From Spirulina sp. (GTDB lineage: Bacteria; Cyanobacteriota; Cyanobacteriia; Phormidesmidales; Phormidesmidaceae): a DNA stretch of 64,000 bases. Below, one piece after another: positions 1 to 64,000 of the stretch. The stretch lies in contig JBIPSI010000009.1 in the NCBI GenBank assembly GCA_044070495.1, positions 1 through 64,000 of the forward strand. The letters are read 5' to 3'. Numbering within the stretch: the first letter of the stretch is position 1; every line of letters starts with the position of its first letter. The notes beneath the pieces are model-generated. The model was not told the origin of the DNA and did no database searches. It saw only the letters and a program-made list of their open reading frames with translations. The translations under genes and the position numbers were made by a program.

Positions 1-78
1 CGCGTTGTCGAAATCCGGACAAGCTATCGTAAGTCATAAGCCTTTGCCGAGATTGGTTGTGCTTTCTCAGCTTCGGCT

Positions 79-113
79 AAAAAGCAGCCCGAGCAAGACT
101 CGGGCTGCTTTTT
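79..113. terminator. Bidirectional intrinsic terminator
   Basis: AAAAAGCAGCCCGAG-caaga-CTCGGGCTGCTTTTT: perfect stem with an A-tract before and a T-tract after. Confidence 0.8.
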
Positions 114-138
114 CCTTTGGCCTTAGTCTAAACTCCAG

Positions 139-280
139 TTATTAAGGGGGGATGGGGGGATCTTCACGGTGCACCTCATTCAAGTGAAATTCGCTATAAG
201 TTTGACGCTGTACCCCCCTTATTAAGGGGGGCAGGGGGGATCATCACAATGCACTTCACTCAAGTGACATTCGCTATAAG
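139..280. repeat. Two tandem ~62-bp units (80-bp period), likely truncated MITE-like ends
   Basis: 139-200 and 219-280 both read TTATTAAGGGGGG..GGGGGGATC..TGCACYTCAYTCAAGTGAMATTCGCTATAAG. Confidence 0.75.
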
Positions 281-344
281 ATCCCAGGGTTCTCCTATCC
301 CTCGATCCACTGGATCGTTCGCGGGATTCAGAACCCTGGGATCT
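279..344. repeat. Inverted-repeat doublet (REP/REPIN-like)
   Basis: AGATCCCAGGGTTCT-N36-AGAACCCTGGGATCT; identical arms at 59550-59614. Confidence 0.8.
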
Positions 345-359
345 GGTTTTCCTAGGATG

Positions 360-2300
360 TTATTCAGCCGTCTGTTGCAGGTACAGTGCCAAGGCATCAG
401 CCGCGACCTGCCCCATGGATCGGCCTTCCTTCTCCGCCGTAGCTTGCAGGGTGAGGAAAAAGTCGTGGGACACGCTGAGGCGATGGCGACCTTCCTTGGT
501 GTGGCTGGGGGTATAGCGCAGGGGGTCGTAGGTTTCGGCAAACTGGCGCAGGGCTTCAAACCCCACCCGGTCGCAGAAATCCCCAAAGCTTTCGCCCTTT
601 TTGCGGCCATCCCGGAAGAACACAAACAGCGGCTCTAGGGTGGTTTCTAGGTCGCCATCATAGAGGCGTTCCATGTAGGGACGAGCTAACCGAGTTTGGT
701 CGGGAGAACCGCCCAGCCACAGTTGGTAGGATTCTGGCGCACTACCCACAAAGCCCAGTTCCGCCATGTAGGGACGGGCGCAGCCGTTGGGGCATCCGGT
801 CATCCGCACCACAAAATGCTCGTCGGGCAGACCCAGTTTGGTCAGCAGGGAGCGAACTCGGCCCAGGATGGTGGGCATGATCCGCTCGGATTCGGTAATC
901 GCCAAGCCGCAGAGGGGCAGGGCAGGGCAGGCCATGGCGTAGCGCACCAGGGGATCTAGGTCGGTTTCTTTTTGAATGCCGCAGCGGGTGAGGATCCCTT
1001 GCACCGCCTCCTTGTCTTCGGGCTTGATGTCGTAGAACAGAACACTTTGGTTGGGCGTTACCAGCATGGGCAGGTTGAACCGCTGCACAATTTCCCGCAG
1101 GGCGGTTTTGAGTTGCAAGCCCTCGCGATCCAGAATTCGGCCATTTTCAATGGGTACCCCCACAAACCAGTTGCCGTCGCCCTGTTCGTACCAGCCCAGG
1201 TAATCGTAGAACGTCCACTTGGGAAGCTTTTTGAAGGGCTTGAGGGGCTTGCCCAGGTAGGTTTCCACCTGCTGCCGGAAGCGCTCCACCCCCCAGTCGT
1301 GGATCAGGTACTTCATGCGGGAATGGCGACGGTTGACGCGGTCGCCGTAGTCTCGCTGGGTAGCGACGATGGCCTTCATCAGGTCGAACACATCGTCCTT
1401 ATCCACATAGCCAATTTCATCGGCCACGCGGGCAAAGGTTTCTTCCTTATTATGGGTGCGGCCCAGGCCACCTCCGGCCAGCACATTAAAGCCCTTTAGC
1501 TTACCCGCCTTGTCGGTAATCACCACCAGGGTGACATCGTGGGTGTAGGCATCGATGGAATTGTCCCCCGGCACCGTGACGGCGCACTTGAACTTGCGGG
1601 GCATGTAGTGGGTGCCGTAGATCGGCTCCGGGCTATCGGGAAACAGGGTGTTGTTGACGTTGCGCTGCCGAGCCTCCACCACTTCAGGATGCTCCTCGGA
1701 GGTGAGGAACTTCTCCCCATCCAGCCAAATTTCGTAGTAGGCCTCGGTTTGGGGCCGCAGCAGGTCGGCAATGTGGTTGGCGTAGTCGCGGGCGATCTGG
1801 TACTCAGGCCGATTTTTGAACGGGGCTGGAGGGGCCATCACATTCCGGTTCAAATCGCCGCAGGCCCCCAGGGTAGACCCCAAATTTTTCACAATCGCCG
1901 CAATGGTGGCCTTCAGGTTCTGCTTCAGCACCCCGTGAAGCTGAATGCCCTGGCGTGTGGTGGCCCGCAGGGTGTGGTTCCCGTATTCGTCCGACAGCTT
2001 ATCCAGAGCCAGATACAGCTCCGGCGCAATGAAGCCCCCCGGATTGCGGGTGCGCAGCATCATCTGATAGTCCTTCTCCTGGCCCTTGGTGCGGTTATCC
2101 CGGTTGTCCTGCTGGTAAGAGCCGTGGAACTTGAGGATTTGGATCGCCGCTTCCGAGAAGAAATTGCTATCCGTCAACAACTCGCTGGCCAAGGGCTCGC
2201 GCAGAAAGTTGCTGTTTTCCTTAATATCTTCAACCTTAGAACGCTTGGCCGAAGCAGGATTAGGGCCGGATTGAGCGGGCTTGAGAGGAGTCTGAACCAT
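360..2300 (-). CDS. sir: Ferredoxin-dependent sulfite reductase
   Basis: [23 protein letters not shown], and siroheme/4Fe-4S Cys motifs CPALPLC and TGCPNGC; start taken at ATG 2300 (MVQTP). Confidence 0.95.
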
Positions 2301-2392
2301 GGCAGCAGAAAGAAGTAAACCGTGATGAGCAGGGCCTTGGAGCCGAGGAAGATAACCCAAAGCCACCTAACCCTAGGGGGAATCAAAGCTTC

Positions 2393-2417
2393 ATACCCCG
2401 GTAAGTCGGTCGGGTTT
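2393..2417. promoter_or_regulatory. Candidate Rrf2-family (IscR/CymR-like) operator upstream of sir
   Basis: Minus strand AAACCCGACCGACTTACCGGGGTAT: a 25-bp imperfect dyad resembling the IscR type-I box, ~95 bp before the sir start. Confidence 0.35.
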
Positions 2418-2715
2418 TGGGTGAATCTTTCTGTATCGTACCACTGGATCCAACCGATCCGGTACCCAGGCTATAGAAGTTCACGCGGCTTTATGGTGCC
2501 TGTGAACTCATGGGCGGCCACGCCCCAATCCCAGCGGGTATGGTGTTAGACCAATGTGGCCCACGCCCAACTTCGCGCCCACGCCTACCCAGCAGATGCG
2601 CCCCTTCCCAATACCCTCGCGGACTGGGAACAGGCCAAAGACCTCAAAACCGCCGGGAAATACCGCCTGCTCTACGTCGCCATCATCCAGACAATTCGCA
2701 GGGGTAAATCCAGAG

Positions 2716-2775
2716 TGTCCTGAGGAATATCCTGAGGAATATTTCGGAAATGTCCTGAGGAATGTCCTGAGGACA
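2716..2775. repeat. Array of 12-bp-period pseudo-palindromes TRTCCTGAGGAA (4 good units, 1 degenerate)
   Basis: tgtcctgaggaa/tatcctgaggaa/tatttcggaaa/tgtcctgaggaa/tgtcctgaggaca. Confidence 0.9.
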
Positions 2776-2779
2776 TGCT

Positions 2780-2966
2780 AGAATAAGACCAAGGTTGAAG
2801 GGCCCAGGGAGACACCGCCCCCACTGGTGGGTTTAGCTCCCGCTGGCGAACTCCAATGCCAGAGCGGCTGACAGCCCGTCACCCCTCTACAAGAGAGGTG
2901 ATGCCAGTGCTACCACCAACATCACCCAAGGAAAAAGAAACAAACAAGTTGTCGTGATCATTTAGA
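2780..2966 (-). ncRNA. ssrS: 6S RNA (cyanobacterial SsaA/SsrS); ends approximate
   Basis: ~187-nt non-coding gap. The minus strand has GGGUGAUGUUGGUGG pairing with CCACCAGUGG..GCGGUGUCUCCC, plus UGGCAUUGGAGUUCGCCAGCGGG as recalled for cyanobacterial 6S RNAs. Helices close with G-U pairs only on the minus strand. Confidence 0.7.
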
Positions 2967-2990
2967 CCAGCGGTTGCAGTGCTGGTCTTT

Positions 2991-3560
2991 TCATTTTAAA
3001 CGCTTGGTGACCTTCCAGGCAATCTCCCCATTTTTGCGGTAGCCCGAGCGGCTGAAAATAAAACCCGCCTCAAAGAAGCGATCACCGTAACGCGCTATCT
3101 CCTGGGGCGACAGATCGATCAGATCAGCTAACTCTTGGGTGCTCAACAACCAGCCGTTACGGGCAGCGTTTTCTAATGTCTCAAAGTATCGGAGTGGGTC
3201 AGGCTGGTTAAACCCAATGCGCCCCACCACCTCAGACACAATGGCGCTGATTAATCCGCCAAAGTCATTGACCATGGGGGCCAGGTCAGAGCCGCTATCG
3301 TTTTGCCCACTGTCGCCAAAGCCCGGTTTCTGGCGCAGTCCCCGAGCCTCGATGAACTCTGGCGCACTGCCACCCTGGTTGATGAAGTTGTGCAGATCGT
3401 CCATCAGACGTAACTGCTGGTCATTGATAAAGGCTTTCTGCCCAATGCGTTCCGGGGTGATGCCCAATTGCTCCATGCGTTTGTACACCGCACTGCGCGC
3501 CAAGGCGTAGCGGCCCTGCAATTGGCCCACTGGAAAGCGATCAATCTCCCCTAGGTTCAT
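2991..3560 (-). CDS. Uncharacterised protein with two predicted HTH/winged-helix domains
   Basis: N-terminal VGQLQGRYALARSAVYKRMEQLGI (MerR/Xis-like HTH) and C-terminal LSTQELADLIDLSPQEI..AWKV. ATG 3560 preferred because the longer ORF runs through the repeat array. Confidence 0.7.
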   Translation of the reverse strand: MNLGEIDRFPVGQLQGRYALARSAVYKRMEQLGITPERIGQKAFINDQQLRLMDDLHNFINQGGSAPEFIEARGLRQKPGFGDSGQNDSGSDLAPMVNDFGGLISAIVSEVVGRIGFNQPDPLRYFETLENAARNGWLLSTQELADLIDLSPQEIARYGDRFFEAGFIFSRSGYRKNGEIAWKVTKRLK

Positions 3561-3563
3561 CAC

Positions 3564-3637
3564 TATCCTCTGGACAGTCCTCAGGATACTTCCTTCAGTA
3601 TTACCTACGGACTCGTCCTCTGGATAGTCCTCAGGAT
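3564..3637. repeat. Second array of the TCCTCWGGA motif, directly upstream of the HTH gene
   Basis: tatcctctggac-agtcctcaggat ... cgtcctctggat-agtcctcaggat; reverse orientation of the 2716-2775 motif. Confidence 0.85.
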
Positions 3638-3731
3638 AATTTTTGGCGTACTGACCATCGACGATTGCGCGCACTGACAAACAAGTCCCTCATCTGGAAT
3701 TTGAGCAGCACCTACGCTAGAACGCTGGTAC

Positions 3732-3799
3732 AGAAACCCAGTTTCTCAGCTCAAAGGTAGATGATCTCGTTAGAACAGCGATACAGAAACCGGGTTTCT
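3732..3799. repeat. Palindrome doublet AGAAACCCAGTTTCT-N38-AGAAACCGGGTTTCT (cyanobacterial REP-like)
   Basis: Two 15-bp near-palindromes at 3732-3746 and 3785-3799. Confidence 0.7.
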
Positions 3800-3889
3800 G
3801 ATCACCCCAGCCCAACGGTCGGCCCCCTAGGATGAACTGGGCCTGGTTTTCGCTATGGTAAAAGCAGCCCAGTAATTGAGGCTTCCGTG

Positions 3890-4459
3890 ATGACTCCTGC
3901 AACGAACCGCGTTCGATGGACAACGGCAGATCTGGCCCTGTTCCCCGACGATGACAGGCGCTACGAGATTATTGATGGAGAACTCATCGTGACCAGAGCA
4001 CCCAGATGGAGTCATCAGGAAGTGACTGGCCGAATCTTTGCGGCCCTCGATAACTGGTGCCAAGATACTGGGCTGGGGCGAACGGCCATTAACCCCGGCA
4101 TTATTTTCACCGATGAAGACAATGTGATTCCCGATGTGGTGTGGGCCAGCAACGAACGATTAGATACGCTGATGGATGAGGCAGAGCACCTCACCGGAGC
4201 GCCAGAGCTGGTGGTGGAAGTGCTATCCCTCGGCAAGAAAGATGAGCAGCGAGATCGCCAACTCAAACTCAAGCTGTATTCTCAGCAGGGGGTGCAGGAA
4301 TATTGGATTGTGGACAACACCCTCGGAGAAGTGCAGGTTTATCGTCGCGATCAGGCGGTGCTGACCCTGGCCATGACCCTACAATCGACCGATAGCCTCA
4401 CCTCGCCGCTGTTGCCGGATTTTTCCTGTCCCCTCAGCCGGATTTTTGTGAAGCGTTAG
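3890..4459 (+). CDS. Uma2 (DUF820) family PD-(D/E)XK endonuclease
   Basis: RYEIIDGEL, PDVVW, APELVVEVLS, KLKLYSQQGVQEYWIVD. Confidence 0.92.
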   Translation: MTPATNRVRWTTADLALFPDDDRRYEIIDGELIVTRAPRWSHQEVTGRIFAALDNWCQDTGLGRTAINPGIIFTDEDNVIPDVVWASNERLDTLMDEAEHLTGAPELVVEVLSLGKKDEQRDRQLKLKLYSQQGVQEYWIVDNTLGEVQVYRRDQAVLTLAMTLQSTDSLTSPLLPDFSCPLSRIFVKR

Positions 4460-4508
4460 TGGGCTGTGAGTCCATCTCCTTACCTACCCTAGGAGGGCTG
4501 AAATTCCT

Positions 4509-4877
4509 GTGAAACCCATAAGCCCGGAGGAAATGGCGGTGTTCAGACACCATCTGGCCCTACGCCAGCAAGCGGATCAACAGCGCCTTGCTCAACGGTT
4601 TGAGGCGGCGATGCAGGTGGTTCAAGCGGCCAATACCCTACTCAAGCAAGACTTTCAGGCCCAGGAGGTGATTCTGTTTGGGTCGCTGCTGCATCGGGAG
4701 CGGTTTCACCTGTCCTCGGATATTGACCTAGCGGTGCGTGGACTGGATCCGCTGGAGTACTTTACCGCTGTGGCCAAACTGCAAGATCTTTCCCCCTTCA
4801 AAATTGATTTGGTGCGGCTAGAGCGGTGCAAACCTAGTTTGGCGACTGTGATTGCGACGGAGGGAAAACCGCTATGA
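4509..4877 (+). CDS. Minimal nucleotidyltransferase (MntA-like antitoxin)
   Basis: LFGS-x10-DIDLAV motif; overlaps the downstream HEPN gene. Confidence 0.88.
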   Translation: MKPISPEEMAVFRHHLALRQQADQQRLAQRFEAAMQVVQAANTLLKQDFQAQEVILFGSLLHRERFHLSSDIDLAVRGLDPLEYFTAVAKLQDLSPFKIDLVRLERCKPSLATVIATEGKPL

Positions 4878-5365
4878 ATGGAGCCTATTTAGCAACAGCA
4901 GGCCGCATTCGACAAGAACTGACTGAACTGGATCAGGTTGTGGCACGGATTGAAAACATTTGGACTCGTCGCCGTCAGGAGCCTTTACCCGCCGAGCAAG
5001 ATTATTGGGTCGATGCCGTAGCGCTGAATTTGCACAGCTACTATGCCGGGGTCGAGCGCATCCTGGAACTGATTGCCGATGCGGTCGATCAGGCCAAGCC
5101 CAGTGGGGCGATGTGGCACCGAGACCTGCTGCAACAAATGACCGCCGATCTCTCCGGCATTCGTCCTGCGGTCTTGACTATCGCTACCCGCAACGCCCTA
5201 GATCGCTACCGAGGTTTTCGCCATGTGTTGCGAAATATCTACACCTTCAGTCTGGATGCTGAGCAGATTGAGCTGTTGGTGGTGCATTTACCCACCGTCT
5301 ATCTACAGGTCAAGGCTGAGCTAGAAGAGTGTGCGCGGTTTCTGGAACAATCGGCTCAGGGCTGA
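4874..5365 (+). CDS. HEPN-domain (HepT-like) toxin
   Basis: LHSYYAGVERILELIA..WHRDLL..YRGFRHVLRNIY; ATGA overlap with the MNT gene. Confidence 0.82.
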   Translation: MNGAYLATAGRIRQELTELDQVVARIENIWTRRRQEPLPAEQDYWVDAVALNLHSYYAGVERILELIADAVDQAKPSGAMWHRDLLQQMTADLSGIRPAVLTIATRNALDRYRGFRHVLRNIYTFSLDAEQIELLVVHLPTVYLQVKAELEECARFLEQSAQG

Positions 5366-5494
5366 GTGCTGTGGGCGCGGTTCTCTATGAGTCAGGAAGT
5401 TGCCACGGTGGCCCGGTCAACATAGGGGCCGTTAGTGGCAACGAGTTGGATGGCCGCAGAATAGATTAACCCAACACTTGCCAGCGGGGGCGGG

Positions 5495-6487
5495 CTATTC
5501 TGAATGGCCCTCAATGCCATGGACGCGCAGCAGATCGCCTAGGGTGGCGCAGTAGGGATCCATGCCAAAGCTAGCGGGGTTTACGGCCCCTTGGTAGACA
5601 AAGTGGCGGTATTGCAGACAGAAGTAATCCCAGGGGGCCATTTGCACGCGAAAAATACGAATCAGCAGGTTGGCCAAGCTGAGGGAAAGGGGCACCCGAA
5701 ACCAAATGCGTTGGCCAAAGTAGTCGCTAATTTGCTCGATGGCCTGATTTACAGAAAGAGGAGGATTGCCAATCACAAATTCTCGGTAGCCCGTCTGGGA
5801 CGGGTTTTCTAGCAGGTGGTTGATCACCGTCGCGATGTCTTGGGCGTGGGCAAAGTGAAACCCGGCATCGGCCTGGAGGAACCGCGCCAGCCCTGCCCAG
5901 CGGGTGACATCCTGTAAGCCAGCAGAAATAAACGAGTAGGGTTTATCTTTATCGCCACCAAAGACAAGGGTGGGGAACACCGTTGTGATTTTAGGGTAGA
6001 TGGCCAGTTCCGGTAGGCGCTGGTGGCATTCGTACTTACTGCGGATGTAGTCGGTGCCGATGGTGCCCGCCTCCGGGAGGGGCTGGCGATCTTGGGCCAA
6101 AATGCTGGCGGTAGAAAAGTAGATCACCTGCTGGCAGCGGTCTGGATCGAGCCGCGACATCAGACGCAAATTGTGATGGACGTTGGTGCCAAACACATAG
6201 TCAGGGTCGCCCCCCCAGGCCGCAGCGGTGAGGATGGCGATCTCAATGGTGGGCAGCAGGTCGGCGTACTGATCAATATCTGCCAGGCCACCCCGGAGGA
6301 TATGTACCCTAGGATGATCGGCCACGGGCAGGCGCAGCTTTTCGGGATGCCGCAGCAGCAGGTAAATGTCGTAGCGTTCTACCTGCAACAGCAGTTCGAG
6401 AATGTAGTGGCCAATGCAGCCGCTGGCCCCGGTCATCAAGACCCGTACGGAACCTGGGGGAGTGGAAGTTGACGCTGAAGTGTCCAA
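5495..6487 (-). CDS. NAD(P)-dependent epimerase/dehydratase family protein
   Basis: TGASGCIG Rossmann motif, YIRSK catalytic motif; start uncertain. Confidence 0.88.
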   Translation of the reverse strand: MDTSASTSTPPGSVRVLMTGASGCIGHYILELLLQVERYDIYLLLRHPEKLRLPVADHPRVHILRGGLADIDQYADLLPTIEIAILTAAAWGGDPDYVFGTNVHHNLRLMSRLDPDRCQQVIYFSTASILAQDRQPLPEAGTIGTDYIRSKYECHQRLPELAIYPKITTVFPTLVFGGDKDKPYSFISAGLQDVTRWAGLARFLQADAGFHFAHAQDIATVINHLLENPSQTGYREFVIGNPPLSVNQAIEQISDYFGQRIWFRVPLSLSLANLLIRIFRVQMAPWDYFCLQYRHFVYQGAVNPASFGMDPYCATLGDLLRVHGIEGHSE

Positions 6488-6797
6488 ATTGCTCTAGCCA
6501 ATCCTTATAAATCAACTCAATGGGCGCAAGGCCGCCCTTTCTATTCTCCCCTGCAAGGGGATGGAATCCAAGTCTAGGGAGTCGCACCACCGACACAAAC
6601 CGATTGAACAAATCCGCAATCCGTGAAATCTCGGTAAAGCTCATCGATTTCTCCGGTTGTTTGCGTAGGTTTTCGTAGAAGGTAGTGTCACAGGACGGGC
6701 CAGCCAGACCAAAGCCTGTGGCGACCGTCAGCGTGCCACCTCCCCCACGGGGGAAGCTCCATGGAGAGATTTTGGGCTGTTGTCATCGGGTTAATCT

Positions 6798-7322
6798 ATG
6801 TTTTTCCATCGTTGTGATCGATTAGGCCAAGGGCGACGACCTAGGGCTAGCGGCTTAGGGGCTACGGCCTCAGGGTTCACGCTGATTGAGCTGTTGGTCG
6901 TCATCGTGATTCTAGGGGTTCTAGCTAGTTTAGCGCTGCCTGCCTTCATGAATCAGGCGGCTCGCGCCAGGCAAACCAAGGCTCTCAACGCCGTGGGCGC
7001 GATGAACCGTGCCCAGCATAGCTTTTTTTACGAACATGCCAAATTTGCCAGTTCCATTGCCGAACTAGGTTTCGATCACCTGAACACCGAGGGCACCTAC
7101 TTGTACCAAGTGCGCGGCGGCAGCAAGGCCTCAACGATTGTGGCCGCCCCCACCGACCCCACCCTACGCGGCTATGCCGGACTGGCCTATCTCAACCGCG
7201 ACAACCAGGGCAATGCCATTTTGTCCTCCCTACTCTGTCAGGGCAGCCAAGGTAATGCCCCTGCCCCGGTATTAGTGAGCAACGGCAGCCAGGTCACCAC
7301 CAATGATTGTGATGCCATGTAG
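6798..7322 (+). CDS. Type IV pilin-like protein (PilA family)
   Basis: Prepilin cleavage/methylation site G|FTLIELLVVIVILGVL; C-terminal Cys pair. Confidence 0.9.
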   Translation: MFFHRCDRLGQGRRPRASGLGATASGFTLIELLVVIVILGVLASLALPAFMNQAARARQTKALNAVGAMNRAQHSFFYEHAKFASSIAELGFDHLNTEGTYLYQVRGGSKASTIVAAPTDPTLRGYAGLAYLNRDNQGNAILSSLLCQGSQGNAPAPVLVSNGSQVTTNDCDAM

Positions 7323-7334
7323 CCAACCAGGTCG

Positions 7335-8426
7335 CTAAATCCAGTCTTCGTCCTCATCGTCCCAGTTGCTAGCCTCTAGGCCGTCCTGAGATGGGCGGGT
7401 GGATGGGGCTGGCCCTGATGTGGATGGGGTATTGGTTTCCGACCTGGCTTCAGAAGCTGTTGCGGGGGCTGGGGGCTGGGGCGGTTCAGCGGAGGTAGCG
7501 TCTGAGGGGGCTGGGGATCCTGCGGGTGGATCGGCAGGGGAGATTGGCCCTGGGGAAGGCTGAGCGGCCTTGGACTGCGACGCAGCGGAGTCTGGGGTGG
7601 AGGATGCTGGGGACGGCGAGCGTTTGGCCAGGGATGAGGGCCGAGGCGGAATCTCGATCACAGGCTTTTTGGGTTTGGGGGTTGTTTTAGAGCGCACCAC
7701 CTCCTGCCCCCAAGTCACCAACCCCTGGACTCGTTGGCCCCAGGTGATTCCCTTGGCCCTAGGCGGCGGAGACAGAGCCACCCCTGGACGATTCTCCGCA
7801 GAGGGCGCTGCCGCAGATTGCGTCACAGCGGTCTGAAGCGATGGGGCTTGATTGCTTGGGGCTTGGGCCGCACGGGCTGGGGTGGTTCGGGTTGGCAGAG
7901 GAGAGGCCTGAGGCTCAGCCATGGCAGATCCAGGACGCCTAGGGGAACTTGTGGTTTCTGGTGGCTCAACGGAATCGACAAACTCGTAGCCCACATCCTT
8001 CAGGGCCGAAACCCGAATCCCTGGCCCCTGGGTGGGGGCTGAGACCGGATCGGGCAACCATCGGCGCAGGGGCGTTTGGCGCAGAGCCTCCAGGGCTAGG
8101 TCGGCCATTTCGCGGCGAAAGGTGGGCCAGGAATCGGCGGTGTAGGGGGTTTGCTGAGCTAGGGGGGTGCGCTTGCGGCGCAGGGTCAGGGTTTGCCAGC
8201 CCAGCCAACCCATGAGGCTAATGCTGGCCAGGTGCCCCACCAGTTCCGTTGGCGTGATCTGATCGGCATTGAACCACAGCACCAGGGCATAGAAACAGCC
8301 CACCCCGCTCCAAAAAAAGTCGTGGCGGCGGTGGACCTCTGGAAAGAAAAAGGCCGCCAGGTAAAGGGTGACGCTGCCCAGCCCCACGATGCCAGCCAAT
8401 ACCCCGGACAATAGTTGTGCCGCCAT
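7335..8426 (-). CDS. ycf66: Ycf66 family membrane protein with a Pro/Ser-rich tail
   Basis: LYLAAFFFPEVHRRHDFFWSGVGCFYALVLW is the typical Ycf66_N signature. Confidence 0.8.
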   Translation of the reverse strand: MAAQLLSGVLAGIVGLGSVTLYLAAFFFPEVHRRHDFFWSGVGCFYALVLWFNADQITPTELVGHLASISLMGWLGWQTLTLRRKRTPLAQQTPYTADSWPTFRREMADLALEALRQTPLRRWLPDPVSAPTQGPGIRVSALKDVGYEFVDSVEPPETTSSPRRPGSAMAEPQASPLPTRTTPARAAQAPSNQAPSLQTAVTQSAAAPSAENRPGVALSPPPRAKGITWGQRVQGLVTWGQEVVRSKTTPKPKKPVIEIPPRPSSLAKRSPSPASSTPDSAASQSKAAQPSPGPISPADPPAGSPAPSDATSAEPPQPPAPATASEARSETNTPSTSGPAPSTRPSQDGLEASNWDDEDEDWI

Positions 8427-8634
8427 GTCCCGAACCCGTTGTCCATCATGTCCACCCCACTCTATCGCAGCTCTGGCGCAGGTCTGGCGATGGCCTGATA
8501 CGAAATCCTGATGGATTTCCCCCTCTTGTGAAGGTGGGCAAAGATTCCGGTGGACGAAGATTTAGGTATTCACCGTGGTCGCCTCCTAGCATCGGTGGCC
8601 CTGACCAAGCAAAATCCAGGATAGAACGCCCACT

Positions 8635-8745
8635 TGTCACCTACTCCCCATTATCCAACTTGGCCAAATTCTCGCGGCAACGCACTGTCCAGGGGTGGTC
8701 GGCCCCTAGCTTGGGTTCGAGGATGGCCAGAGCTTGGTGGTAAAG
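8635..8745 (-). repeat. Orphan copy C of the 3' end of the NB-ARC/TPR gene
   Basis: 8657-8745 matches 10163-10251 at 86/89 nt; encodes YHQALAILEPKLGADHPWTVRCRENLAKLDNGE*. Confidence 0.93.
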
Positions 8746-8779
8746 CAAAGGTAAGGGGCGATACGTTGCTGAGTTCCCA

Positions 8780-9142
8780 TTAAATCGGCAGCACTCTTGC
8801 TCTGGCTTTATTCTCGTTAATGGTAATGAGGGCACCTGTTTCCAACTCCCCAGCAAATTGTTGAAGGGCGTTGAGTAGTAAATCAGCAGCCGTATCCGGG
8901 AAAATATTTTGACTCCGAAGTTGTATGACGCTGGGCGTTGTGTTTTGGCTGCTGGCAAGAATAGCGCCAAAATCGAGGTCATGGGTGAAGACGACGTAAT
9001 CATTCTCAGAGGCCCAAGCCATGATGGTTTTATCGCTAGCCCCTGGGTCGCCCACGTCTAACCAGTGGATGGCGCTGTGGCCAGATGCGTTCAGAACGGG
9101 CACCCAGTCAGGGGACAGGTTCATATCCAGAACAATCTTCAT
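8780..9142 (-). CDS. DUF5615 PIN-like toxin
   Basis: MKIVLDMNLS..D..I..WA...VVFTHDLDFG; overlaps the DUF433 gene. Confidence 0.9.
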   Translation of the reverse strand: MKIVLDMNLSPDWVPVLNASGHSAIHWLDVGDPGASDKTIMAWASENDYVVFTHDLDFGAILASSQNTTPSVIQLRSQNIFPDTAADLLLNALQQFAGELETGALITINENKARARVLPI

Positions 9143-9369
9143 GCTGAGGCGAGGGGTACTTCGATTTCATCGGCTCTCCAGGCGGCGTAGGACAGCGCTT
9201 CATAGATGTCTTCGGCTTCTAAATAGGGATAGGCCCGGAGGATTTCGTCAGTAGAATGCCCACTGGCTAAAAGCCCAACAAGGGTGCCTACCGTGACTCT
9301 CAGGCCCCGGATGCAGGGTTTCCCACCCATCACTTCGGGGTTCAAGGTAATGCGAGTTAGCGGTTTCAT
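9139..9369 (-). CDS. DUF433 antitoxin
   Basis: RITLNPEVMGGKPCIRGLRVTV..EILRAYPYLEAEDIYEALSYAA. Confidence 0.92.
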   Translation of the reverse strand: MKPLTRITLNPEVMGGKPCIRGLRVTVGTLVGLLASGHSTDEILRAYPYLEAEDIYEALSYAAWRADEIEVPLASA

Positions 9370-9429
9370 TGGCCTATTTCTAGTCCTGCTTTATGTTGAT
9401 GTTCTGATTCTCTGGGATGCTCTTGCGGC

Positions 9430-9518
9430 TGTCACCTATTCCCCATTATCCAACTTGGCCAAATTCTCGCGGCAGCGCACTGTCCAGGGGTGGTCGGCCC
9501 CTGCCAGGGCTTGCTGGT
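9430..9518 (-). repeat. Orphan copy B of the 3' end of the NB-ARC/TPR gene (18-bp internal deletion)
   Basis: Matches 10163-10247 except for the missing AGCTTGGGTTCGAGGATG; shares the LDNGE* tail with copy C. Confidence 0.92.
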
Positions 9519-9555
9519 GGCACAGGGGGTTAACTCACAGCGTATTCGGTGGCCA

Positions 9556-9834
9556 TCACGATTTTTTGTTGAGAATGCGATCATATTCTGCATGGGAGCC
9601 AATCCAAAACCAAATGATCTTTTCTTCTTGTGCTTTCATGGTTCCCAAGGCGCGCCAACCGATGCCAACTCTGACTGACCAAATGTTGAGTTTGGCGTTA
9701 ACCTTCTTAAACTCTAGGCTAGGATGGGAGGGATCTTCTTGCCAAAGCTGGTAGTTTTTCTTGGCGGTTTCCTGGACTCGGTTGGGCAGTTTGGCAAAGA
9801 GCTTACGAAAGTCCTGAGTTCTGGAAGATTTCAT
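9556..9834 (-). CDS. RelE/ParE-superfamily toxin
   Basis: 92 aa, basic; FRKLFAKLP..DPSHPSLEFKKV..WSVRVGIGWRAL..WFWIGSHAEYD. Confidence 0.82.
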   Translation of the reverse strand: MKSSRTQDFRKLFAKLPNRVQETAKKNYQLWQEDPSHPSLEFKKVNAKLNIWSVRVGIGWRALGTMKAQEEKIIWFWIGSHAEYDRILNKKS

Positions 9835-10061
9835 TACGCTTCACCAAAACCCCCGTCCTCGGTTTCGCCTGCTTCATCTGCGGCCAAAGCGGCTTGGGCC
9901 AGAGCTTCAAAACCACCCATATCAAGGTTGTCGTTGGCTAGGGTTGCTTGCCATTTCAGCTCATTCTCAATGTCGTTGAGCAATTGCTGAGCCAACTCGT
10001 CTTGCAGATCATCAGGTAGTTTCTGAGCTTCTTTGAAGGCGTATTCTAATAGTGTTGACAT
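9834..10061 (-). CDS. Putative cognate antitoxin
   Basis: 75 aa, acidic; TAATG stop/start coupling with the toxin; LLEYAFKEAQKLPDDLQDELA. Confidence 0.75.
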   Translation of the reverse strand: MSTLLEYAFKEAQKLPDDLQDELAQQLLNDIENELKWQATLANDNLDMGGFEALAQAALAADEAGETEDGGFGEA

Positions 10062-10143
10062 AGCGTACTCTCCCTTTTATTACATTAGAAATCAATGAGT
10101 TGCCGATGATATACGCGAGGGGTCTTACTTTCTCATTATCCCG

Positions 10144-13002
10144 CTACCCTTTGTCCTCGTCTAACTTGGCCAAATTCTCGCGGCAGCGCACTGTCCAGGG
10201 GTGGTCGGCCCCTAGCTTGGGTTCGAGGATGGCCAGGGCTTGCTGGTAAAGGGTACGCGCTTCCTCGGTGCGGCCTTGGGCGGCGTAGAGAATGCCTAGG
10301 TTTTCAGTAACTCGGCCAACATTGGGATGATCTTCACCGAGTGATTGCCGCCAAATCCGTAAGGCCTCACTCAAATATGGCTCGGCTTCGCCATAACGCC
10401 CCTGATCTCGATAAAGGTTAGCCAGATTATTGAGGCTAATGGCGACAGCGGGATGCTCGTCCCCCAAGAGCCGCTTGCGTGTTGCCAGGGACGACTGCAA
10501 GAGAGGTTCGGCCTCATCGTAAGACCCTTGATTGTAATGGAGCAAGGCCAGATTATTGAGGCTGGTGGCGACATCGAGATGCTCGTCACCTAAGAGCCGT
10601 TTCCACATCGCCAGGGCATCTTGGAAGAGGGGTTTGGCCTCCCCATAGCGCCCTTGATGGCCGTAGAGCCCAGCCAGATTATTGAGGCTGGCGGCGACAT
10701 CGGGATGCTCGTCACCTAAGAGCCGCTTGCGTGTTGCCAGGGCCGACTGCAAGAGAGGTTCGGCCTCATCGTAAGCCCCTTGATTGCAATGGAGCATCGC
10801 CAGATTATTGAGGCTAGTGGCGACATCGGGATGCTCGTCACCAAATAGTCGTTTCCACATCGTCAGAGCTTCTTGGAAGAGGGGTTTGGCCTCCCCATAA
10901 CGCCCTTGATGGTCGCAGAGCCCAGCCAGATTATTGAGGCTCCCGGCGACATCAGGATGCTCGTCGCCCAAGAGCCGTTTTCGCATCGCTAGGGCGTCTT
11001 GGAAGAGTGGTTCGGCCTCCCCATAACGGCCTTGTTTTTGGTAGAGAACGGCCAGATTATTGAGGCTAGTGGCGACATCGGGATGCTCGTCACCAAATAG
11101 TCGTTGATACATTGCTAGGGCTTGCTGATAGAGGGGTTCAGCCTCACTGTAGCGGCCTTGCAGTTCGTGGCTTCTGGCAGCGCTGTTTAAGCTGTCGGCG
11201 ATGTCTTCGTGTTCGTCCCCTAGAAGATTGCGCCGCAGGTCTAGCGCTTTCTGCAAGAGCGGGTCAGCCAGGGCATACTCTCCCCTTTCGAGTAAATACA
11301 TACCCATGTCGTGAAACACATCAGCAGCTTCCGTAGAGGCAATAGCGCGCTGCTGGCAGTAGGTAGATAGGTCTTGTACATGGTTTACCAGTGGGGCTAG
11401 GGCGGGCCAGTCTTGATATTCAATGCCTTTGCTCTTTTCTGGCAGCAGCTTTGCCATTGCCCTCAACAGCGGCTCTATCCAGCTTTGGCACCCGGCATCC
11501 CCCAATTCTGCCCGGATCACCTCCTGCAATAGACGATGCAGGCTAAAGCTCTGGTTCTCTGGCTCCACGCGCACCAAGGAATAGCGGCACAGCGGGTTCA
11601 GCAGGTCGTAGAGTTCTAGGGGGTCGTCGTCGGCATCGGCGAGGGCGGTGGCTAGGGGTTCGCCGAGTTCTGTGGCCCCCTGGGTGAACAGGTTAAAGGG
11701 AATGGCATCGGCATGGAGAAAGGCGCAGTAGTTCAGGAGGGCCGCAGCAGCGGGGGCTTCGGTCTGCACTTCCTTGAGGTTCAAGGCCCAGGTGGTGGTA
11801 ATGGATTCGGGGTATTGGCCGAGCTTGGGTTTAGCTTTTTCCAGGCGTTTTAGCCGCTGTTTGCGGTAGCTGGTGAGGTAGTCGCCAAAGGAGACTCGGT
11901 TGGTGACGATGTAGGCGGCGGCTTGCTCTAGGGCCAGGGGCAGGTAGCCCAGTTCGGCGGCGAGGGTGGTAGCGGTTTGCAGTTCGGCAGATTGCTTGTG
12001 GTCGGAGTTTTGATCCCCCCTAGCCCCCCTTATCGAAGGGGGGAACAGGTTGTCTAATAAGCCATCGGGTCTACTGCCCCCCTTTTCAAGGGGGGGTGGG
12101 GGGATCGAGCCTTGGCGTTGAATCGTCTGCCCATCGGGTTTGCCTGCCAACGGTTCTATCCGCTGCATTGGGCGCGTTCCCCGCGCCCCTACGAGATTCA
12201 TCCTGCCAGTGCGGGTCAGCAGGAAGGTGATGGCTTCCTCTGGGCTGAGGGTGGTCACCTCTAGGGGTTGCACAATGCCCAGGTCTTGGAAGTCTTGCGC
12301 CCTAGAGGTAATTAGGATGTGGCCCGTAATCTCGCGGGGGAGAAACGGCTGCACCCGTTCGGGGTGGTCGGCGTTGTCAAAAATCAGCAGCCAGCCCGCT
12401 TCTCGGCTCAGCCACAGCCGCACATACTGCACGGTTTCGTCCTGGTTTTCGGCATCCTTCAGGGGCAGGTTTAGCGCCTGGGCAATGGCGACATAGCTGT
12501 TGGTCAGTTCCAGTTCCGTATCAGCACGAATCCAGAAGACATGGCGATAGTCGTCGCGATAGCGGTAGGCATATTCCACCGCCGTTTGGGTTTTGCCAAT
12601 GCCGCCCAGCCCGCTAATCGCCTGGGTTTGGGAAATCGCCGCTGTCCGCCCCTCATGTAATTGCTGGTGCAGCGTTGCCAACACCTCCTCCCGCCCCGTG
12701 AAGTAGGGATTGCGGCCATAGGGCACCAGCCACGCGGGTTCGTCTTCCCTAGGCGCGGCATCTTCCCCAATCTTGAGGACGCCCGGAAAAAGCTGCTCCA
12801 GTTCCCCATACAGACGATCTAACCCACAGCCCGTCGATCCTTCTACCCAGCTCAGTAGCGCCGCCACTCGGTTGCCCTGGGCTGCTACTCCGGGGGGCAC
12901 CACTCCTGATGGTGGGTTGAGGGTGTATCGCAACAGCTCAAACTGCTCCGGTGGGAGCGCACTCAGGGTTTGAAAGAGGATGCGTCGTTGTTGGGAAGAC
13001 AT
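10144..13002 (-). CDS. STAND/NLR-like protein: N-terminal EAD/Death-like helical domain, NB-ARC NTPase and 42-aa TPR array
   Basis: RNPYFTGRE, Walker A GLGGIGKT, Walker B LLIFDNAD, GYLPLA, LHRLLQ; repeats EHPDVATSLNNLA..QGRYGEAEPL; ATG 13002 (alternative TTG 13032). Confidence 0.9.
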   Translation of the reverse strand: MSSQQRRILFQTLSALPPEQFELLRYTLNPPSGVVPPGVAAQGNRVAALLSWVEGSTGCGLDRLYGELEQLFPGVLKIGEDAAPREDEPAWLVPYGRNPYFTGREEVLATLHQQLHEGRTAAISQTQAISGLGGIGKTQTAVEYAYRYRDDYRHVFWIRADTELELTNSYVAIAQALNLPLKDAENQDETVQYVRLWLSREAGWLLIFDNADHPERVQPFLPREITGHILITSRAQDFQDLGIVQPLEVTTLSPEEAITFLLTRTGRMNLVGARGTRPMQRIEPLAGKPDGQTIQRQGSIPPPPLEKGGSRPDGLLDNLFPPSIRGARGDQNSDHKQSAELQTATTLAAELGYLPLALEQAAAYIVTNRVSFGDYLTSYRKQRLKRLEKAKPKLGQYPESITTTWALNLKEVQTEAPAAAALLNYCAFLHADAIPFNLFTQGATELGEPLATALADADDDPLELYDLLNPLCRYSLVRVEPENQSFSLHRLLQEVIRAELGDAGCQSWIEPLLRAMAKLLPEKSKGIEYQDWPALAPLVNHVQDLSTYCQQRAIASTEAADVFHDMGMYLLERGEYALADPLLQKALDLRRNLLGDEHEDIADSLNSAARSHELQGRYSEAEPLYQQALAMYQRLFGDEHPDVATSLNNLAVLYQKQGRYGEAEPLFQDALAMRKRLLGDEHPDVAGSLNNLAGLCDHQGRYGEAKPLFQEALTMWKRLFGDEHPDVATSLNNLAMLHCNQGAYDEAEPLLQSALATRKRLLGDEHPDVAASLNNLAGLYGHQGRYGEAKPLFQDALAMWKRLLGDEHLDVATSLNNLALLHYNQGSYDEAEPLLQSSLATRKRLLGDEHPAVAISLNNLANLYRDQGRYGEAEPYLSEALRIWRQSLGEDHPNVGRVTENLGILYAAQGRTEEARTLYQQALAILEPKLGADHPWTVRCRENLAKLDEDKG
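12012..12106. repeat. Double-hairpin GATCCCCC..GGGGGATC element inserted in frame in the NB-ARC gene
   Basis: Same family as intergenic copies at 44213-44288, 57951-58026 and 62103-62178. Confidence 0.88.
12170..12192 (-). repeat. GTAG-type REP inside the NB-ARC gene
   Basis: Minus strand GTAG-GGGCGCG-GGGAA-CGCGCCC. Confidence 0.7.
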
Positions 13003-13262
13003 CGGGACGCTGGAGGGGAAGGGTTGTGCCAATCGTAGCCTAGGATTCCAGGCCCTAGCGACCTACCTACGTGAGGACTGGGGGAATGCCGGGTTGATGG
13101 TGGGTGGTGCCCACCCTATGCTGACCTGCCGAGGACGGGGGCAATTCTGTAATTGAAAGGAAAAAGACAGCCTCGGCGGAGGATTTTCAGTAGATTGGTT
13201 AACGTTAGCCTGGGGGTGGAAAACGCCCCTGCTGCCGAGCGACCCGCCGTGAGGACTTCCCC

Positions 13263-14774
13263 ATGATTATTGACGACCAACATTACGATGTCATCATCAT
13301 TGGTACCGGGGCCGGAGGGGGTACCTTGGCTCGCAAGCTAGCTCCGTCGGGGAAGCGGATTTTGCTGCTGGAGCGGGGCGGCGCGATGCCCCTGGCGGAG
13401 CAGAACATCAGCGATGTGGATATTTTCCAAAAGCAGCGCTACCACGCCCCGGAACAGTGGTACGACGACATGGGCGAACCCTTCACGCCCCAAACCAAGT
13501 ACGCCATTGGCGGCAACACCAAAATCTACGGGGCCGCTCTGCAACGGATGCGGGAGAAGGACTTTGAAACCGTGGCCCACCAGGACGGCATTTCGCCGGA
13601 GTGGGATCTGAGCTACGGCGACTTTGAACCCTACTACACCGAGGCCGAAGCACTGTACCAAGTCCATGGCCAAGCTGGGGCTGACCCCACCGAGCCCAGC
13701 CGCAGCGGCGACTTTCCCTTTGCCGCCGTGCCCCACAACGAAACCATGCAGCCCGTGGTCGAAGAAATCGCTAAGCACGGTTGCCATCCCTACCCGCTGC
13801 CTATGTCCCTGTCGTTGCGGGAGGACGACCCCACCGGGGATGCGGAGGTGTTTGGGGTGGCTCCAGCTTTGGATTTTGGTAACGTCACCCTCAAAACCGA
13901 GGCCAAGGTGACGGGGCTGCACACCAACCCCGCCGGGACAGCGGTGAAAGCGGTGCAGGCGGAAGTTTCCGGTCAGCCTTACCTGTTCTTTGCGGACATT
14001 GTGGTGCTGGCCTGCGGGGCAGTGAACTCGGCGGCGATCCTGCTGCAATCCGCCAACGATAAGCATCCCCAGGGTTTGGCCAATCGCTCCGACCAGGTGG
14101 GCCGCAACCTGATGAAAATGCGGATGAGTTCCATCGTCGAAATCACCGCCCATTCCCACGATGGCCAGTTTCCCCGCTCCGTCGGCATCAACGACTACTA
14201 CTGGGGCGACAACCAGTTCCACTACCCCATGGGCCACATCCAAAACATGGGCGGCGTGCTGCAAGATGCCATCTTTGCCGAATCGCCCCCGGTGCTGTCG
14301 CTGATCACCAAGCTGATGCCCAACTTTGGCCTCAAGCAATTGGCCAATCGATCCATCGCCTGGTGGGTGATGACGGAGGTGCTGCCCGACCCCAAAAATC
14401 GGGTGGAGGTGAAAAAGGGTAAGCTCCACATCACCTTTAACCCCAACAACGCCGAGGCCCATGATCGCCTGGTGTACCGCTGGCTGGACGTGCTGAAATC
14501 CATTGAAAAAGATAGTAGCCTGTTCTCCCGTGCCGGAATGCATCCCCGTGGCGAAGTGCCCCTGCCCGTGATGGCCAACCAGTGCGGCACCTGCAAAATG
14601 GGCACCGACCCGGCCACTTCGGTGCTGGATCTCCACTGCCGCACCCACGACCTCGATAACCTCTATGTGGTCGATAGCAGCTTTTTCCCCTCCATCCCCA
14701 GCGTGGGGCCATGCCTGACCGTAATTGCCAACGCTCTGCGGGTGGGGGATCATCTGCTGGAGCGGCTACGCTAG
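13263..14774 (+). CDS. GMC family FAD oxidoreductase
   Basis: IIIGTGAGGG, GGNTKIYGA, LACGAVNS, CGTCKMG, NLYVVDSSFFPS. Confidence 0.92.
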   Translation: MIIDDQHYDVIIIGTGAGGGTLARKLAPSGKRILLLERGGAMPLAEQNISDVDIFQKQRYHAPEQWYDDMGEPFTPQTKYAIGGNTKIYGAALQRMREKDFETVAHQDGISPEWDLSYGDFEPYYTEAEALYQVHGQAGADPTEPSRSGDFPFAAVPHNETMQPVVEEIAKHGCHPYPLPMSLSLREDDPTGDAEVFGVAPALDFGNVTLKTEAKVTGLHTNPAGTAVKAVQAEVSGQPYLFFADIVVLACGAVNSAAILLQSANDKHPQGLANRSDQVGRNLMKMRMSSIVEITAHSHDGQFPRSVGINDYYWGDNQFHYPMGHIQNMGGVLQDAIFAESPPVLSLITKLMPNFGLKQLANRSIAWWVMTEVLPDPKNRVEVKKGKLHITFNPNNAEAHDRLVYRWLDVLKSIEKDSSLFSRAGMHPRGEVPLPVMANQCGTCKMGTDPATSVLDLHCRTHDLDNLYVVDSSFFPSIPSVGPCLTVIANALRVGDHLLERLR

Positions 14775-14851
14775 CTGAAGCAGGGCCAGGTCAACGGTTT
14801 CCCCGTTTTGTGATACAACAAGGCCACGACATATTTGGACGGGGGATAACT

Positions 14852-16528
14852 ATGGTTGATGTGGCCGCTCGATGGCAAGGTTCGGTAATAGCAATGTGGC
14901 GACGGCGATCCTGGCGGCGCATTGTTCAGTTTGTGGCGTTGTTTAGCCTTTGTTTGGGGGTGGCCCTAGGCTGTGCAGGTAGGGATCAACCCGCCGCCGA
15001 TGCTCCCACCAGCGGCGACAGCAACGGGCGGATTTCCCTGGGCACCACCCTCACCGCCCGCACCCTCGACCCCGCCGATGCCTACGAAACCTTCCCCGGC
15101 ATTCTGCTGTTTAACCTGGGGGATCGCCTCTATACCTACACCCCCGGCACGACGGATCTGGTGCCCCAACTGGCTACGGAAATGCCCACCATCAGCGAGG
15201 ATGGCCTCACCTACACCATCCCTCTGCGCCAGGATGTCACCCTCCACGATGGCACCCCCTTCACCGCCGAGGTGATGGCTTTTTCCATCGAGCGGTTTAT
15301 GGAAAATGGCGGGCGTCCGGCCTACCTGCTGTCGGAAAAAATTCAGTCCGTGGAAGCCACGGGCGACTACGAACTCACCATCACCCTCAGCGCCCCCTTT
15401 GCGGCCTTTCCGGCCCTGCTGAGTTTTTCGGGCATCACCCCGGTTTCCCCCGCCAGCTACGAAATCGGGTCGGGCCAGTTTAACCCCGATAGCTTTGTGG
15501 GCAGCGGCCCCTACAAACTAGCCAGCTTTGCCAGCGATGCCATCAAGCTCGATGTCAACGAAAACTACTGGGGCGAGGCTCCAGCCAACCAGGGCATCGA
15601 CATCCAAATTTTCACCAGCCCCGCCAACCTCTACAACACCTTTCAAACGGGTGGCCTCGATGTGGCCTACCAAACCCTCGACCCCGAACAAATCGCCAGC
15701 CTGCAACGGGATGCCAGTTCCGGCGGTTGGCAGGTAATTGAGGGCGGCACCAACGTGATCAACTATATGTCCCTCAATCGGCGGATTGAGCCGATGGACG
15801 ATGTACGGGTGCGGCAGGCCATCGCCGCCATGGTGGATCGGCCTTTGTTGAATGAGCGGGTGTTCCAAGGGCAGGCGGAACCGCTCTATAGCCTAATTCC
15901 CCCCAGCTTTGAGGTGTCTCAGCCCGTGTTCAAAGACACCCTGGGCGACGGCAACTTCGACAAAGCCAGGGAACTGCTGACCGAGGCCGGATTCTCGGAA
16001 ACCAACCCCCTCACCGTAGAAATTTGGTATCCCTCGGCTTCGACGATTCGCAGCATCGTCGCCAACACCCTCAAAGAATCCATCGAAACCGCCCTACCTG
16101 GTCTGGTAATCGTGGACATTCAAAACACCGAAGGGGCTACCCTGTGGCAAAACGTGGGCCAGGGCATCTACCCGATCATCCTCTCTAACTGGTACCCCGA
16201 TTTCTACGACCCCGACACCTTTATCCAGCCCTTTTTGGGGTGCGAAACGGGTAGCGTAGAGGCCGGTTGCGAAGAGGGTGCCTCCCAGGCCAACGGCTCC
16301 TTCTTCTACAGCACCGAAGCCAACGATCTAATCGCCCAACAGCGGGCCGAGCAAGACCCCGCCGCCCGTCAGGCCATCATCGCCGAACTGCAAACCATGA
16401 TGGCGGAGGAAGTGCCCTACGTGCCCCTTTGGCAAAATAAGGACTTTGTCTTCGCCCAGAATGGCGTGGACGGCGTGGCCATCGAACCCAGCCAGCAGTT
16501 TCTGCTCTGGCGCATGAGCCGTTCCTAG
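14852..16528 (+). CDS. ABC transporter substrate-binding lipoprotein (family 5, peptide/nickel)
   Basis: Lipobox ALGC; TLDPADAYE, VTLHDGTPFTAE, GSGPYKL; start uncertain (14852 or 14894). Confidence 0.9.
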   Translation: MVDVAARWQGSVIAMWRRRSWRRIVQFVALFSLCLGVALGCAGRDQPAADAPTSGDSNGRISLGTTLTARTLDPADAYETFPGILLFNLGDRLYTYTPGTTDLVPQLATEMPTISEDGLTYTIPLRQDVTLHDGTPFTAEVMAFSIERFMENGGRPAYLLSEKIQSVEATGDYELTITLSAPFAAFPALLSFSGITPVSPASYEIGSGQFNPDSFVGSGPYKLASFASDAIKLDVNENYWGEAPANQGIDIQIFTSPANLYNTFQTGGLDVAYQTLDPEQIASLQRDASSGGWQVIEGGTNVINYMSLNRRIEPMDDVRVRQAIAAMVDRPLLNERVFQGQAEPLYSLIPPSFEVSQPVFKDTLGDGNFDKARELLTEAGFSETNPLTVEIWYPSASTIRSIVANTLKESIETALPGLVIVDIQNTEGATLWQNVGQGIYPIILSNWYPDFYDPDTFIQPFLGCETGSVEAGCEEGASQANGSFFYSTEANDLIAQQRAEQDPAARQAIIAELQTMMAEEVPYVPLWQNKDFVFAQNGVDGVAIEPSQQFLLWRMSRS

Positions 16529-16604
16529 GGCGCGGCCCCTCACCACCGCCGAGAGGGCAAGGTCATAATGGGGAAAGCCCCCTGACGACCTTGCCTTTTT
16601 TTGC

Positions 16605-17174
16605 GTGAACTCCCTGCAACTGCGCCTCTACATTGCCCTTCGAGTGAGCCTCCATCGGCTGGGGATGGCGGTAAAAACTCGCCCCCGCTGGTCAGACTGG
16701 GGACAGGCGGCGATCCTGTTGGGGGCCTTTAGCCTGGTCGTCCTGCCCCTCGGTCTAGGTAGCCACTGGCTGACCCCTGGCGTTGCCCTGCCTTGGCCCC
16801 AGGGGTTACGGTTGGCGGCGCGGGTTTTAGTCGTCCCAGCCTTGATGGAGGAAGGCTTTTGGCGGGTGCTGATGCTGCCCCACAAAACAGAAATCCTCAC
16901 CCCCAAAAAACGCTGGCTGGTAGGGTTGCCAATGCTGGGCCTGTTTGTGCTGATGCATGTGTTCAGCAGCCTCACCCTCTATCCCCAAGGGTTTCCCACC
17001 TTTGTCGCCCCCATTTTTCTCCTCTCAGCCACCCTGCTAGGGCTAATCTGCACCCTCGCCTACTGGGCCTCCGGGTCGGGCTGGGTGCCCGTGGCCATGC
17101 ATTGGCTGGTGGTGTTTGTGTGGCTAATGTTTTTGGGCGGCTACGATCAACTGGGCCTGGGCCTCTCCCCGTAA
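16605..17174 (+). CDS. CPBP (Abi/CAAX) intramembrane glutamic protease
   Basis: PALMEEGFWR, FVLMH, VAMHW motifs; hydrophobic. Confidence 0.85.
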   Translation: MNSLQLRLYIALRVSLHRLGMAVKTRPRWSDWGQAAILLGAFSLVVLPLGLGSHWLTPGVALPWPQGLRLAARVLVVPALMEEGFWRVLMLPHKTEILTPKKRWLVGLPMLGLFVLMHVFSSLTLYPQGFPTFVAPIFLLSATLLGLICTLAYWASGSGWVPVAMHWLVVFVWLMFLGGYDQLGLGLSP

Positions 17175-17584
17175 CCAGAACCGTAGGGTGCATAGCGCTA
17201 AGGGCGCGGCATAGCCTACGTGGTTATGCCCCATTTGGGGATGCCCTGATTGCTGTGATTAGCCGCAATGCACCACGGAGAAATCAGGGGTAGTCACGGC
17301 GGGTTTGGCATGACAGGAGATCATGGATCGCTTAATGCTCCGGTTGGTGTGGCGCGTGGCTTTGGGGAAAGCAAGACCATCGAGCGGGGTTTGCTTAAGC
17401 CATTGTTGCGCCTACCGATGGGGTGGGGTTTTCGGAGTATGATGATGGTTTGTGGATGATGCCGACCATCATCCTTTTTGCGGCCTTTGAGGTGGCCCTT
17501 GAGGTACTACTGTCAGCGCCCCTTGAGTTGCCCTTCAACGGCAAAACCACTGTCCCAACCCTAGCAAATTCCCTTCCCTGTCCT

Positions 17585-18151
17585 ATGGTGAACACTGCCA
17601 CCCTTCCCACGACCACCGCCGCCCCCCAGGCCATCAAGCACACCATTTCCGTGCTGGTGGAAGATGAGGCCGGAGTTCTTACTCGCATTGCGGGGCTGTT
17701 TGCCCGTCGGGGGTTCAATATCGAAAGTTTGGCGGTTGGCCCTGCGGAAAAGTCTGGCGTGTCGCGCATTACCATGGTGGTTCCTGGCGATGAGCAGGTG
17801 ATTGAACAGTTGACCAAGCAACTCTACAAACTGGTCAACGTGATCAAGGTCAACGACATCACCTACACCCCCTGCGTCGAGCGGGAACTGATGCTGCTAA
17901 AGGTGAATGCCACCAGCGCCAACCGTTCCGAGGTGATTGAACTGGCCCAGATTTTCCGGGCCAGGGTGGTGGATGTGTCCGAAGATTCCCTCACCCTGGA
18001 GGTGGTGGGCGACCCCGGTAAAATGGTGGCCATTGTGCAGGTACTCAACCGCTTTGGCCTGCGCGAAGTTGCCCGCACCGGAAAAATTGCCCTCCCCCGC
18101 GAGTCCGGCGTGAATACCGAATACCTCAAGTCTTTGGCCGAAAAAATTTAG
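17585..18151 (+). CDS. ilvN: Acetolactate synthase small subunit
   Basis: [44 protein letters not shown]. Confidence 0.95.
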
Positions 18152-18169
18152 TTTGTGATCCCCATCCCC

Positions 18170-18994
18170 ATGACTACCCAAACCACCATTCCCGTTGTTG
18201 TCAACGGAGCCTGCGGCAAAATGGGCCGTGAGGTGATCAAAGCTGTTGCCCAGGCCGAAGGGATGACCCTGGTGGGGGCCATCGACAAAAAGCCCGATCT
18301 GCTGGGCCAAGATATTGGCGAGGTGATCGGCTTTCGGCCCCTAGAAGTGCCCATCATGAACGACCTGGAAGCCACCCTGGTGGCCGCCCAAAGCGAAGGG
18401 CAGGCGGTGATGGTAGATTTCACCCACCCTGATACCGTGTATGAATCGGTGCGCGCGGCCATTGCCTACGGGGTGCGGCCCGTGGTGGGCACCACCGGAC
18501 TTAGCCCAGCCCAAATCCGCGACCTCGCCGAGTTTGCCGACAAGGCCAGCACCGGATGTTTGATCATCCCCAACTTTTCCATTGGCGTAGTGCTGATGCA
18601 GCAGGCGGCTCAGCAGGCGGCGCAATACTTCGACCATGTGGAAATTATTGAACTCCACCACAACCAAAAGGCCGATGCCCCCAGCGGCACCGCCGTGCAA
18701 ACCGCCCAAATGCTGGCCGAGGCCCAAAAGTCCTTCAACGCGCCCCTCGTCAAAGAAACCGAAACCCTGCCTGGATCGAGGGGCGGATCCACCCCAGAGG
18801 GCATCCACATCCACAGTGTGCGCCTACCCGGACTGATTGCCCACCAGGAAATCCTGTTTGGGGCACCGGGGCAACTCTACACCCTCCGCCACGACACCAG
18901 CGACCGGGCCAGCTTTATGCCGGGGGTGCTGCTCTGCATTCGCCAGGTGATGGCCCTCAAATCCCTGATCTATGGCATGGACAAGATTCTCTAG
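18170..18994 (+). CDS. dapB: 4-hydroxy-tetrahydrodipicolinate reductase
   Basis: [28 protein letters not shown]. Confidence 0.96.
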
Positions 18995-19000
18995 GAAGAC

Positions 19001-19561
19001 TTACACGGCCACCCTCGGCGCACCGTAGAGTCCTAGGGCGACGGTGGGACTATCCCCTTTGGGGCAGATGCGGTGGGTGGTGTGGCGGGTGAAGGCCAGC
19101 ACATCACCGGGGTTGAGGATCAAATCCTGGTCAGGTTTAATCGGGCTGGGCATCTGGGGTAAAGGGTGCCAGAGTCCATGGTGATCTTGGCCGCTGACGA
19201 TGGCGAGGATGCCCCAGGTGTCGTAGGTGTGCGGTGGAAATGGATATCCCGGTAACCAAGCCGCCATGTGCAGCGTCAGGGGAAAGTCCGGTTCTTGGTA
19301 GAGGGTATGGGTAGCCCAGCCCTTCTCTGTGTCGGGCGTTTGGTAGGTGGTTTGCAGCCAATAGGAACTGGTCAGCAGCTTCCGCACCAAGGGCGTGATT
19401 GCCTCTAGGCGGCTGATGTCGTCGTGGAAGGTGGCGAGGATGTCTTCAATGTCGGTGAGAAAGCGATACAGACGGTAGTATTGCCCTGGTGCAGAGACAT
19501 TGGGATGGCCAAAGGTATGGTATTGACCATCATCGGTAACTAACCAGTTATGGTGACTCAT
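19001..19561 (-). CDS. Cupin/cysteine-dioxygenase-like protein
   Basis: YRLYRFLTD N-terminus; WLPG..PPH..TWG cupin motif (partly degenerate). Confidence 0.7.
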   Translation of the reverse strand: MSHHNWLVTDDGQYHTFGHPNVSAPGQYYRLYRFLTDIEDILATFHDDISRLEAITPLVRKLLTSSYWLQTTYQTPDTEKGWATHTLYQEPDFPLTLHMAAWLPGYPFPPHTYDTWGILAIVSGQDHHGLWHPLPQMPSPIKPDQDLILNPGDVLAFTRHTTHRICPKGDSPTVALGLYGAPRVAV

Positions 19562-19653
19562 AGGGGCGCAAAAAACAGGGTACCAACGGGAAGATCAACA
19601 TCGCCTTCCATGGGCAACGTTAACCCACTAATCCCTCAAAAATGGGGTGTTTA

Positions 19654-20007
19654 CTAGATAAAGCGGATAGTGAGAGGGTAGCGGTAGGCCATTCCCTCAT
19701 TAGATCGCACCGCCGCTAGAATCACCAACACCATCCAGACAAAGGACAGGATCACTATCATTAGAATGCCCACCAGCACTAAAATCATCAGCACCGAGGC
19801 CACCATGTAAATGGTCATGGACAAATTGAAATTCAGGGCTTCTTTGGCTTGGTCATCCACAAAGGGCATTTCATCACGCTTAACCAGCCAAATCAGTAAG
19901 GGGCCAAGAATACTACCAAAGGGAAAGACCAAGCCCAAAAACGCACTGACATGGGCCAAACTCGCCCACATTCGAGATTCGGGGGTTGAGGTAGGGGGAG
20001 AGGTCAT
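19654..20007 (-). CDS. DUF4870 membrane protein
   Basis: WASLAH..GPLLIW..FVDDQAKEALNF..YRYPLTIRFI. Confidence 0.88.
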   Translation of the reverse strand: MTSPPTSTPESRMWASLAHVSAFLGLVFPFGSILGPLLIWLVKRDEMPFVDDQAKEALNFNLSMTIYMVASVLMILVLVGILMIVILSFVWMVLVILAAVRSNEGMAYRYPLTIRFI

Positions 20008-20233
20008 GGGGCAAGGGCACCCGGTCGGCGAAGTCAGATCAACGACCTTAATGCCAAGCTAGCTCAAAAGCCCAAGTCATCGCCCCACATTGCTTACAAA
20101 ATGTAGTATTTTATCCCGTTTCTAGGCGATTCCAGCCCCAACAAAAATGGGTGGCACCTGTGTACCACCCAACGGTCGTTTACGGATTGTTTTGCCTACC
20201 GATCCTGCAATGGCTCAGCCTAGCATTACCCTA

Positions 20234-20363
20234 GGTTGATTGACGGACAAAACTTGCTAGAATCTAGACCTATCAAAGGGTCAGGAGACCTGACCCCTAC
20301 AGCGTTTGGATGATGTAGGAGCGAGGTTTCCTCGCCCAGTACAGAATCTTTTATCGGTCAACC
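20234..20363. mobile_element. 130-bp MITE-like element carrying a GTAG-REP doublet
   Basis: Ends GGTTGATTGA../..TCGGTCAACC; flanking 9-bp near-duplication ATTACCCTA (20225-33) / AGTACCCTA (20364-72). Confidence 0.6.
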
Positions 20364-20369
20364 AGTACC

Positions 20370-21161
20370 CTAGGTTTCGGAGGGGCTAGAGGGACTGTTG
20401 AAGGAAGGGGTAAGATAGGCCACGATGGCCCCCATCAAAAAGCCGATCACGTTGCGGGTGAGGGGTAGCCAATCGCTGGTGCGCGTCACCACGGGGCCAA
20501 TGCCAAAGGCGAGGAACAAAATGCCCCACAGTGGCGAAAAGATCAGCACCCACTGCCAAGCCAAAATTTGACCGGGTTTGCGAGGATGGGCGGCAAAGCC
20601 ACAGACCACGCCGCCCACAATGGAGGTCACTAGGGTCAACACCCATTGCTCCTGGGGCAGACCGGGCACCACATTACAGCCGCCCTGGCGCAGACAGGTT
20701 TCGATGGATTCTAGGGCACTCATGATCGAATTATCTTCGCCGTTTTCGCGCACAAAGAACTGGTTGCCGTAGCGGGTTTGTAGCTCAATCCAGAAGGTAC
20801 GGGGCAGCAGATCATACACCGCATCGCCCACGCTAAAGTTTAGCAAGTTGCCACCACGGGGATCCGCTACTAGCATGACGCTGCGGTCATCCAGGCCCCA
20901 AAAATCCTTCACCGCCCGACCAGGGGTGCGGTCATACTGGGTGAGCACCCGTAGCTTCCAGCCCGTTTCCGTCTCAAATTGAGTGATCCGAGAATTCAAG
21001 TCCTCCTCTTGGCGGGGGGTCAGCGACTTGGCGAGGTCAATAATGGCGGTATCTTCCTCAGGCAGTAGCTCTGGGTTGTCGTAGGCTTGGGCCGGGGCCA
21101 TGGGTAGCCATACGCAAAGGCTGACAACACAAACCAAAAGAACATTTAGAACTTGTCTCAT
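20370..21161 (-). CDS. TPM-domain thylakoid protein
   Basis: Signal peptide AQA; GWKLRVLTQYDRTPG, RTFWIELQTRYGNQF; C-terminal TM helices. Confidence 0.85.
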   Translation of the reverse strand: MRQVLNVLLVCVVSLCVWLPMAPAQAYDNPELLPEEDTAIIDLAKSLTPRQEEDLNSRITQFETETGWKLRVLTQYDRTPGRAVKDFWGLDDRSVMLVADPRGGNLLNFSVGDAVYDLLPRTFWIELQTRYGNQFFVRENGEDNSIMSALESIETCLRQGGCNVVPGLPQEQWVLTLVTSIVGGVVCGFAAHPRKPGQILAWQWVLIFSPLWGILFLAFGIGPVVTRTSDWLPLTRNVIGFLMGAIVAYLTPSFNSPSSPSET

Positions 21162-21318
21162 AGGGATTCACTCAGGAAGGCCGTAACGGAAAAACTACCA
21201 TCGAGTACCCTTGCCCCGCCTCGATGGCACACCGGGGGGTGGAACCGGATCACTCAACGCTTAGTGCTTTGTATCTTAATTTAGACTATAACTTTGTTTA
21301 CAGTTATTTACATCCCAC

Positions 21319-21840
21319 TCATTTTTCATCCGCCTTTTTCAACGGACTTTCTGTGGAAAGCCGATCCCCAGAAACCGACCGAGGCCGACTCCCCTGGGGG
21401 ACTGGGGGACGCACCTCCATCAGGGCAGAGCGTTGATGGCCGAATTTCTTAGGTTTCGGGCGGCGCTGGGACTGGGGAGTGGCCCACACTTGCCAAGCCG
21501 CCTGCACCCCAACCCACAAACTGCGGGAACCCCGGTGGAGCGATGTTACCTGCTGACGTGTGGAGGTTAAGCCCTCATCCACCTGCCCAATGATGCGTCC
21601 GGCACTTTGCACGCCGTGGTGCAGTTCGTCGGTGAGGTCTGCCACCTCGGCTCCGGTGCGGCGCAGGGCATCTAGGGTAGGGGGCAGTTCCCGGTCAAGG
21701 GTATCCAGCAGCTTTTCGGCCCGACTGGCGGCGCGGCTCAGTTCTCGAAGGGCAGGCACCGCAATCAGCAACACCGTGGTAAAACTCACGGCGACACAGA
21801 ACAGCGATAGCGCTAGCCAAAACAGCGGATCCGCTAACAA
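21319..21840 (-). CDS. Conserved membrane-anchored coiled-coil protein (DUF948-like)
   Basis: DPLFWLALS..PALRELSRAA..AEKLLDTLDRELPPTL. Confidence 0.7.
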   Translation of the reverse strand: MLADPLFWLALSLFCVAVSFTTVLLIAVPALRELSRAASRAEKLLDTLDRELPPTLDALRRTGAEVADLTDELHHGVQSAGRIIGQVDEGLTSTRQQVTSLHRGSRSLWVGVQAAWQVWATPQSQRRPKPKKFGHQRSALMEVRPPVPQGSRPRSVSGDRLSTESPLKKADEK

Positions 21841-22034
21841 GGTGAGGCTCCTGGGCGGTAGTCAGGGGTTAACAGTGGTCAGAGGTTAACAATGGAGTGG
21901 GCACCGCCCACCATCAGAATGCAAGGGATACCAGAACAATCATGTCAGACAATAGCTTAAGGCACAGACCACCTAGAAACTTCCCCATCTCATTGGCCTC
22001 TCGCCGTCTAGGGCTTTTCTGCATTGGCCTGAAG

Positions 22035-22385
22035 CTAGCTCTCGTCTGGATGCTGATCAGACTTCGGATCGGCGGCGACCTTCGCCGTTTGGGTGAGATG
22101 CTCATACTCCTGAAGGCTGGCTTCCTGCCCAGCCGCAATGGCGGCTTTCAAACGGGCAAGTGTGTGATCCCAATTGGCGAGGGCCGTTTCTGAGAGCCGA
22201 TCTGCCTGGAGATGCACCGAGGTAGACAGGTCTTCCACCAATTCCGGCAGGGCGTCGGCGGATTTTTTCAGAATTTTGCGGGTTTCGCGCCCGGTCCGAG
22301 GGGCTAGCAGTAGCCCAGTCACCGCACCGATAGCGGCTCCAATCACCAACCCACCCCAAAAACCGCCCGATTGTTTGTCAGCCAT
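22035..22385 (-). CDS. YtxH-domain protein
   Basis: FWGGLVIGAAIGAVTGLLLAPRTGRETR. Confidence 0.85.
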   Translation of the reverse strand: MADKQSGGFWGGLVIGAAIGAVTGLLLAPRTGRETRKILKKSADALPELVEDLSTSVHLQADRLSETALANWDHTLARLKAAIAAGQEASLQEYEHLTQTAKVAADPKSDQHPDES

Positions 22386-22542
22386 GGGCCTACCTCCACC
22401 CGACCATCGCCCCAACAATAGCGCAGGGGCGCTATCTTGCCTAGCTGTGCGTCCTTCACGCCTGGATGACGTTTGGCAACCCCATGAAGGCGCTGGCGAA
22501 CCATGCCATGGCGATTCATCAACTCTATGGCGATTCATTGGT

Positions 22543-22896
22543 TCAGGGCTTCTCAGGTTTGGGATAGGCGGTTCTATACCCCTGCCGTCGAAGTCGCTGG
22601 CGACCCTTGAACCCTAGCCCCACTATGAGCTTAAGCCCTTGCCGCAGGTAGGGTAAGTAGCCTAACCACCGTTGCAGGATGACGTACTGTTGGCGTAGGT
22701 GCAGAAGTTGCTGACGCGATACCTCTAGGTCGTTGGTGAGGGCTAGGCTGGCCTGTAGGTCTCTCTCCCAGGTGGTGAGCGATTCCGCCAGGGTGGCACA
22801 GACTTGCTTCAACCACCACAGCCGCCATGCCAGAAATAGCCCTCCCAGGGCTAACCCCAGGTTCACCACAACGACAATCACGACAAGACGGTTCAC
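22543..22896 (-). CDS. Hypothetical membrane protein
   Basis: N-terminal TM helix then a coiled coil; co-oriented with the ytxH cluster. Confidence 0.6.
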   Translation of the reverse strand: MNRLVVIVVVVNLGLALGGLFLAWRLWWLKQVCATLAESLTTWERDLQASLALTNDLEVSRQQLLHLRQQYVILQRWLGYLPYLRQGLKLIVGLGFKGRQRLRRQGYRTAYPKPEKP

Positions 22897-22974
22897 AACG
22901 ACGTTCTGACCTTAAGATGAATGGCTAGATCATAGCGGCGCACAGCGGTTTTGGCATCGCCAAGGGATACGGTC

Positions 22975-25143
22975 ATGGTGCAAACAACGGTGAAGACCCT
23001 AGAGGTGGATCCTTTGCGGGGAATTGACCAACCTTCGGGGCGACCCCACCTGCCCTACAAAACCCTGACGGCGGCCCTGGTGGCGGCCCAGGGTAATGCT
23101 CTGATTAAGCTGGCTCCTGGCACCTATAGCGTCGAATCTGGAGAACGCTTTCCGCTCCTGATTGGGGATCGGGTGGTGGTGGTGGGTCAGGAAATCACCC
23201 AGGGGGACGGCATTGTGATTGCCGGGGGCGGCGCAGTACCGGGAGATAGCGCGATTTCGGCGGCCCTGGTGCTGGAGGATCAGGCCCAGGTGCGGGGAGT
23301 CACCATCCAGAATCCCCAGGGGGTGGGGATTCTGGTGCGAAGTGGGGTGCCCCTGGTGCGGGCCTGTCGGCTAAACCAGTGCGGGCAGGCGGGGGTGCAG
23401 GTGATGGGCATGGCCAGTCCGCTGATCCTACAGGCCCGTAGCGACCAGATGACGGGGGTGGGCTTGCTGCTGCTGGAGCAGGCCAAGGGGGAAATTCGCG
23501 ACTGTACCCTGCAAGGTTGCAATGTGGGCATCCATATTTTGGGGGCCGCTGCGCCCCTGTTGACCGATAACCAGTGCCTCAACAACCAAACGGGGATGCG
23601 GGTGGCCGGAACCGCTAGCCCCGTGCTGCGGCAAAATCGCCTGGTGCAAAACCAGCAGTGGGGGCTGTTGGTGCAGGAACGGGGCCAGCCCGACCTCGGC
23701 CACCCCGCCGATGGTGCCAACAATATCCTGCGCTACAACCGCCAGGGCGATCTCCGCAACGACACCGGCCAGACCCTGGTGGCGGTAGGCAACGATCTCC
23801 TGCCCCAGTCCCTAGTTGGCCCGATTGCTTTGCTTCCTAGCCACCTGCCAGACCCCACAGCGGTGCCGCCGTTCCTGCTGGATCAGGCGGAATCTGGGAC
23901 TGCCGCCGCGCCCCCACCGCCCCCAGCCCCCCCGGCCCCGGCTCCAGTGGTTAGCCGCTTTACCGATCTCCAGGGCCATTGGGCGGCGGCTTATATTGAG
24001 GCCCTAGCGGATCGAAATTTGGCTAAGGGCTTTGCCGACGGCACCTATCGCCCCAACGACACCATTACCCGTGCCCAGTTTGCCGCCCTAGTGGCCAGTT
24101 GCTACGGCAGCCGTCCATTGATCCGCAGCAGCAGCACCTTTTTGGACGTGCCCAGCAGCTTTTGGGCCTATCGCGCCATTGATGTGGCCCAGCGCCGGGG
24201 CTTTGTCACGGGTTACCCCGATGGTACCTATCGCCCCAGCCAGCCCATGACCCGGGTGCAGGCCATGGTGGCGGTGGCCAATGGCTTAGGCTTGCCCGAT
24301 GCCCCCGCCAGTACCCTGGGCCGCTACGCCGACCGCGCTCAAATTCCCAGCTATGCCATGACGCCCCTCAGTGCCGCCACCCAGGCCGGACTGATTATCA
24401 ACTACCCCGACGCCGACCAACTGCGCCCCCAGGAACCCATGACCCGCGCCGAGGTATCGGTGCTGATTTACCAAGGTTTAGTCGCCCTAGGCCAAGCCCC
24501 ACGCCTCACCGGGGCCGATCCTAGTCCGCCGCCGCCGTCGGTAATGCAGGGGGCCTTTGCCGATACCCAGGGCCACTGGGCCCAGGATTTCATCCAGGGT
24601 TTGCTGAATCTAAACCTGTTGCGAGGCCAAAGCGATGGTCAGTTTTACCCCGACCAAGCCATGACCCGCGCCCAGTTTGCCGCCTTGGTCGCCACCGCCT
24701 TCAGCCCACCGCCCCGCCTCAATGCCCTATCGTTTTCCGATGTGCCCGCTAACCACTGGGCGGCCAGCGCCATTCAGATGGCCTGCCGGGGAGGCTTCCT
24801 GGCTGGATTTCCCGACGGCACCTTTGCCCCTAACCATGCGGTGCTGCGGTTGCAGGTGTGGCTGTCGCTGGTGAATGGGTTGGCCCTGATTAACGATCAC
24901 CCCGTCAAACTTTATGTGATGAATCGCTATCAAGATCGAGGCACGTTACCAGGCTATGCCCTAGAATCCGTGGCTTTAGCGACCCAACTCGGACTGGTGG
25001 TGAACTGGCCCGATCTAACTCAGATCAATCCACACCGGGCCGCCAGTCGGGCCGATATCGCCGCCGCCGTGTATCAAACCCTGGTTTACCAGCGGCGACT
25101 GCCCCCCGTCGAGAACCCCTACATCGTCCGCCTGGAGGACTAG
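22975..25143 (+). CDS. DUF1565 beta-helix + S-layer homology (SLH) domain protein
   Basis: PYKTLTAAL..LAPGTYS..GERFPL; parallel beta-helix; repeated FTDLQGHWA/GF.DGT.RP..TRAQ SLH motifs. Confidence 0.88.
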   Translation: MVQTTVKTLEVDPLRGIDQPSGRPHLPYKTLTAALVAAQGNALIKLAPGTYSVESGERFPLLIGDRVVVVGQEITQGDGIVIAGGGAVPGDSAISAALVLEDQAQVRGVTIQNPQGVGILVRSGVPLVRACRLNQCGQAGVQVMGMASPLILQARSDQMTGVGLLLLEQAKGEIRDCTLQGCNVGIHILGAAAPLLTDNQCLNNQTGMRVAGTASPVLRQNRLVQNQQWGLLVQERGQPDLGHPADGANNILRYNRQGDLRNDTGQTLVAVGNDLLPQSLVGPIALLPSHLPDPTAVPPFLLDQAESGTAAAPPPPPAPPAPAPVVSRFTDLQGHWAAAYIEALADRNLAKGFADGTYRPNDTITRAQFAALVASCYGSRPLIRSSSTFLDVPSSFWAYRAIDVAQRRGFVTGYPDGTYRPSQPMTRVQAMVAVANGLGLPDAPASTLGRYADRAQIPSYAMTPLSAATQAGLIINYPDADQLRPQEPMTRAEVSVLIYQGLVALGQAPRLTGADPSPPPPSVMQGAFADTQGHWAQDFIQGLLNLNLLRGQSDGQFYPDQAMTRAQFAALVATAFSPPPRLNALSFSDVPANHWAASAIQMACRGGFLAGFPDGTFAPNHAVLRLQVWLSLVNGLALINDHPVKLYVMNRYQDRGTLPGYALESVALATQLGLVVNWPDLTQINPHRAASRADIAAAVYQTLVYQRRLPPVENPYIVRLED

Positions 25144-25206
25144 GGGATGGGGAAGATCAATGGACAAACCTGGAATGCACCCCATCAAGATTTAGGATGG
25201 GCGTCC

Positions 25207-25590
25207 CTAGGGCTGCTTGGGAAATTTGGGCCGTTGGGCTAGGCGTTGGTGCAGTTCCTTCAGCAAGGCTTCCTGTTCGTGGTGCAGGGCGTCGAGGCGT
25301 TCTAGAATGGCGTCTAGTTGATCCTCTGAATCCACACCGGAGTGGCGGGTTTTCCAGGGGTGCAGGAGGGCTTGGGTCACGGTGGCAACGATCCTTCCTC
25401 CCAGGGCCACAGGGAACCGCACAATCTGAACCCCCAAGGCTTCCGTGAGGCGAGCCAAGGTGCTGCCAAGGCCCACGAGCACAATTAGCCCTACGGCCAC
25501 GGCCCCAAACAGCCAAAGGGGATGACCTAAGAACCAAGCTAGCAGCGGATGTTCGTTCAGCCAGGGCTGAAGGGGATTGGGTAGCGCCAC
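25207..25590 (-). CDS. Hypothetical membrane protein
   Basis: TM segment plus C-terminal coiled coil. Confidence 0.6.
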   Translation of the reverse strand: MALPNPLQPWLNEHPLLAWFLGHPLWLFGAVAVGLIVLVGLGSTLARLTEALGVQIVRFPVALGGRIVATVTQALLHPWKTRHSGVDSEDQLDAILERLDALHHEQEALLKELHQRLAQRPKFPKQP

Positions 25591-25616
25591 GGATCAATCA
25601 ACCGGATTAACCAACG

Positions 25617-25979
25617 CTAGCGGAGGAGCTGTCGCACGGTGCTCATCATATCTTCGGGGCGAAAGGGCTTGGTAATGTAGGCATCGGCCCCTTGTTTCAT
25701 GCCCCAGTAGCGGTCAAATTCTTCACCCTTGGAGGAACAAATAATCACCGGAATGGATTGGGTGGTGGCGCTATTTTTAATCCAGCGACAGAGTTCGTAG
25801 CCATTCATATTTGGCATCACAATATCGAGCACCACCAAATCGGGCGGAGAGGCCTGAATCATCGCCTGGGCTTCTACCCCGTCTTTAGCCTCCAGAACGG
25901 TCAAGCCAGACTTGAGTAAAAGTCCTGCGATCATCTCCCGAAGTGTTGAACTGTCATCTACAACTAAGACTGTGCTCAT
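25617..25979 (-). CDS. Single-domain CheY-like response regulator (PilH-like)
   Basis: VLVVDDS, LVVLDIVMP, DRYWGMKQGADAYITKPF. Confidence 0.9.
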   Translation of the reverse strand: MSTVLVVDDSSTLREMIAGLLLKSGLTVLEAKDGVEAQAMIQASPPDLVVLDIVMPNMNGYELCRWIKNSATTQSIPVIICSSKGEEFDRYWGMKQGADAYITKPFRPEDMMSTVRQLLR

Positions 25980-26303
25980 AATTTCCCCTGCCTCGATACC
26001 GGAGTAGCCTACTCCGTGCTCCGTTGCTACAACTGCTACTGCTACGACTGCTGCTGCTACGACTACCAACCTATGGTGACGTTTATCAGGATACCGGATA
26101 ACTGGTGTGCGGACTTTGTAGATAAGGGTACCCGTGGATTAGAGTACCCACAGCCCCCAGGTTATCCTGCATTTTTGGCCAGACCCACGGGGTCAGGCAC
26201 AGGGCTAGGGGGCCGAGATTGATATCCTAGACATAGCGGGCTTATCTCCATCGCCGTTGCTAGCCCACCCAAAGTCCAAGCTCTCCTAGTCACAGTTGCC
26301 TTG

Positions 26304-27275
26304 ATGGGTTCCTACTCCCTCGACCTCGCCAGCCCCCATCTCCACGATCAGCACCTCGACCTAACGGTGGATCAGGCCGATCCCCCGCGCCTAGATCGCT
26401 GGTTAACGGCGAACATCCAGACCCTATCCCGCAACCGGATCCAAAAGCTGATTGATTGGGAGTATGTCACCCTCAATGGTGAACTTTGCACGAATAAAAA
26501 AGCGGCGGTGCAGGTCGGAGATCGGATTCATTTAATTATTCCGGCCACGAAACCCTTGGCGCTCACCCCGGAGGACATTCCCCTCGACATTCTCTACGAG
26601 GATGATCACCTCATTATTATCAACAAACCGGCTGGACTGGTGGTGCATCCGGCTCCCGGCAACATGAGCGGTACCCTGGTGAATGCCGTCTTAGCCCACT
26701 GCGGGGATCAACTCTTGGGCATCGGCGGTGTACAGCGTCCCGGCATTGTGCATCGGCTCGATAAGGACACCACCGGGGCCATTGTGGTGGCCAAAACCGA
26801 CCTCGCCCACAGCCATCTCCAAGCCCAGATGAAGGCCAAAACCGCCCGCCGAGAATACCTGGGTGTGGTCTACGGGGCTCCCAAGACAGAAACGGGCACC
26901 ATTGATGCGCCCCTGGGGCGGCACCCCACCGACCGCAAACGCAATGCCGTGGTTCCCCTCGAAAAGGGCGGACGCCATGCCGTCACCCATTGGCAGGTGG
27001 AAGAACGCCTCGGCAATCTAACCCTGCTGCGCTTTCGTCTAGAAACAGGCCGCACCCACCAGATTCGCGTCCACAGTGCCCACATGGGCCATCCCATCGT
27101 GGGCGACCCTACCTACGGCCCTAGGCGCGATGTGGGGGTTAACCTGCCTGGCCAAGCCCTCCACGCCGAACGGTTGGAACTGATTCATCCCGCCACGGGA
27201 GAAACGATCATTGCCCACGCCCCCTTGCCGCCCCAGTTTGAGACCCTGCTAGCGGTGCTCCGTCGTCGGGTATAG
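26304..27275 (+). CDS. rluD: RluA/RluD-family pseudouridine synthase
   Basis: S4 domain, NKPAGLVVHP, HRLDKDTTG, TGRTHQIRVH. Confidence 0.9.
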   Translation: MGSYSLDLASPHLHDQHLDLTVDQADPPRLDRWLTANIQTLSRNRIQKLIDWEYVTLNGELCTNKKAAVQVGDRIHLIIPATKPLALTPEDIPLDILYEDDHLIIINKPAGLVVHPAPGNMSGTLVNAVLAHCGDQLLGIGGVQRPGIVHRLDKDTTGAIVVAKTDLAHSHLQAQMKAKTARREYLGVVYGAPKTETGTIDAPLGRHPTDRKRNAVVPLEKGGRHAVTHWQVEERLGNLTLLRFRLETGRTHQIRVHSAHMGHPIVGDPTYGPRRDVGVNLPGQALHAERLELIHPATGETIIAHAPLPPQFETLLAVLRRRV

Positions 27276-27357
27276 GAAGTTTGCCGTCCGTTGAATCACC
27301 TCCGCTGGATTCGCAATAATGAATCCGCAATGATGGATCACCAGCGAACCAGGACGG

Positions 27358-27819
27358 CTAGATCTGGGTGGTGAGGTGCTGCACCAACGCCCGCAAGCCC
27401 AGGCGATAGCTCTCGGCCCCAAAGCCGCAAATCTGGCCAATCGCCACGGGGGCAATGTAGGAATGGTGGCGAAATTCCTCCCGCCGATGGATGTTGCTGA
27501 GGTGAACCTCCACCGTGGGCAGACCCACCGCCGCGATGGCATCCCGCAGGGCGATGCTGGTGTGGGTGTAGGCTCCGGGGTTAATCAAAAGGCCGTCTTT
27601 TTGGCCAAAGGTGGCGTGAATACAATCCACCAAGGCCCCCTCACTATTGGACTGAAACGCCTCCACCGTCACCCCTAAAACCTCAGCTTCCACCGCCAAC
27701 ATGGCGTTGATGGTCGCTAGGGTTTGGGTGCCGTAAATGCCCGGTTCTCGTAAGCCCAACATATTTAAATTGGGGCCATGGATGACCTGAATGCGTCGCA
27801 ACCTCTGCACCTCCGTCAT
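27358..27819 (-). CDS. aroQ: Type II 3-dehydroquinate dehydratase
   Basis: [42 protein letters not shown]. Confidence 0.96.
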
Positions 27820-27862
27820 TTCACTTGATAAATATCATGTTCTGTCAATTCAATGGGCCGGT

Positions 27863-28795
27863 TCAATGGGGATTAATCCGTTTTTGCCCCCGCCGACTGC
27901 CAAACAGATGGGCATAGACGTAGGTCAGCTCACCCCCCAAAAAGAAAATCTGACTGGTGAGGTAAATCCACAGCATGAGCACCATAAAACTGCTCACCAC
28001 ACCGTAGGACTGAAAACGACTGCCTAGACTCACCACACTATTGGTAATGAGTTGCTGCAACAACAACCATAAAATGGCGGTAAACAACGCTCCTAGCCAG
28101 ACATCCCCCCAGGCGATGCGGGTACGCGGTAGAACTTTGTAGAGTACCCCTACCACCAAAATTAAAATGATAAAGGAAACGCCCAACTGAAGGGAGGGCA
28201 AGAGTTCTACCCAGTTAATCGTCTCAATGGACAGCAGAGTATTAAAGCGTGCTAGCAGGCGAAGTAGGGTATCAATGGCAATGTTTGTCAGCAGCGAAAC
28301 AAACACTAATCCGGCGGATCCAATAACCAGTAAAAAGGCTAAAAACCGCCGCCATAAAAAGGTAAGCGCCACCCCCGGCACCCACTTCACCGAGCGATGG
28401 TGTTGATCCACCCGCCAGATTTTGTCGAAGGAGCGGCTAAGGGCACCAAAAAAACCGCTAGCGGTGAATAGAAGGACGGCAAAACCAATCAAACTCGCCC
28501 GGGTGCTGCCCGTATGGAATTGCAGCAGGGTGGTTTGCACCATGGGGAAGGCATCGGGGGGCAGTGCTTCCTGGGCGAAATTGAGCACCGTATTAAAGGC
28601 GGCTGTGCTAGGGCCAATCAAAAAGCCCACCACGCTCAGTACCACCAAAATCATGGGGAAGAGAGAAAAAACGCCGTAGTACGACAGGGCAGCCCCCATC
28701 TCTAGGCAGTCATCCTGCTGCCATTTCAGAAAGGTGCGGCCAATCAGTTTTATCCAGGGCGACTGCCCGACTCGATACTTCACAAAATCGAGCAT
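27863..28795 (-). CDS. YihY/BrkB family membrane protein
   Basis: GAALSYYGVFSLFP..YG....LMLWIYLTSQIFFLGGE; start uncertain (ORF extends to 28873). Confidence 0.88.
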   Translation of the reverse strand: MLDFVKYRVGQSPWIKLIGRTFLKWQQDDCLEMGAALSYYGVFSLFPMILVVLSVVGFLIGPSTAAFNTVLNFAQEALPPDAFPMVQTTLLQFHTGSTRASLIGFAVLLFTASGFFGALSRSFDKIWRVDQHHRSVKWVPGVALTFLWRRFLAFLLVIGSAGLVFVSLLTNIAIDTLLRLLARFNTLLSIETINWVELLPSLQLGVSFIILILVVGVLYKVLPRTRIAWGDVWLGALFTAILWLLLQQLITNSVVSLGSRFQSYGVVSSFMVLMLWIYLTSQIFFLGGELTYVYAHLFGSRRGQKRINPH

Positions 28796-29013
28796 GGTGC
28801 TGCGGTGAATCCAATGCTGGGCCATGGCCCAAGCTCGCCGCCAATGCCCCAAGTATGTCAGTTGCCTCTTCATTCTACCGACTCGGTGATTTCGCTGGAG
28901 GTGCGCTGTCGGTAACTACATTGGCACAAAAGATCAGGAATGGCGCACTGAACGGGGCGAATTGTTGATCTTTGTAGCCCCTCCCAGTCGTTCGATGGGG
29001 CGATGGATGCCCT

Positions 29014-29760
29014 TCATTCCGATGGGGCGCTAGCGGCGGAGGTCTGAGGCAGAGGGCTACGAGAGTAATAGGGTTGTAGCCAGTCTAGGCTGAGTTCATA
29101 GAGATGATCGATAGCCCAAGTGGCTCGACGGTGGATCATATGGTACGGAAAGGCATGGGCCACCCCAACCACGGGCACCCCGGCCCGCTTGGCCGCCTCA
29201 ATGCCAGCAAAGGAGTCTTCCACCGCTAGGCACTCATTGGCCCTCAAGCCAAGGTCTGGACAATGCTGATTCAGCCGTTGGATAGCCAGCAGGTAGGCGT
29301 CTGGAGCCGGTTTACTGGCGGACACCGAGAGATCATCCCCCGACACAATAGTCTGGACATGGTCAATCATTCCCGCGAGGGCCAGCACGGCCTCAATTTC
29401 CCCACGCCGCGCCCCCGACACCACCGCCAATTTCAGGTGAGCAGCCCGAATTTGATAGACCACATCCTCTAGGCCGGGATAGAGGGGCAATTTGTCTAAG
29501 GTAACCAGCGCCTCCTGATAGCGACTGGCCTTGCGATCTAAAAGTTTATTGAGTTGGGCCTCGGTAACGACGCGCCCCTGACGTTGCCACAAATCCGTAA
29601 TGCAGGCACGATCCGTTCTGCCTAGGCACACCTGCTGGTAGTCTTCCAGGCTAGGGCGGAGGTTTTCCTCTAGCAGCAAGTCCTGAATGAGGCTTTGATG
29701 CAGGGGCTCATCATTAATGATGACCCCGTTAAAGTCTAGCAACACCGCCCGTAGCACCAT
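29014..29760 (-). CDS. HAD-family phosphatase
   Basis: LLDFNGVIINDE, KPAPDAY, VEDSFAGIEAA. Confidence 0.9.
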   Translation of the reverse strand: MVLRAVLLDFNGVIINDEPLHQSLIQDLLLEENLRPSLEDYQQVCLGRTDRACITDLWQRQGRVVTEAQLNKLLDRKASRYQEALVTLDKLPLYPGLEDVVYQIRAAHLKLAVVSGARRGEIEAVLALAGMIDHVQTIVSGDDLSVSASKPAPDAYLLAIQRLNQHCPDLGLRANECLAVEDSFAGIEAAKRAGVPVVGVAHAFPYHMIHRRATWAIDHLYELSLDWLQPYYSRSPLPQTSAASAPSE

Positions 29761-30114
29761 AGCGTTAACCTACTTCCCCAACACAATGTAAAGAATTCGA
29801 CATCTTAGCGGATTTTCTCTAGCTTATCCTGGTTTTTGGGTATTCAAAGGGAAGACGATCCAGCGAAATCTTCATCCATTCCCCCGTTCTACGGGGCTTT
29901 ACGGACTTCCCCATTTAAACCGCAAATCGCTTGCTAAATAAAGATCTTAGCCCTCTACCCAGACCGAGAGGGAAACCGATGCCCGTAGGATTACGGAGGT
30001 CATATTTTGGGTTGCCCCAGAGTCCCGTGAATCAACGATGGTGGCAACCCCTATGTCTTCGGAGAATAGTACACAGTTCCCTAGGAACACGCTCTCCCAA
30101 GGACACCCGCAGAT

Positions 30115-30900
30115 ATGGCTACTCAAATCTCCTCAATTCGCTCTCGGGGCATGGAACTATTGGCGGAGTACCAAAAACATCCCTCGGTTCAGTTGCGTAA
30201 TCAGCTTGTCCGCCTCAATGCTGGCCTAGTTCGCAAAATTGCCCACCGGATCAGCCACCAATGTTCCGAACCCTACGAAGATCTTGAACAAATTGGTTAC
30301 CTAGGATTGATTCGCGCCATCGAACGATTTAATCCCACCCAGGGTTGCGCCTTTAGCTCCTTTGCTGTTCCCTACATCCGTGGCGAAATGCTTCATTTCC
30401 TGCGAGATCGGGGCACCGCCGTAAAAATTCCCCGCCGCTGGCAAGACCTACAAAAAGAAGCCCAGCGCTTGCAAGTGGAAATGACGCGAGAAATGGGACA
30501 TGCCCCCTCCGACAGCGATGTGGCGATGGCCCTCGGCGTTTCTGTGAAAGAATGGCGCGAAGTCAAAATGGCCCACAAAAATCGCATGCCCCTCAGCCTC
30601 GATGCCACGGTTTGTCAGCAGGTCGATTCTGCCATCACCCTAGGGGAAACCCTGCCCGACACCCACTATTTGCTGATGCAAGCCCTGGAAGAAGATCGGC
30701 AGCAAATTCAGCGGGCGATGAACCAGCTAGAGGGCAAAACCCGCGCCGCCATCGAGTTTGTTTTCTTCAAAGGGCTGTCTCGCAAGGAAGTCGCCGCTAA
30801 AATTGGCGTCAGCCCCATGACCGTTACCCGTCGAATCCAGCGGGGCGTTGATCAAATGGTGGCCTACCTTGAGCCCCAGACCCTGCAAACCGATCCCTAG
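30115..30900 (+). CDS. sigF: RNA polymerase sigma factor SigF (group 3)
   Basis: LRNQLVRLNAGLVRKIAH, YEDLEQIGYLGLIRAIERF, FAVPYIRGEMLHFLRD. Confidence 0.9.
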   Translation: MATQISSIRSRGMELLAEYQKHPSVQLRNQLVRLNAGLVRKIAHRISHQCSEPYEDLEQIGYLGLIRAIERFNPTQGCAFSSFAVPYIRGEMLHFLRDRGTAVKIPRRWQDLQKEAQRLQVEMTREMGHAPSDSDVAMALGVSVKEWREVKMAHKNRMPLSLDATVCQQVDSAITLGETLPDTHYLLMQALEEDRQQIQRAMNQLEGKTRAAIEFVFFKGLSRKEVAAKIGVSPMTVTRRIQRGVDQMVAYLEPQTLQTDP

Positions 30901-31019
30901 GGTTTGCTCAGCCCAGCCCTGCGAGGATATTTGGAAAGTGGTCAATGCCATTCTGTATGTCCTATAGGAAACTTTGCGAACAGAGCAGAGATCCGCGTTG
31001 ATCATCTGTACTCCCGAAT

Positions 31020-33551
31020 CTAAGCTTCCTCTATGGCGGACTCTGAACTAGTGAGGGGCACCACCTGCGTAACACGAACCAGGGTTTCCTCCTTGTTGGG
31101 TTTCACCAATCGGGGGCATTCTCCGGTACGGCCTAGGCGGGGCACGGTGACTGTGGGAAGGATGGCGATGCGGTCGGTGTTGGAGAAGAGGGTGAGGGTG
31201 CTGTGGGCGGGGGCAGGTAGGAGGGCCAGCAGTTTGTCGGTTTTGAGGCTAAACTGGAAAGCTTGGCTGCCGAGGTCACCGCGTTTGGTGCTGCGGAGGT
31301 CTTCGACGGGGAGGCGTTTACCAAAGCCCGCCGTTGAGATCACCAGCACCTCGTCATAGCCGGATTGCACGGTGACGCAGCCCACTAGGCGTTCGTATTT
31401 GCCAAGGCGCATTCCCTGAGGGCCTTGGGCGGTGCGGCCCATCAGGGGCAGGTTGTCGTCGTCGATGGGGAAGCGCAGCAGCCGACCACCGGAGCTGGCC
31501 AGCACCAGGTCATCCCCCAGTTGGGCCAGGGTGACGTAGGCCAGGGTGTCGTCGTCTTTGACTTTCATGGCGGTGAGGCCGCGCCCGGTGAGGTTGGTGA
31601 ATTCCTTCAGGGGGGCGCGTTTGATTTTGCCCTTTTGGGTGACGAGGATGAGGTCGTGCTCCATCAGATCTTCGCGCAGGACGAACTGGGCTACGATGGC
31701 ATCGGCCTCGGCGGGGACGGAATCGGGCAATAGGTTCACCAGGGGCACGCCCTTACCCTGGCGGGGCGGCGGCGGAATATCGCCCACGGAGACGGTGAAG
31801 GCGCGGCCATCGCGGGTGAGGGTGAGCACTTCCTGGGTGGTGAGGGCGGGTTCCACTTGGACGATGGGGTCGTCTTCGGTGGGGTGAAGTTTGGGGTTGG
31901 TGTCGGTGTCTAGCCTTGCCTGTCGCCGCTGGTAGGAGCGTTGGGAATAGCGGCGCACGTAGCCCTTTTGGGTGAATTCTACTACGGCCTCTTCTTCGTC
32001 CACCTCGGCGATGATTTCTTCGACTTGCTGGGTTTCTTCGGCCCGTTCGGCGTCGCTTTGGATGCGGGTGCGGCGGGGGTCGTTGAACTTTTTGCGGAGG
32101 GATCGGAGTTCTTTTTTCAGGGCCTTCAGCAGTTCCTTGCGGTCGGCTAGGAGGTTCTGCAATTCGTCCCGGCGCTGGGTGAGTTCTTCAAATTCGGTTT
32201 CGAGACCCTGGCGCTCCATCCCGGTAAGCTTGCGTAGGGGCATGGCCAAAATAGCGTCAGACTGCCGTTCGCTGAGGGTGAACCGTTCCTGAAAAATCTG
32301 CTTGGCGGTGGTGCCGTCGGGGGCGTTGCGGAGGATGTCGATGATGGCATCGAGGTTGTTCAGGGCAGTGAGCAGTCCCTCGGTGATGTGGCGCTTGGCT
32401 TCGGTTTTTTCGAGCTGGTGCTGGTAGTGGCGGGTGAGGGTGGTTTCCCGAAAGTCTAAAAAGGCCTGCATCACCTCGCGCAGGGGCATTTGGCGGGGTT
32501 GGCCGTTGTCTAGGGCCAGCATAATCACCCCAAAGTTGCTTTGCAGCGGGGTCATGCGATAGAGGTCTTGCAGCACCTTTTGGGCGGGGGAATCGCGCTT
32601 TAGTTCGATCACCACCCGCATCCCGTCGCGGTCGCTTTCGTCCCGGATATCGGCGATGCCCTCCAGTTTGCCTGCGTTCACCAACTGGGCGATTTTCTCA
32701 ATCCAGCCCGCCTTGTTCACCTGGTAGGGCAGTTCTGTTACCACAATGGCGTTGCGACGCTGGCGACCCTTGCCGGGGTGAACTTCCTCAAACTGGCAGA
32801 TGCCGCGCACGGGAATGCTACCCCGTCCGGTGCGGTAGGCATCGAGAATCCCCTCGGTGCCGATGATTTCGCCCCCCGTGGGAAAATCCGGGCCAGGAAT
32901 CAGGCGAAAGAGTTCGTCATCGGACATCTGGGGCCGCTCAATCATGGCAATTAGCCCGTCCACCACCTCCCCCATATTGTGGGGCGGAATGTTCGTCGCC
33001 ATGCCCACAGCAATGCCGGAACAGCCGTTCAGCAACAGGTTGGGCAACTGGGCAGGCAGCACCACGGGTTCCTGCTGGGAGCTATCGAAGTTGTCGATGA
33101 AGTCCACCAGGGCTTCGCTGATGTCTCCTAGCATGGCCCCATGGCTGACGGGGGAGAGGCGGGTTTCGGTGTAGCGCATCGCCGCCGGGGGGTCGTTATC
33201 CACCGATCCAAAATTGCCGTGGCCATCCAGCAGGGGGTAGCGGCTAGAGAAGGTCTGCACCATCCGCACCAGGGCATCGTAGACCGCCTGATCGCCGTGG
33301 GGGTGGTATTTGCCCAGCACATCCCCCACCACACGGGCACATTTGCGGTAGGGCCGATCCGGCGTTAGCCCCAGTTCGTGCATGGCGTAGAGAATGCGGC
33401 GATGCACGGGTTTGAGACCATCACGCACGTCGGGCAAGGCCCGCCCTACAATCACGCTCATGGCGTATTCCAGGTACGACCGTTGCACCTCGGTATGCAG
33501 CGAGGTGGGCACAATTTGTCCCGAAGCCAGTAGGTTCAGTTGGTCGGACAT
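31020..33551 (-). CDS. gyrA: Type IIA topoisomerase subunit A (GyrA/ParC paralog)
   Basis: [29 protein letters not shown] active site; beta-pinwheel CTD with no clear GyrA-box. Confidence 0.88.
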
Positions 33552-33759
33552 GGGTGGGGTTTCCTGGGTGGGAAGACGGGAGGGTTAACAATGCTGTAAC
33601 TTAATGGCAAGGGTAGCGACATGGCAAGCTTTTCGGCATCTGTTTCGATGAACCTAGCTTGCCTGAGGCGCTGTTTTAACACCAAGGGCATCTGCACCCT
33701 GACAGGCTTTTTTAGGGTTTTGTGGCATAGTGATGCGGTGATACGGGGAGATAGGCACC

Positions 33760-34167
33760 ATGAAAACCGTCCTAATTGTGGAAGATGACTTGGTTAATGC
33801 ACGGGTGTTCTCCAAAATTTTGACCAAACGGGGTGGTCTCGCCGTCAAACACACCGAAGATGTGGAGGAGGTCGTGGCGCTAGCCCGTGGCCGCGAGGTA
33901 GACGTTATTTTGATGGATGTGTCCTTGGCCCACAGCATGTACCAGGGCAAACCCATGGACGGCATCAAAATTACCCAACTGCTGAAGGCCGACCCCCAAA
34001 CCGCTGACCTGCCGATTATTTTGGTGACCGCCCACGCCATGGACGGCGACCGGGAAAACTTTCTCAGCCAAAGTGGGGCCGACGACTACATCTCCAAACC
34101 CGTGATTGACCATCAGCATTTTGTGGATCAAATTAAAGCCACCATGGGAGAACCCGCTGGCGAGTAA
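33760..34167 (+). CDS. Single-domain response regulator (DivK-like)
   Basis: VLIVEDD, ILMDVSL, VTAHAM.GD, ADDYISKP. Confidence 0.9.
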   Translation: MKTVLIVEDDLVNARVFSKILTKRGGLAVKHTEDVEEVVALARGREVDVILMDVSLAHSMYQGKPMDGIKITQLLKADPQTADLPIILVTAHAMDGDRENFLSQSGADDYISKPVIDHQHFVDQIKATMGEPAGE

Positions 34168-34206
34168 ATACATTTGTATTATATAGCCACCCTTTTGGCA
34201 AGGGGT

Positions 34207-34675
34207 CTATTGACCGTACCAACCCTTGCGCCACGGCTGCATTTGGCCGATTTCCTGGGTCTGGGCGGTGATGATGGCCTCGGCGAGCTAGTAAATTTCG
34301 GACCGCTGAGACTGTCCCAGGGCGGAATCCGCCCTGGTCACAGCCCCCTGGTGGTGAATCACCAGGGCATCGATGAAGCGCAGGTCGTAGGTGGCATCCG
34401 CTGGGCCAAGATCCATGGTGTGGTCGCCGTGGGCCATGCCACCGGCGGCGGCAGATGGTGCGGTGCCATCGGCGGGGGGGTGGCGCAGACTTCCCCATTG
34501 GCCGCTGTGTCATCGGTGGCGGTGCCTGCGGTGTCGGTATCGCAGGGGATAGCGGTTGGGGATTCCCCTGCTGTGGAACCCAGGTTAGGGCTGCTTTGCC
34601 ACAGGCGTAGACCATCAGGCTGAGGGGTAACAGAGTGCCCAGCCATTTCCACCGATGTTGTGACCAAGTTGTCAC
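34207..34675 (-). pseudogene. Disrupted DUF305-domain lipoprotein
   Basis: Lipoprotein signal (..MVYAC), linker and MDLGPADATYDLRFIDALVIHHQGAV..EIY*LAEAIITAQTQEIGQMQPWRKGWY lie in three different frames; in-frame TAG at 34288-34290. Confidence 0.8.
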
Positions 34676-34740
34676 TGGCTTCGTTCCTCCTAGGTAGGGG
34701 CAATGCCTTCCCTGTAGGATAGCGGCCTCAGGAGGATGGG

Positions 34741-35502
34741 CTAGGGATGGTGGGTTTCATGGTTTTCCTGGGCTTCTGGGGGGCTGGCGCTGGCATCGTT
34801 CCGCCGAAAGGACGCATGGATTTGGTTCAACAGGGTATCCACATCGTGGCTACGGGTTTCGTAGCGGCTGATCAAAACGGCGGTGGCGTCGCCGTAGCCG
34901 ATGACCGTCATAAAGGCGTAGGGCAATCCCGGATCGGGGAGATCCGCCAGCCAGAGCCGTAGGGCGGTGGTGCTGTCTAGGGCAATGGCGTCGTACAGGG
35001 TGACGGTATAGCCCTTTTCCCGAATGTCTGCGAGTATCGTCGGCACCATGGCCCCCGGAGCCTGGGTATACCAGGACACCTCTGTGGTAATGGTGGATCC
35101 TCCCGTCGGGGAGGTTGCGGTCAAATGGGGATTGGTTTCACCGTGGGTAATCACCCAGGTTTCGGGGAACCCCAGGGCAAACTGGGAGCCATGGGTGGCG
35201 GGGGTGAGCGGTACTGGGGCGGCAGCGGACGGCTCTGCCATGGGGGTCGCAGCGTCATTGCCCTGATCATCATCGCCCTGATCCACACCACCAGCAGCAA
35301 CGTCACTCGGTTCGGCCTTGGCGGGAACTGGCTGGTCAGCCTTGCCCATCGGAGTCGTTTGGGCCATGGCTGGGGTGGTTCCCTGGGCCGCAGCGGACAA
35401 TAAAAGCGCCTGGACTCCGAGGGGGAATACTATCCCCAAAATCAGCCCTAGGAGGTGACGCCCCTGGACATAGCGCAGACGTGGGTTAGCGTGGCCGATC
35501 AT
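34741..35502 (-). CDS. Hypothetical exported protein (PsbP/Mog1-like C-terminal fold suspected)
   Basis: Signal-like segment, low-complexity linker, FALGFPETW..IHASFR. Confidence 0.55.
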   Translation of the reverse strand: MIGHANPRLRYVQGRHLLGLILGIVFPLGVQALLLSAAAQGTTPAMAQTTPMGKADQPVPAKAEPSDVAAGGVDQGDDDQGNDAATPMAEPSAAAPVPLTPATHGSQFALGFPETWVITHGETNPHLTATSPTGGSTITTEVSWYTQAPGAMVPTILADIREKGYTVTLYDAIALDSTTALRLWLADLPDPGLPYAFMTVIGYGDATAVLISRYETRSHDVDTLLNQIHASFRRNDASASPPEAQENHETHHP

Positions 35503-35613
35503 GGCAGTATCCTTACCTTGGGAATCAGGGCGGAGCGGGTTCAATGGGGCATGGAATGTCAACGAGGGTTGACTAGCGCCCCATCGCCGTCTGTGAGAGT
35601 TGTCTGTGAGGGA

Positions 35614-37458
35614 CTATCTCGGCAGTTGGTTGAGGTCGGGACGCAATTTTAGCCGCACCAGAATGAGCGTAATATTATCGTGGCCATTTTTCTCATTGGC
35701 CAACTGAATCAGATCCGCTGCCCCCTGCTCAAGGTTAGCCCTGGAGCTAAGCAGGGGGGCAATGTGGCTGGCTTCGTGACGCTCTAGCAAATTGTTGTCG
35801 CTCAGCCCGTCAGAACAGAGGATAAACAGGGTATCTTCGGCCACCTCTTGGTAGCGAATCCCCGGCCTGAGAGCCTCTTGGTCGCGGGGGCCAAGGGCTT
35901 GGGTGAGCTGGTAGGCATCGGGGCGGGCGTAGGCAATGGCGGGTTCTACGCCGCGATTGATTTCCCGCTGGCCCACCTCGTGGTCATCGGTGAGTTGTTG
36001 TAGGCCGGAGCGCTTGCAGTAGCTATAGATGCGGCTATCGCCCACATGCACCAGGGCCACCCGCAAATCCTGCACGAGGGCCATCACCAAGGTGGTGCCC
36101 ATCCGCCCCAGCCCCGATGAAGCCTTCACCTGATTGGCGTTAAAAATCGCTTGGTTGGCCTTGGCTACCCCAGCACCGATGGTGGCTTCATTGGGCCAAT
36201 CCTCTGTCATGACCGGAACAAAGTAATCTTTCAGCGTTTGCACCGCCAGTTGACTAGCCACCTCCCCAGAGGCATGGCCACCCATCCCATCACAGAGGAT
36301 GTATAGGCCGGAAGCCTCCAGTTGGGAACCTTGGGGGCCATCTTGGCGCAGGATGTGAGTTTGGCAGAAGAACCAGTCCTCATTGTGGTTGCGCTGCTGT
36401 CCCACATGGCTCTGCCCGGCATCCTCCAGGGAGATCAGCTTCATCGGCAGCACCATGGTGGGCAGATCAAGGCCACCCCCCTCCTCGGAGGCATCCTCGT
36501 CCTCGTCGTCCCGATTGGCCATGGCCAGGCGCAGCAGTTCATCGTCGCTGGGGGGGACGTCCATCGCGCCGTCATCGGGAGATAGATCGGGAGATAGATC
36601 GGGCGTGAAATCAAGGGCAACCCCGGTCGGGCCAGATCGATATTGCCCCGCCAACTCGGCCAAGGCTTCCTGGAGCCGATCAAGGGGCGTGAGATGGCCT
36701 TCCGCCAGGGCTTGAATGAGCTGCTGGAGGGCCAGGGCCGGAGATAGGGCCTCGGCTAACAACATGCGCTGCCAGGTTTGCCCTAGGGCGGGTAGGTTGG
36801 GCGTGGTGGCGGATTGATCAATATAGCTGAGGCAAAGCAGGTGATTCGGGCTGAGCACCAGTCGGTCTGGGTTGAGCAGGGTGATCTGCCCCTGCCAAGG
36901 TGCTAGGGCCTGCCACAGCAGCGTAATTTCAAAGAGCCACTGGGTTTGCTGCAACGGATCCATGGTTTTGGCGGGCCACAGGTCTTCCAGCCGAGGCCAA
37001 TCGCTGCGATCCTCCACCAAAAGAATGGTCTGATCCTCGGACACAATTATGTCATGCAGTTCGGGTACTGCTGGAAAGTAATCGGCCTGGAGGGCAAGGT
37101 AGGGGAAGGCCTGGGGGGGCACCTGGGCGGTGGGCACTGTGGTCGGGTCTAGCCCCGGATTCTCCAGCCAGAGATCCTGGAGATCCTGGAGGGGTGATCC
37201 TTGGTCGGGTTGGCAATCGAGTACCCTTTGGGTGATCACCCTATCCCCAGCCACCGTCCACTGGCGCTGGGGCTGACCCAGGCGTTGATAGCGCTGGCCG
37301 TCATCCAGATAGGGGGAGTACCCCCAATCCTCCTCCGGGTCTTCCGTCATCCGGTGGGGATAGAGCAAGCTGTACCAGCGTTGTAGCGGCTGGCCGCACT
37401 GATCGCACGCCCCCCGATCTTCAGGGTTTTGATACTGGCAAAAAGGGCAAGTTAGCAT
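35614..37458 (-). CDS. PP2C/PPM Ser/Thr phosphatase with N-terminal zinc ribbon
   Basis: CPFC..CDQC; GQQRNHNED, LCDGMGGH, HVGDSR, LCSDGL, GHDNIT. Confidence 0.92.
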   Translation of the reverse strand: MLTCPFCQYQNPEDRGACDQCGQPLQRWYSLLYPHRMTEDPEEDWGYSPYLDDGQRYQRLGQPQRQWTVAGDRVITQRVLDCQPDQGSPLQDLQDLWLENPGLDPTTVPTAQVPPQAFPYLALQADYFPAVPELHDIIVSEDQTILLVEDRSDWPRLEDLWPAKTMDPLQQTQWLFEITLLWQALAPWQGQITLLNPDRLVLSPNHLLCLSYIDQSATTPNLPALGQTWQRMLLAEALSPALALQQLIQALAEGHLTPLDRLQEALAELAGQYRSGPTGVALDFTPDLSPDLSPDDGAMDVPPSDDELLRLAMANRDDEDEDASEEGGGLDLPTMVLPMKLISLEDAGQSHVGQQRNHNEDWFFCQTHILRQDGPQGSQLEASGLYILCDGMGGHASGEVASQLAVQTLKDYFVPVMTEDWPNEATIGAGVAKANQAIFNANQVKASSGLGRMGTTLVMALVQDLRVALVHVGDSRIYSYCKRSGLQQLTDDHEVGQREINRGVEPAIAYARPDAYQLTQALGPRDQEALRPGIRYQEVAEDTLFILCSDGLSDNNLLERHEASHIAPLLSSRANLEQGAADLIQLANEKNGHDNITLILVRLKLRPDLNQLPR

Positions 37459-37823
37459 CGCTGAACGCCAATCCAAGCTAGGCTAGTGTGCCCATTGTGG
37501 ATCAAATGGGCCAAGTCGGCTCACAGTTGGGTCACCGAACCGTGAATCTTTAAGGTATCGGCTGCGATAGAGTTTCACCAAAGCGCTCGCTGCACCTTAC
37601 CCCATTCCCTAGGGTTGCGGGTCAGGTAGCCAGTGGTTGCCGGTCACCCCTGATCGCCTCCGATGAGTTCTGAGGGTTCTGAGGGTAAGATGCGATGCCC
37701 TTCAGTATGCCATGGGACTCTGCGCTAGGGGGGATTTCATCGGTATGGGCAAGGTAAAACATCCTACCTTAAAGACTCTATCGCTAGGGACGCTATTTTG
37801 CCCTGTTCATCCGGCCTAACCGC

Positions 37824-38417
37824 CTAGACCATCGCCCTCAGTCGCCGTTGCTCATCGGGGGTGATGGGTCGCCATTGGCCGGGTTCCAGATCGGCCAGGG
37901 TCAGATCCCCAATGGCCCAGCGCACCAGGCGCAGGGTGGGATGGCCCACGGCGGCGGTCATGCGGCGCACCTGACGATTTTTGCCCTCCCGCAGGGTGAT
38001 GGCAATCCAGGTGGTCGGAATGGACTGCCGATAGCGAATGGGCGGTTCTCGCGGCGGCAGACTAGGCTCTGTGGGCAAGGGCCTAGCTTGGCAAGGACGG
38101 GTACGGTAGCCCCGAATGGTAACTCCCCGCTGCAATTGGGTGAGGGCGGCGGCGGTAGGTTCCCCTTCCACCTGCACCCAGTAGGTACGGGGGTGGCCGT
38201 AACGGGGATCGCTGAGCCGATGCTGGAGACGGCCATCATCGGTGAGCAGCATCAACCCTTCACTATCGCGATCCAAGCGTCCTACGGGGTAGACCTCAGG
38301 GATGGGAATAAAGTCCTTCAGGGTGAGGGCCGAAGTCGCGTCCTCGGAGGCGCTAAATTGGCTCAGAACGTTGTAGGGCTTATAGAACAAGAGATATTGA
38401 TAGGCCATTGTCTCCAT
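37824..38417 (-). CDS. rluE: RsuA/RluE-family pseudouridine synthase
   Basis: [31 protein letters not shown]. Confidence 0.85.
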
Positions 38418-38742
38418 GCCCAGGAGGCTACCCTGGGTCGGGTTTCATGCTGTTTCAAGAACGTTTAAATACTAAATCCAGTGTGTTTGCCCCCGACATT
38501 GGCGGACAAGGAGACCTCTCCCCTACGGTTTGTCGGGCTGGGAATCGGGGGTTTCCAATTCGGATTGGACATCAATTTCATAACGTCTTCGATGACGTCG
38601 AGTACCCAAGGGGGGCGAAGGGTTAAATGACAGCCCTTGATTGCAACTTTTTATTGCAACTGTTGTGGAAATATTGAGAATCCCCAGGCTCCTAGGCTGT
38701 CCCGATATGCTGAAATCTATCGTATCAACCCAGGATATCCCT

Positions 38743-39051
38743 ATGGACACCGAAACCCGATACCGCTTTTCTTGCACCCTCACCTTTGGCGACATCTACG
38801 GCCAAGTGATTGCTTGGCTAGTGATTTTGTTCATTAGTTTAGCGGCCTCCCTGGCCCTGATGGGGGCACGGCAACCCGTTGTTGCCCTGGCGGCGGTGGG
38901 GTTAATTTTGGTGTTGTCTCTACCGTTTTTGCTGTTTGCCTTCGTCACCACCCTGCTCAACCACATCGAATTTGAACCCGTCGCTGCCACCAAGCCCGTT
39001 GCGAGTTCCGCCGACGTTCGTGACCGCACCCCGGCCCAGGCCGTCAGCTAA
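38743..39051 (+). CDS. Conserved cyanobacterial small membrane protein
   Basis: YRFSCTLTFGDIYGQVI followed by two TM helices; start uncertain. Confidence 0.7.
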   Translation: MDTETRYRFSCTLTFGDIYGQVIAWLVILFISLAASLALMGARQPVVALAAVGLILVLSLPFLLFAFVTTLLNHIEFEPVAATKPVASSADVRDRTPAQAVS

Positions 39052-39193
39052 ATTCTGAACAAGCGTTATCGCCCGTAACGGGCTAGCTCATCCATGGCTA
39101 GCCCGTTACTTATGTTGGCGATGGCTGCGACAACTCCGTCGGTCGGCGGAGTCTTGAGTCGGCTGGGTTAGGTGTAGCGCCGTAACGCATTCC

Positions 39194-40114
39194 TTATTCG
39201 TTCGGGGTTGTCCCTCCCTCCGTTGCGCCTTCATCCGCTGGTGCGGTTTCAAGGGGCAGGGGGGCTTCGGAACCTTCAGGATTGAGGGGCAGGGGAGCTT
39301 CCCCCTGGGCCGCCATCTGCTGAATTTGGTCTTTAAACTGGGCCGGAGCAATGGCCGTGGCCTGATCAAAGAGATCCTTCGCCGCCGCCGCATCGCCCTG
39401 TTCCTGCAATACCAATGCCTTAGCCAGCAGCGGACGGAAGTCTTCGGGGGCGGCGGTGATGGCTGCGTCGTATTGGGCGATGGCCTGGTCTGCTTGGTTG
39501 TCTTCGAGGTAGACCTGGGCCAGCAGCAGCTTAATGGAAATGGTATCTAGACCAGGGGTCGGGCCTTCGGCCTGGAGGCGCTCGGCGGTGGTCGCCGCAT
39601 CCTGTAACAGGCCAACGGCGGCCTGGGGACGACCCTGCTGCACTAAAAGTGCCGTCAAACCTTGCAGGGCATTCATGTCGGTGGGCTGTTGATCTAACAC
39701 CGTGCGATAGATTTGGGCGGCCCCTTCCAAATCACCGGTTTGTTGCTTGGTTTGGGCCAGTAGCACTTGATATTCCGTCACCGTGGGGTTAAGCTCCACC
39801 AGTTTTTCTAGGGGGGCTACCACCGCCGCCACGTTGCCCAACTGCACTTGGGTATCAATCAGCCCCCGCAGGGCCGTTTGGTTGTCCGGTTCGCGTTCTA
39901 GCACCAATTCATAGCCCCTAGCCTGGGCCTCTAGCTCGGCCTGCATGGCGCTGGGGTCGGGGGCGGGGGTATCATCGGTGCCCGTGGCCTGCCGGTTGGA
40001 GTTGCCGCTCAAAAAGGGCAAAAACGACAGGGACAGAAACGCTGCCAAGGCTAGCGTTAGTACCGTTCCCACCAACCAACGATTGCGTTTTACAGTCACA
40101 GGTCTATCCCCCAC
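39194..40114 (-). CDS. Membrane-anchored TPR protein
   Basis: TM helix; GYELVLEREPDNQTALRGL and TPR-like helices; start uncertain. Confidence 0.8.
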   Translation of the reverse strand: MGDRPVTVKRNRWLVGTVLTLALAAFLSLSFLPFLSGNSNRQATGTDDTPAPDPSAMQAELEAQARGYELVLEREPDNQTALRGLIDTQVQLGNVAAVVAPLEKLVELNPTVTEYQVLLAQTKQQTGDLEGAAQIYRTVLDQQPTDMNALQGLTALLVQQGRPQAAVGLLQDAATTAERLQAEGPTPGLDTISIKLLLAQVYLEDNQADQAIAQYDAAITAAPEDFRPLLAKALVLQEQGDAAAAKDLFDQATAIAPAQFKDQIQQMAAQGEAPLPLNPEGSEAPLPLETAPADEGATEGGTTPNE

Positions 40115-40614
40115 GATCCGGGCTTACAGCGTCTACCATCTGTCGTCTACCATCTGTTGCCTACCATCAGATCGGCCATGGAAATTCAGGTCTACCCATG
40201 TCCCTGGTTTAGTCCTGGACAAAGCCTAGGTGGGCGGCTTCCGTAGCGCACCGGGTACCTAGCCGCCAGGGCTACCTGGGTCAAGGGCACCGGCCTCATC
40301 GATAGACAGGCAAATGAGCCCGTTAATTCTAGCGCCTTCGGCTCCTCTTTTTACCTAGATTGAGGGCTAAACGTGATACCAGCGCCCTAACACCCATCCG
40401 CCCCCCTAGACAGAGTGATGCCCTTGGGCCATCGCACAACTCCATCGTAAGGACTTCACAAACGATACGGATTGTGGAGACATTGGCATGGAAAGATTAA
40501 AGACAGCCTAGGCCGTAGACCGTAATGTTACGCTAGGCTTACGCAGCTAGGTCAGGCTTGGCCTTGGAGCCGGTTGACCTAGCCGGTTGACGTTGAGAGG
40601 AGGTCGGTGGCGTT

Positions 40615-41772
40615 ATGAGTGCAATGGAAAAAAGTTCCTGGCCCGCAGCCCAGGGGGATACAACCGTGCCCCCAGCGGATGCATCGGAAGCCACCAAACC
40701 CCAGGCGGAGCGGCCTACGCTAGTGGCTCCTCCGGCCCGTCCGGTACGGCCCACCCCTCCCAAGCCCACGCCGCCCGTGGTGGCCCCTGTGGTTCCCGCC
40801 GCCGAAAAAGCACCTGAAAAAGAACCTGAAAAAGCCCCCCCGACGGCTCCAGAACCAGCCTTTGACCCTGCCGCCTACCGTCATTTGCCCATCGCGCCCC
40901 CCAGCGAACCGATGCAGTATCGCGCCATTGGCCTGGTGCGCGGCACCTACGTGCCTACGGAGGCCGATCAGATTAACCGAGGTAACCTCACCACCGACGA
41001 TGGCTTGACGGTAGATTCGGTGCTGCTAGGGCGGGTTACTAGCCTGGTCAAAAAGCACCTCGACCTCACGGCACCGCACCTGTGGGTGGTCTATCCCCGC
41101 ACCCGGCGCGAGACCGAAACCGACGAAGACCAGGATCTACACTTTCAGATTGTGGGGGTATGGGAGCCTGAAACCCTAGGATTGCCGGGGGAAGATCCCC
41201 AGGGCACCCCAGACGACGCTTCCGAGGAGATCCTCTCTGACGATAACGAGGAGGCTACAGCCGCCAAGGCCACAAAGGTCAAGGAGGGATCTCAAGATCA
41301 GGAATCTAAGGCCCAGGATCCTGCTCCAGCGGCCCCAGCCAGCCAGGGTGATGCCGCCCCATGGCCCACGGTGGATGAAAATTATTTCTCTATCCGAGGT
41401 GAGGTGGTCAAGCATGAGCCGGAGCAAGGGCTGATCACCGTCAAAATTCTCCAGGGCATTAAACGAACGCCGGGGGGAGCCAAATCCTTCAAGCTTACTC
41501 TGCAAGGGCAGATTGAAGGCCGCACCGTCGGTTACTTTTGGGACTTCCAAGTCAAACGCAGCGCCAAAATCCTGGCGGTGGAGACCGCCTCTGTGGTGGG
41601 TATTGTGCCACCCAAGAAACGTCCTAAGGGCAGCGGCGGCGGCGGACGGAGACCCGTGGGCAAGCGTCCCGGTGGCCCACGTTCCTCTGCCCCTCCCCGT
41701 AAACCCATGGGCACCCACGGCAGCCCCCGCCCCCGGAAGGTGATCTCGGAGGGGGGAGATACGCCTGCCTAG
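40615..41772 (+). CDS. Conserved hypothetical protein
   Basis: PIAPPSEPMQYRAIGLVRG..LWVVYPRT core with Pro-rich and basic tails. Confidence 0.75.
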   Translation: MSAMEKSSWPAAQGDTTVPPADASEATKPQAERPTLVAPPARPVRPTPPKPTPPVVAPVVPAAEKAPEKEPEKAPPTAPEPAFDPAAYRHLPIAPPSEPMQYRAIGLVRGTYVPTEADQINRGNLTTDDGLTVDSVLLGRVTSLVKKHLDLTAPHLWVVYPRTRRETETDEDQDLHFQIVGVWEPETLGLPGEDPQGTPDDASEEILSDDNEEATAAKATKVKEGSQDQESKAQDPAPAAPASQGDAAPWPTVDENYFSIRGEVVKHEPEQGLITVKILQGIKRTPGGAKSFKLTLQGQIEGRTVGYFWDFQVKRSAKILAVETASVVGIVPPKKRPKGSGGGGRRPVGKRPGGPRSSAPPRKPMGTHGSPRPRKVISEGGDTPA

Positions 41773-41786
41773 TGAGATGGGTGGGT

Positions 41787-42971
41787 CTAACTACCGAGGG
41801 CATCCTGGGGTAGAAAGGCCCGATCCATGGGTAAAGCCGCCACCGGGGTCGATAGCTCAAAGGCTCCGGTTTCAATCCATTGCTTGAGTTCCTGCTGCAC
41901 TTGGCGGGCTAGGTAAACGCTGGCCAGGGGGGCAGTTCGTACCGTTTGGCCCTCAATGGTGATGGCCCCCGATTTAAGCTGGGCATAGCTGACTAGGCCA
42001 AAGGTGGGTCGCACTCGGCGGGGGATGGAAAAGTCCATCACCGGGGCCACGATGTCTTGATCCTGCACCGCACAGTGGGCGGCCACCTGCCCGTTGAGGA
42101 TGGGGATAGGCACGCCAACGCCAATCATCAGCGACGGCCCATAGCCCTTGAAATAACAGCCCCGTACCCAGCGGGACTGCATCTGCTTGGCATCGCCTAC
42201 CAGGGCCACCGTTGCCGCCGGGCCAATGGGGGTGTGGTTGGGCAGCCGCCGTTGCAAGGGGAAATGCTGAGTCCCCTCCCAGGCGATGTATCCCACGCCG
42301 CCACCTAGAAAAATGCGGGTGCCAATACCAACCGTGGCCAAGTCGGGATCGTTCATGAGCGGTGAGATGGCCCCAGGATTGGCATAGACCGCGTTGCCCA
42401 GGCGAGGCTGCAAGGGGCCGAGGTAGGTGGAGAGGGGGCGGTCGCCACCATTGACGCCCACAATGAAGTTTTGGTAGAGGCCACGGGGGTTGAATAGGTA
42501 AAACTGGTTAACGGTGTCGCGGGTGATGGTGGTTTCCAAGGAAGCCCTGGGGTAGCAGTCGGTGGCGTGGCCCGTAGCCTGGAGGTGAACCGTGCGCCCC
42601 GCCACCAGGTCGGCAATCACATGGCCGCCGCCGTGTTCCCGCGCTTCTTCCGACTCCATCCCCTCCGCCAGCCGACTCACCGCCACGGGCTGGCTGGCCC
42701 CCAGGTAAAAATCCACCGCCCCAAATCCAGCGTAGGCGGGCACCCCATCCAGATAGCACTCCAGCAGTTTGATGGGGGGATCCGTATGACCCAGGTTAAG
42801 CATCGCCCCGGCGGATTCCATCGGCTCGAAGGTGCCCGTCACCACCACATCCACGGCCTCGGCGGCGGCGGCGATACCCTGCTCCTGGGCCAGGGCTTTG
42901 AAGTCCTCGGCGGTGTAGACCGCCACCTGCCCGGCCCGAATTTTTTCGTTAATGCTATCGATGGTACGCAT
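41787..42971 (-). CDS. Homocysteine biosynthesis protein (DUF39/HcyBio)
   Basis: MRTIDSINEKI, DVVVTGTFEPM, GHTDPPIK, IGTRIFLGG. Confidence 0.85.
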   Translation of the reverse strand: MRTIDSINEKIRAGQVAVYTAEDFKALAQEQGIAAAAEAVDVVVTGTFEPMESAGAMLNLGHTDPPIKLLECYLDGVPAYAGFGAVDFYLGASQPVAVSRLAEGMESEEAREHGGGHVIADLVAGRTVHLQATGHATDCYPRASLETTITRDTVNQFYLFNPRGLYQNFIVGVNGGDRPLSTYLGPLQPRLGNAVYANPGAISPLMNDPDLATVGIGTRIFLGGGVGYIAWEGTQHFPLQRRLPNHTPIGPAATVALVGDAKQMQSRWVRGCYFKGYGPSLMIGVGVPIPILNGQVAAHCAVQDQDIVAPVMDFSIPRRVRPTFGLVSYAQLKSGAITIEGQTVRTAPLASVYLARQVQQELKQWIETGAFELSTPVAALPMDRAFLPQDALGS

Positions 42972-42974
42972 GGG

Positions 42975-43181
42975 CTAAGCCCCAGATTTGGGTGGCTGAA
43001 CCGCTGCCCAGGCCCACAGCAGTACCGCCATCAGCACCGAGGGCGCAAACAACAGCCCTAACGCCAACCCCAGGGAGGGATCTAGCCAGCCCCAGGACAG
43101 GCGCGGCAGCAGGTATTTAATCACGATGCCTAGCCCTGCCGACAGGGCCACTACCTTAATGAGAAAGTTTAGGTCGGACAT
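42975..43181 (-). CDS. Small membrane protein
   Basis: Two TM helices; fits between prmA and the DUF39 gene. Confidence 0.65.
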   Translation of the reverse strand: MSDLNFLIKVVALSAGLGIVIKYLLPRLSWGWLDPSLGLALGLLFAPSVLMAVLLWAWAAVQPPKSGA

Positions 43182-43186
43182 GGTTT

Positions 43187-44089
43187 TTAAGCTTTCGACC
43201 GTCGCACGTTGAGGCAACACCACTCTTGACGACGCCAGAGGGTCGCCACCACCCAGCCATGCTGTTCTAGGGTATCGGCCACCAGTTTAGACTGCTCTAG
43301 CAAAATACCGCTGAGAATGCCCCAGCCATCGGGGGTGACCAGGGTATGCAGGTTGGGGATTAAGTCCATAATCACCTCCGCCAAAATGTTGCATACCACG
43401 CCATCTACCGGGGCATCAATGGCCTTAACCAGATCCTCTAGCCCGCCGTGAAGGATGGGCATGTCGGCGGCGGTAATACTATTGAGGTCGCGGTTGCCCA
43501 TGGCGGAATGGACGGCCAGGTCGTCAATATCCGCCGCATAGACCTTTTTGGCCCCCAGCAGCAGCGCCCCAATAGACAAAATGCCCGACCCGCAGCCAAT
43601 GTCGGCAATGGTGACGTTGGGCGAGTCGTAGGTGAGGCGCATTTCCAGGGATTCTAGGCAAAGCTGGGTAGTGGGGTGCGCCCCGGTACCAAAGGCCACC
43701 CCTGGATCCAGCCGCAGGACGATGCGCTGGTTATCGTCGGGGGGATCCAACCAGGCCGGGGTGATCAAAAAGCGATCCCCAATCGGTTCTGGCTTCCAGT
43801 GTTCCTTCCAGCTTTTTGACCAGTCCTCCTCGTCAATCAGGTTCCAGGTCACCCTGGGCACCGACAGATCGCTACAGAGGGCATCCTGCCTAACCAGTAA
43901 CGCCAGGGCCGATAGATCCAGCAGTTCTAGCCGATGCTGGGGAAAGTAGGCTTGGACAAAGCTGGCGGAACCCCGTCGCTGGGTTGAGGTGCCCTGACTG
44001 CCAAAGCTATCGAACCGCCAGAAGATATCGTCCTCCAGGGCCGGATCGCACAGAACCTGAACTTCCCACCAGCTATTGCCCAACGCCAT
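43187..44089 (-). CDS. prmA: Ribosomal protein L11 methyltransferase
   Basis: [40 protein letters not shown]. Confidence 0.95.
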
Positions 44090-44139
44090 GACCACCGTAC
44101 TTTGCCTAGGTTGTTTCCCCGGATCATATAGCAAAAGGT

Positions 44140-44350
44140 CCTCGCCCCCAGCCCCTCTCCCACGGGACGACCGCTGATACAGAACTCTTTGGGTTGCTTG
44201 ATACCTGGGGTTGATCCCCCCTAGCCCCCCTTGTTAAGGGGGGAACAGGAGTCAAAGGCCCCCTTAACAAGGGGGATTTAGGGGGATCTCCAAGGGCTTA
44301 CAGCATGAAAACAAGATGTGTATCCGTCGTAGCCATCGAGGAGAGGGGGC
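44140..44350. mobile_element. Nested repeat: ~170-bp MITE-like element inside a CCCCTCTCC/GGAGAGGGG hairpin repeat
   Basis: Reverse-complement homolog at 62028-62253; core double hairpin at 44213-44288. Confidence 0.7.
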
Positions 44351-44397
44351 CAGAAAAGTTCTCAAAGCCCCCCTTGAGCCTAGGGGCAGGAGGCCGT

Positions 44398-45984
44398 CTA
44401 GAGGTTGACGGTGTAGGCATCGCGGATGCCGTCTACCTTGATGATTTCCTCCAGGATGCCTTCGGGCAGGGGGTCATCCAGGCTCAGCACCATCACCGCA
44501 TCGCCGCGCACAATTTTGCGACCCACCTGCATACTGGCGATGTTGACGTTGAAGCTGCCCAGCAGGGAGCCGATTTTGCCGATGATCCCCGGCATATCGC
44601 GGTGCAGGGTGAACAGCATGTGGCGAGTGGGGGGCACGTTGATGGGGAAATCATCGATGTCGGTGACGCGGATTTCGCTGCCGCCCAGCAGTACCCCGGT
44701 GGCGGAATGCTCACCCAGGCTGCCCTTGGCCTTCAGGTTCAAGGCTCCGGCATAGTCGCGGCTGTCCTCATCGCGGGTTTCGATCACGTGGATGCCCCGC
44801 TCCTTGGCTTCGATGCTGGCATTGACGTAGTTCACCCGCTCTTGTAAGGCGTGGGAGAGCAGACCCTTGAGGGCGGCAATCACAATCGGTTTGCTGTCGC
44901 TGTCGCCGCTGGCAATGTCGCCCTGGATGCTGACGGTGAGTTCCTCCACCCGCCCCCCGGCCAGTTGGCTGACCAGGTTGCCCAGGGTTTCCGCCAGTTG
45001 CAGGTAGGGGCCAAGTTTTTCCAGCACCTCAGGCCGCAGACCGGGGATGTTCACAGCGGAACGGGCGGGGAGACCTAGCAGCACATCGCGGATTTGCTCC
45101 GCCACGTCGATGGCCACGTTCACCTGGGCTTCTTCCGTGGAGGCTCCCAGGTGGGGGGTGAGGATCACATTCTTGCCCAGATCCCGGAGTTCCGATTCCC
45201 CTAGGGGTTCCGAGGCATAGACATCCAGGGCCGCACCGCCGATGACACCATCCCGCAGGGCTTGGGCCAGATCCGCCTCGTTGATGATGCCGCCACGGGC
45301 ACAGTTGATGATCCGCGCCGTGGGCTTCATGGTGGCCAGGGTTTCGGCGTTGATGAGGTTGGCGGTTTCGGGGGTTTTGGGGATGTGCAGCGTGATGTAG
45401 TCTGCTTCCTGGAACAGGAAATCGAGTTCCACCAGACGACAGCCCAGTTGTTCGGCCCGGTCGGCGGAAATGAAGGGATCGTAGGCCAGCAACTTCATGC
45501 CCATGGCGCGGGCCACGGTGGCGACGTGGGAACCTATTTTGCCCAGCCCCACCACGCCCAGGGTCTTTTTGTAGACCTCTACCCCGGTGAAGTCCTTGCG
45601 CTTCCATTCCCCAGACTTCACCGAGGCATCGGCACTGGGCACATAGCGAGACAAAGACATCATCATGGCCAGGGCGTGCTCAGCGGCGGCGATGGTGTTG
45701 CCCTCCGGCGAGTTGACCACCACAATGCCGCGACGGGTTGCTTCTGGCACGTCCACATTATCCACCCCAACCCCGGCCCGACCAATGATCTTGAGGTTGT
45801 TAGCCGCCTCAATCACCGCCTTGGTGACCTTGGTGCCAGAACGAATCATCAGGGCATCGTAGTCGCCAATGACGTTGACCAATTCCTCCGGGGACAGGCT
45901 GGTGTTTACATCCACCTGCGCCACCTGGGAAAGAATGTCAATACCTACCTGATCGATGGGGTCGGAAACGAGAACCTTGGGCAT
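44398..45984 (-). CDS. serA: D-3-phosphoglycerate dehydrogenase
   Basis: [31 protein letters not shown]-terminal ACT domain. Confidence 0.97.
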
Positions 45985-46123
45985 GGGTCGGCCATAAAAA
46001 TGTCACAGGGATCTACTTTACTGCAAAGGCGTAATTAAGGAGGACTGTGCGGATCACGATCTCATCGCCGAGGCAAACTCTCCCAGAACCCTTATCTGCC
46101 AAGCCCCCAGGGCGGCTATGGCC

Positions 46124-47344
46124 CTACCCGACCGACGGATCGAACTGCCGAAAACAGTCCACCAACACTACATTGGAGAACAGAAAACCTTCGGGATCGC
46201 TGAGCCGAATCCGCTGCACATTGTCCCAGGAATCTCCATCGATCACCACCCAACCCGCTTGAAGATGGGGCTTCAGAACCGCGTAGAGTTCGGCCCAGGT
46301 GTCGGCATCACACAGCGACCGCACCTCATCGCCAGCGATACCCTCCGCTAGCCGCAGCCCCACCATTAGCCGATCCAAAAACTGCTCCATGGTTGGGGTG
46401 GGTGGTTCGTCGTAAACGCTGCCCGATGCCTGGAAATTCTGCACCCACTGGCCATAGGTCGCTAGCGTTCGAGGCCGACTGACCCGCTGATGCTGGGTGT
46501 AGCTCGTTGCCCCCAGACCAAAGCCGTAGTAGGGCTGGTTGCGCCAGTAGGTGAGGTTGTGGCGGCAGCGGTGCCCCGGTTGGGCGTAGTTCGAGACTTC
46601 GTAATGCTCGTAACCCTGATCGGTCAAATAACGCTGGGCGGTGCAATACATGGCCGTCGTCTGCTGATCTGTCGGCAGGGGGGCATCTCCAGGCTGATAG
46701 CGCTTGGCAAACACCGTCTGGGGTTCCACCGTGAGGTCATACACCGATAGATGGTGCGGCCCTAGGTCAACCGCTTTGGACAGTCCTGTTTCCCAAATGT
46801 CCATGGTCAAATGGGGTAGGCCCGAAATCAAATCCAAACTCCAGTTCGGCATGGCGACTTGGTGCAGCCAGTCCACGGTTTGAACCACATCCACCACCCG
46901 GTGATAGCGGCCACAGCTTTCCAGGATGCGATCCTCCAACGCCTGCACCCCCAGGCTAATGCGGTTCACCCCTGCCCCCAGGTAGCCCTTCAGGTGATCT
47001 AAATCAAAGGTTCCCGGATCCATTTCCATGGAAATTTCTGCCTCTGGATCAATCCCAAACCGCTGATTCAACCCCGCCAAAATCCGCTGCACCTGCGCCA
47101 CCGACAGCAGGGAAGGCGTGCCGCCACCAAAAAACACCGTTTGCAGCGGTTCCCCTAAATTCGGCGTCGCTTGAATTTCCCGACACAGCACCTCCACATA
47201 GCCCTCTACGGACAGGGAGGTTTCCCCCCGCCGCTGGTTGCCCAATACGGAAATGGGGAAGTCGCAGTAGAAGCACCGCCGCCGACAAAAGGGAATGTGA
47301 ACGTAGGCCGAAAGGGGAGCAGGAGCCATGGAGGAGTGGGGCAT
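46124..47344 (-). CDS. hemW: Radical SAM heme chaperone (HemN-like)
   Basis: YVHIPFCRRRCFYCDF, FGGGTPS, YEVSNYA, HNLTYW. Confidence 0.9.
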   Translation of the reverse strand: MPHSSMAPAPLSAYVHIPFCRRRCFYCDFPISVLGNQRRGETSLSVEGYVEVLCREIQATPNLGEPLQTVFFGGGTPSLLSVAQVQRILAGLNQRFGIDPEAEISMEMDPGTFDLDHLKGYLGAGVNRISLGVQALEDRILESCGRYHRVVDVVQTVDWLHQVAMPNWSLDLISGLPHLTMDIWETGLSKAVDLGPHHLSVYDLTVEPQTVFAKRYQPGDAPLPTDQQTTAMYCTAQRYLTDQGYEHYEVSNYAQPGHRCRHNLTYWRNQPYYGFGLGATSYTQHQRVSRPRTLATYGQWVQNFQASGSVYDEPPTPTMEQFLDRLMVGLRLAEGIAGDEVRSLCDADTWAELYAVLKPHLQAGWVVIDGDSWDNVQRIRLSDPEGFLFSNVVLVDCFRQFDPSVG

Positions 47345-47466
47345 GATCGCAAGCTAGAAAAACGGCTGTGAATGTGAAGATCCATAGAGTTTGGGTTTAG
47401 ACAACGCTGGACGAGCCTTTTACCACCCTAGCCAACCAGAGACCCATGGAAATAGGAAGCCTATCG

Positions 47467-47520
47467 GGTAATGTTCTAGACCCGTGTATGACAAGCAATA
47501 CACAGGTCTAGAACACTACC
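47467..47520 (-). other. 23-bp stem hairpin upstream of hemW
   Basis: GGTAATGTTCTAGACCCGTGTAT-N8-ATACACAGGTCTAGAACACTACC; both mismatches become G-U pairs on the minus strand. Confidence 0.65.
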
Positions 47521-47786
47521 GCCGAGTTAAACCATTGGGGTCGTTGTTGGCCTAACGACGTCCCGGCTATGGTCAAGATGACGGAATCGCCTCATCTCCG
47601 GTAATTCCCTGACCTTGGGAGCGGCAATTGCGCACCTAGGATGTGTGGTTGCACGGTGTTCCTTTACACCGTCATGAAATTACGATAAAGGCATCGTCGC
47701 TCTTTCAGGCCCACCCCTGTATTTCCGCTGGACCTGAACCGTTATCGGCAGCAGGACTGTCTTCACAGCTTCGCTGTGCTCGAACT

Positions 47787-48743
47787 ATGCAACCCTCATC
47801 TTTGCCTCGATCTAAACCCACATTGCTGTTGGCTATTGAGGAGGAAACCCTCCGTATTCCGCAGCCCCATACCTCGGTAGCCCCCGTGGCGGAGGCTGAT
47901 CGCCCCAGGATGTCGGTGGCGGCGGGGCAAGCCCTGAAGCAAGGGTTAGCTGAATTTCGGCAAGGTCAATACCCTGAGGCTTTGGCTTACTTCCAGCGTG
48001 CTTTAACGGGCTACCAGCAGGCGGCAGATCAGCCGAATACGGCCAAGGTTTTGCTAGTTTTAGCGAATGCCTACTATCGGCTGGCGGACTATCTGTGGGC
48101 GGCGGACTACGGTCGGCAATGCCTGCGATTGGCTGAGGATCTTCAAGATAGGCCCCTGCAACAGCAGGCGTTGGAGCATTTGGGCAACAGCTACCGGCAT
48201 CTAGGCAACCTTCAAACCGCCCTCGACTATATGGGCCAAAGCCTTCAATTGGCGAAGGAAATCCATGATCTCCAGGCGGAAATGCGGGCGCTCAACAATT
48301 TGGCCATGGTATATCGGGCTAAGGGACTAAGCCGACAGGCGGCCACCCTCTACGAGGCCAGTTGGCGAATGGCAGAGCAGTTGGAGGAAGCCACCGTGCA
48401 ACTGCAAGTTTTGCAAAACCTGGGCAACACCTATCAATCGCTGCACCACTATGCCCAGGCCATTGAATGCTATGAGCAGTTTTTGGTGTTGCATGAGAAA
48501 CACCCGGAAACGGTAGCCAGCAACCACACGACCCGCCGCATTCTAACGCAGCTCACCCTGGCCAGCCTAGCGATTCACGACTACAACCGAGCCATTGTTT
48601 ACCTACAGCGCCATTTAACCCTGGCCTGCACCCTCGGTGACTCTAAAGGAGCCGCCGCCCTCATCGATGACCTCAGCTACTGCTATACGGCCTTGAATCA
48701 GGTACGGTCGTTCCAGTCCCTAGAACCCCTGTCCGATGGTTAG
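47787..48743 (+). CDS. TPR protein
   Basis: Repeats ALEHLGNSYRHLG, ALNNLAMVYRAKG, LQNLGNTYQSL; start uncertain. Confidence 0.85.
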   Translation: MQPSSLPRSKPTLLLAIEEETLRIPQPHTSVAPVAEADRPRMSVAAGQALKQGLAEFRQGQYPEALAYFQRALTGYQQAADQPNTAKVLLVLANAYYRLADYLWAADYGRQCLRLAEDLQDRPLQQQALEHLGNSYRHLGNLQTALDYMGQSLQLAKEIHDLQAEMRALNNLAMVYRAKGLSRQAATLYEASWRMAEQLEEATVQLQVLQNLGNTYQSLHHYAQAIECYEQFLVLHEKHPETVASNHTTRRILTQLTLASLAIHDYNRAIVYLQRHLTLACTLGDSKGAAALIDDLSYCYTALNQVRSFQSLEPLSDG

Positions 48744-49639
48744 GAAGAGCCTAGGTACTGGAGCACGGGAGCCATGACCACCCAATAGAGGGGCACAGAC
48801 AGCGAGATAAAGCCAATGACAAAGCGGGTATCTAGCTGTTGTTCTTGGGCAAAGAGAAGACCTAGCATACTAGGAGGCAAGGCTGCCCCCACCAAAACCG
48901 CTGCTCGCTCTAGTCCTGTGAGGCCAAACAGGGTAACCACTCCCCAGCCTAGCCCTAGCCCACAGCCTAGCTTCAGGAGCGCGAGGGCCAGGAAACGCCC
49001 CACGGAGGATCCTTGAATCTGAAATTCAATGCCCAGCAACAGCAGCACTAGGAACACAAAGCTGTTGGCCAGAATGTCCAGTAGAGCCAGCAATGCAGGG
49101 GGTTGCCAGCCCAGAATATTTAATCCTAGGCCGATCCAGATGGCCCAAAAGAAGGGGGTCTTGGCTAGCTTGATGCCCACCCGACCGACCGAGATTTCAT
49201 CGGATCCAAACCAGGTGGCAATGCCATAGACCACGGTGAGCAGATACATCGCCTGGGCCAGATCGAACAGCACGAGGCGGCTGAGGCCCTCCTCCCCAAA
49301 GGCCAACAGCATGGTGGGATAGCCCACGGCCCCACCCTCAAAGGTGAGGAAGGTGACCATCCAAGCCCCAGCCAGGGGACGATCCCAGCCGAGGGGCCGC
49401 AGCATTAAGGCTCCTATTAGGGTAAGCCCTAGCACGACAAGCAGGGCAGACAGGGGCAGATAGACCAGATCAGGGGTGAGGGTAGCGGTGGCCAGGGCGC
49501 GTAAAATTACTGCTGGTAAGGCCAGGTAGGTTAACAGGGTGCCGATGGTTTGGGCATCCTTGGGGCCAAGCAGACCCCGCCGCCGCAGCCCAAAGCCCAG
49601 AACACAGACCAGCAGCAGCGGCAAAATTTTGAGTAACAC
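48740..49639 (-). CDS. AEC (auxin efflux carrier) family transporter
   Basis: About 10 TM helices; YLALPAVI, GYP..L.AFGEEG, PFFWAI. Confidence 0.82.
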   Translation of the reverse strand: MLLKILPLLLVCVLGFGLRRRGLLGPKDAQTIGTLLTYLALPAVILRALATATLTPDLVYLPLSALLVVLGLTLIGALMLRPLGWDRPLAGAWMVTFLTFEGGAVGYPTMLLAFGEEGLSRLVLFDLAQAMYLLTVVYGIATWFGSDEISVGRVGIKLAKTPFFWAIWIGLGLNILGWQPPALLALLDILANSFVFLVLLLLGIEFQIQGSSVGRFLALALLKLGCGLGLGWGVVTLFGLTGLERAAVLVGAALPPSMLGLLFAQEQQLDTRFVIGFISLSVPLYWVVMAPVLQYLGSS

Positions 49640-49771
49640 AGGGCACTCTTGCTAAAAATTACATCATCCCCGTTGATTTGTGCAGAGCGTAGGATAGATG
49701 AGCAAATCGTACTCTATGTCGGGCAGAAATTTGATGCTTTCCACTAAAGCTAGTTCATCCTATGGACAAAA

Positions 49772-51733
49772 TCAGAGGTAGTCATGGGCGTAAATCATGA
49801 CAGGTTGCTTAATTTCTTGATCAAGCTGTTGCCCAAGCCAAATACCTGGCTCTACTTCCTCACTGATGGCAATTCTCAGAGACTCTGAAGCTTCTGGCAA
49901 CTGCAACTGGTAGGTTTTACCTGTAACAACTTGCTCTTTAACGGTTACTTGTCGAACTCCTAGATCGTCCTCAGAGGCTAGTTCAGTGGGTTGAAGCTGA
50001 AGATCATCTCCAGGCATAGAAAAGACCTGGATACCCTCTTCGCTTTTCCAGAAAATATAACCGTTCAGACTTGGTCTGAAAATTGAAAGCCCTGGATTAA
50101 CATCCTCTAGGCCATAAGTCTGGGTTTCTTTAACCTCCTGACTTGTTTGGCCAAAATCAACCAGCCTATCCCACCACTGCATTGCCTTCAAACAAGCATT
50201 AGCATGACGCTCAAGCTCTGTCACAGAGGGAAGATTTGTGATGACCTGTTCATGCCTTTTCATTTTGCTATGAATACGTTCCTGCCGTCGCCCTACATCG
50301 TTAGGGTTATTTTGCATTGCCTGGAGAAGTAACATTTGCTCAAGCTTAAGATCGGCAGCAATTAGTCCAATTAAGCACTGCATATCGTGGACGGCCTGTT
50401 TTCCACTAGACTTAAGCAGTTCTGCCGCGCTACGGGCACCCTGACGACCCCGTTGTAATCTGGCATTTTTGGTCTTATCCCTAAATCGTTCAACTAGCAA
50501 ACGATTTCGCTCAAGAATAGCAAGAATATTCTTTTCGACCAACGCAAGCCGATTACTGGCATCTGGCGTGAAGATGCCAGTGTGCATTCGCTCTGATTCA
50601 ATGTCATCTAAGACGTTAACCGCATAATAAATTTCGCCTAGAATTGCGGCTTCTTGTCTAACATTAAGCTCCTCTAAAATTTGCTCCATGTGGGCTAGAC
50701 GTTGGTTTATCTGGTTGATTTGTTGTGTACCTACAATGGCATGGAGTACCTGATATGCAACGATAGGAGCCAAAATGGGCATGACAGAAGTTTGGGCAAA
50801 ACGAAGTTGATGAGAAAATCTTCCTGTAGCTAAATCTCTGACTGTCCCAAGTGAACCACCGCTTTGCACTAGCTTATGAGTTCCATTAGCCAAACCTGCG
50901 ACTGCATCAGGTGGCCCAATTACTCTAAATAATTGCCCTGCATTCATACCAGAAGCAACCACCGCAGATGTTGCTCCTAACTGGTCTACTACCGCTGAGT
51001 TTAATTTGCCTTTGTGCCAAGCATTTGGACTATGCAGACTCAGTCCATGAAAATGATCAATGAGTTGCTGACTTTGCTCAGGAGAGTATTGCAGTAGCGC
51101 TCCAACAGTATTTCCTGAAGAGTCTTGCAGCTCGGTAAATGATGCGGATTCTCCTTCCTCAGGCTGATAAGTCTTAATGCCCCAACCCTCATGACGCATT
51201 ACTGTTAGAGCAGCTTCTTCTTCTTCTGCTGGTTCAATTTCGGTTGAGATAGATGCCTGATTCTTGTCAGATACGCTTGTAGCTTTAGCGACATCCGCAG
51301 ACTGTTGCCCCTGAAAGACTGAGAACATTGTCTTCAATGCGTTATCACTCAGGTCTTGTAAGTCTGTTACCCTGTCAGAAATTACGTCTTCAACAACATC
51401 ACCTATGTCCGTTGCTCCAACCTGTAAATTTCCAACGACTTCTGTAACAGGCTTTGAAGACCAAACCGATTGTGTGAATGATTGAAAACTTCTTAATCCC
51501 TGATTAACGACATCTCCTAATTCAGGGGCTTTAGCTTCGTTCTCGTCCGTTGGATAGACATCGAAGACAACTTCATAGGCTTGCTTCCAGGCATCAAATC
51601 CCTGAAGATCGGGCAGTTCATTCTCTTCAGCAAATTCTAACCAGACCTTGTTTTCTCGCAACTCCCTACCATTGGCTACTCCAAAATGTTCGCAGAGAGC
51701 TTGTTTATAACCTCTGAGCTTCAGTCTTTCCAT
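49772..51733 (-). CDS. Uncharacterised 653-aa protein in an AT-rich segment
   Basis: Long uninterrupted ORF; visibly AT-richer than its flanks; hydrophobic segment followed by coiled coils. Confidence 0.8.
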   Translation of the reverse strand: MERLKLRGYKQALCEHFGVANGRELRENKVWLEFAEENELPDLQGFDAWKQAYEVVFDVYPTDENEAKAPELGDVVNQGLRSFQSFTQSVWSSKPVTEVVGNLQVGATDIGDVVEDVISDRVTDLQDLSDNALKTMFSVFQGQQSADVAKATSVSDKNQASISTEIEPAEEEEAALTVMRHEGWGIKTYQPEEGESASFTELQDSSGNTVGALLQYSPEQSQQLIDHFHGLSLHSPNAWHKGKLNSAVVDQLGATSAVVASGMNAGQLFRVIGPPDAVAGLANGTHKLVQSGGSLGTVRDLATGRFSHQLRFAQTSVMPILAPIVAYQVLHAIVGTQQINQINQRLAHMEQILEELNVRQEAAILGEIYYAVNVLDDIESERMHTGIFTPDASNRLALVEKNILAILERNRLLVERFRDKTKNARLQRGRQGARSAAELLKSSGKQAVHDMQCLIGLIAADLKLEQMLLLQAMQNNPNDVGRRQERIHSKMKRHEQVITNLPSVTELERHANACLKAMQWWDRLVDFGQTSQEVKETQTYGLEDVNPGLSIFRPSLNGYIFWKSEEGIQVFSMPGDDLQLQPTELASEDDLGVRQVTVKEQVVTGKTYQLQLPEASESLRIAISEEVEPGIWLGQQLDQEIKQPVMIYAHDYL

Positions 51734-52025
51734 TTCTTACTCCTAAGAAAAGTGCGCCCTACCTCGATTAGGCTGACAACCAAGGCTGGAATCACGAGAT
51801 AATCTATTTTAGAGTGCCCACCCTGCCGACTAGAGACTAGCGATCACAAGAAACTTCTTAAGTCGTTACAAACAATAAGCAGGATTCATTGATGTTTACT
51901 AAGATTTACTCAAGTCTATCTATTTCAGAAGTCATACTCATAGGATACTCATCACAGATCTGATCGTTCTCAAAACTGCGTAAACGACCCTAAGGCTGGG
52001 ATGAGTGAGTTGATCGAGATGGCTC

Positions 52026-53396
52026 TTAAAGCATCCCTGCCGATTCGTAGAGGCGGCGCATAAAGGCTAGGATTTTGCGGCCATAGTCGGGGTCGCTATT
52101 CCAGCGTCCGGTGAGTTGATCGACCAGGGGCGCGATGCCACGGCGCACAAACTGAAACCGAGGATCCACCTGGCTTTGAATCAGGGGTTCTAGGCTGCCG
52201 TAGGCCTTCAGGTGTTGAATTTGGGCGCGAACCCCAATGCGGGCGGTGGGAAAGGACGATCCCTCTGGGCCACCGGTGGGGGATCCCAGTCCGCCAAAGT
52301 TGTTGTGAACAGGGTTTAGGCTGCCGCCAAAATGGAGGGTATTGGTTTCCACCAGCATTTGGCAAAAGGCGATGTCGTGGTTGACACCCTCAACGGCGGA
52401 CTCTTCTCGGTAGAGCTTGGCCAAATCCTGGTACTGGGTGACGGCGGCCTCATTGACGGTTTTGAGGAACATGATCAACTGCACCTCGGAGGTGCTGCCC
52501 AAGCCCATCAACCGATCCATCGCCCCAGGGCAGATTCCCATGCCCGTGGCCGACCGCAGCAGCAGGGTGCGAGTTTCGCCATTCCAGTTCACAGAAACGT
52601 TGTAGCTCCGTAGATCGACGGCCTTGATGTAAACCACGTTGCCGTAGCGCAAGCGGGTAATATTAGGGGCGTTGGTGAGGTCTACCCCCAGCAGGTCAGC
52701 GAGGTCTACGGGAATATAGGAGTTGTTGTTGACGATGATTCCGGTTTCGGGATAGATACCGCCGTTGATGCTGATGCGGATTTCGGGAAAGGTGGAACCA
52801 CTGGCGGCGCTGGTACTGGCGGCTACCGCTGGAGCCACAGATCGACTCCAGGAGGCCAGCCCATCGGCCAGCCCTAGGGCAATGTCCCGCCGCTGGTTTT
52901 GGATGATGGCTAAATCCTGGGGGCTGTTGAGATGGCCAATTTCCATCAGCAGCGAGGGGCAGCGCAGGGAACGGGTGAAGTCTAGCCGCCCCGTTGGCGA
53001 TTCGGTGTCGGGTTTAGCGCCTCGGCTGGGCAGTGGGGTCACCCGTCGCCGCAGGGCCAGCAGCAGGATCTCGGCGTGGGAACGACGCACCTCGTTTTGG
53101 GCGATGTAGAACACGGCGGAACCGCGCACCCCCGGATCGCTGTAGGCCCCGCCATGCACCTCTAGGGCCACATCCTGGGGCTGACAGCGCATGTTAATCC
53201 AGGCCAGGGTTTGGGCGGTGCTCAGATCATCGGGTACCGCCAGCACGGGCAGCCCCCGCGACCGTAGCTCAGCGACGACCAAATCTCGCACCTGAATCAT
53301 CTCTGCGGCTTCCGTTGTGCCGGGTAACACCAGGCCAGGATCAGCGACCCCCTCTTCATAACCGCCGTGGCCTGCTGAAATAAAAATCTGTGCCAT
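52026..53396 (-). CDS. tftA: Amidase_3 + glucosaminidase cell-wall hydrolase (TftA-like)
   Basis: IFISAGHGG..E, LEVH, LLMEIG; C-terminal EGVNHDIAFCQMLVET..NNFGGLG..DPRF. Confidence 0.75.
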   Translation of the reverse strand: MAQIFISAGHGGYEEGVADPGLVLPGTTEAAEMIQVRDLVVAELRSRGLPVLAVPDDLSTAQTLAWINMRCQPQDVALEVHGGAYSDPGVRGSAVFYIAQNEVRRSHAEILLLALRRRVTPLPSRGAKPDTESPTGRLDFTRSLRCPSLLMEIGHLNSPQDLAIIQNQRRDIALGLADGLASWSRSVAPAVAASTSAASGSTFPEIRISINGGIYPETGIIVNNNSYIPVDLADLLGVDLTNAPNITRLRYGNVVYIKAVDLRSYNVSVNWNGETRTLLLRSATGMGICPGAMDRLMGLGSTSEVQLIMFLKTVNEAAVTQYQDLAKLYREESAVEGVNHDIAFCQMLVETNTLHFGGSLNPVHNNFGGLGSPTGGPEGSSFPTARIGVRAQIQHLKAYGSLEPLIQSQVDPRFQFVRRGIAPLVDQLTGRWNSDPDYGRKILAFMRRLYESAGML

Positions 53397-53548
53397 GGTG
53401 ACAAGGTGTTGAGCGACTCTCTGGCCAGAATCATACCTATGAACTGGCCGATTGGGACGGATTTTGCCCTGGGCCGATGCCAGGAACCTCGCCCTAGGCC
53501 ATGCCCCTTCCGCCAAGCACCATTGGGTGTTGACGGAAGGGGGGCAGT

Positions 53549-54121
53549 TCACCCTCGACCGAAGGCTTGCAGCCGATCCCCGGTGATACGGCACAATTGC
53601 CACTCTGGCTTTAGCTCGGCTCCCATGCGCTGATAAAACTCGATGGCGGGGGTGTTCCAATCCAGCACACTCCACTCGAACCGACCACAGCCCTGGGACA
53701 GCGCCAGTTGGCCCAAATACCGAAACAACGCCTGCCCCACACCCCGACGACGGTAGGTGGGCAGCACGAAGAGATCCTCAAGGTATAGCCCAGGCTGCAT
53801 TAAAAATGTCGAGAAGTTGTAGAAATAGAGGGCCATTCCGGCGACGGTTCCGTCGATCTCTGCGATCACAGCCTCGGCGTAGGGCCGATCTCCGAATAGG
53901 TTTTGGGCCAAATCCTCCGGCGATCCGGTGACTTCGTGGGAAAGCTTTTCGTACTCCGCTAGGGCCTGAATTAAAGCGACTAGCGTGGCGATATCGGCTG
54001 GGGTGGCGGGGCGAATCGTCACGGAGGAGGCGGTGCTAGTAGAGAGTTCCGCCGTAGAGGCATCGCTGGTGACCGGGATCCCATCAGATAAAGGCTGTAA
54101 GGGGTGATCGGCATGGGTCAT
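53549..54121 (-). CDS. GNAT N-acetyltransferase (SSAT-like)
   Basis: LAEYEKL, LYLEDLFV..RRRGVG, WSVLDWNTPAIEFY. Confidence 0.9.
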   Translation of the reverse strand: MTHADHPLQPLSDGIPVTSDASTAELSTSTASSVTIRPATPADIATLVALIQALAEYEKLSHEVTGSPEDLAQNLFGDRPYAEAVIAEIDGTVAGMALYFYNFSTFLMQPGLYLEDLFVLPTYRRRGVGQALFRYLGQLALSQGCGRFEWSVLDWNTPAIEFYQRMGAELKPEWQLCRITGDRLQAFGRG

Positions 54122-54260
54122 GGAAAACGTACTCGCTTCGGCTAGAGACAGGTATTTATCCTATACCGCCCTACCTTGAATTTCGCCTTGCCGCCGCCTT
54201 GCCACCGCTAACGTCCAGGGATGGGGCTAGACCATTCGCCAGTCACCCCCTATCCAGACC

Positions 54261-55001
54261 CTAGGAAAGGTGAGAGGCGAAGTGGGCATGGTGACTATGG
54301 CCGTTGGTTTCGGCGGTTACGCGCTCAATGTTGAACCGATACCCGACGTTGCGTACGGTTTGGATGATGTTTGGCTGGCGCGGATCGACCTCGATTTTTT
54401 TGCGCAAAGATAGAATGTGGGTATCGACGGTGCGGGGGTTATCGATGGCATCGGGCCAAGCGCGGCGCAGCAGATCTGTCCGGCTGAGGGGAGATCCAGA
54501 GGCCTGGGTGAGTACGTAGAGGAGACTAAATTCCTGGGGAGTGAGGTCAATATATTCGCCACGAAAGCGCACCCGACGCTGCACGAGATCAATATTTAAG
54601 TCGCCGTAGGTCAGGGAAGCAGGGGCGTTCATGAGCCGAATCCGGCGGGTCAGGGCTTCCACCCGGGCTAAAAACTCCTGCATCCCAAAGGGCTTGGTGA
54701 GGTAGTCATCGGCCCCGGCCCGCAACCCCGATACAATATCGGCTTCGGTGGTGCAGGCCGAAAGAATCATAATCAGGGGCTGGCCATGGCTGTGGAGCCA
54801 GCGACATAGTTCTAGGCCGTCACCATCGGGCAATTGGGAATCTAGGATGACCAAATTGGGCTGCTTAGCTTGGAACAGATCACGGGTTCGCACCATATCG
54901 GCTGACTGAAAAACCTGATAGCCAGCCTGCTGAAGGTGCCAGCCCAAGAGCGATCGCAAATGGGGGTTGCCCTCAATGACGTGAACGGATACAGAGCCCA
55001 C
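54261..55001 (-). CDS. nrrA: OmpR-family nitrogen-regulated response regulator NrrA (Rre37)
   Basis: EGNPHLRSLLGWHLQQ and WPDAIDNPRTVDTH signatures; NtcA-type promoter upstream. Confidence 0.85.
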   Translation of the reverse strand: MGSVSVHVIEGNPHLRSLLGWHLQQAGYQVFQSADMVRTRDLFQAKQPNLVILDSQLPDGDGLELCRWLHSHGQPLIMILSACTTEADIVSGLRAGADDYLTKPFGMQEFLARVEALTRRIRLMNAPASLTYGDLNIDLVQRRVRFRGEYIDLTPQEFSLLYVLTQASGSPLSRTDLLRRAWPDAIDNPRTVDTHILSLRKKIEVDPRQPNIIQTVRNVGYRFNIERVTAETNGHSHHAHFASHLS

Positions 55002-55036
55002 AGAGATTAGGAATAAACGTCAAATTTTATCCGCCA

Positions 55037-55078
55037 AACATATCAAAGGCCGCTCGGCTTTTTTGTAGCTAGGGTTAC
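55037..55078 (-). promoter_or_regulatory. Class II NtcA-activated promoter of nrrA
   Basis: Minus strand GTA-ACCCTAGC-TAC (55078-55065), 22 nt, then TATGTT (TAN3T, 55042-55037). Confidence 0.85.
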
Positions 55079-55402
55079 GCCAAGCTGCCCCCCAGGAATA
55101 ATCAGCTTCAGAGCGATTCGGGCTCTCCTATCCTAGGGCGCTTCCCATGGCCTAAGGGCCATGCCGCGATGGGTGATCGTCTGGCCATCTCGTCTGGCCA
55201 TCTCGCGTGATCACCCTTGGGCGGCCCCTAGGGTGATTTCCAGATCAAGGCGATGGTTAACTAGCCTACAGAACCTAAAAAAAGTGGAAGATCGGTAGAA
55301 TCGGAACTGGGCTAAATAGTCTTAAAATCGCGAATTAACGGCAAAAAAGACGCCGTAGCTCCTAAATTGGGCCATGGCCTCCCCGGTATGATGAGGTTAG
55401 CT

Positions 55403-55816
55403 ATGGTCTTTCCAAACATGATCCCCCTCCATGACGGCTATATTCTCGTTCTAGCTTCAGATCATCAGGAAATTCGTAATATCCACGCCATAGAGGCTGA
55501 TTTGCCCTATCCGGTGGTGGTAGCCCGTTCAGTAGAGCAAGCGATGACCCAACTCGGTCAAGGAAACCCTTGTCTCGTCATTTTGATCGATCCCAGTGAC
55601 CCGTCTTGGCCACAGACGTTGGTACGACATTTGAGACAAAACTCACCTGCCGATAATGTGACCATTGTGGCTCTTACCGATTCTGCCAGCCCCCAGTGGA
55701 ATCATACCGAAGACACCCCAGAACTGGACGGTTTTCTAGTCAGACCGCTCAGCCTCGATATTGTGAAATCCTTAGTAGAGTCGGCCCATGCCCGCCAGAC
55801 TTGGCATGGGATTTAA
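55403..55816 (+). CDS. Atypical receiver-fold protein
   Basis: PCLVILID, TIVALT, LDGFLVRPL; lacks the N-terminal acidic pair and has R for the conserved K; start uncertain. Confidence 0.65.
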   Translation: MVFPNMIPLHDGYILVLASDHQEIRNIHAIEADLPYPVVVARSVEQAMTQLGQGNPCLVILIDPSDPSWPQTLVRHLRQNSPADNVTIVALTDSASPQWNHTEDTPELDGFLVRPLSLDIVKSLVESAHARQTWHGI

Positions 55817-55966
55817 AGCGCCTGCCCCGAAGGAGATCTATCCAACGGGGATTAATGTTAAAAAAGTTTTTATTTCAACGCGTATTTTAACGGTTTAAAC
55901 ACAGAGAAAACCATGGGTAGGTCGGCTGAACTGGGTATGCTTTGAGGAGGTCAAGGGGGCCTTTCC

Positions 55967-56263
55967 ATGCTGCCAAAAATCCTAGAAGAACGTCGCATTC
56001 CAATTTTCAAGTTCTGGTTTGGTGGGGCCTTGCAAGATGGCGCACACTATCAAAACGAGCTGTATTACCGAGCGCTAACGGTGGAGAGCGACAAACGCAC
56101 CCGCCTATATCACCTAGCCTGCAAGCTCAGTGAAAAAGGCGGTGCCGTGGTGGTTTCGTTGGATGACAACCAGTGCAGCCTGTGGATTAGCCTACGCGAT
56201 CAAGCCCTAGCCCACAAAACCATGGAGGGTCGGGTAGCGGGGCTGCCGCGCCCATCCCTTTAG
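55967..56263 (+). CDS. Conserved hypothetical protein
   Basis: PIFKFWF..LQDGAHYQNELY..CSLWISLR. Confidence 0.65.
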   Translation: MLPKILEERRIPIFKFWFGGALQDGAHYQNELYYRALTVESDKRTRLYHLACKLSEKGGAVVVSLDDNQCSLWISLRDQALAHKTMEGRVAGLPRPSL

Positions 56264-56444
56264 CGGGCAAGGTACCAGAACAAAAGTGACGGAGAGGGCT
56301 GGAAGCTAGGGCTGACGGGCATTGCATTAAGAATTATGAAACCACTTCAATTGATCGCCACAGTAGGTTTGAGCAGATTAGGAATCGAGGGTATGAAGTT
56401 TGGATTGGGGATCGTGGCTGACCTAGGGCTAGAGGTGAGGGCCG

Positions 56445-56660
56445 CTAAAACAGGGTTAAATCCCACTCCGCATCGCTGAATTGGTCTGGCCCCACCAGAT
56501 CAGCCCGCACGGCCAGGTAGCGGCTGCAATAGATCGACGATTGCTTAAAGCGAGGGTTAGGGCGTCCGGCCTGGGCGTCTTGTTCGGCGTAGGCTTCTAG
56601 ATATTCTGGGGCAATGGCCTGGGTTTTTACCTGGACAGCGTTGGATTCCGGAACAGACAT
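56445..56660 (-). CDS. Small hypothetical protein
   Basis: GGAGGAG RBS before the ATG; 71 aa. Confidence 0.6.
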   Translation of the reverse strand: MSVPESNAVQVKTQAIAPEYLEAYAEQDAQAGRPNPRFKQSSIYCSRYLAVRADLVGPDQFSDAEWDLTLF

Positions 56661-56784
56661 CAGCTCCTCCCACCGTGATAGCGGATTTTCTTGTTCCTAA
56701 AGATAATCCCAATGCCCCAAAAGTGGGTCAGGCTTTCAAAAGGTTTAAGGGTGCGGCCTCTCCCCTTGGCCCTACTGTAACGGC

Positions 56785-57825
56785 CTACCCTACGTAGAGG
56801 TTCATCACCAGCGTTAGCAAAAAGACGATTTGCGCGGCGAGAACAAACAGATAGATAATCGCCCGTCCTTTAAATACCGTCAGCAGCAGACTGATGTTTT
56901 TGAGGTCGATCATGGGGCCAAACACCAGGAAGGCCAGCAACGACCCGCTCGTAAACACCGAGGCGAAGGACAGGGCAAAGAAGGAATCTACCGTGGAGCA
57001 AATGGAGACCACCCAGGCCAGGGCCATCATCGCCACGATGGAGGTGACTGGCCCCTGGCCCAGGCTGAGGATCACGTCCCTAGGAATGGCGACCTGCACA
57101 AAGGCGGCAATGGCGCTGCCTAGGATTAGCACAGCCCCCAGTTCTCGCATCTCCAGCACCATGTTGTCCACCATCATGCGTAGGCGTACTCGCATCGGCG
57201 GCGGGGCACCCGTTACCTGGGCCAACACCTGGGCGGGGGGGGCATCCAGTTGCAGCACTTGGCCGGGGGCCTGCATCAAAAATGTGCCAGATTTTAGGAG
57301 CGGAGAAATCTCTTCGTCGGGGGTGGCTTGACCGTTGGCACTGACCTTAGGAGCCGGTTCCGGATCGGCCATCATACGGGCCAGATTGTCTTGCAAAAAG
57401 GGCCGCATGTCGGCTTGGGTGCTGAAAATTAGGGCGATGGTCATGGCCACAATCAGCGTAAAAATCACCCGCAAAAAGACGATTTCTGGCTGGTCACGGA
57501 AGGCAATCCAGGTGGCCCAAAACACGATGGGGTTCACCGTGGGAGCCGCCAGCAAAAAGCCGATGGCCAGTGCCGTGGGGGCACCTTTCATCATCAACCG
57601 CCGCGCCACGGGGATGTTGCCACACTCGCACACCGGGAACAGAAAGCCAATTAGGCCCCCCGCTAAGGCCGCCAAAAGGGCATTGCGGGGAACCAGGGTT
57701 AGCAGCTTTTGCTCGTCTACAAACAGCAGCAGCACACTGGAAAAAATCACCCCTAACAGCAGAAAGGGCATCGCCTCTACCAGCAAGCTGAAAAATAGAG
57801 TGATGCCGTTATTGAGTTGAACCAT
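56785..57825 (-). CDS. Permease (ArsP_1/DUF318 family)
   Basis: EAMPFLLLG, PVCECGNIP, SICSTVDSF, FGPMIDLK. Confidence 0.9.
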   Translation of the reverse strand: MVQLNNGITLFFSLLVEAMPFLLLGVIFSSVLLLFVDEQKLLTLVPRNALLAALAGGLIGFLFPVCECGNIPVARRLMMKGAPTALAIGFLLAAPTVNPIVFWATWIAFRDQPEIVFLRVIFTLIVAMTIALIFSTQADMRPFLQDNLARMMADPEPAPKVSANGQATPDEEISPLLKSGTFLMQAPGQVLQLDAPPAQVLAQVTGAPPPMRVRLRMMVDNMVLEMRELGAVLILGSAIAAFVQVAIPRDVILSLGQGPVTSIVAMMALAWVVSICSTVDSFFALSFASVFTSGSLLAFLVFGPMIDLKNISLLLTVFKGRAIIYLFVLAAQIVFLLTLVMNLYVG

Positions 57826-57950
57826 CGGTCTTGAACCCCAGCTATGGCCATGACTCGGCAGGTCTGCCGCTGAACCGGATCGCCCCAGCTAGGCAGACGC
57901 CTATTTTAGCGGATCTTGCTAAGACCAGTCCGTTGTCGGGGATCGCTGGG

Positions 57951-58026
57951 GATCCCCCCTAGCCCCCCTAAAAAAGGGGGGAATCAGACTCAAAGTCCCC
58001 CTTTTTTAGGGGGATTTAGGGGGATC
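57951..58026. repeat. Double-hairpin GATCCCCC..GGGGGATC element
   Basis: GATCCCCCCTAGCCCCCCTAAAAAAGGGGGG..GTCCCCCTTTTTAGGGGGATTTAGGGGGATC. Confidence 0.88.
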
Positions 58027-58067
58027 TCCAGGTGAATTGCGAGCACGCCAAGGTGGGTGTAGGCCGA

Positions 58068-58625
58068 CTACCGAATGCGGTTGGGGGTAGAACGCCGATG
58101 GCGCATCCGACGAATCAGGGGCAAACCCAGGTAGTAGCTGAGAAAGCCCATCGCCAAACCGACCACAGTACTGCCCAGCATCAGCCTTACCGAGACCTCG
58201 GTGCCCATGTCGGCCCAGCCCCGCAGGCTATCCAGGTCGGTAAAGCCCTTGGTGGAACTGCTGCCCAACATCCAGACCCCCACCTGGTAGTTGAAGGCAA
58301 AGATGGGCAGGTAGGTAAAGGGGTTGCTAATCCAGGTGGAAGCCGCCGCCATGATGCGATTGCCGCGCAACACCGTGGCTACGGCGACACCGATAATAAT
58401 TTGCAAGCCAAACAGCGGGAAGCAGCCGGAAAACACACCGCTGGCCATGCCCCTCGCCAACTGTTCGGGACTGCCCTGGAGCCGGATAAAACGCAGATAG
58501 ACGTAGCGTAGCTTGCGCTGCCAATCCGACGGAAATACCTTACGCATAGCGGAATTTGGGCGAAGTTCGGTGTCTTTGGTCAGGGTCATAGAGGCAACGC
58601 AATGGGGAGAGAACGGGATGGACAT
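58068..58625 (-). CDS. DUF2062 membrane protein
   Basis: SPEQLARGMASGVF..FPLFGLQ..TWISNPFTY; start uncertain. Confidence 0.85.
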   Translation of the reverse strand: MSIPFSPHCVASMTLTKDTELRPNSAMRKVFPSDWQRKLRYVYLRFIRLQGSPEQLARGMASGVFSGCFPLFGLQIIIGVAVATVLRGNRIMAAASTWISNPFTYLPIFAFNYQVGVWMLGSSSTKGFTDLDSLRGWADMGTEVSVRLMLGSTVVGLAMGFLSYYLGLPLIRRMRHRRSTPNRIR

Positions 58626-58725
58626 AAAAAATCGATCCCTATCTGCCGGGGTACGTCCGGTCAGGGATCAGCGGTAGCGGCACAAACTCGTGTTAAGGAA
58701 TGATTCTTTTCTATTCTATCGGTGG

Positions 58726-58770
58726 AGATTTGGATAGACCAGATTTGCATGGGCCAGATTTGCACAGACC
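58726..58770. repeat. 3 x 15-bp tandem repeat
   Basis: agatttggatagacc/agatttgcatgggcc/agatttgcacagacc. Confidence 0.75.
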
Positions 58771-58823
58771 AATGGCCTAGACCCAGTATCCCATCCAGTG
58801 TGGCGGAGGTGTCCTGCCACCGC

Positions 58824-58891
58824 ATCGCCAAACCCACGGAATCGCCAAACTCACGGAGTCGCCAAACCTACGGAATCGCCAAACCCACGGG
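58824..58891. repeat. 4 x 17-bp tandem repeat RTCGCCAAACYYACGGR
   Basis: atcgccaaacccacgga/atcgccaaactcacgga/gtcgccaaacctacgga/atcgccaaacccacggg. Confidence 0.88.
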
Positions 58892-59041
58892 GCTTTACCC
58901 GACCCGACGCGGAAAACCCCGATTCCCAGTCCGACAATCCGTAGGGACGAGGTCTCCTCGTCCGCTGATACCGATGGAACCAAGCCAGATTGAGTACCTT
59001 CACCGCCACTAGTGCCATCAACCCCTCAGCCCAACCACCCC

Positions 59042-59527
59042 ATGAGCAAAGCCAACGCCAAAACCAACGCCGCCCGCATCCTCGACCGCCTCAAGCTGCC
59101 CTACCAGGTCTTAGCGTATGAGGTCGATCCCGATGACCTGGCTGCCGAAAGTACCGCCGCCAAACTGGGTCTGCCGCCGGAGCAGGTGTTCAAAACCCTG
59201 GTGGCACGGGGAGATCGCCAGGGGGTTTGCCTTGCCGTGGTGCCCGGAAATGCCCAGCTTGACCTCAAAGCCCTGGCCGGCCTTGCCGGAGAGCGCAAGG
59301 TAGACACCGTGCCCCTGAAGGACGTACAGCCGTTGACGGGCTACATTCGCGGCGGCGTGACGGCCCTGGGCACCAAGAAAACCTACCCCGTCTATGTGGA
59401 TGAATCGATTTTGGCCTTCGACCAAGTGGCCGTTTCCGCCGGAAAACGAGGGCTAATGCTGTGGCTTGCTCCCCAGGACTACCTCACCGCCACCCAAGCC
59501 ACCCTAGGGCCGCTGGCAAAGCCGTAA
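59042..59527 (+). CDS. ybaK: Cys-tRNA(Pro) deacylase
   Basis: KTNAARILD, QVFKTLV, TGYIRGGVTALG, VSAGKRG. Confidence 0.92.
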   Translation: MSKANAKTNAARILDRLKLPYQVLAYEVDPDDLAAESTAAKLGLPPEQVFKTLVARGDRQGVCLAVVPGNAQLDLKALAGLAGERKVDTVPLKDVQPLTGYIRGGVTALGTKKTYPVYVDESILAFDQVAVSAGKRGLMLWLAPQDYLTATQATLGPLAKP

Positions 59528-59549
59528 TCCGCAATTCCAGCAGAGATTG

Positions 59550-59614
59550 AGATCCCAGGGTTCTATAGAGATGTCATCATCTTCGACAAGACCCTAGGCA
59601 GAACCCTGGGATCT
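59550..59614. repeat. Inverted-repeat doublet, second copy
   Basis: AGATCCCAGGGTTCT-N35-AGAACCCTGGGATCT. Confidence 0.8.
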
Positions 59615-59673
59615 GAAGGGTTGGCCGCCACCCCCTGCGCTAGGATCAAAGCGGATTCCCACCCCCCACTCCC

Positions 59674-60375
59674 ATGACCTCATCCCCGCCCCCCAACCCC
59701 AGCCGATCCCCCTGGGATTTTGGCCGATTGGTGCAAACCCTGGATTTTTTCGAGTCCATCCCTGTCGTCAGCAACCTAAAAGCAATGTTTTCTGGTTCCC
59801 AGTCTCCGAAGCCGCCCCAGATAAAGAATGGAGTGCTGTTTGATTTCAGCCATCCCCGCTCATCGACCAGCCTGGAGGCGATGGCCCTGTGGGGGGCGCT
59901 GGATGATGTGGTGATGGGGGGCGTTAGCAACAGCGGGTTTCAGGCGAGGGAGGAAGCGGCCTGCTTTACCGGAAATGTCTCCACCGATAATTCCGGGGGG
60001 TTTGCCTCGGTACGCACCCGCAATTTCGATCCACCCCTAAATCTGGGCACCTACCAGGGGCTAACCCTGCGCCTGCGGGGAGATGGTCAGCGCTACAAAA
60101 TTTTCCTACGGGATCGGGAAGGCTGGGACGCCGTGGCCTACGGGTTGTCCTTCGATACGGTGCCCCAGGAGTGGATCACTGTGCAGGTGCCCTTTAGCGA
60201 CTTGGTGCCCGTGTTTCGCGCCCGTTCCCAGCCCGACACCAAACCCTTGGATCCCACCAGCATCCGATCTCTCCAACTGATGCTGAGCAAGTTTGAGTAC
60301 GACAAAGCCCTCAATCCCCACTTCACCCCTGGCCCTTTTTGCCTAGAGGTGCAGACCATTGCGGCCTATCGTTAG
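59674..60375 (+). CDS. CIA30 family protein
   Basis: WGALDDVVMGGVS, GGFASVRT, RGDGQRYK, LMLSKFEYD. Confidence 0.9.
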   Translation: MTSSPPPNPSRSPWDFGRLVQTLDFFESIPVVSNLKAMFSGSQSPKPPQIKNGVLFDFSHPRSSTSLEAMALWGALDDVVMGGVSNSGFQAREEAACFTGNVSTDNSGGFASVRTRNFDPPLNLGTYQGLTLRLRGDGQRYKIFLRDREGWDAVAYGLSFDTVPQEWITVQVPFSDLVPVFRARSQPDTKPLDPTSIRSLQLMLSKFEYDKALNPHFTPGPFCLEVQTIAAYR

Positions 60376-60417
60376 TTGGTTGTTATTGGTTGTTGGTTAT
60401 TGGTTCTTGGCTATTGG
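60376..60417. repeat. Heptamer tandem repeat (STRR-like)
   Basis: TTATTGG TTGTTGG TTATTGG TTCTTGG CTATTGG. Confidence 0.7.
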
Positions 60418-60559
60418 ATGTTTGAAGACCGTGGGGTTGGGTTCGCCTACTCGTCATCAACGACTCACCCTAGCCAACTAGCGACCTATTTGCCCCTCGT
60501 CAGCATGGCAAAATGGGGAAACTTGGTTTACTTCTGCCGTTCATCCCTGGATTGCTGCA

Positions 60560-62023
60560 ATGTCTAGCCCCGACGTTTCTTTGCCCAGTCCTCCACCCTC
60601 CCAATCTGCCCGACCTACCCTAGGACTGCTGACCATGCTGCGCCTGGGGGTGTTCAACATGGGGCTGGGCATTATGTCCCTGCTCACCCTGGGGGTACTC
60701 AACCGGGTGATGATTGAGGAACTGCGGGTTCCGGCTCTGATTGCGGCGGGCACCATTGCGGTGCACCAATTCATGGCCCCGGCGCGGGTGTGGTTTGGCC
60801 AAATGTCCGATGCTCGGCCCCTGCTGGGCTACCACCGTAGCGGCTATATCTGGCTGGGCATTGCCTCGGTGGCGGTGCTCTCCTTTTTGGCGCTGCAAGT
60901 GGTGTGGCAAATTGGCAGCCGCACCCTAGATGGCGGCTGGGGGCCGGGGGTATATCCCTGGGTGGGGCTGTTGGGGCTGTTGTTTGCGGCCTACGGCTTG
61001 GCCCTCAGCGCTACGTCAACGCCCTTCACCGCCCTGCTGGTGGATGTGTCCGATGACGATACCCGATCTCGCCTGGTGAGCATTGGCTGGGCCATGCTGA
61101 TGGTGGGCATCATCACCGGGGTGATCATTAGCTCCATTGTGCTGAAGCCCATTGAACTGGGTGCCCCCTTCGAGCAGGTACGCAGTGCCGTCAATCGCCT
61201 TTTCATCATTGCGCCAGCGGTGGTCTGTGCCCTGGCTATCCTCAGCACCTACGGCATCGAGCGCAAATATTCGCGCCTGAGAGAACGGTCTTCGCTCAAG
61301 GATCGAGAGGACGGCCTCACCCTGCGACAGGCCCTTGGCATTCTCACCGCCAGCCGCCAAACGGCTTTGTTCTTTGGCTTTTTGCTGGTACTCAGCCTCA
61401 GCCTGTTTATGCAAGACGCCATCCTCGAACCCTACGGCGGTGAGGTGTTTGGAATGACCATCGCCGAAACCACCCAGCTCAATGCCGCCTTTGGCATGGG
61501 CACACTGCTGGGGATTATCTTCACGGGCTGGCTGGTGGTGCCCCGCATCGGCAAGCAGCGCACGGTGAAGCTGGGCTGTAGCTGGGCGGCGCTTTGCCTG
61601 GTGGGACTGATCTTGTCAGGACTGACGGCCTCGCCCCAGGTGTTGCTGTCGGCGGTGTTCTTGTTTGGTACGGCGTCCGGGGTGCTTACCCTAGGGGCGA
61701 TTGTGCTGATGCTGGATCTGACGGTGGCGGAAACGGCGGGTACCTTCATCGGCGCGTGGGGGTTGGCCCAGGCCATCGCCAGGGGCAGCGCCACGGTGCT
61801 AGGGGGCGGTTTGTTGGATCTCGGTCGGGTCATCTTTGGCGGCGGGCAGGGATCCGCTGCGGTGGGCGAACCCAATGCCCTATGGGCCTACGGGCTAGTG
61901 TTTGGCCTCCAGGCGGTGGGCATGATGGTGGCGATTGGGTTGCTGAGCCGAGTGGATATTCACGAATTTCAATCCAACGCCAAGGCCGCTATCACCGCTG
62001 CTTTAGAAAGCGATATGGATTAG
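60560..62023 (+). CDS. pucC: BCD/PucC family MFS transporter
   Basis: LNRVMIEEL, WFGQMSD, QDAILEPYGG, GTFIGAWGLAQA. Confidence 0.88.
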   Translation: MSSPDVSLPSPPPSQSARPTLGLLTMLRLGVFNMGLGIMSLLTLGVLNRVMIEELRVPALIAAGTIAVHQFMAPARVWFGQMSDARPLLGYHRSGYIWLGIASVAVLSFLALQVVWQIGSRTLDGGWGPGVYPWVGLLGLLFAAYGLALSATSTPFTALLVDVSDDDTRSRLVSIGWAMLMVGIITGVIISSIVLKPIELGAPFEQVRSAVNRLFIIAPAVVCALAILSTYGIERKYSRLRERSSLKDREDGLTLRQALGILTASRQTALFFGFLLVLSLSLFMQDAILEPYGGEVFGMTIAETTQLNAAFGMGTLLGIIFTGWLVVPRIGKQRTVKLGCSWAALCLVGLILSGLTASPQVLLSAVFLFGTASGVLTLGAIVLMLDLTVAETAGTFIGAWGLAQAIARGSATVLGGGLLDLGRVIFGGGQGSAAVGEPNALWAYGLVFGLQAVGMMVAIGLLSRVDIHEFQSNAKAAITAALESDMD

Positions 62024-62027
62024 GTGG

Positions 62028-62253
62028 CCCTCACCCCCAGCCCCTCTCCTAGAAGGATCTACGGCTCATACACATTATGTTTTCATGCCGCAATTCCTTG
62101 GAGATCCCCCTAAATCCCCCTTGGAAAGGGGGACTTTGAATCCGGTTCCCCCCTTCATAAGGGGGGCTAGGGGGGATCAACCCTAGGAATCCAGCGGAAT
62201 GGAGACTTGTGTATAAGCATGAGCCCCAAGGGAGAGGGATTTAGGGTGAGGGC
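62028..62253. mobile_element. Nested repeat: MITE-like element inside a CCCTCACCCCCAGCCCCTCTCC/GGAGAGGG..GGGTGAGGG repeat
   Basis: Homologous (opposite orientation) to 44140-44350; core at 62103-62178; degenerate ends CTACGG..ATACACA / TGTGTAT. Confidence 0.7.
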
Positions 62254-62336
62254 GACCCTAGGTTAGGCGGGATTTCGCTCCTAAAGATTTCGCTCCTAAA
62301 ATCGCCCCTCAAATCAACGTTCTCAACAGGTTTTCT

Positions 62337-63152
62337 ATGGAATTGTTTTGGCAGACGGTGCTGGATTTTGCCCAAACCACCACCCAGCGCGTGGGGCAGA
62401 AATTACTGGAGGATTTTGGCCATGCCCAGGCCGACCTCAAGGCCGATGGTAGTTTGGTCACCGCCTCCGACCGCTGGGCCGACGAAGCCCTCCGCACCGC
62501 CATTCACGAAACTTTCCCCGACCACGGTGTCCTCAGCGAAGAGACCGTACATCTCTTTCCCGATACCGACTGGTGCTGGATCATCGACCCCATCGACGGC
62601 ACCACCAACTTCACGCGGGGGATTCCGGTGTGGGGGATTTCCCTGGGGTTGCTCTACCGGGGCGTACCCGTCTTTGGCTATGTGGCCCTGCCGCCCCTGG
62701 GACAAGCCTTCCATGGCTATTGGCCCGGTGATAGTGGGTTAACCATGCCCAGCGGGGCCTTCTTCAACGGTCGCCCTATGCACCCCAGCAAGGCAGAACC
62801 TGGCCCCCAGGAATTCTTTAGCCTCTGCGCCCGCAGTACTTCGGTGATGGCCCAGCCCTTCCCCTGCAAAATTCGGATGCTGGGAGCCGCCACCTATAAC
62901 CTGCTGCTGGTGGGGGCTGGCTGGGCGATTGGGGCCGTAGAAGCCACCCCAAAAATCTGGGATATCGCCGCCGTGTGGGCGATTTTGCAAGCCGCCGGAG
63001 CTACCTGGGTTGCCCTCGACGGCATTGCTCCGTTTCCCCTCACCGTAGGTCAAAACTACAGCCGCCAGCCCTATGCCACCCTAGTGACGGCCCAGGCGGT
63101 TTGGGTAGACACTTTTTTGCCCCTTGTGAACAAGGTGGCGCAGCGGGCTTAG
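62337..63152 (+). CDS. Inositol monophosphatase family protein
   Basis: VTASD, LSEE, WIIDPIDGTTNF, IWDIAA. Confidence 0.92.
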   Translation: MELFWQTVLDFAQTTTQRVGQKLLEDFGHAQADLKADGSLVTASDRWADEALRTAIHETFPDHGVLSEETVHLFPDTDWCWIIDPIDGTTNFTRGIPVWGISLGLLYRGVPVFGYVALPPLGQAFHGYWPGDSGLTMPSGAFFNGRPMHPSKAEPGPQEFFSLCARSTSVMAQPFPCKIRMLGAATYNLLLVGAGWAIGAVEATPKIWDIAAVWAILQAAGATWVALDGIAPFPLTVGQNYSRQPYATLVTAQAVWVDTFLPLVNKVAQRA

Positions 63153-63377
63153 GATCCTTATAAACCCTCTCTGCAGAAGGCTAAAGGCGGTCTTGGGCAA
63201 GACGATTTTCTCCATGAGATCGAGGTCTGCTGGGGAAAGCCTTCACCGTGGACTATGCCTGCGCAGACGCGTCACTCACATCGACCAGAACTAGCGCTAG
63301 AGCTTGGTCAATCATCTGCTGCGAATCACCCCTTTGCCCCAGTTCCGCCCCTCACTAATTTTTTCAACAAACCCTGC

Positions 63378-64000
63378 CTAGGGTTCGGCGGGCCAGTTGA
63401 AGCCACGGGACTGCAAAAGCTGACGCTGGCGTTGGCGAGCAAGGGTTTGGAGATCGATGCTGCGGTCGGTTTCGTCTACGATTTCCCCGGTCAGCACCTC
63501 CAGCACATCCTCTAGGGTAACGACACCGGAAACGCCGCCGTACTCATCCACCACCACGGCCAGATGTTCGCGGGCGGTTTGAAACTCTTGCAGCAGCTTG
63601 TCGGCCCGCTCGGTTTCAGAGATAAAGCGCACCGGACGCACCACGTCACGCACCAACTGCTGGCCCTGGCCTTGGATCAGGGCGGCAAGCAGGTCGTGTT
63701 TCATCACCAGGCCCAGGATGTGGTCGATGTCGGTGTCGCTGACCAGAATGCGGCTGTGCTGGGAATTGAAGATTTTGTCCTGGGCTTCGGCAATGGTGAG
63801 ATCACCCGGTAGGTGGGTGAGAGCCACCCGTGGGGTCATGATGTCAATGGATTTGGTGTCGTTGAGGCGAAACACGCGCCGAATCATTTCCGATTCGTCC
63901 GCTTCGATAATGCCCTCCTGGTGGCCGATGGTGGCCATCAGCTTGATTTCCGCCTCGTTGGTGCTGGGGCGGTTGCCCGCGCTAACAAAGGGAGCCGTCA
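63378..64000 (-). CDS. CNNM/hemolysin-family CBS-domain protein (5' part outside the window)
   Basis: DIMTPR, HSRI, VVVDEYGGVSGVVTLEDVLEVLTGEIVDETD; frame stays open to the window edge. Confidence 0.88.
   Translation of the reverse strand, partial: TAPFVSAGNRPSTNEAEIKLMATIGHQEGIIEADESEMIRRVFRLNDTKSIDIMTPRVALTHLPGDLTIAEAQDKIFNSQHSRILVSDTDIDHILGLVMKHDLLAALIQGQGQQLVRDVVRPVRFISETERADKLLQEFQTAREHLAVVVDEYGGVSGVVTLEDVLEVLTGEIVDETDRSIDLQTLARQRQRQLLQSRGFNWPAEP

Follow-up and report, generated by a model that had tools for sequence, protein, structure and literature searches.

In SgrR-SgrS, OxyR-OxyS and GcvA-GcvB, the gene of a regulator adjoins the gene of a non-coding RNA, the regulator has sites on the RNA promoter, and it regulates its own expression as well. 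In this study, we analyzed a 64-kb stretch of cyanobacterial DNA (the window) together with its genome and found a locus of similar composition, in which a putative regulator gene lies beside an RNA gene and candidate sites, judged from their sequence, are placed on both promoters. Unlike in those systems, the two genes are mostly convergent and not divergent, and the rest of the genome has no such paired sites. We propose, with a probability of roughly 0.7, that the locus is a self-contained two-gene module, a closed circuit made up of a convergent structured RNA and a protein that gates it and autoregulates.

The sites are 9-bp boxes in two arrays. Array A consists of four TCCTGAGGA boxes (2718-2726, 2730-2738, 2753-2761, and 2765-2773) forming two 12-bp pairs. 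Array B consists of TCCTCTGGA/TCCTCAGGA boxes starting at 3566, 3578, 3616, and 3628, which again form two 12-bp-spaced pairs; in gene orientation, the proximal pair (3566..3586) reads TCCTGAGGA-ctg-TCCAGAGGA and the distal pair (3616..3636) reads TCCTGAGGA-cta-TCCAGAGGA. The two arrays are mutual inverted repeats (28 nt, 86% complementary). A preliminary description of this DNA had reported two arrays of four cores in a 2+2 layout and opposite orientation, one of them immediately before the ATG of a two-HTH 189-aa protein gene, with no such arrays noticed elsewhere in the window; coordinates, spacing, orientation and this placement were all reproduced. The motif TCCTSWGGA had 14 strand-matches in the window, compared with 2.40 ± 1.94 expected from shuffles, whose maximum was 9 and of which 0 of 100 attained 14. 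Across the whole genome (5,313,730 bases, 74 contigs), arrays A and B were the only clusters of at least two boxes within 60 bp. The paired pattern TCCNNNGGA-NNN-TCCNNNGGA had four copies in the 5.31-Mb genome, every one at this locus, while about 0.30 would be expected from the 1257 single TCCNNNGGA sites genome-wide. This excludes a repeat of the paired motif dispersed through the genome, which the preliminary description had named as a point for a genome scan to settle.

The arrays are also conserved among relatives. Across 85 loci, 253 pairs of adjacent boxes were spaced by 12 bp, and smaller peaks fell at 23-24, 36-37, and 48-49. Of the 85 loci, 78 had at least two boxes within 160 bp upstream of the protein ATG, and the remaining seven had fewer than two strict boxes there; upstream of the RNA, two or more boxes were present in 78 of 80 loci. 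Homologs carrying the arrays shared 47-97% identity. One locus, L003, has seven additional boxes elsewhere in its 3.5 kb.

Array A is located on the promoter, that is the 5' end, of a plus-strand RNA gene, and not against the RNA 3' end as had been described earlier. It is followed directly by an extended -10 element, TGC-TAGAAT (2776..2784, plus strand), and its box centers lie at about -69, -57, -34, and -22 from the predicted RNA start. No -35 hexamer is recognizable in this promoter, the boxes occupying that zone, and a simple sigma-70 scan did not list the extended -10 because such a scan requires a -35. A TAnnnT element ends 3-14 nt before the conserved RNA core in all 81 RNA-bearing loci, the TGn extension is present in 76 of them, and the gap from the last box to the -10 measures 4-8 nt, likewise in 76 of 81.

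Array B is placed immediately ahead of the gene of the 189-aa two-domain protein (P0001; 2991..3560, minus strand; ATG at 3560-3558). An alignment-free comparison of upstream regions points to AATACT (3597..3602, minus strand), flanked by the two box pairs, as the probable -10 hexamer. The proximal pair would then lie in the 5' UTR, at about +5 to +25; its second box, which stops 5 nt short of the ATG, includes a Shine-Dalgarno-like GAGGA. Among 84 distinct upstream regions, 73 contained the proximal 12-bp pair; in 67 of these 73 the second box ended 5-7 nt from the ATG, and in 62 a -10-like hexamer ended 4-16 nt upstream of the pair (GATACT 17, CATACT 12, AATACT 4, and others). The distal pair spans about -46 to -26 of the predicted promoter, and at many loci, not all, a distal pair is found at about -75/-63 from the ATG. 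Conserved sites downstream of the -10 and ahead of the start codon are what would be expected of an autoregulated repressor. As far as sequence can tell, the adjacent protein appears to have its operators in these boxes, both at its own start and at the neighboring RNA gene, and this part of the earlier interpretation stands.

The RNA gene (2790..2997, plus strand, about 205 nt, both ends predicted) was delimited by a covariance model, covariation and a terminator, and belongs to no Rfam family. Its conserved core of about 137 nt (2790-2926, plus strand) folds into helices P1, P2, P3/P3a, and P4 at a three-way junction, which P1/P2 enclose and whose junction bases are invariant, followed by P5 and P6. 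An A/C-rich variable linker (2927-2963, plus strand), 30-70 nt long across loci, separates the core from an intrinsic terminator (stem 2964-2988, then a T run, plus strand), and in this window the stop codon of the 189-aa gene overlaps the T run. A hairpin with a T run was found 3' of the RNA in 74 of 81 loci. The covariance model R1 scored 150.7 bits at 2790-2926 on the plus strand, its sole match in the genome. In a MAFFT alignment of 49 sequences, double changes occurred in 15 of 31 pairs with 98.7% of cells paired, a level attained in 0 of 500 shuffles, which ignore phylogeny, and slid controls reached at most 4. The 84 model-fitted matches showed double changes in 22 of 31 pairs (193 cells), a count weakened by the fitting of this alignment (A4) to the covariance model. 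G-U pairs, valid on the plus strand alone, filled 216 of 1517 paired cells and thereby fix the strand of the RNA. Compensatory pairs, its own promoter and terminator, and strand-specific G-U pairs are the general marks of a structured non-coding RNA, and all were found here. In addition, P5 and P6 are mutually exclusive helices, each with compensatory changes; they have the strand GGUGAU in common, and this common strand suggests that the RNA can switch conformation. The tip of P5 carries variable insertions of 0-60 nt. A pseudoknot candidate, CACUGG in the P3a loop with CCAGUG in the P6 loop, is 99% complementary and invariant, with zero double changes. A single RNA library (X20) contained related sequence, in two contigs at 3124-3420; both fall within the protein gene and neither on the RNA, and such contigs cannot show absence.

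The RNA and the protein are strictly linked. Starting from the protein, which gave 84 loci in several filamentous cyanobacterial genera, the RNA model matched in 81; of the three others, one contig (L040) ends 9 nt past the gene, and in the other two (L099, L106) the RNA is truly missing within 1.2-2.5 kb. Starting from the RNA, a pattern scan of metagenomes recovered 17 loci, and the protein was encoded in all 17. Among 151 cyanobacterial genomes, the RNA was found in only three, including the present one; these were the genomes with a strong protein match, and the RNA was adjacent to it. In every RNA-bearing locus the RNA lies on the strand opposite to the protein gene, convergent in 78 and divergent in three (L071, L078, L092), and the distance between the two is 100-700 nt in many loci. 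No other conserved neighbor was found in 85 loci, and ORFs in 2510-2720 had no Pfam family. Read-through into sir, raised in the preliminary description, is unlikely because sir is encoded on the other strand from the RNA and is a neighbor in only one of 85 loci, so that this linkage is not conserved. The expectation that homologs carry the arrays and are linked to the RNA was borne out; the assumption that this RNA is ssrS was not.

The protein itself is unclassified. No Pfam or NCBIfam family was found for it; the best Pfam result was of HTH_AsnC type (E 0.15, under the cut-off), and no MerR model matched. PADLOC and PHROGs gave weak HTH-level matches alone (mad1, E 0.0029; phrog_1368, E 0.0053). 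The unannotated family comprises 1147 representative clusters at E ≤0.001. Its predicted layout is a MerR-type winged helix (residues ~5-75), a disordered linker (77-119) and a winged-helix-like domain (120-189). Fold comparison of the modeled N-terminal domain by VIA-align retrieved RacA (Z 8.3), TnrA (8.0), GlnR (8.0), TipAL (7.8), and pSK1 Par (7.8); ranks 1-9, over residues 4-81, had Z of 7.5-8.3 and included MerR-family entries and SoxR. Foldseek matched this domain to RacA with a probability of 1.0 yet an E of 0.05, and a PDB sequence search with it returned nothing significant. At the level of the modeled fold only, the N-terminal domain is a MerR-type winged helix-turn-helix; the coiled-coil dimerization helix and the C-terminal effector domain of the MerR family are absent from the modeled protein. 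The C-terminal domain folded alone had a pLDDT of 85.7 with weak winged-helix-like matches (Z ≤4.0), and hhalign gave a probability of 2% for the two domains.

Rfam 15 (4227 models) offered no family for the RNA, with 0 matches in the window at the gathering threshold and, at E ≤0.1 in the loci of seven relatives, only tRNA and a chance miRNA match elsewhere in L095. Descriptions of this RNA or protein were not found in the literature; in the accessible part of a study of 202 cyanobacterial genomes (PMC12873609), Nodosilinea, Leptolyngbya, and HTH do not appear, and its supplementary tables could list a matching structure. Within these searches, the RNA is previously undescribed.

Several other readings were discarded. 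A small ORF (MPVLxPTSP...) would start at the AUG of GGUGAUGCC; in 22 of 47 sequences no stop codon interrupts this frame up to the end of the examined stretch, so that it runs into or through the terminator, and L077 has ACG instead of the AUG. A riboswitch in 5'-leader position does not fit a terminator that faces the 3' end of an oppositely oriented protein gene. For pairing of the RNA with the translation start of the protein gene, RNAduplex energies were no more favorable than those of shuffles (median z 0.18, 81 loci). A phage origin found no match by tblastn against 50,697 phage records and no relative by protein alignment against IMG/VR; a 16-mer of the RNA occurs in 29 viral contigs, and these matches are due to chance, since the covariance model finds 0 RNAs there. 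An ESM-Atlas look-alike cluster rich in viral members is a tentative lead toward such an origin.

From the position and co-occurrence of the boxes alone, we infer that the protein binds them. In the proposed circuit, an RNA of about 205 nt (plus strand, 2790-2997) would be transcribed from the extended -10 promoter, and the protein would recognize 9-bp boxes TCCTSAGGA / TCCAGAGGA, always paired on a 12-bp lattice. It may act as the private regulator of itself and of the RNA, because the only box pairs of the genome sit on the RNA promoter and on the promoter and 5' UTR of its own gene. The protein would limit its own synthesis, since an operator pair placed after the -10 and ahead of the ATG overlies the ribosome-binding site. 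The RNA gene would most likely be repressed as well, since boxes fill -41 to -18, beside an extended -10 that is independent of a -35; a signal would then release the protein and the RNA would accumulate.

The direction of control at the RNA promoter could also be the reverse, with the protein activating the RNA promoter through MerR-like spacer remodeling or a class-II-like contact while repressing its own gene, so that RNA would be made only with the protein in its active form. The MerR-type fold of the N-terminal domain agrees with this, as do the absence of a recognizable -35 and the boxes centered at about -34 and -22, which is about where MerR-family operators sit; the box centered at -22, in the promoter spacer, recalls MerR-type activators. 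The boxes are also phased about 7 bp apart between the two promoters (-34/-22 versus -41/-29), a difference that would permit opposite outcomes. However, an extended -10 promoter does not normally need a -35 or an activator for its activity, the TGn element is kept at the RNA promoter in 76 of 81 loci, and the protein is devoid of the coiled coil and effector domain of classical MerR activators. We therefore consider activation unlikely. An alternative use of the same parts is that the RNA core senses a ligand or signal and terminator read-through yields an antisense transcript across the protein gene; riboswitch-controlled antisense RNAs do exist. Convergence in 78 of 81 loci, the T run overlapping the stop codon in this window, the three-way junction with invariant bases and the exclusive, compensated helices P5 and P6 would all suit such a sensor. 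Yet the RNA diverges from the gene in three loci and ends 100-700 nt from it in many, P5/P6 do not pair with the terminator, the terminator stem that looks like P4 shows no covariation with variants of P4, and a 30-70 nt variable linker lies between core and terminator, which makes this reading improbable.

The arrays might instead be iterons, or a site resembling a centromere, that belong to an integrated maintenance module of plasmid type, with the protein as partition or replication adaptor and the RNA as copy control or primer. The fold resembles the centromere-binding domains of RacA and pSK1 Par, the box arrays follow a fixed lattice, L003 has its seven extra boxes within 3.5 kb, and distant homologs (25-40% identity) are carried by 19 cyanobacterial plasmids. 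However, these plasmid homologs have neither this RNA nor consistent neighbors, and the RNA-linked subfamily is chromosomal, as shown by complete-chromosome records (CP089923.1, NZ_CP120836.1) and a one-contig genome (G017). In addition, no neighboring ParA-type ATPase, Rep, integrase, or other partner is conserved across the 85 loci, this genome has one copy of the RNA, and the boxes hold exact promoter positions; a partition or iteron module does not fit, and we regard this origin as very improbable. Still less credible, and refuted by the Rfam searches, is the identity proposed in the preliminary description, 6S RNA (ssrS) with the protein as its dedicated regulator. Like 6S RNA (RF00013), the present RNA is non-coding, measures about 200 nt and has a promoter and terminator of its own, and its size and its intergenic, terminator-ended gene are all that favor this identity. 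At a relaxed E ≤10, the region 1500-4500 gave five chance-level matches, zero of them to 6S; the true 6S of the genome (RF00013) lies on another contig (C5:176834-177017, 96.5 bits, E 8.5e-20); and the consensus fold is a junction with hairpins, unlike the long hairpin closed between 5' and 3' ends with a central bubble. A mistaken 6S annotation lead is hereby corrected.

Returning to the closed circuit of protein and RNA, we propose only tentatively that the RNA represents a new functional class of structured RNA in a feedback loop with its own dedicated DNA-binding protein. One possibility is titration of the protein through binding by the RNA; another is that the RNA senses a signal via the alternative helices P5/P6, RNA and regulator together being a two-component genetic switch of thin filamentous cyanobacteria. 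Bacterial RNAs that are large, contain many covarying helices and lack an assigned function are rare and have repeatedly proved biochemically sophisticated. The candidate dedicated regulator, operator pairs unique in the genome and strict co-inheritance across genera provide a clean handle on this one, so that the function of the RNA and the DNA-recognition mode of the protein are directly testable.

Among known DNA-binding proteins, classical MerR-family activators share with the present protein the DNA-binding fold and one box centered near -22 in the spacer. Unlike them, it has no MerR Pfam match, coiled coil or effector domain, and the RNA promoter has neither a -35 hexamer nor a 19-20 bp spacer. 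The N-terminal domain superposes on the DNA-binding domains of RacA (PDB 5i41, Z 8.3) and pSK1 Par (8csh, Z 7.8). BldC, in the accessible part of its description, is a MerR-like winged-helix protein without an effector domain that binds repeats (PMC5859096). With BldC as described there, RacA and pSK1 Par, the present protein would share the missing coiled-coil dimerization helix and short motifs iterated at fixed spacing. It differs from them, as far as those accounts extend, in a disordered linker of 43 residues that leads to a second winged-helix-like domain unrelated to the first, in sites that are near-palindromic boxes in pairs, and in a relation to solved structures by fold, without sequence similarity. 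Compared with SgrR-SgrS, OxyR-OxyS and GcvA-GcvB, finally, the candidate regulator is of no described family, and in place of a short seed-plus-terminator RNA, the locus encodes one with a large covarying multi-helix core.

Our analysis revealed that a structured RNA gene and the gene of a two-domain DNA-binding protein are co-inherited, and that both promoters carry the same boxes, arranged on a 12-bp lattice, such box pairs being found nowhere else in the genome. The RNA had been taken for 6S RNA in the preliminary description. That identity was rejected: Rfam 15 at the gathering threshold gave no match in the 64-kb window, a search of 1500-4500 at E up to 10 returned only five chance-level matches, none of them 6S, and the 6S model (RF00013) instead matched the genome's real 6S RNA far from the window, on contig C5 (176834-177017, minus strand, locus L001 of the own genome, G000; 96.5 bits, E 8.5e-20). 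No Rfam match to the RNA was obtained in seven relatives either. A small ORF in the RNA (frame MPVL.PTSP) was also rejected, as 22 of 47 sequences do not retain the frame up to a stop. Within the invariant 3' part of the core (2897-2926 and relatives), indels happen to be multiples of three (+3 ACC; +9 in the relative L006), and some core substitutions look synonymous in that frame.

Forty-nine distinct RNA sequences were aligned with MAFFT, and statistics were computed on the trimmed core. Helices P1 and P2 enclose a three-way junction that includes P3/P3a and P4. On the 3' side come hairpin P5, with 0 to about 60 nt inserted at its tip, hairpin P6, which is invariant, an A/C-rich variable linker and a terminator. 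In the trimmed core, 98.7% of 1517 cells were paired and 15 of 31 pairs showed double-sided changes, a number reached by none of 500 column shuffles (which ignore relatedness); sliding the partners by 1-3 columns left at most four double-changed pairs. The G-U pairs (216 of the 1517 cells) would be A-C mismatches if read from the opposite strand, which fixes the RNA on the plus strand. A covariance model, R1 (135 positions, 31 pairs), found a single copy in the own genome (2790-2926, plus strand, 150.7 bits), and its 84 matches in relatives showed double changes in 22 of 31 pairs (193 cells), in an alignment that leans towards the structure, being fitted to the model. The strand GGUGAU belongs to both P5 and P6, which are thus mutually exclusive; since both show compensatory change (UA to CG in 15 rows for P5; GGUGAUG:CAUCACC to AGUGGUG:CAUCACU in Phormidesmis-type sequences for P6), two alternative conformations are suggested. 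A role in binding a ligand, a protein or another RNA, rather than that of a simple antisense seed, is suggested by the RNA's size, its alternative helices and the conservation of its junction bases.

The protein gene (2991-3560, minus strand, 189 aa) has homologs of 47-55% identity in other cyanobacterial families, which keep a box pair immediately preceding the ATG, the position at which the second array was originally described and is borne out here, together with a downstream stretch of ~200 nt conserved far better than the protein. We took 80 further protein-anchored loci from species-representative genomes, including Nodosilinea, Leptolyngbya, Phormidesmis, Elainella, Tildeniella, Pegethrix, Trichocoleus, Leptothermofonsia, Vasconcelosia and Shackletoniella. 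With window 2776-2999 as query, nhmmer found the stretch in 82 of 85 loci whose protein has at least 45% identity and in none of 25 loci of more distant homologs. Starting from the protein, R1 identified the RNA, which is not ssrS, at 81 of 84 loci; of the three others, the contig of L040 ends 9 nt past the gene, and L099 and L106 are real misses in the DNA examined. The RNA always lies on the strand opposite the gene; 78 loci are convergent, whereas in L071 (two copies), L078 and L092 the RNA is located upstream in divergent orientation. Starting from a pattern of the RNA alone, the protein adjoined on the other strand in 17 of 17 metagenome loci, some of whose contigs probably come from the same organisms as protein-anchored loci. 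Among 151 cyanobacterial genomes, the RNA was present in three, the own genome and two with strong protein matches (G017 and G080), in which it adjoins the protein gene.

No other gene was common to the loci. Sir, into which read-through had been proposed, neighbours the module in this window only (1 of 85 loci), and a phospholipase-D-like gene lies upstream in 31 of 85, closely related ones. In two metagenome/isolate DNA runs, blocks 2686-3655 and 2712-3630 are shared with the window at about 97-98% identity and the outer sequence differs, which fits a compact, self-contained module, though mixed-strain assemblies can break there for other reasons.

Some loci depart in layout: two tandem RNA copies in L071 (1799-1929, 730-859) are divergent from the gene at 2091-2648, two protein-gene copies flank one RNA in L158, L147 and L157 have an extra upstream ORF with the N-terminal domain only, and L087 carries an additional weak RNA-like match. 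The phospholipase-D-like gene (HKD motif, ~350 aa, e.g., L033 788-1837) is absent from the window, and all 31 of its loci are Nodosilinea-type. Window 2607-2685 matches several contigs in DNA runs X1, X3 and X8, with both flanks unrelated there; the ORFs over it belong to no Pfam family, and this stretch may represent a small element that is either dispersed or conserved.

The boxes lie exactly where they had been placed, in a 2+2 layout with 12-bp spacing: four TCCTGAGGA at 2718, 2730, 2753 and 2765 (array A), and TCCTCTGGA/TCCTCAGGA at 3566, 3578, 3616 and 3628 (array B). The arrays are inverted repeats (28 nt, 86% complementary). TCCTSWGGA has 14 matches in the window, counted over both strands, compared with 2.40 ± 1.94 in shuffles, none of 100 reaching at least 14. 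In the assembly of 5,313,730 bases, of which the window is C9:1-64000, box clusters occur only at these two arrays, and all four occurrences of the paired pattern TCCNNNGGA-NNN-TCCNNNGGA are at the arrays, against 0.30 expected from 1257 single sites; because both are confined to this locus, a generic genome-wide repeat is ruled out. Across 85 loci, the spacing between neighbouring boxes is exactly 12 bp in 253 cases and shows minor peaks at 23-24, 36-37 and 48-49. Flanking arrays are likewise kept by homologs, with at least two strict boxes at most 160 bp before the protein ATG (78 of 85 loci) and likewise before the RNA (78 of 80), the density elsewhere in the loci being 0.50 per kb. L003 (G017:C1:4774273-4777818) has a box field much larger than the window's, with seven more strict boxes and many degenerate ones over several hundred bases past the RNA promoter.

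An extended -10, TGC-TAGAAT (2776-2784, plus strand), lies two bases past the last array A box, and the core begins six bases after its hexamer; a terminator stem (2964-2988, plus strand) precedes a T run. Of 81 distinct RNA loci, all 81 have TAnnnT ending 3-14 nt before the core (TGn extension in 76), the last box ends 4-8 nt before the -10 in 76, and a downstream hairpin with T run is found in 74, at a median of 61 nt past the core. These positions place array A on the predicted RNA promoter, where it roughly fills -73 to -18, and not at the RNA 3' end as first described. For the protein gene, comparison of upstream regions indicated a -10-like hexamer (GATACT, CATACT or AATACT; predicted as AATACT at 3602-3597, minus strand, in the window) between the distal and proximal box pairs; in 62 of the 73 regions that have a proximal pair, the hexamer ends 4-16 nt before it, which places this pair in the predicted 5' UTR. 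The second proximal box, TCCAGAGGA in 69-71 of 75, contains the ribosome-binding sequence GAGGA, and in 67 of 73 regions its end lies 5-7 nt upstream of the ATG; with the 5' UTR as predicted, this layout is a classical autorepressor arrangement. Two 32-nt direct repeats upstream of the gene (3715-3746 and 3768-3799), each with the palindrome CAGAAACC(C/G)(A/G)GTTTCT, and a third, partial copy inside it (3319-3332) could be a short dispersed hairpin repeat.

The protein is named "hypothetical" in the sources and has no NCBIfam or Pfam family, the best Pfam match (HTH_AsnC-type, E 0.15) being below cut-off. AlphaFold2 predicted folded domains at 5-75 and 120-189 with a disordered linker at 77-119 (mean pLDDT 73.9). 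In structural superposition, the N-domain matches winged helix domains of the MerR type (RacA Z 8.3, TnrA 8.0, GlnR 8.0, TipAL 7.8), among them the pSK1 Par centromere-binding domain (Z 7.8); Foldseek gave RacA probability 1.0 at an E of only 0.05. The C-domain, folded alone (pLDDT 85.7), matches winged-helix-like structures only weakly (Z at most 4.0) and does not resemble the N-domain. A profile search recovered 1147 representative clusters with an E-value limit of 0.001 and 93 with a limit of 1e-30, mostly equal in length. Distant members (25-40% identity) lie on 19 cyanobacterial plasmids, with no consistent neighbours and no RNA, and some distant members are flanked by other GTCC..GGAC palindromes. 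The palindromes flanking the L009 and L010 genes (32-34% identity), different from the boxes described here, have the form GTCCA..TGGAC, which suggests that the wider family keeps GTCC/GGAC half-sites while operator detail changes.

We propose that the protein binds the box pairs and represses its own gene from the 5' UTR. Repression is also the most likely effect on the RNA promoter, since a promoter with an extended -10 does not depend on an activator and the boxes lie where RNA polymerase would make its upstream contacts. We put repression rather than activation at somewhat better than even (roughly 0.55-0.6). One domain per box is one possible mode of binding, which would fit the pair TCCTGAGGA + TCCAGAGGA at the own gene, constant and heterotypic as it is. 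It would also agree with how MerR-like proteins that lack a coiled coil, such as BldC, behave (PMC5859096).

Beyond the protein gene, the window encodes a Uma2-family putative endonuclease (3887-4459, E 4.6e-37) and then a nucleotidyltransferase/HepT-like pair (4509-4877 and 4874-5365) with overlapping stop and start, which looks like an MNT-HepT toxin-antitoxin pair.

Neither the RNA nor the protein is described in the literature searched, and a term search of a 2026 screen of 202 cyanobacterial genomes gave no mention of them (PMC12873609). A regulator adjoining the small RNA it controls is a known kind of system; the RNA and protein families, the convergent layout and the proposed private two-promoter regulon were not previously known.

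Follow-up and report, generated by a model that had tools for sequence, protein, structure and literature searches.

Toxin-antitoxin (TA) pairs of cyanobacteria are not usually accompanied by a neighboring transposase or integrase. Literature searches, in a library that lacks most subscription papers, turned up no article describing TA cassettes flanked by copies of the 3' end of a TPR gene. Two described processes come closest to the locus presented here. One is insertion with long target duplication, in which, as described in the relevant parts of Furuta et al. 2010 (PMC2853133), R-M genes lie between direct repeats of more than 30 bp and of variable length, without any other mobile element. 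According to the same parts of that paper, such insertions also occur in Microcystis, and mostly in naturally competent species. The other is the displacement of old gene ends in Rhs and T6SS loci; for the T6SS arrays of V. cholerae, the portion of PMC5361080 considered here proposes the same recombination model that we favor below.

We analyzed a window of 64,000 nt, by which we mean the whole stretch of DNA (positions 1 to 64,000, forward strand, of contig JBIPSI010000009.1 from Spirulina sp., assembly GCA_044070495.1). It contains two TA pairs bracketed by three copies (A, B and C) of the 3'-terminal ~90 bp of an NB-ARC/TPR gene. On the minus strand, the order is the NB-ARC/TPR gene (whose end is copy A), a 75-aa protein, a ParE-like toxin, copy B, DUF433, DUF5615, copy C and ycf66. 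The features claimed in a first-pass annotation of this DNA were all found at their positions on this strand:

10144..13002, minus strand: NB-ARC/TPR (STAND) gene, 952 aa, with NB-ARC (PF00931) over cut-off, DUF7779 and 42-aa TPR repeats, ending in LDEDKG-stop
10163..11362, minus strand: 1.2-kb TPR tract, 100% identical to the G005 version of the gene (the rest of the G005 genes match at 71-89%)
10144..10251, minus strand: copy A, the present gene end (LDEDKG-stop); 10251-10163 is the shared 89 nt and 10162-10144 the allele-specific end
10135..10163, minus strand: weak sigma-70-like match, candidate promoter of cassette 1, its first hexamer inside the last codons of the gene; same site in G005
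9834..10061, minus strand: putative antitoxin, 75 aa, without Pfam or NCBIfam match
9556..9834, minus strand: RelE/ParE-like toxin, 92 aa, PF24732 over cut-off
9530..9556, minus strand: xisI scar, namely the 27 nt that directly precede the linker of B, in which the start of xisI was joined to its end when 327 nt were lost across a repeat of about 11 nt
9430..9518, minus strand: copy B, a former gene end (LDNGE-stop), with an 18-nt deletion absent from the G005 and G004 copies
9407..9435, minus strand: weak sigma-70-like match that begins within the final bases of copy B, candidate promoter of cassette 2
9139..9369, minus strand: DUF433 antitoxin, 76 aa, PF04255
8780..9142, minus strand: DUF5615 PIN-like toxin, 120 aa, PF18480 over cut-off
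8746..8779, minus strand: linker of 34 nt, 5' of copy C
8635..8745, minus strand: copy C, the oldest gene end (LDNGE-stop), from alignment and BLAST to A
7335..8426, minus strand: ycf66, PF07444, the downstream flank

The likeness between the copies was equally borne out. C matches A at 86/89 nt (88/92 by BLAST, E 1e-36), the 18-nt deletion in B is in frame, B and C share a different tail (71/73 nt identical, including LDNGE-stop and six more bases), and B starts 4 nt later than C. Direct repeats of more than 30 bp flank the inserts (89 nt for A/C, 73 nt for B/C), the spacings between tail copies are 711 and 795 nt, and the inserts are shorter than 20 kb, carry no other mobile element and, according to Pfam, contain only TA genes. 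By BLAST, these are the only three occurrences of the tail in the whole 5.3-Mb genome, and within the window the tail is the sole repeat of its size that is neither tandem nor intragenic. The displaced piece codes for the last TPR helix and no toxin domain, the toxins being separate genes. The array is flanked by a GMC oxidoreductase gene and ycf66 (Pfam), and the upstream neighbors of ycf66 differ in G005, G019, G027 and G075. No recombinase was found among the 13 ORFs scanned with Pfam between 2991 and 14774, and an Rfam search of 7000-14000 returned no match. The 34-nt linker matched neither other loci nor, as an extension of the DUF5615 match, anything in the genus, and the stretch between copy C and ycf66 (about 8634-8526) was matched nowhere in 172 further genomes of the family.

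Regarding the gene itself, Pfam gives the architecture of a STAND NTPase with a C-terminal TPR sensor, and NCBIfam an FxSxx_TPR match over cut-off. Residues 1-90 had no Pfam match, and the N-terminal helical adaptor is only a candidate EAD1/EAD7-like domain (Atlas feature score of 0.83 against a bar of 0.9), replaced by a TIR domain in the G004 homologue. Given that 1.2 kb of the TPR tract is 100% identical to G005, while the other G005 matches stay at 71-89%, a recent exchange is suggested. In the cassettes, the 75-aa protein was taken as a putative antitoxin because of its position and its overlap with the toxin, xisI is intact at the corresponding place in G005 and G004, and a close DUF433 allele lies 3' of the NB-ARC/TPR gene end in G080 and G087, which belong to two other genera. 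Elsewhere in this genome, two further TA loci lie between long copies of other genes (17 DUF433 loci served as control for duplicated gene ends), and for the other TPR genes, the stretches examined downstream of them contain no duplicate of the respective 3' end.

Among the relatives, a two-tail layout was found in 7 of the 21 tail-bearing genomes of the genus and in G080, from another genus, always with TA genes between the tails (8/8). At least five separate junctions made these layouts. Relatives with different TA pairs between tail copies, which the first-pass annotation had suggested looking for, were thus seen by tail search in both genera. The match in G023 and the second matches in G061 and G004 were dropped as ordinary TPR repeats. 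An exact degenerate tail pattern gave two single-tail metagenome contigs (L149 and L150) and, among genome contigs, two stretches of one record with the known layout, left out of the case count; the equivalent pattern for the xisI junction gave 0 matches in metagenome contigs. Sequencing-run bins without cover were not taken as evidence. One metagenome contig (run X3, depth 4) joins the gene body (10345-10155) to 9443-8790, cassette 1 being absent; since the gene is there joined directly to cassette 2, copy B is a former gene end. This contig and the other TA pairs between relatives' tails uphold the idea that TA cassettes were added serially at the 3' end of the gene, displacing the old end without an integrase. 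The predicted empty site, with the gene directly before ycf66 (an allele without cassette 2), was not found among the relatives; the X3 contig is the one instance of an allele without cassette 1. Finally, this genome (G000), G005 and G004 have the xisI-tail junction in common, with different cargo and at three chromosomal sites.

Orphan tails measure ~60 to 245 bp and start anywhere from about 10400 to 10220 (window-equivalent positions), so the fixed crossover site claimed from the near-common start of B and C does not stand. Neither are the tails obligatory cassette boundaries, as G004 and G080 stack three modules without tails between them. We placed 12 junctions over about 180 nt: seven lie within about 16 nt, where many alleles carry a HIP1 palindrome (~100 nt before the stop), and the remaining five are spread between about 140 nt upstream and 30 nt downstream of this cluster. 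In HIP1-rich relatives, four junctions begin at the octamer. The junction of G080 shows visible microhomology. This genome is nearly HIP1-free (104 sites vs 81 for the control), so any role of HIP1 must lie in the donor or an ancestor. Besides, G017 (two sites), G012, G031, G002, G019, G016, G021, G022 and G183 have lost the gene body but kept the tail; the seven gene-body-deletion junctions leave tails identical in kind, which begin at the same preferred points, three of them at the HIP1 octamer. This genome also has comEC and dprA, whose presence shows little, as competence genes were found in 10 of 14 control genomes too.

According to these results, we hold with moderate confidence that end displacement built this locus up as a stack of TA cassettes, via homologous recombination and a microhomology junction. 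A known recombination process suits the pattern better than a new dedicated system does. DNA from a relative, with the same gene and a different downstream TA pair, would undergo homologous recombination within that gene. The other end of the incoming DNA would be joined to the recipient at a short microhomology in the recipient's old gene end; this joint would often fall on the HIP1 palindrome, which lies about 100 nt ahead of the stop codon, or next to it. The gene would regain its end from the donor, and the old end would stay behind the new cassette. Since A differs from B and C, the restored end probably came from a donor allele, which points to displacement more than to a target copy as in long target duplication. 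The cassette-tail unit, whose junction is indeed shared between genomes, would then spread by ordinary recombination into any allele of the gene and any chromosomal site; gene and tail provide two homology arms, so the unit could enter any allele and be lost likewise. The sequence and the X3 allele show the order of construction. End C came first, followed by DUF433/DUF5615 together with end B, and next by antitoxin/ParE/xisI together with end A; decay came last, with the xisI deletion and the 18-nt loss from B.

One could argue, instead, that a single crossover brought in a circle or fragment comprising the whole gene and a TA pair, so that the order became gene-TA-gene, and that a later deletion removed the second gene body as far as a HIP1 or microhomology site. 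As gene-body deletions also leave such tails, with identical preferred starts, the first step above could be a deletion in such a tandem intermediate; the nine genomes that lost gene bodies and kept tails, with three of seven junctions at the octamer, speak for it, and a circular intermediate has been proposed for Rhs, within the part of PMC2935791 considered. The second gene end may have been spared because the promoter of the next TA operon lies in it. Promoter-like sites do start within the final bases of A and of B, but their number (2 found vs 1.4 expected) is at chance level, and several spared tails (G019, G002, G183 and G016) have no same-strand TA operon behind them. Moreover, no tandem whole or half-length second copy exists in any locus read, and the spread of the shared xisI-tail junction requires no fresh tandem. 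The first-pass annotation had named remnants of whole tandem TPR paralogs with variable breakpoints as a finding that would overturn it; the breakpoints do vary, but whole tandem paralogs were not seen. We regard this route as possible but doubtful. An assembly artefact at the repeat is hardly credible: although no read set holds the exact arrangement (the best run has 0.24 of the words), copies A, B and C differ from each other, gene, cassette and tail follow one another in the same order in G005, and runs X1, X2 and X5, from three studies, contain the junction sequences of G005.

A site-specific system, with the tail as att site for a tyrosine recombinase or integron integrase acting in trans, would account for the seven junctions within about 16 nt, and three frames of the genome match tyrosine recombinases over cut-off. 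Yet the five junctions outside the cluster largely refute it, PF00589 has no match on the contig and none of the scanned neighboring ORFs is a recombinase. A GTTRRRY word is found in A, B and C where A departs from the other two, but the K-L-D codons account for it, B and C have a further 19 bases in common past the word, contrary to cassette logic, and no attC-like fold was detected (6 folds, z -0.61 to +0.92); we consider such a system very unlikely. It is also improbable, if less so, that the locus is a functional array in which the TPR sensor detects phage, the downstream toxins are exchangeable effectors or back-ups, and stacking was selected for defense. Phage sensors are known among TPR-bearing STAND proteins (PMC13581612, in the part consulted), close DUF433 alleles lie 3' of the gene in three genera, and a TA gene or remnant is the next downstream gene in 10 of the 14 gene-bearing loci of the genus, a count that is not independent because the loci are kin and exchange DNA. 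However, the N-terminal domain occurs in 11 further frames of the genome and in none of the TA cassettes, while EAD adaptors are proposed, in the excerpt of PMC7159879, to recruit EAD-bearing partners. Arrays outlast the gene in G017, G012 and G021, one cassette of the relatives' arrays is on the opposite strand, many of their toxins are truncated, and PADLOC yields only generic TPR matches for the gene. Nothing was found to tie the TA pairs functionally to the sensor, and the claim that they are STAND effectors is not supported, given the missing adaptor, the persistence of arrays after gene-body loss and the inverted cassette. Most likely, the TA pairs are addiction modules riding on the NB-ARC/TPR gene. 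Thus, of the initial interpretation, serial cassette addition with end displacement is supported, while the fixed site, the obligatory tail boundaries and the coupling to the sensor are not.

This locus is a traceable natural case of TA-pair movement between cyanobacterial lineages, with a patchily distributed gene as carrier and its displaced end as second homology arm. It also provides natural junctions at HIP1, and since it is exchanged between lineages rich and poor in HIP1, one can test directly how the octamer affects where junctions form. A broader proposal seems unlikely to us, namely that the conserved last helix of the STAND gene is a family-wide, integrase-free landing pad where HIP1 seeds the first junction, RecA circulates a small TA pool among lineages via the tails and toxins are selected as sensor outputs or guards in phage attack. 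On present evidence, the locus is not a new immune system.

Unlike integron cassette arrays, this one has no attC hairpins and no intI or attI beside it, and unlike integrative elements at gene 3' ends it has no fixed crossover point. It resembles STAND/Avs anti-phage sensors in its STAND NTPase with C-terminal TPR sensor, but has neither an enzymatic N-terminal effector nor a known defense profile. As in the EAD-bearing STAND/AP-ATPase-TPR proteins of multicellular bacteria (Kaur et al. 2020, PMC7159879), NB-ARC, TPR and a small helical N-terminal domain, here in a dozen proteins, are found; a TA linkage is not seen in the excerpt of that paper, and the EAD identity is a candidate one here. 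With HIP1-associated cyanobacterial recombination (Elhai 2015, PMC4390886, as far as the review's excerpt goes) it shares the four junctions, in HIP1-rich relatives, that begin at the octamer, whereas HIP1 has been lost from this genome and would at most set a junction preference. Closer are the Rhs tips (Jackson et al. 2009, PMC2935791) and the V. cholerae T6SS effector-immunity arrays (Kirchberger et al. 2017, PMC5361080), which, in the portions considered, also have a constant upstream anchor with the newest module first, old ends that are near-identical, vary in length and have been moved downstream, no integrase and later spread by homologous recombination. In contrast to them, the piece displaced here has no toxin domain and alters only the last five or so residues, and the cargo consists of separate intracellular TA operons with no demonstrated tie to the anchor protein. 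As in long target duplication (PMC2853133, in the parts cited), addiction-type genes lie between direct repeats of variable length above 30 bp, but these are type II TA pairs (ParE-like, DUF433 and DUF5615) instead of R-M genes, and the same target is used repeatedly, across genera. The locus therefore works like insertion with long target duplication combined with Rhs/T6SS end displacement, with a new anchor and a new cargo.

Regarding the layout of the window, ORF and Pfam searches gave the following features, in minus-strand order:

13002-10144, minus strand: NB-ARC/TPR gene, 952 aa, ending in tail copy A
minus strand: cassette 1, a 75-aa small protein, then a ParE-like toxin
minus strand: orphan tail copy B
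minus strand: cassette 2, DUF433, then DUF5615
minus strand: orphan tail copy C
minus strand: ycf66

Of the 89 nt that copy C shares with gene end A, 86 are identical; copy B carries an in-frame deletion of 18 nt. Between B and C, 71 of 73 nt agree, a stretch that takes in the last five codons, which differ from those of A, and six more bases. The first-pass annotation had described all of this accurately (order, A/C match, B deletion, B/C tail), and a genome-wide search found just these three tail copies, all at this locus. On the coding strand, promoter-like sites begin within the final bases of both A and B; this count of two is at chance level. ycf66 and xisI, together with the palindromic octamer HIP1 in relatives, are established marks of a cyanobacterium. 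Within the NB-ARC gene, relatives have different sequence in place of an in-frame variable stretch (11958-12266); the stretch contains a 40-nt repeat with many genomic copies, and the G075 gene breaks off there. Elsewhere in the window, 3887-5365 holds a Uma2 endonuclease followed by a nucleotidyltransferase/HepT-like toxin-antitoxin (TA) pair.

Using the 151-nt gene end as query across 53 genomes of the genus, we found the tail in 21; G023 was dropped as a carrier, its match being an ordinary TPR repeat, and G002 was added from a separate search. Seven of the 21 carry more than one same-strand tail (G000, the genome under study, G005, G004, G015, G017, G012 and G021). Outside the genus, the layout occurred in one of 11 loci fetched (G080), many of the 11 lying on short contigs. 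All eight two-tail cases have TA genes in the interval between tails, and the cases trace to five distinct junctions, the points where an orphan tail begins:

xisI-tail: G000 copy B, G005, G004
DUF5615-tail: copy C
MazF side, short fold-back at HIP1: G015, G017; eroded in G012
DUF2281/PIN, opposite strand: G021
HNH-tail: G080, seven bases at the HNH gene end matching the tail

The two-tail arrangement is therefore genuine and recurs across a cyanobacterial family. Tails are not required as boundaries: in both G004 and G080, three modules follow one another with no intervening tail.

The chromosomal site of the gene varies: beside a GMC oxidoreductase (G000, G075), before hemN (G005), near argG (G018, G015 and G064, with G065 placed here by its shared neighbours) or beside an ABC transporter (G068, G061, G076, G069, G065). 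In the window, hemN (47330-47400) has neither gene nor tail in front; G005 and G019 carry them there. The gene is frequently broken or deleted (e.g. G018, G021, G075). A TA gene or remnant is next downstream in 10 of 14 gene-bearing genus loci, a count that is descriptive only because the loci are kin and exchange DNA, and that includes two antitoxins called from their place ahead of a MazF-like or HNH gene, one of the two also having a sub-threshold RelN match in NCBIfam. Directly 3' of the gene end, many relatives (L054, L060, L061, L065, L075, L109, L112, L115) have a hairpin repeat with GGTGCC/GGCACC arms, duplicated along with the tail in G012.

An 854-nt contig from sequencing run X3 fuses 9443-8790 (10 differences) directly to 191 nt of the gene (10345-10155, 22 differences), a piece that extends 94 nt past the orphan start; a second X3 contig spans 8408-8660 with 2 differences. 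We read the former, a single contig at depth 4, as an allele lacking cassette 1 and carrying another gene-end version. G005 shares end A and cassette 1 with G000, its xisI being intact; behind these come a tail and a residue of ~50 nt of DUF433/DUF5615 before hemN. The G005 junction sequences turn up as loose ends in runs X1, X2 and X5, which come from three studies. Between G000 and G005, the stretch 11362-10163 shows 100% identity; their other matches lie at 71-89%. Taken together, the X3 allele and the G005 comparison indicate, at the sequence level, that end C is the oldest and that cassette 2 was added together with end B and cassette 1 with end A. The unit, anchored by the gene, passed from lineage to lineage and from site to site. 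A later deletion across a short repeat left only 27 nt of xisI in G000. No allele lacking cassette 2 was found in genus and family genomes. A decayed second cassette 1 with the xisI start (G000:C17:18489-18948, L108) is 87% identical, with stop codons and no tail.

The best-supported account, which we consider somewhat the likelier, is that homologous recombination within the gene would be paired with an illegitimate junction landing in the old gene end, after which gene and tail would serve as two homology arms through which the cassette unit spreads. Event order, shared junctions, recent exchange and variable breakpoints are shown by the sequences; transformation, RecA and addiction may be parts of the mechanism. 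comEC and dprA are present in G000 and common in control genomes too. The main rival, a tandem whole gene whose second body was then deleted, draws on deletions, common here, that removed the gene body but left the tail, seen as seven further junctions (argG site in G017, G012 and G031; ABC site in G017; G002; G019; G016; G021/G022; G183, a remnant of ~245 bp). Variable breakpoints, named beforehand as counter-evidence to capture, were indeed seen across 12 junctions, but their counterpart, a tandem of whole paralogs, was not seen in the loci examined, and we judge this rival the less likely of the two accounts.

The fixed crossover site proposed in the first-pass annotation did not hold up: junction starts span window-equivalent ~10400 to ~10220, with 7 of 12 (a descriptive count) within ~16 nt around 10258-10251, where many alleles have HIP1, and four beginning exactly at the octamer. 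The crossover thus appears to be a preference rather than a site. HIP1 occurs about once per 700-1600 bp in relatives' long loci. As G000 is at chance level (104 sites vs 81 in the control) and copy A lacks the octamer, any HIP1 role would be confined to a donor or ancestor. The octamer is also missing from the G005, G019 and G027 loci. The listed G000 sites group in few stretches (e.g. C12:52166-60569, C16:90474-111549), which were probably imported recently from HIP1-rich relatives. Evidence for recombination at HIP1 is cited in the available text of Elhai 2015 (PMC4390886).

The locus does look integrase-less, as first suggested, with no recombinase among 13 ORFs scanned nearby or on this contig, and no attC-like fold or Rfam match at the locus. 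Among 17 DUF433 loci in G000, 14 lack a long high-identity flanking repeat. The three flanked ones are this locus, a TA cluster on contig C5 that neighbours a second NB-ARC/TPR gene (flanked by a nucleotidyltransferase antitoxin gene in two copies, ~330 nt, 92% over 300) and a DUF433/DUF5615 pair on contig C1 (L170:644-1864; flanked by 103 nt, 91%, copied from the start of another small gene), so long duplications around TA pairs use other targets too. The second NB-ARC/TPR gene (L105:2250-7851, G000:C5) has the same N-terminal domain and faces this dense cluster (HEPN/MNT with the MNT gene duplicated, DUF2283 twice, HicB, DUF433/DUF5615); an Arm DNA-binding integrase fragment lies upstream. 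Genomes that lack a tail match have related TA pairs as well (G062, G025 and G070 at 71-73%; G067, G008).

Residues 1-90 of the NB-ARC/TPR protein gave no Pfam match and an Atlas score of 0.83 for EAD1/EAD7, an identity we treat as a lead only. The available text of Kaur et al. 2020 (PMC7159879) proposes that EAD-type domains recruit partners bearing the same domain. Here, 11 other frames of G000 contain the domain, none of them within cassettes, and in G004 a TIR domain replaces it in a gene with the same C-terminal helix (L070:5153-7993). Arrays remain where the gene body has been lost, and many of the toxins downstream of the gene are cut short. Comparing domains, arrays and toxins by sequence, we found nothing tying the toxins to the sensor, and the earlier view of the TA pairs as effectors coupled to a STAND sensor finds no support in these comparisons.

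In the literature searched, we found no description of TA cassettes on an NB-ARC/TPR gene end. As set out in the part of Furuta 2010 (PMC2853133) consulted, insertion with long target duplication works alike, but the cargo here has no R-M genes, a defining feature of that system. End displacement in Rhs (PMC2935791) and T6SS (PMC5361080) loci, within the extracts used, also works alike, but the displaced tip here carries no toxin, a defining feature of those loci. By analogy, the locus would represent a known kind of process with a new anchor and cargo.
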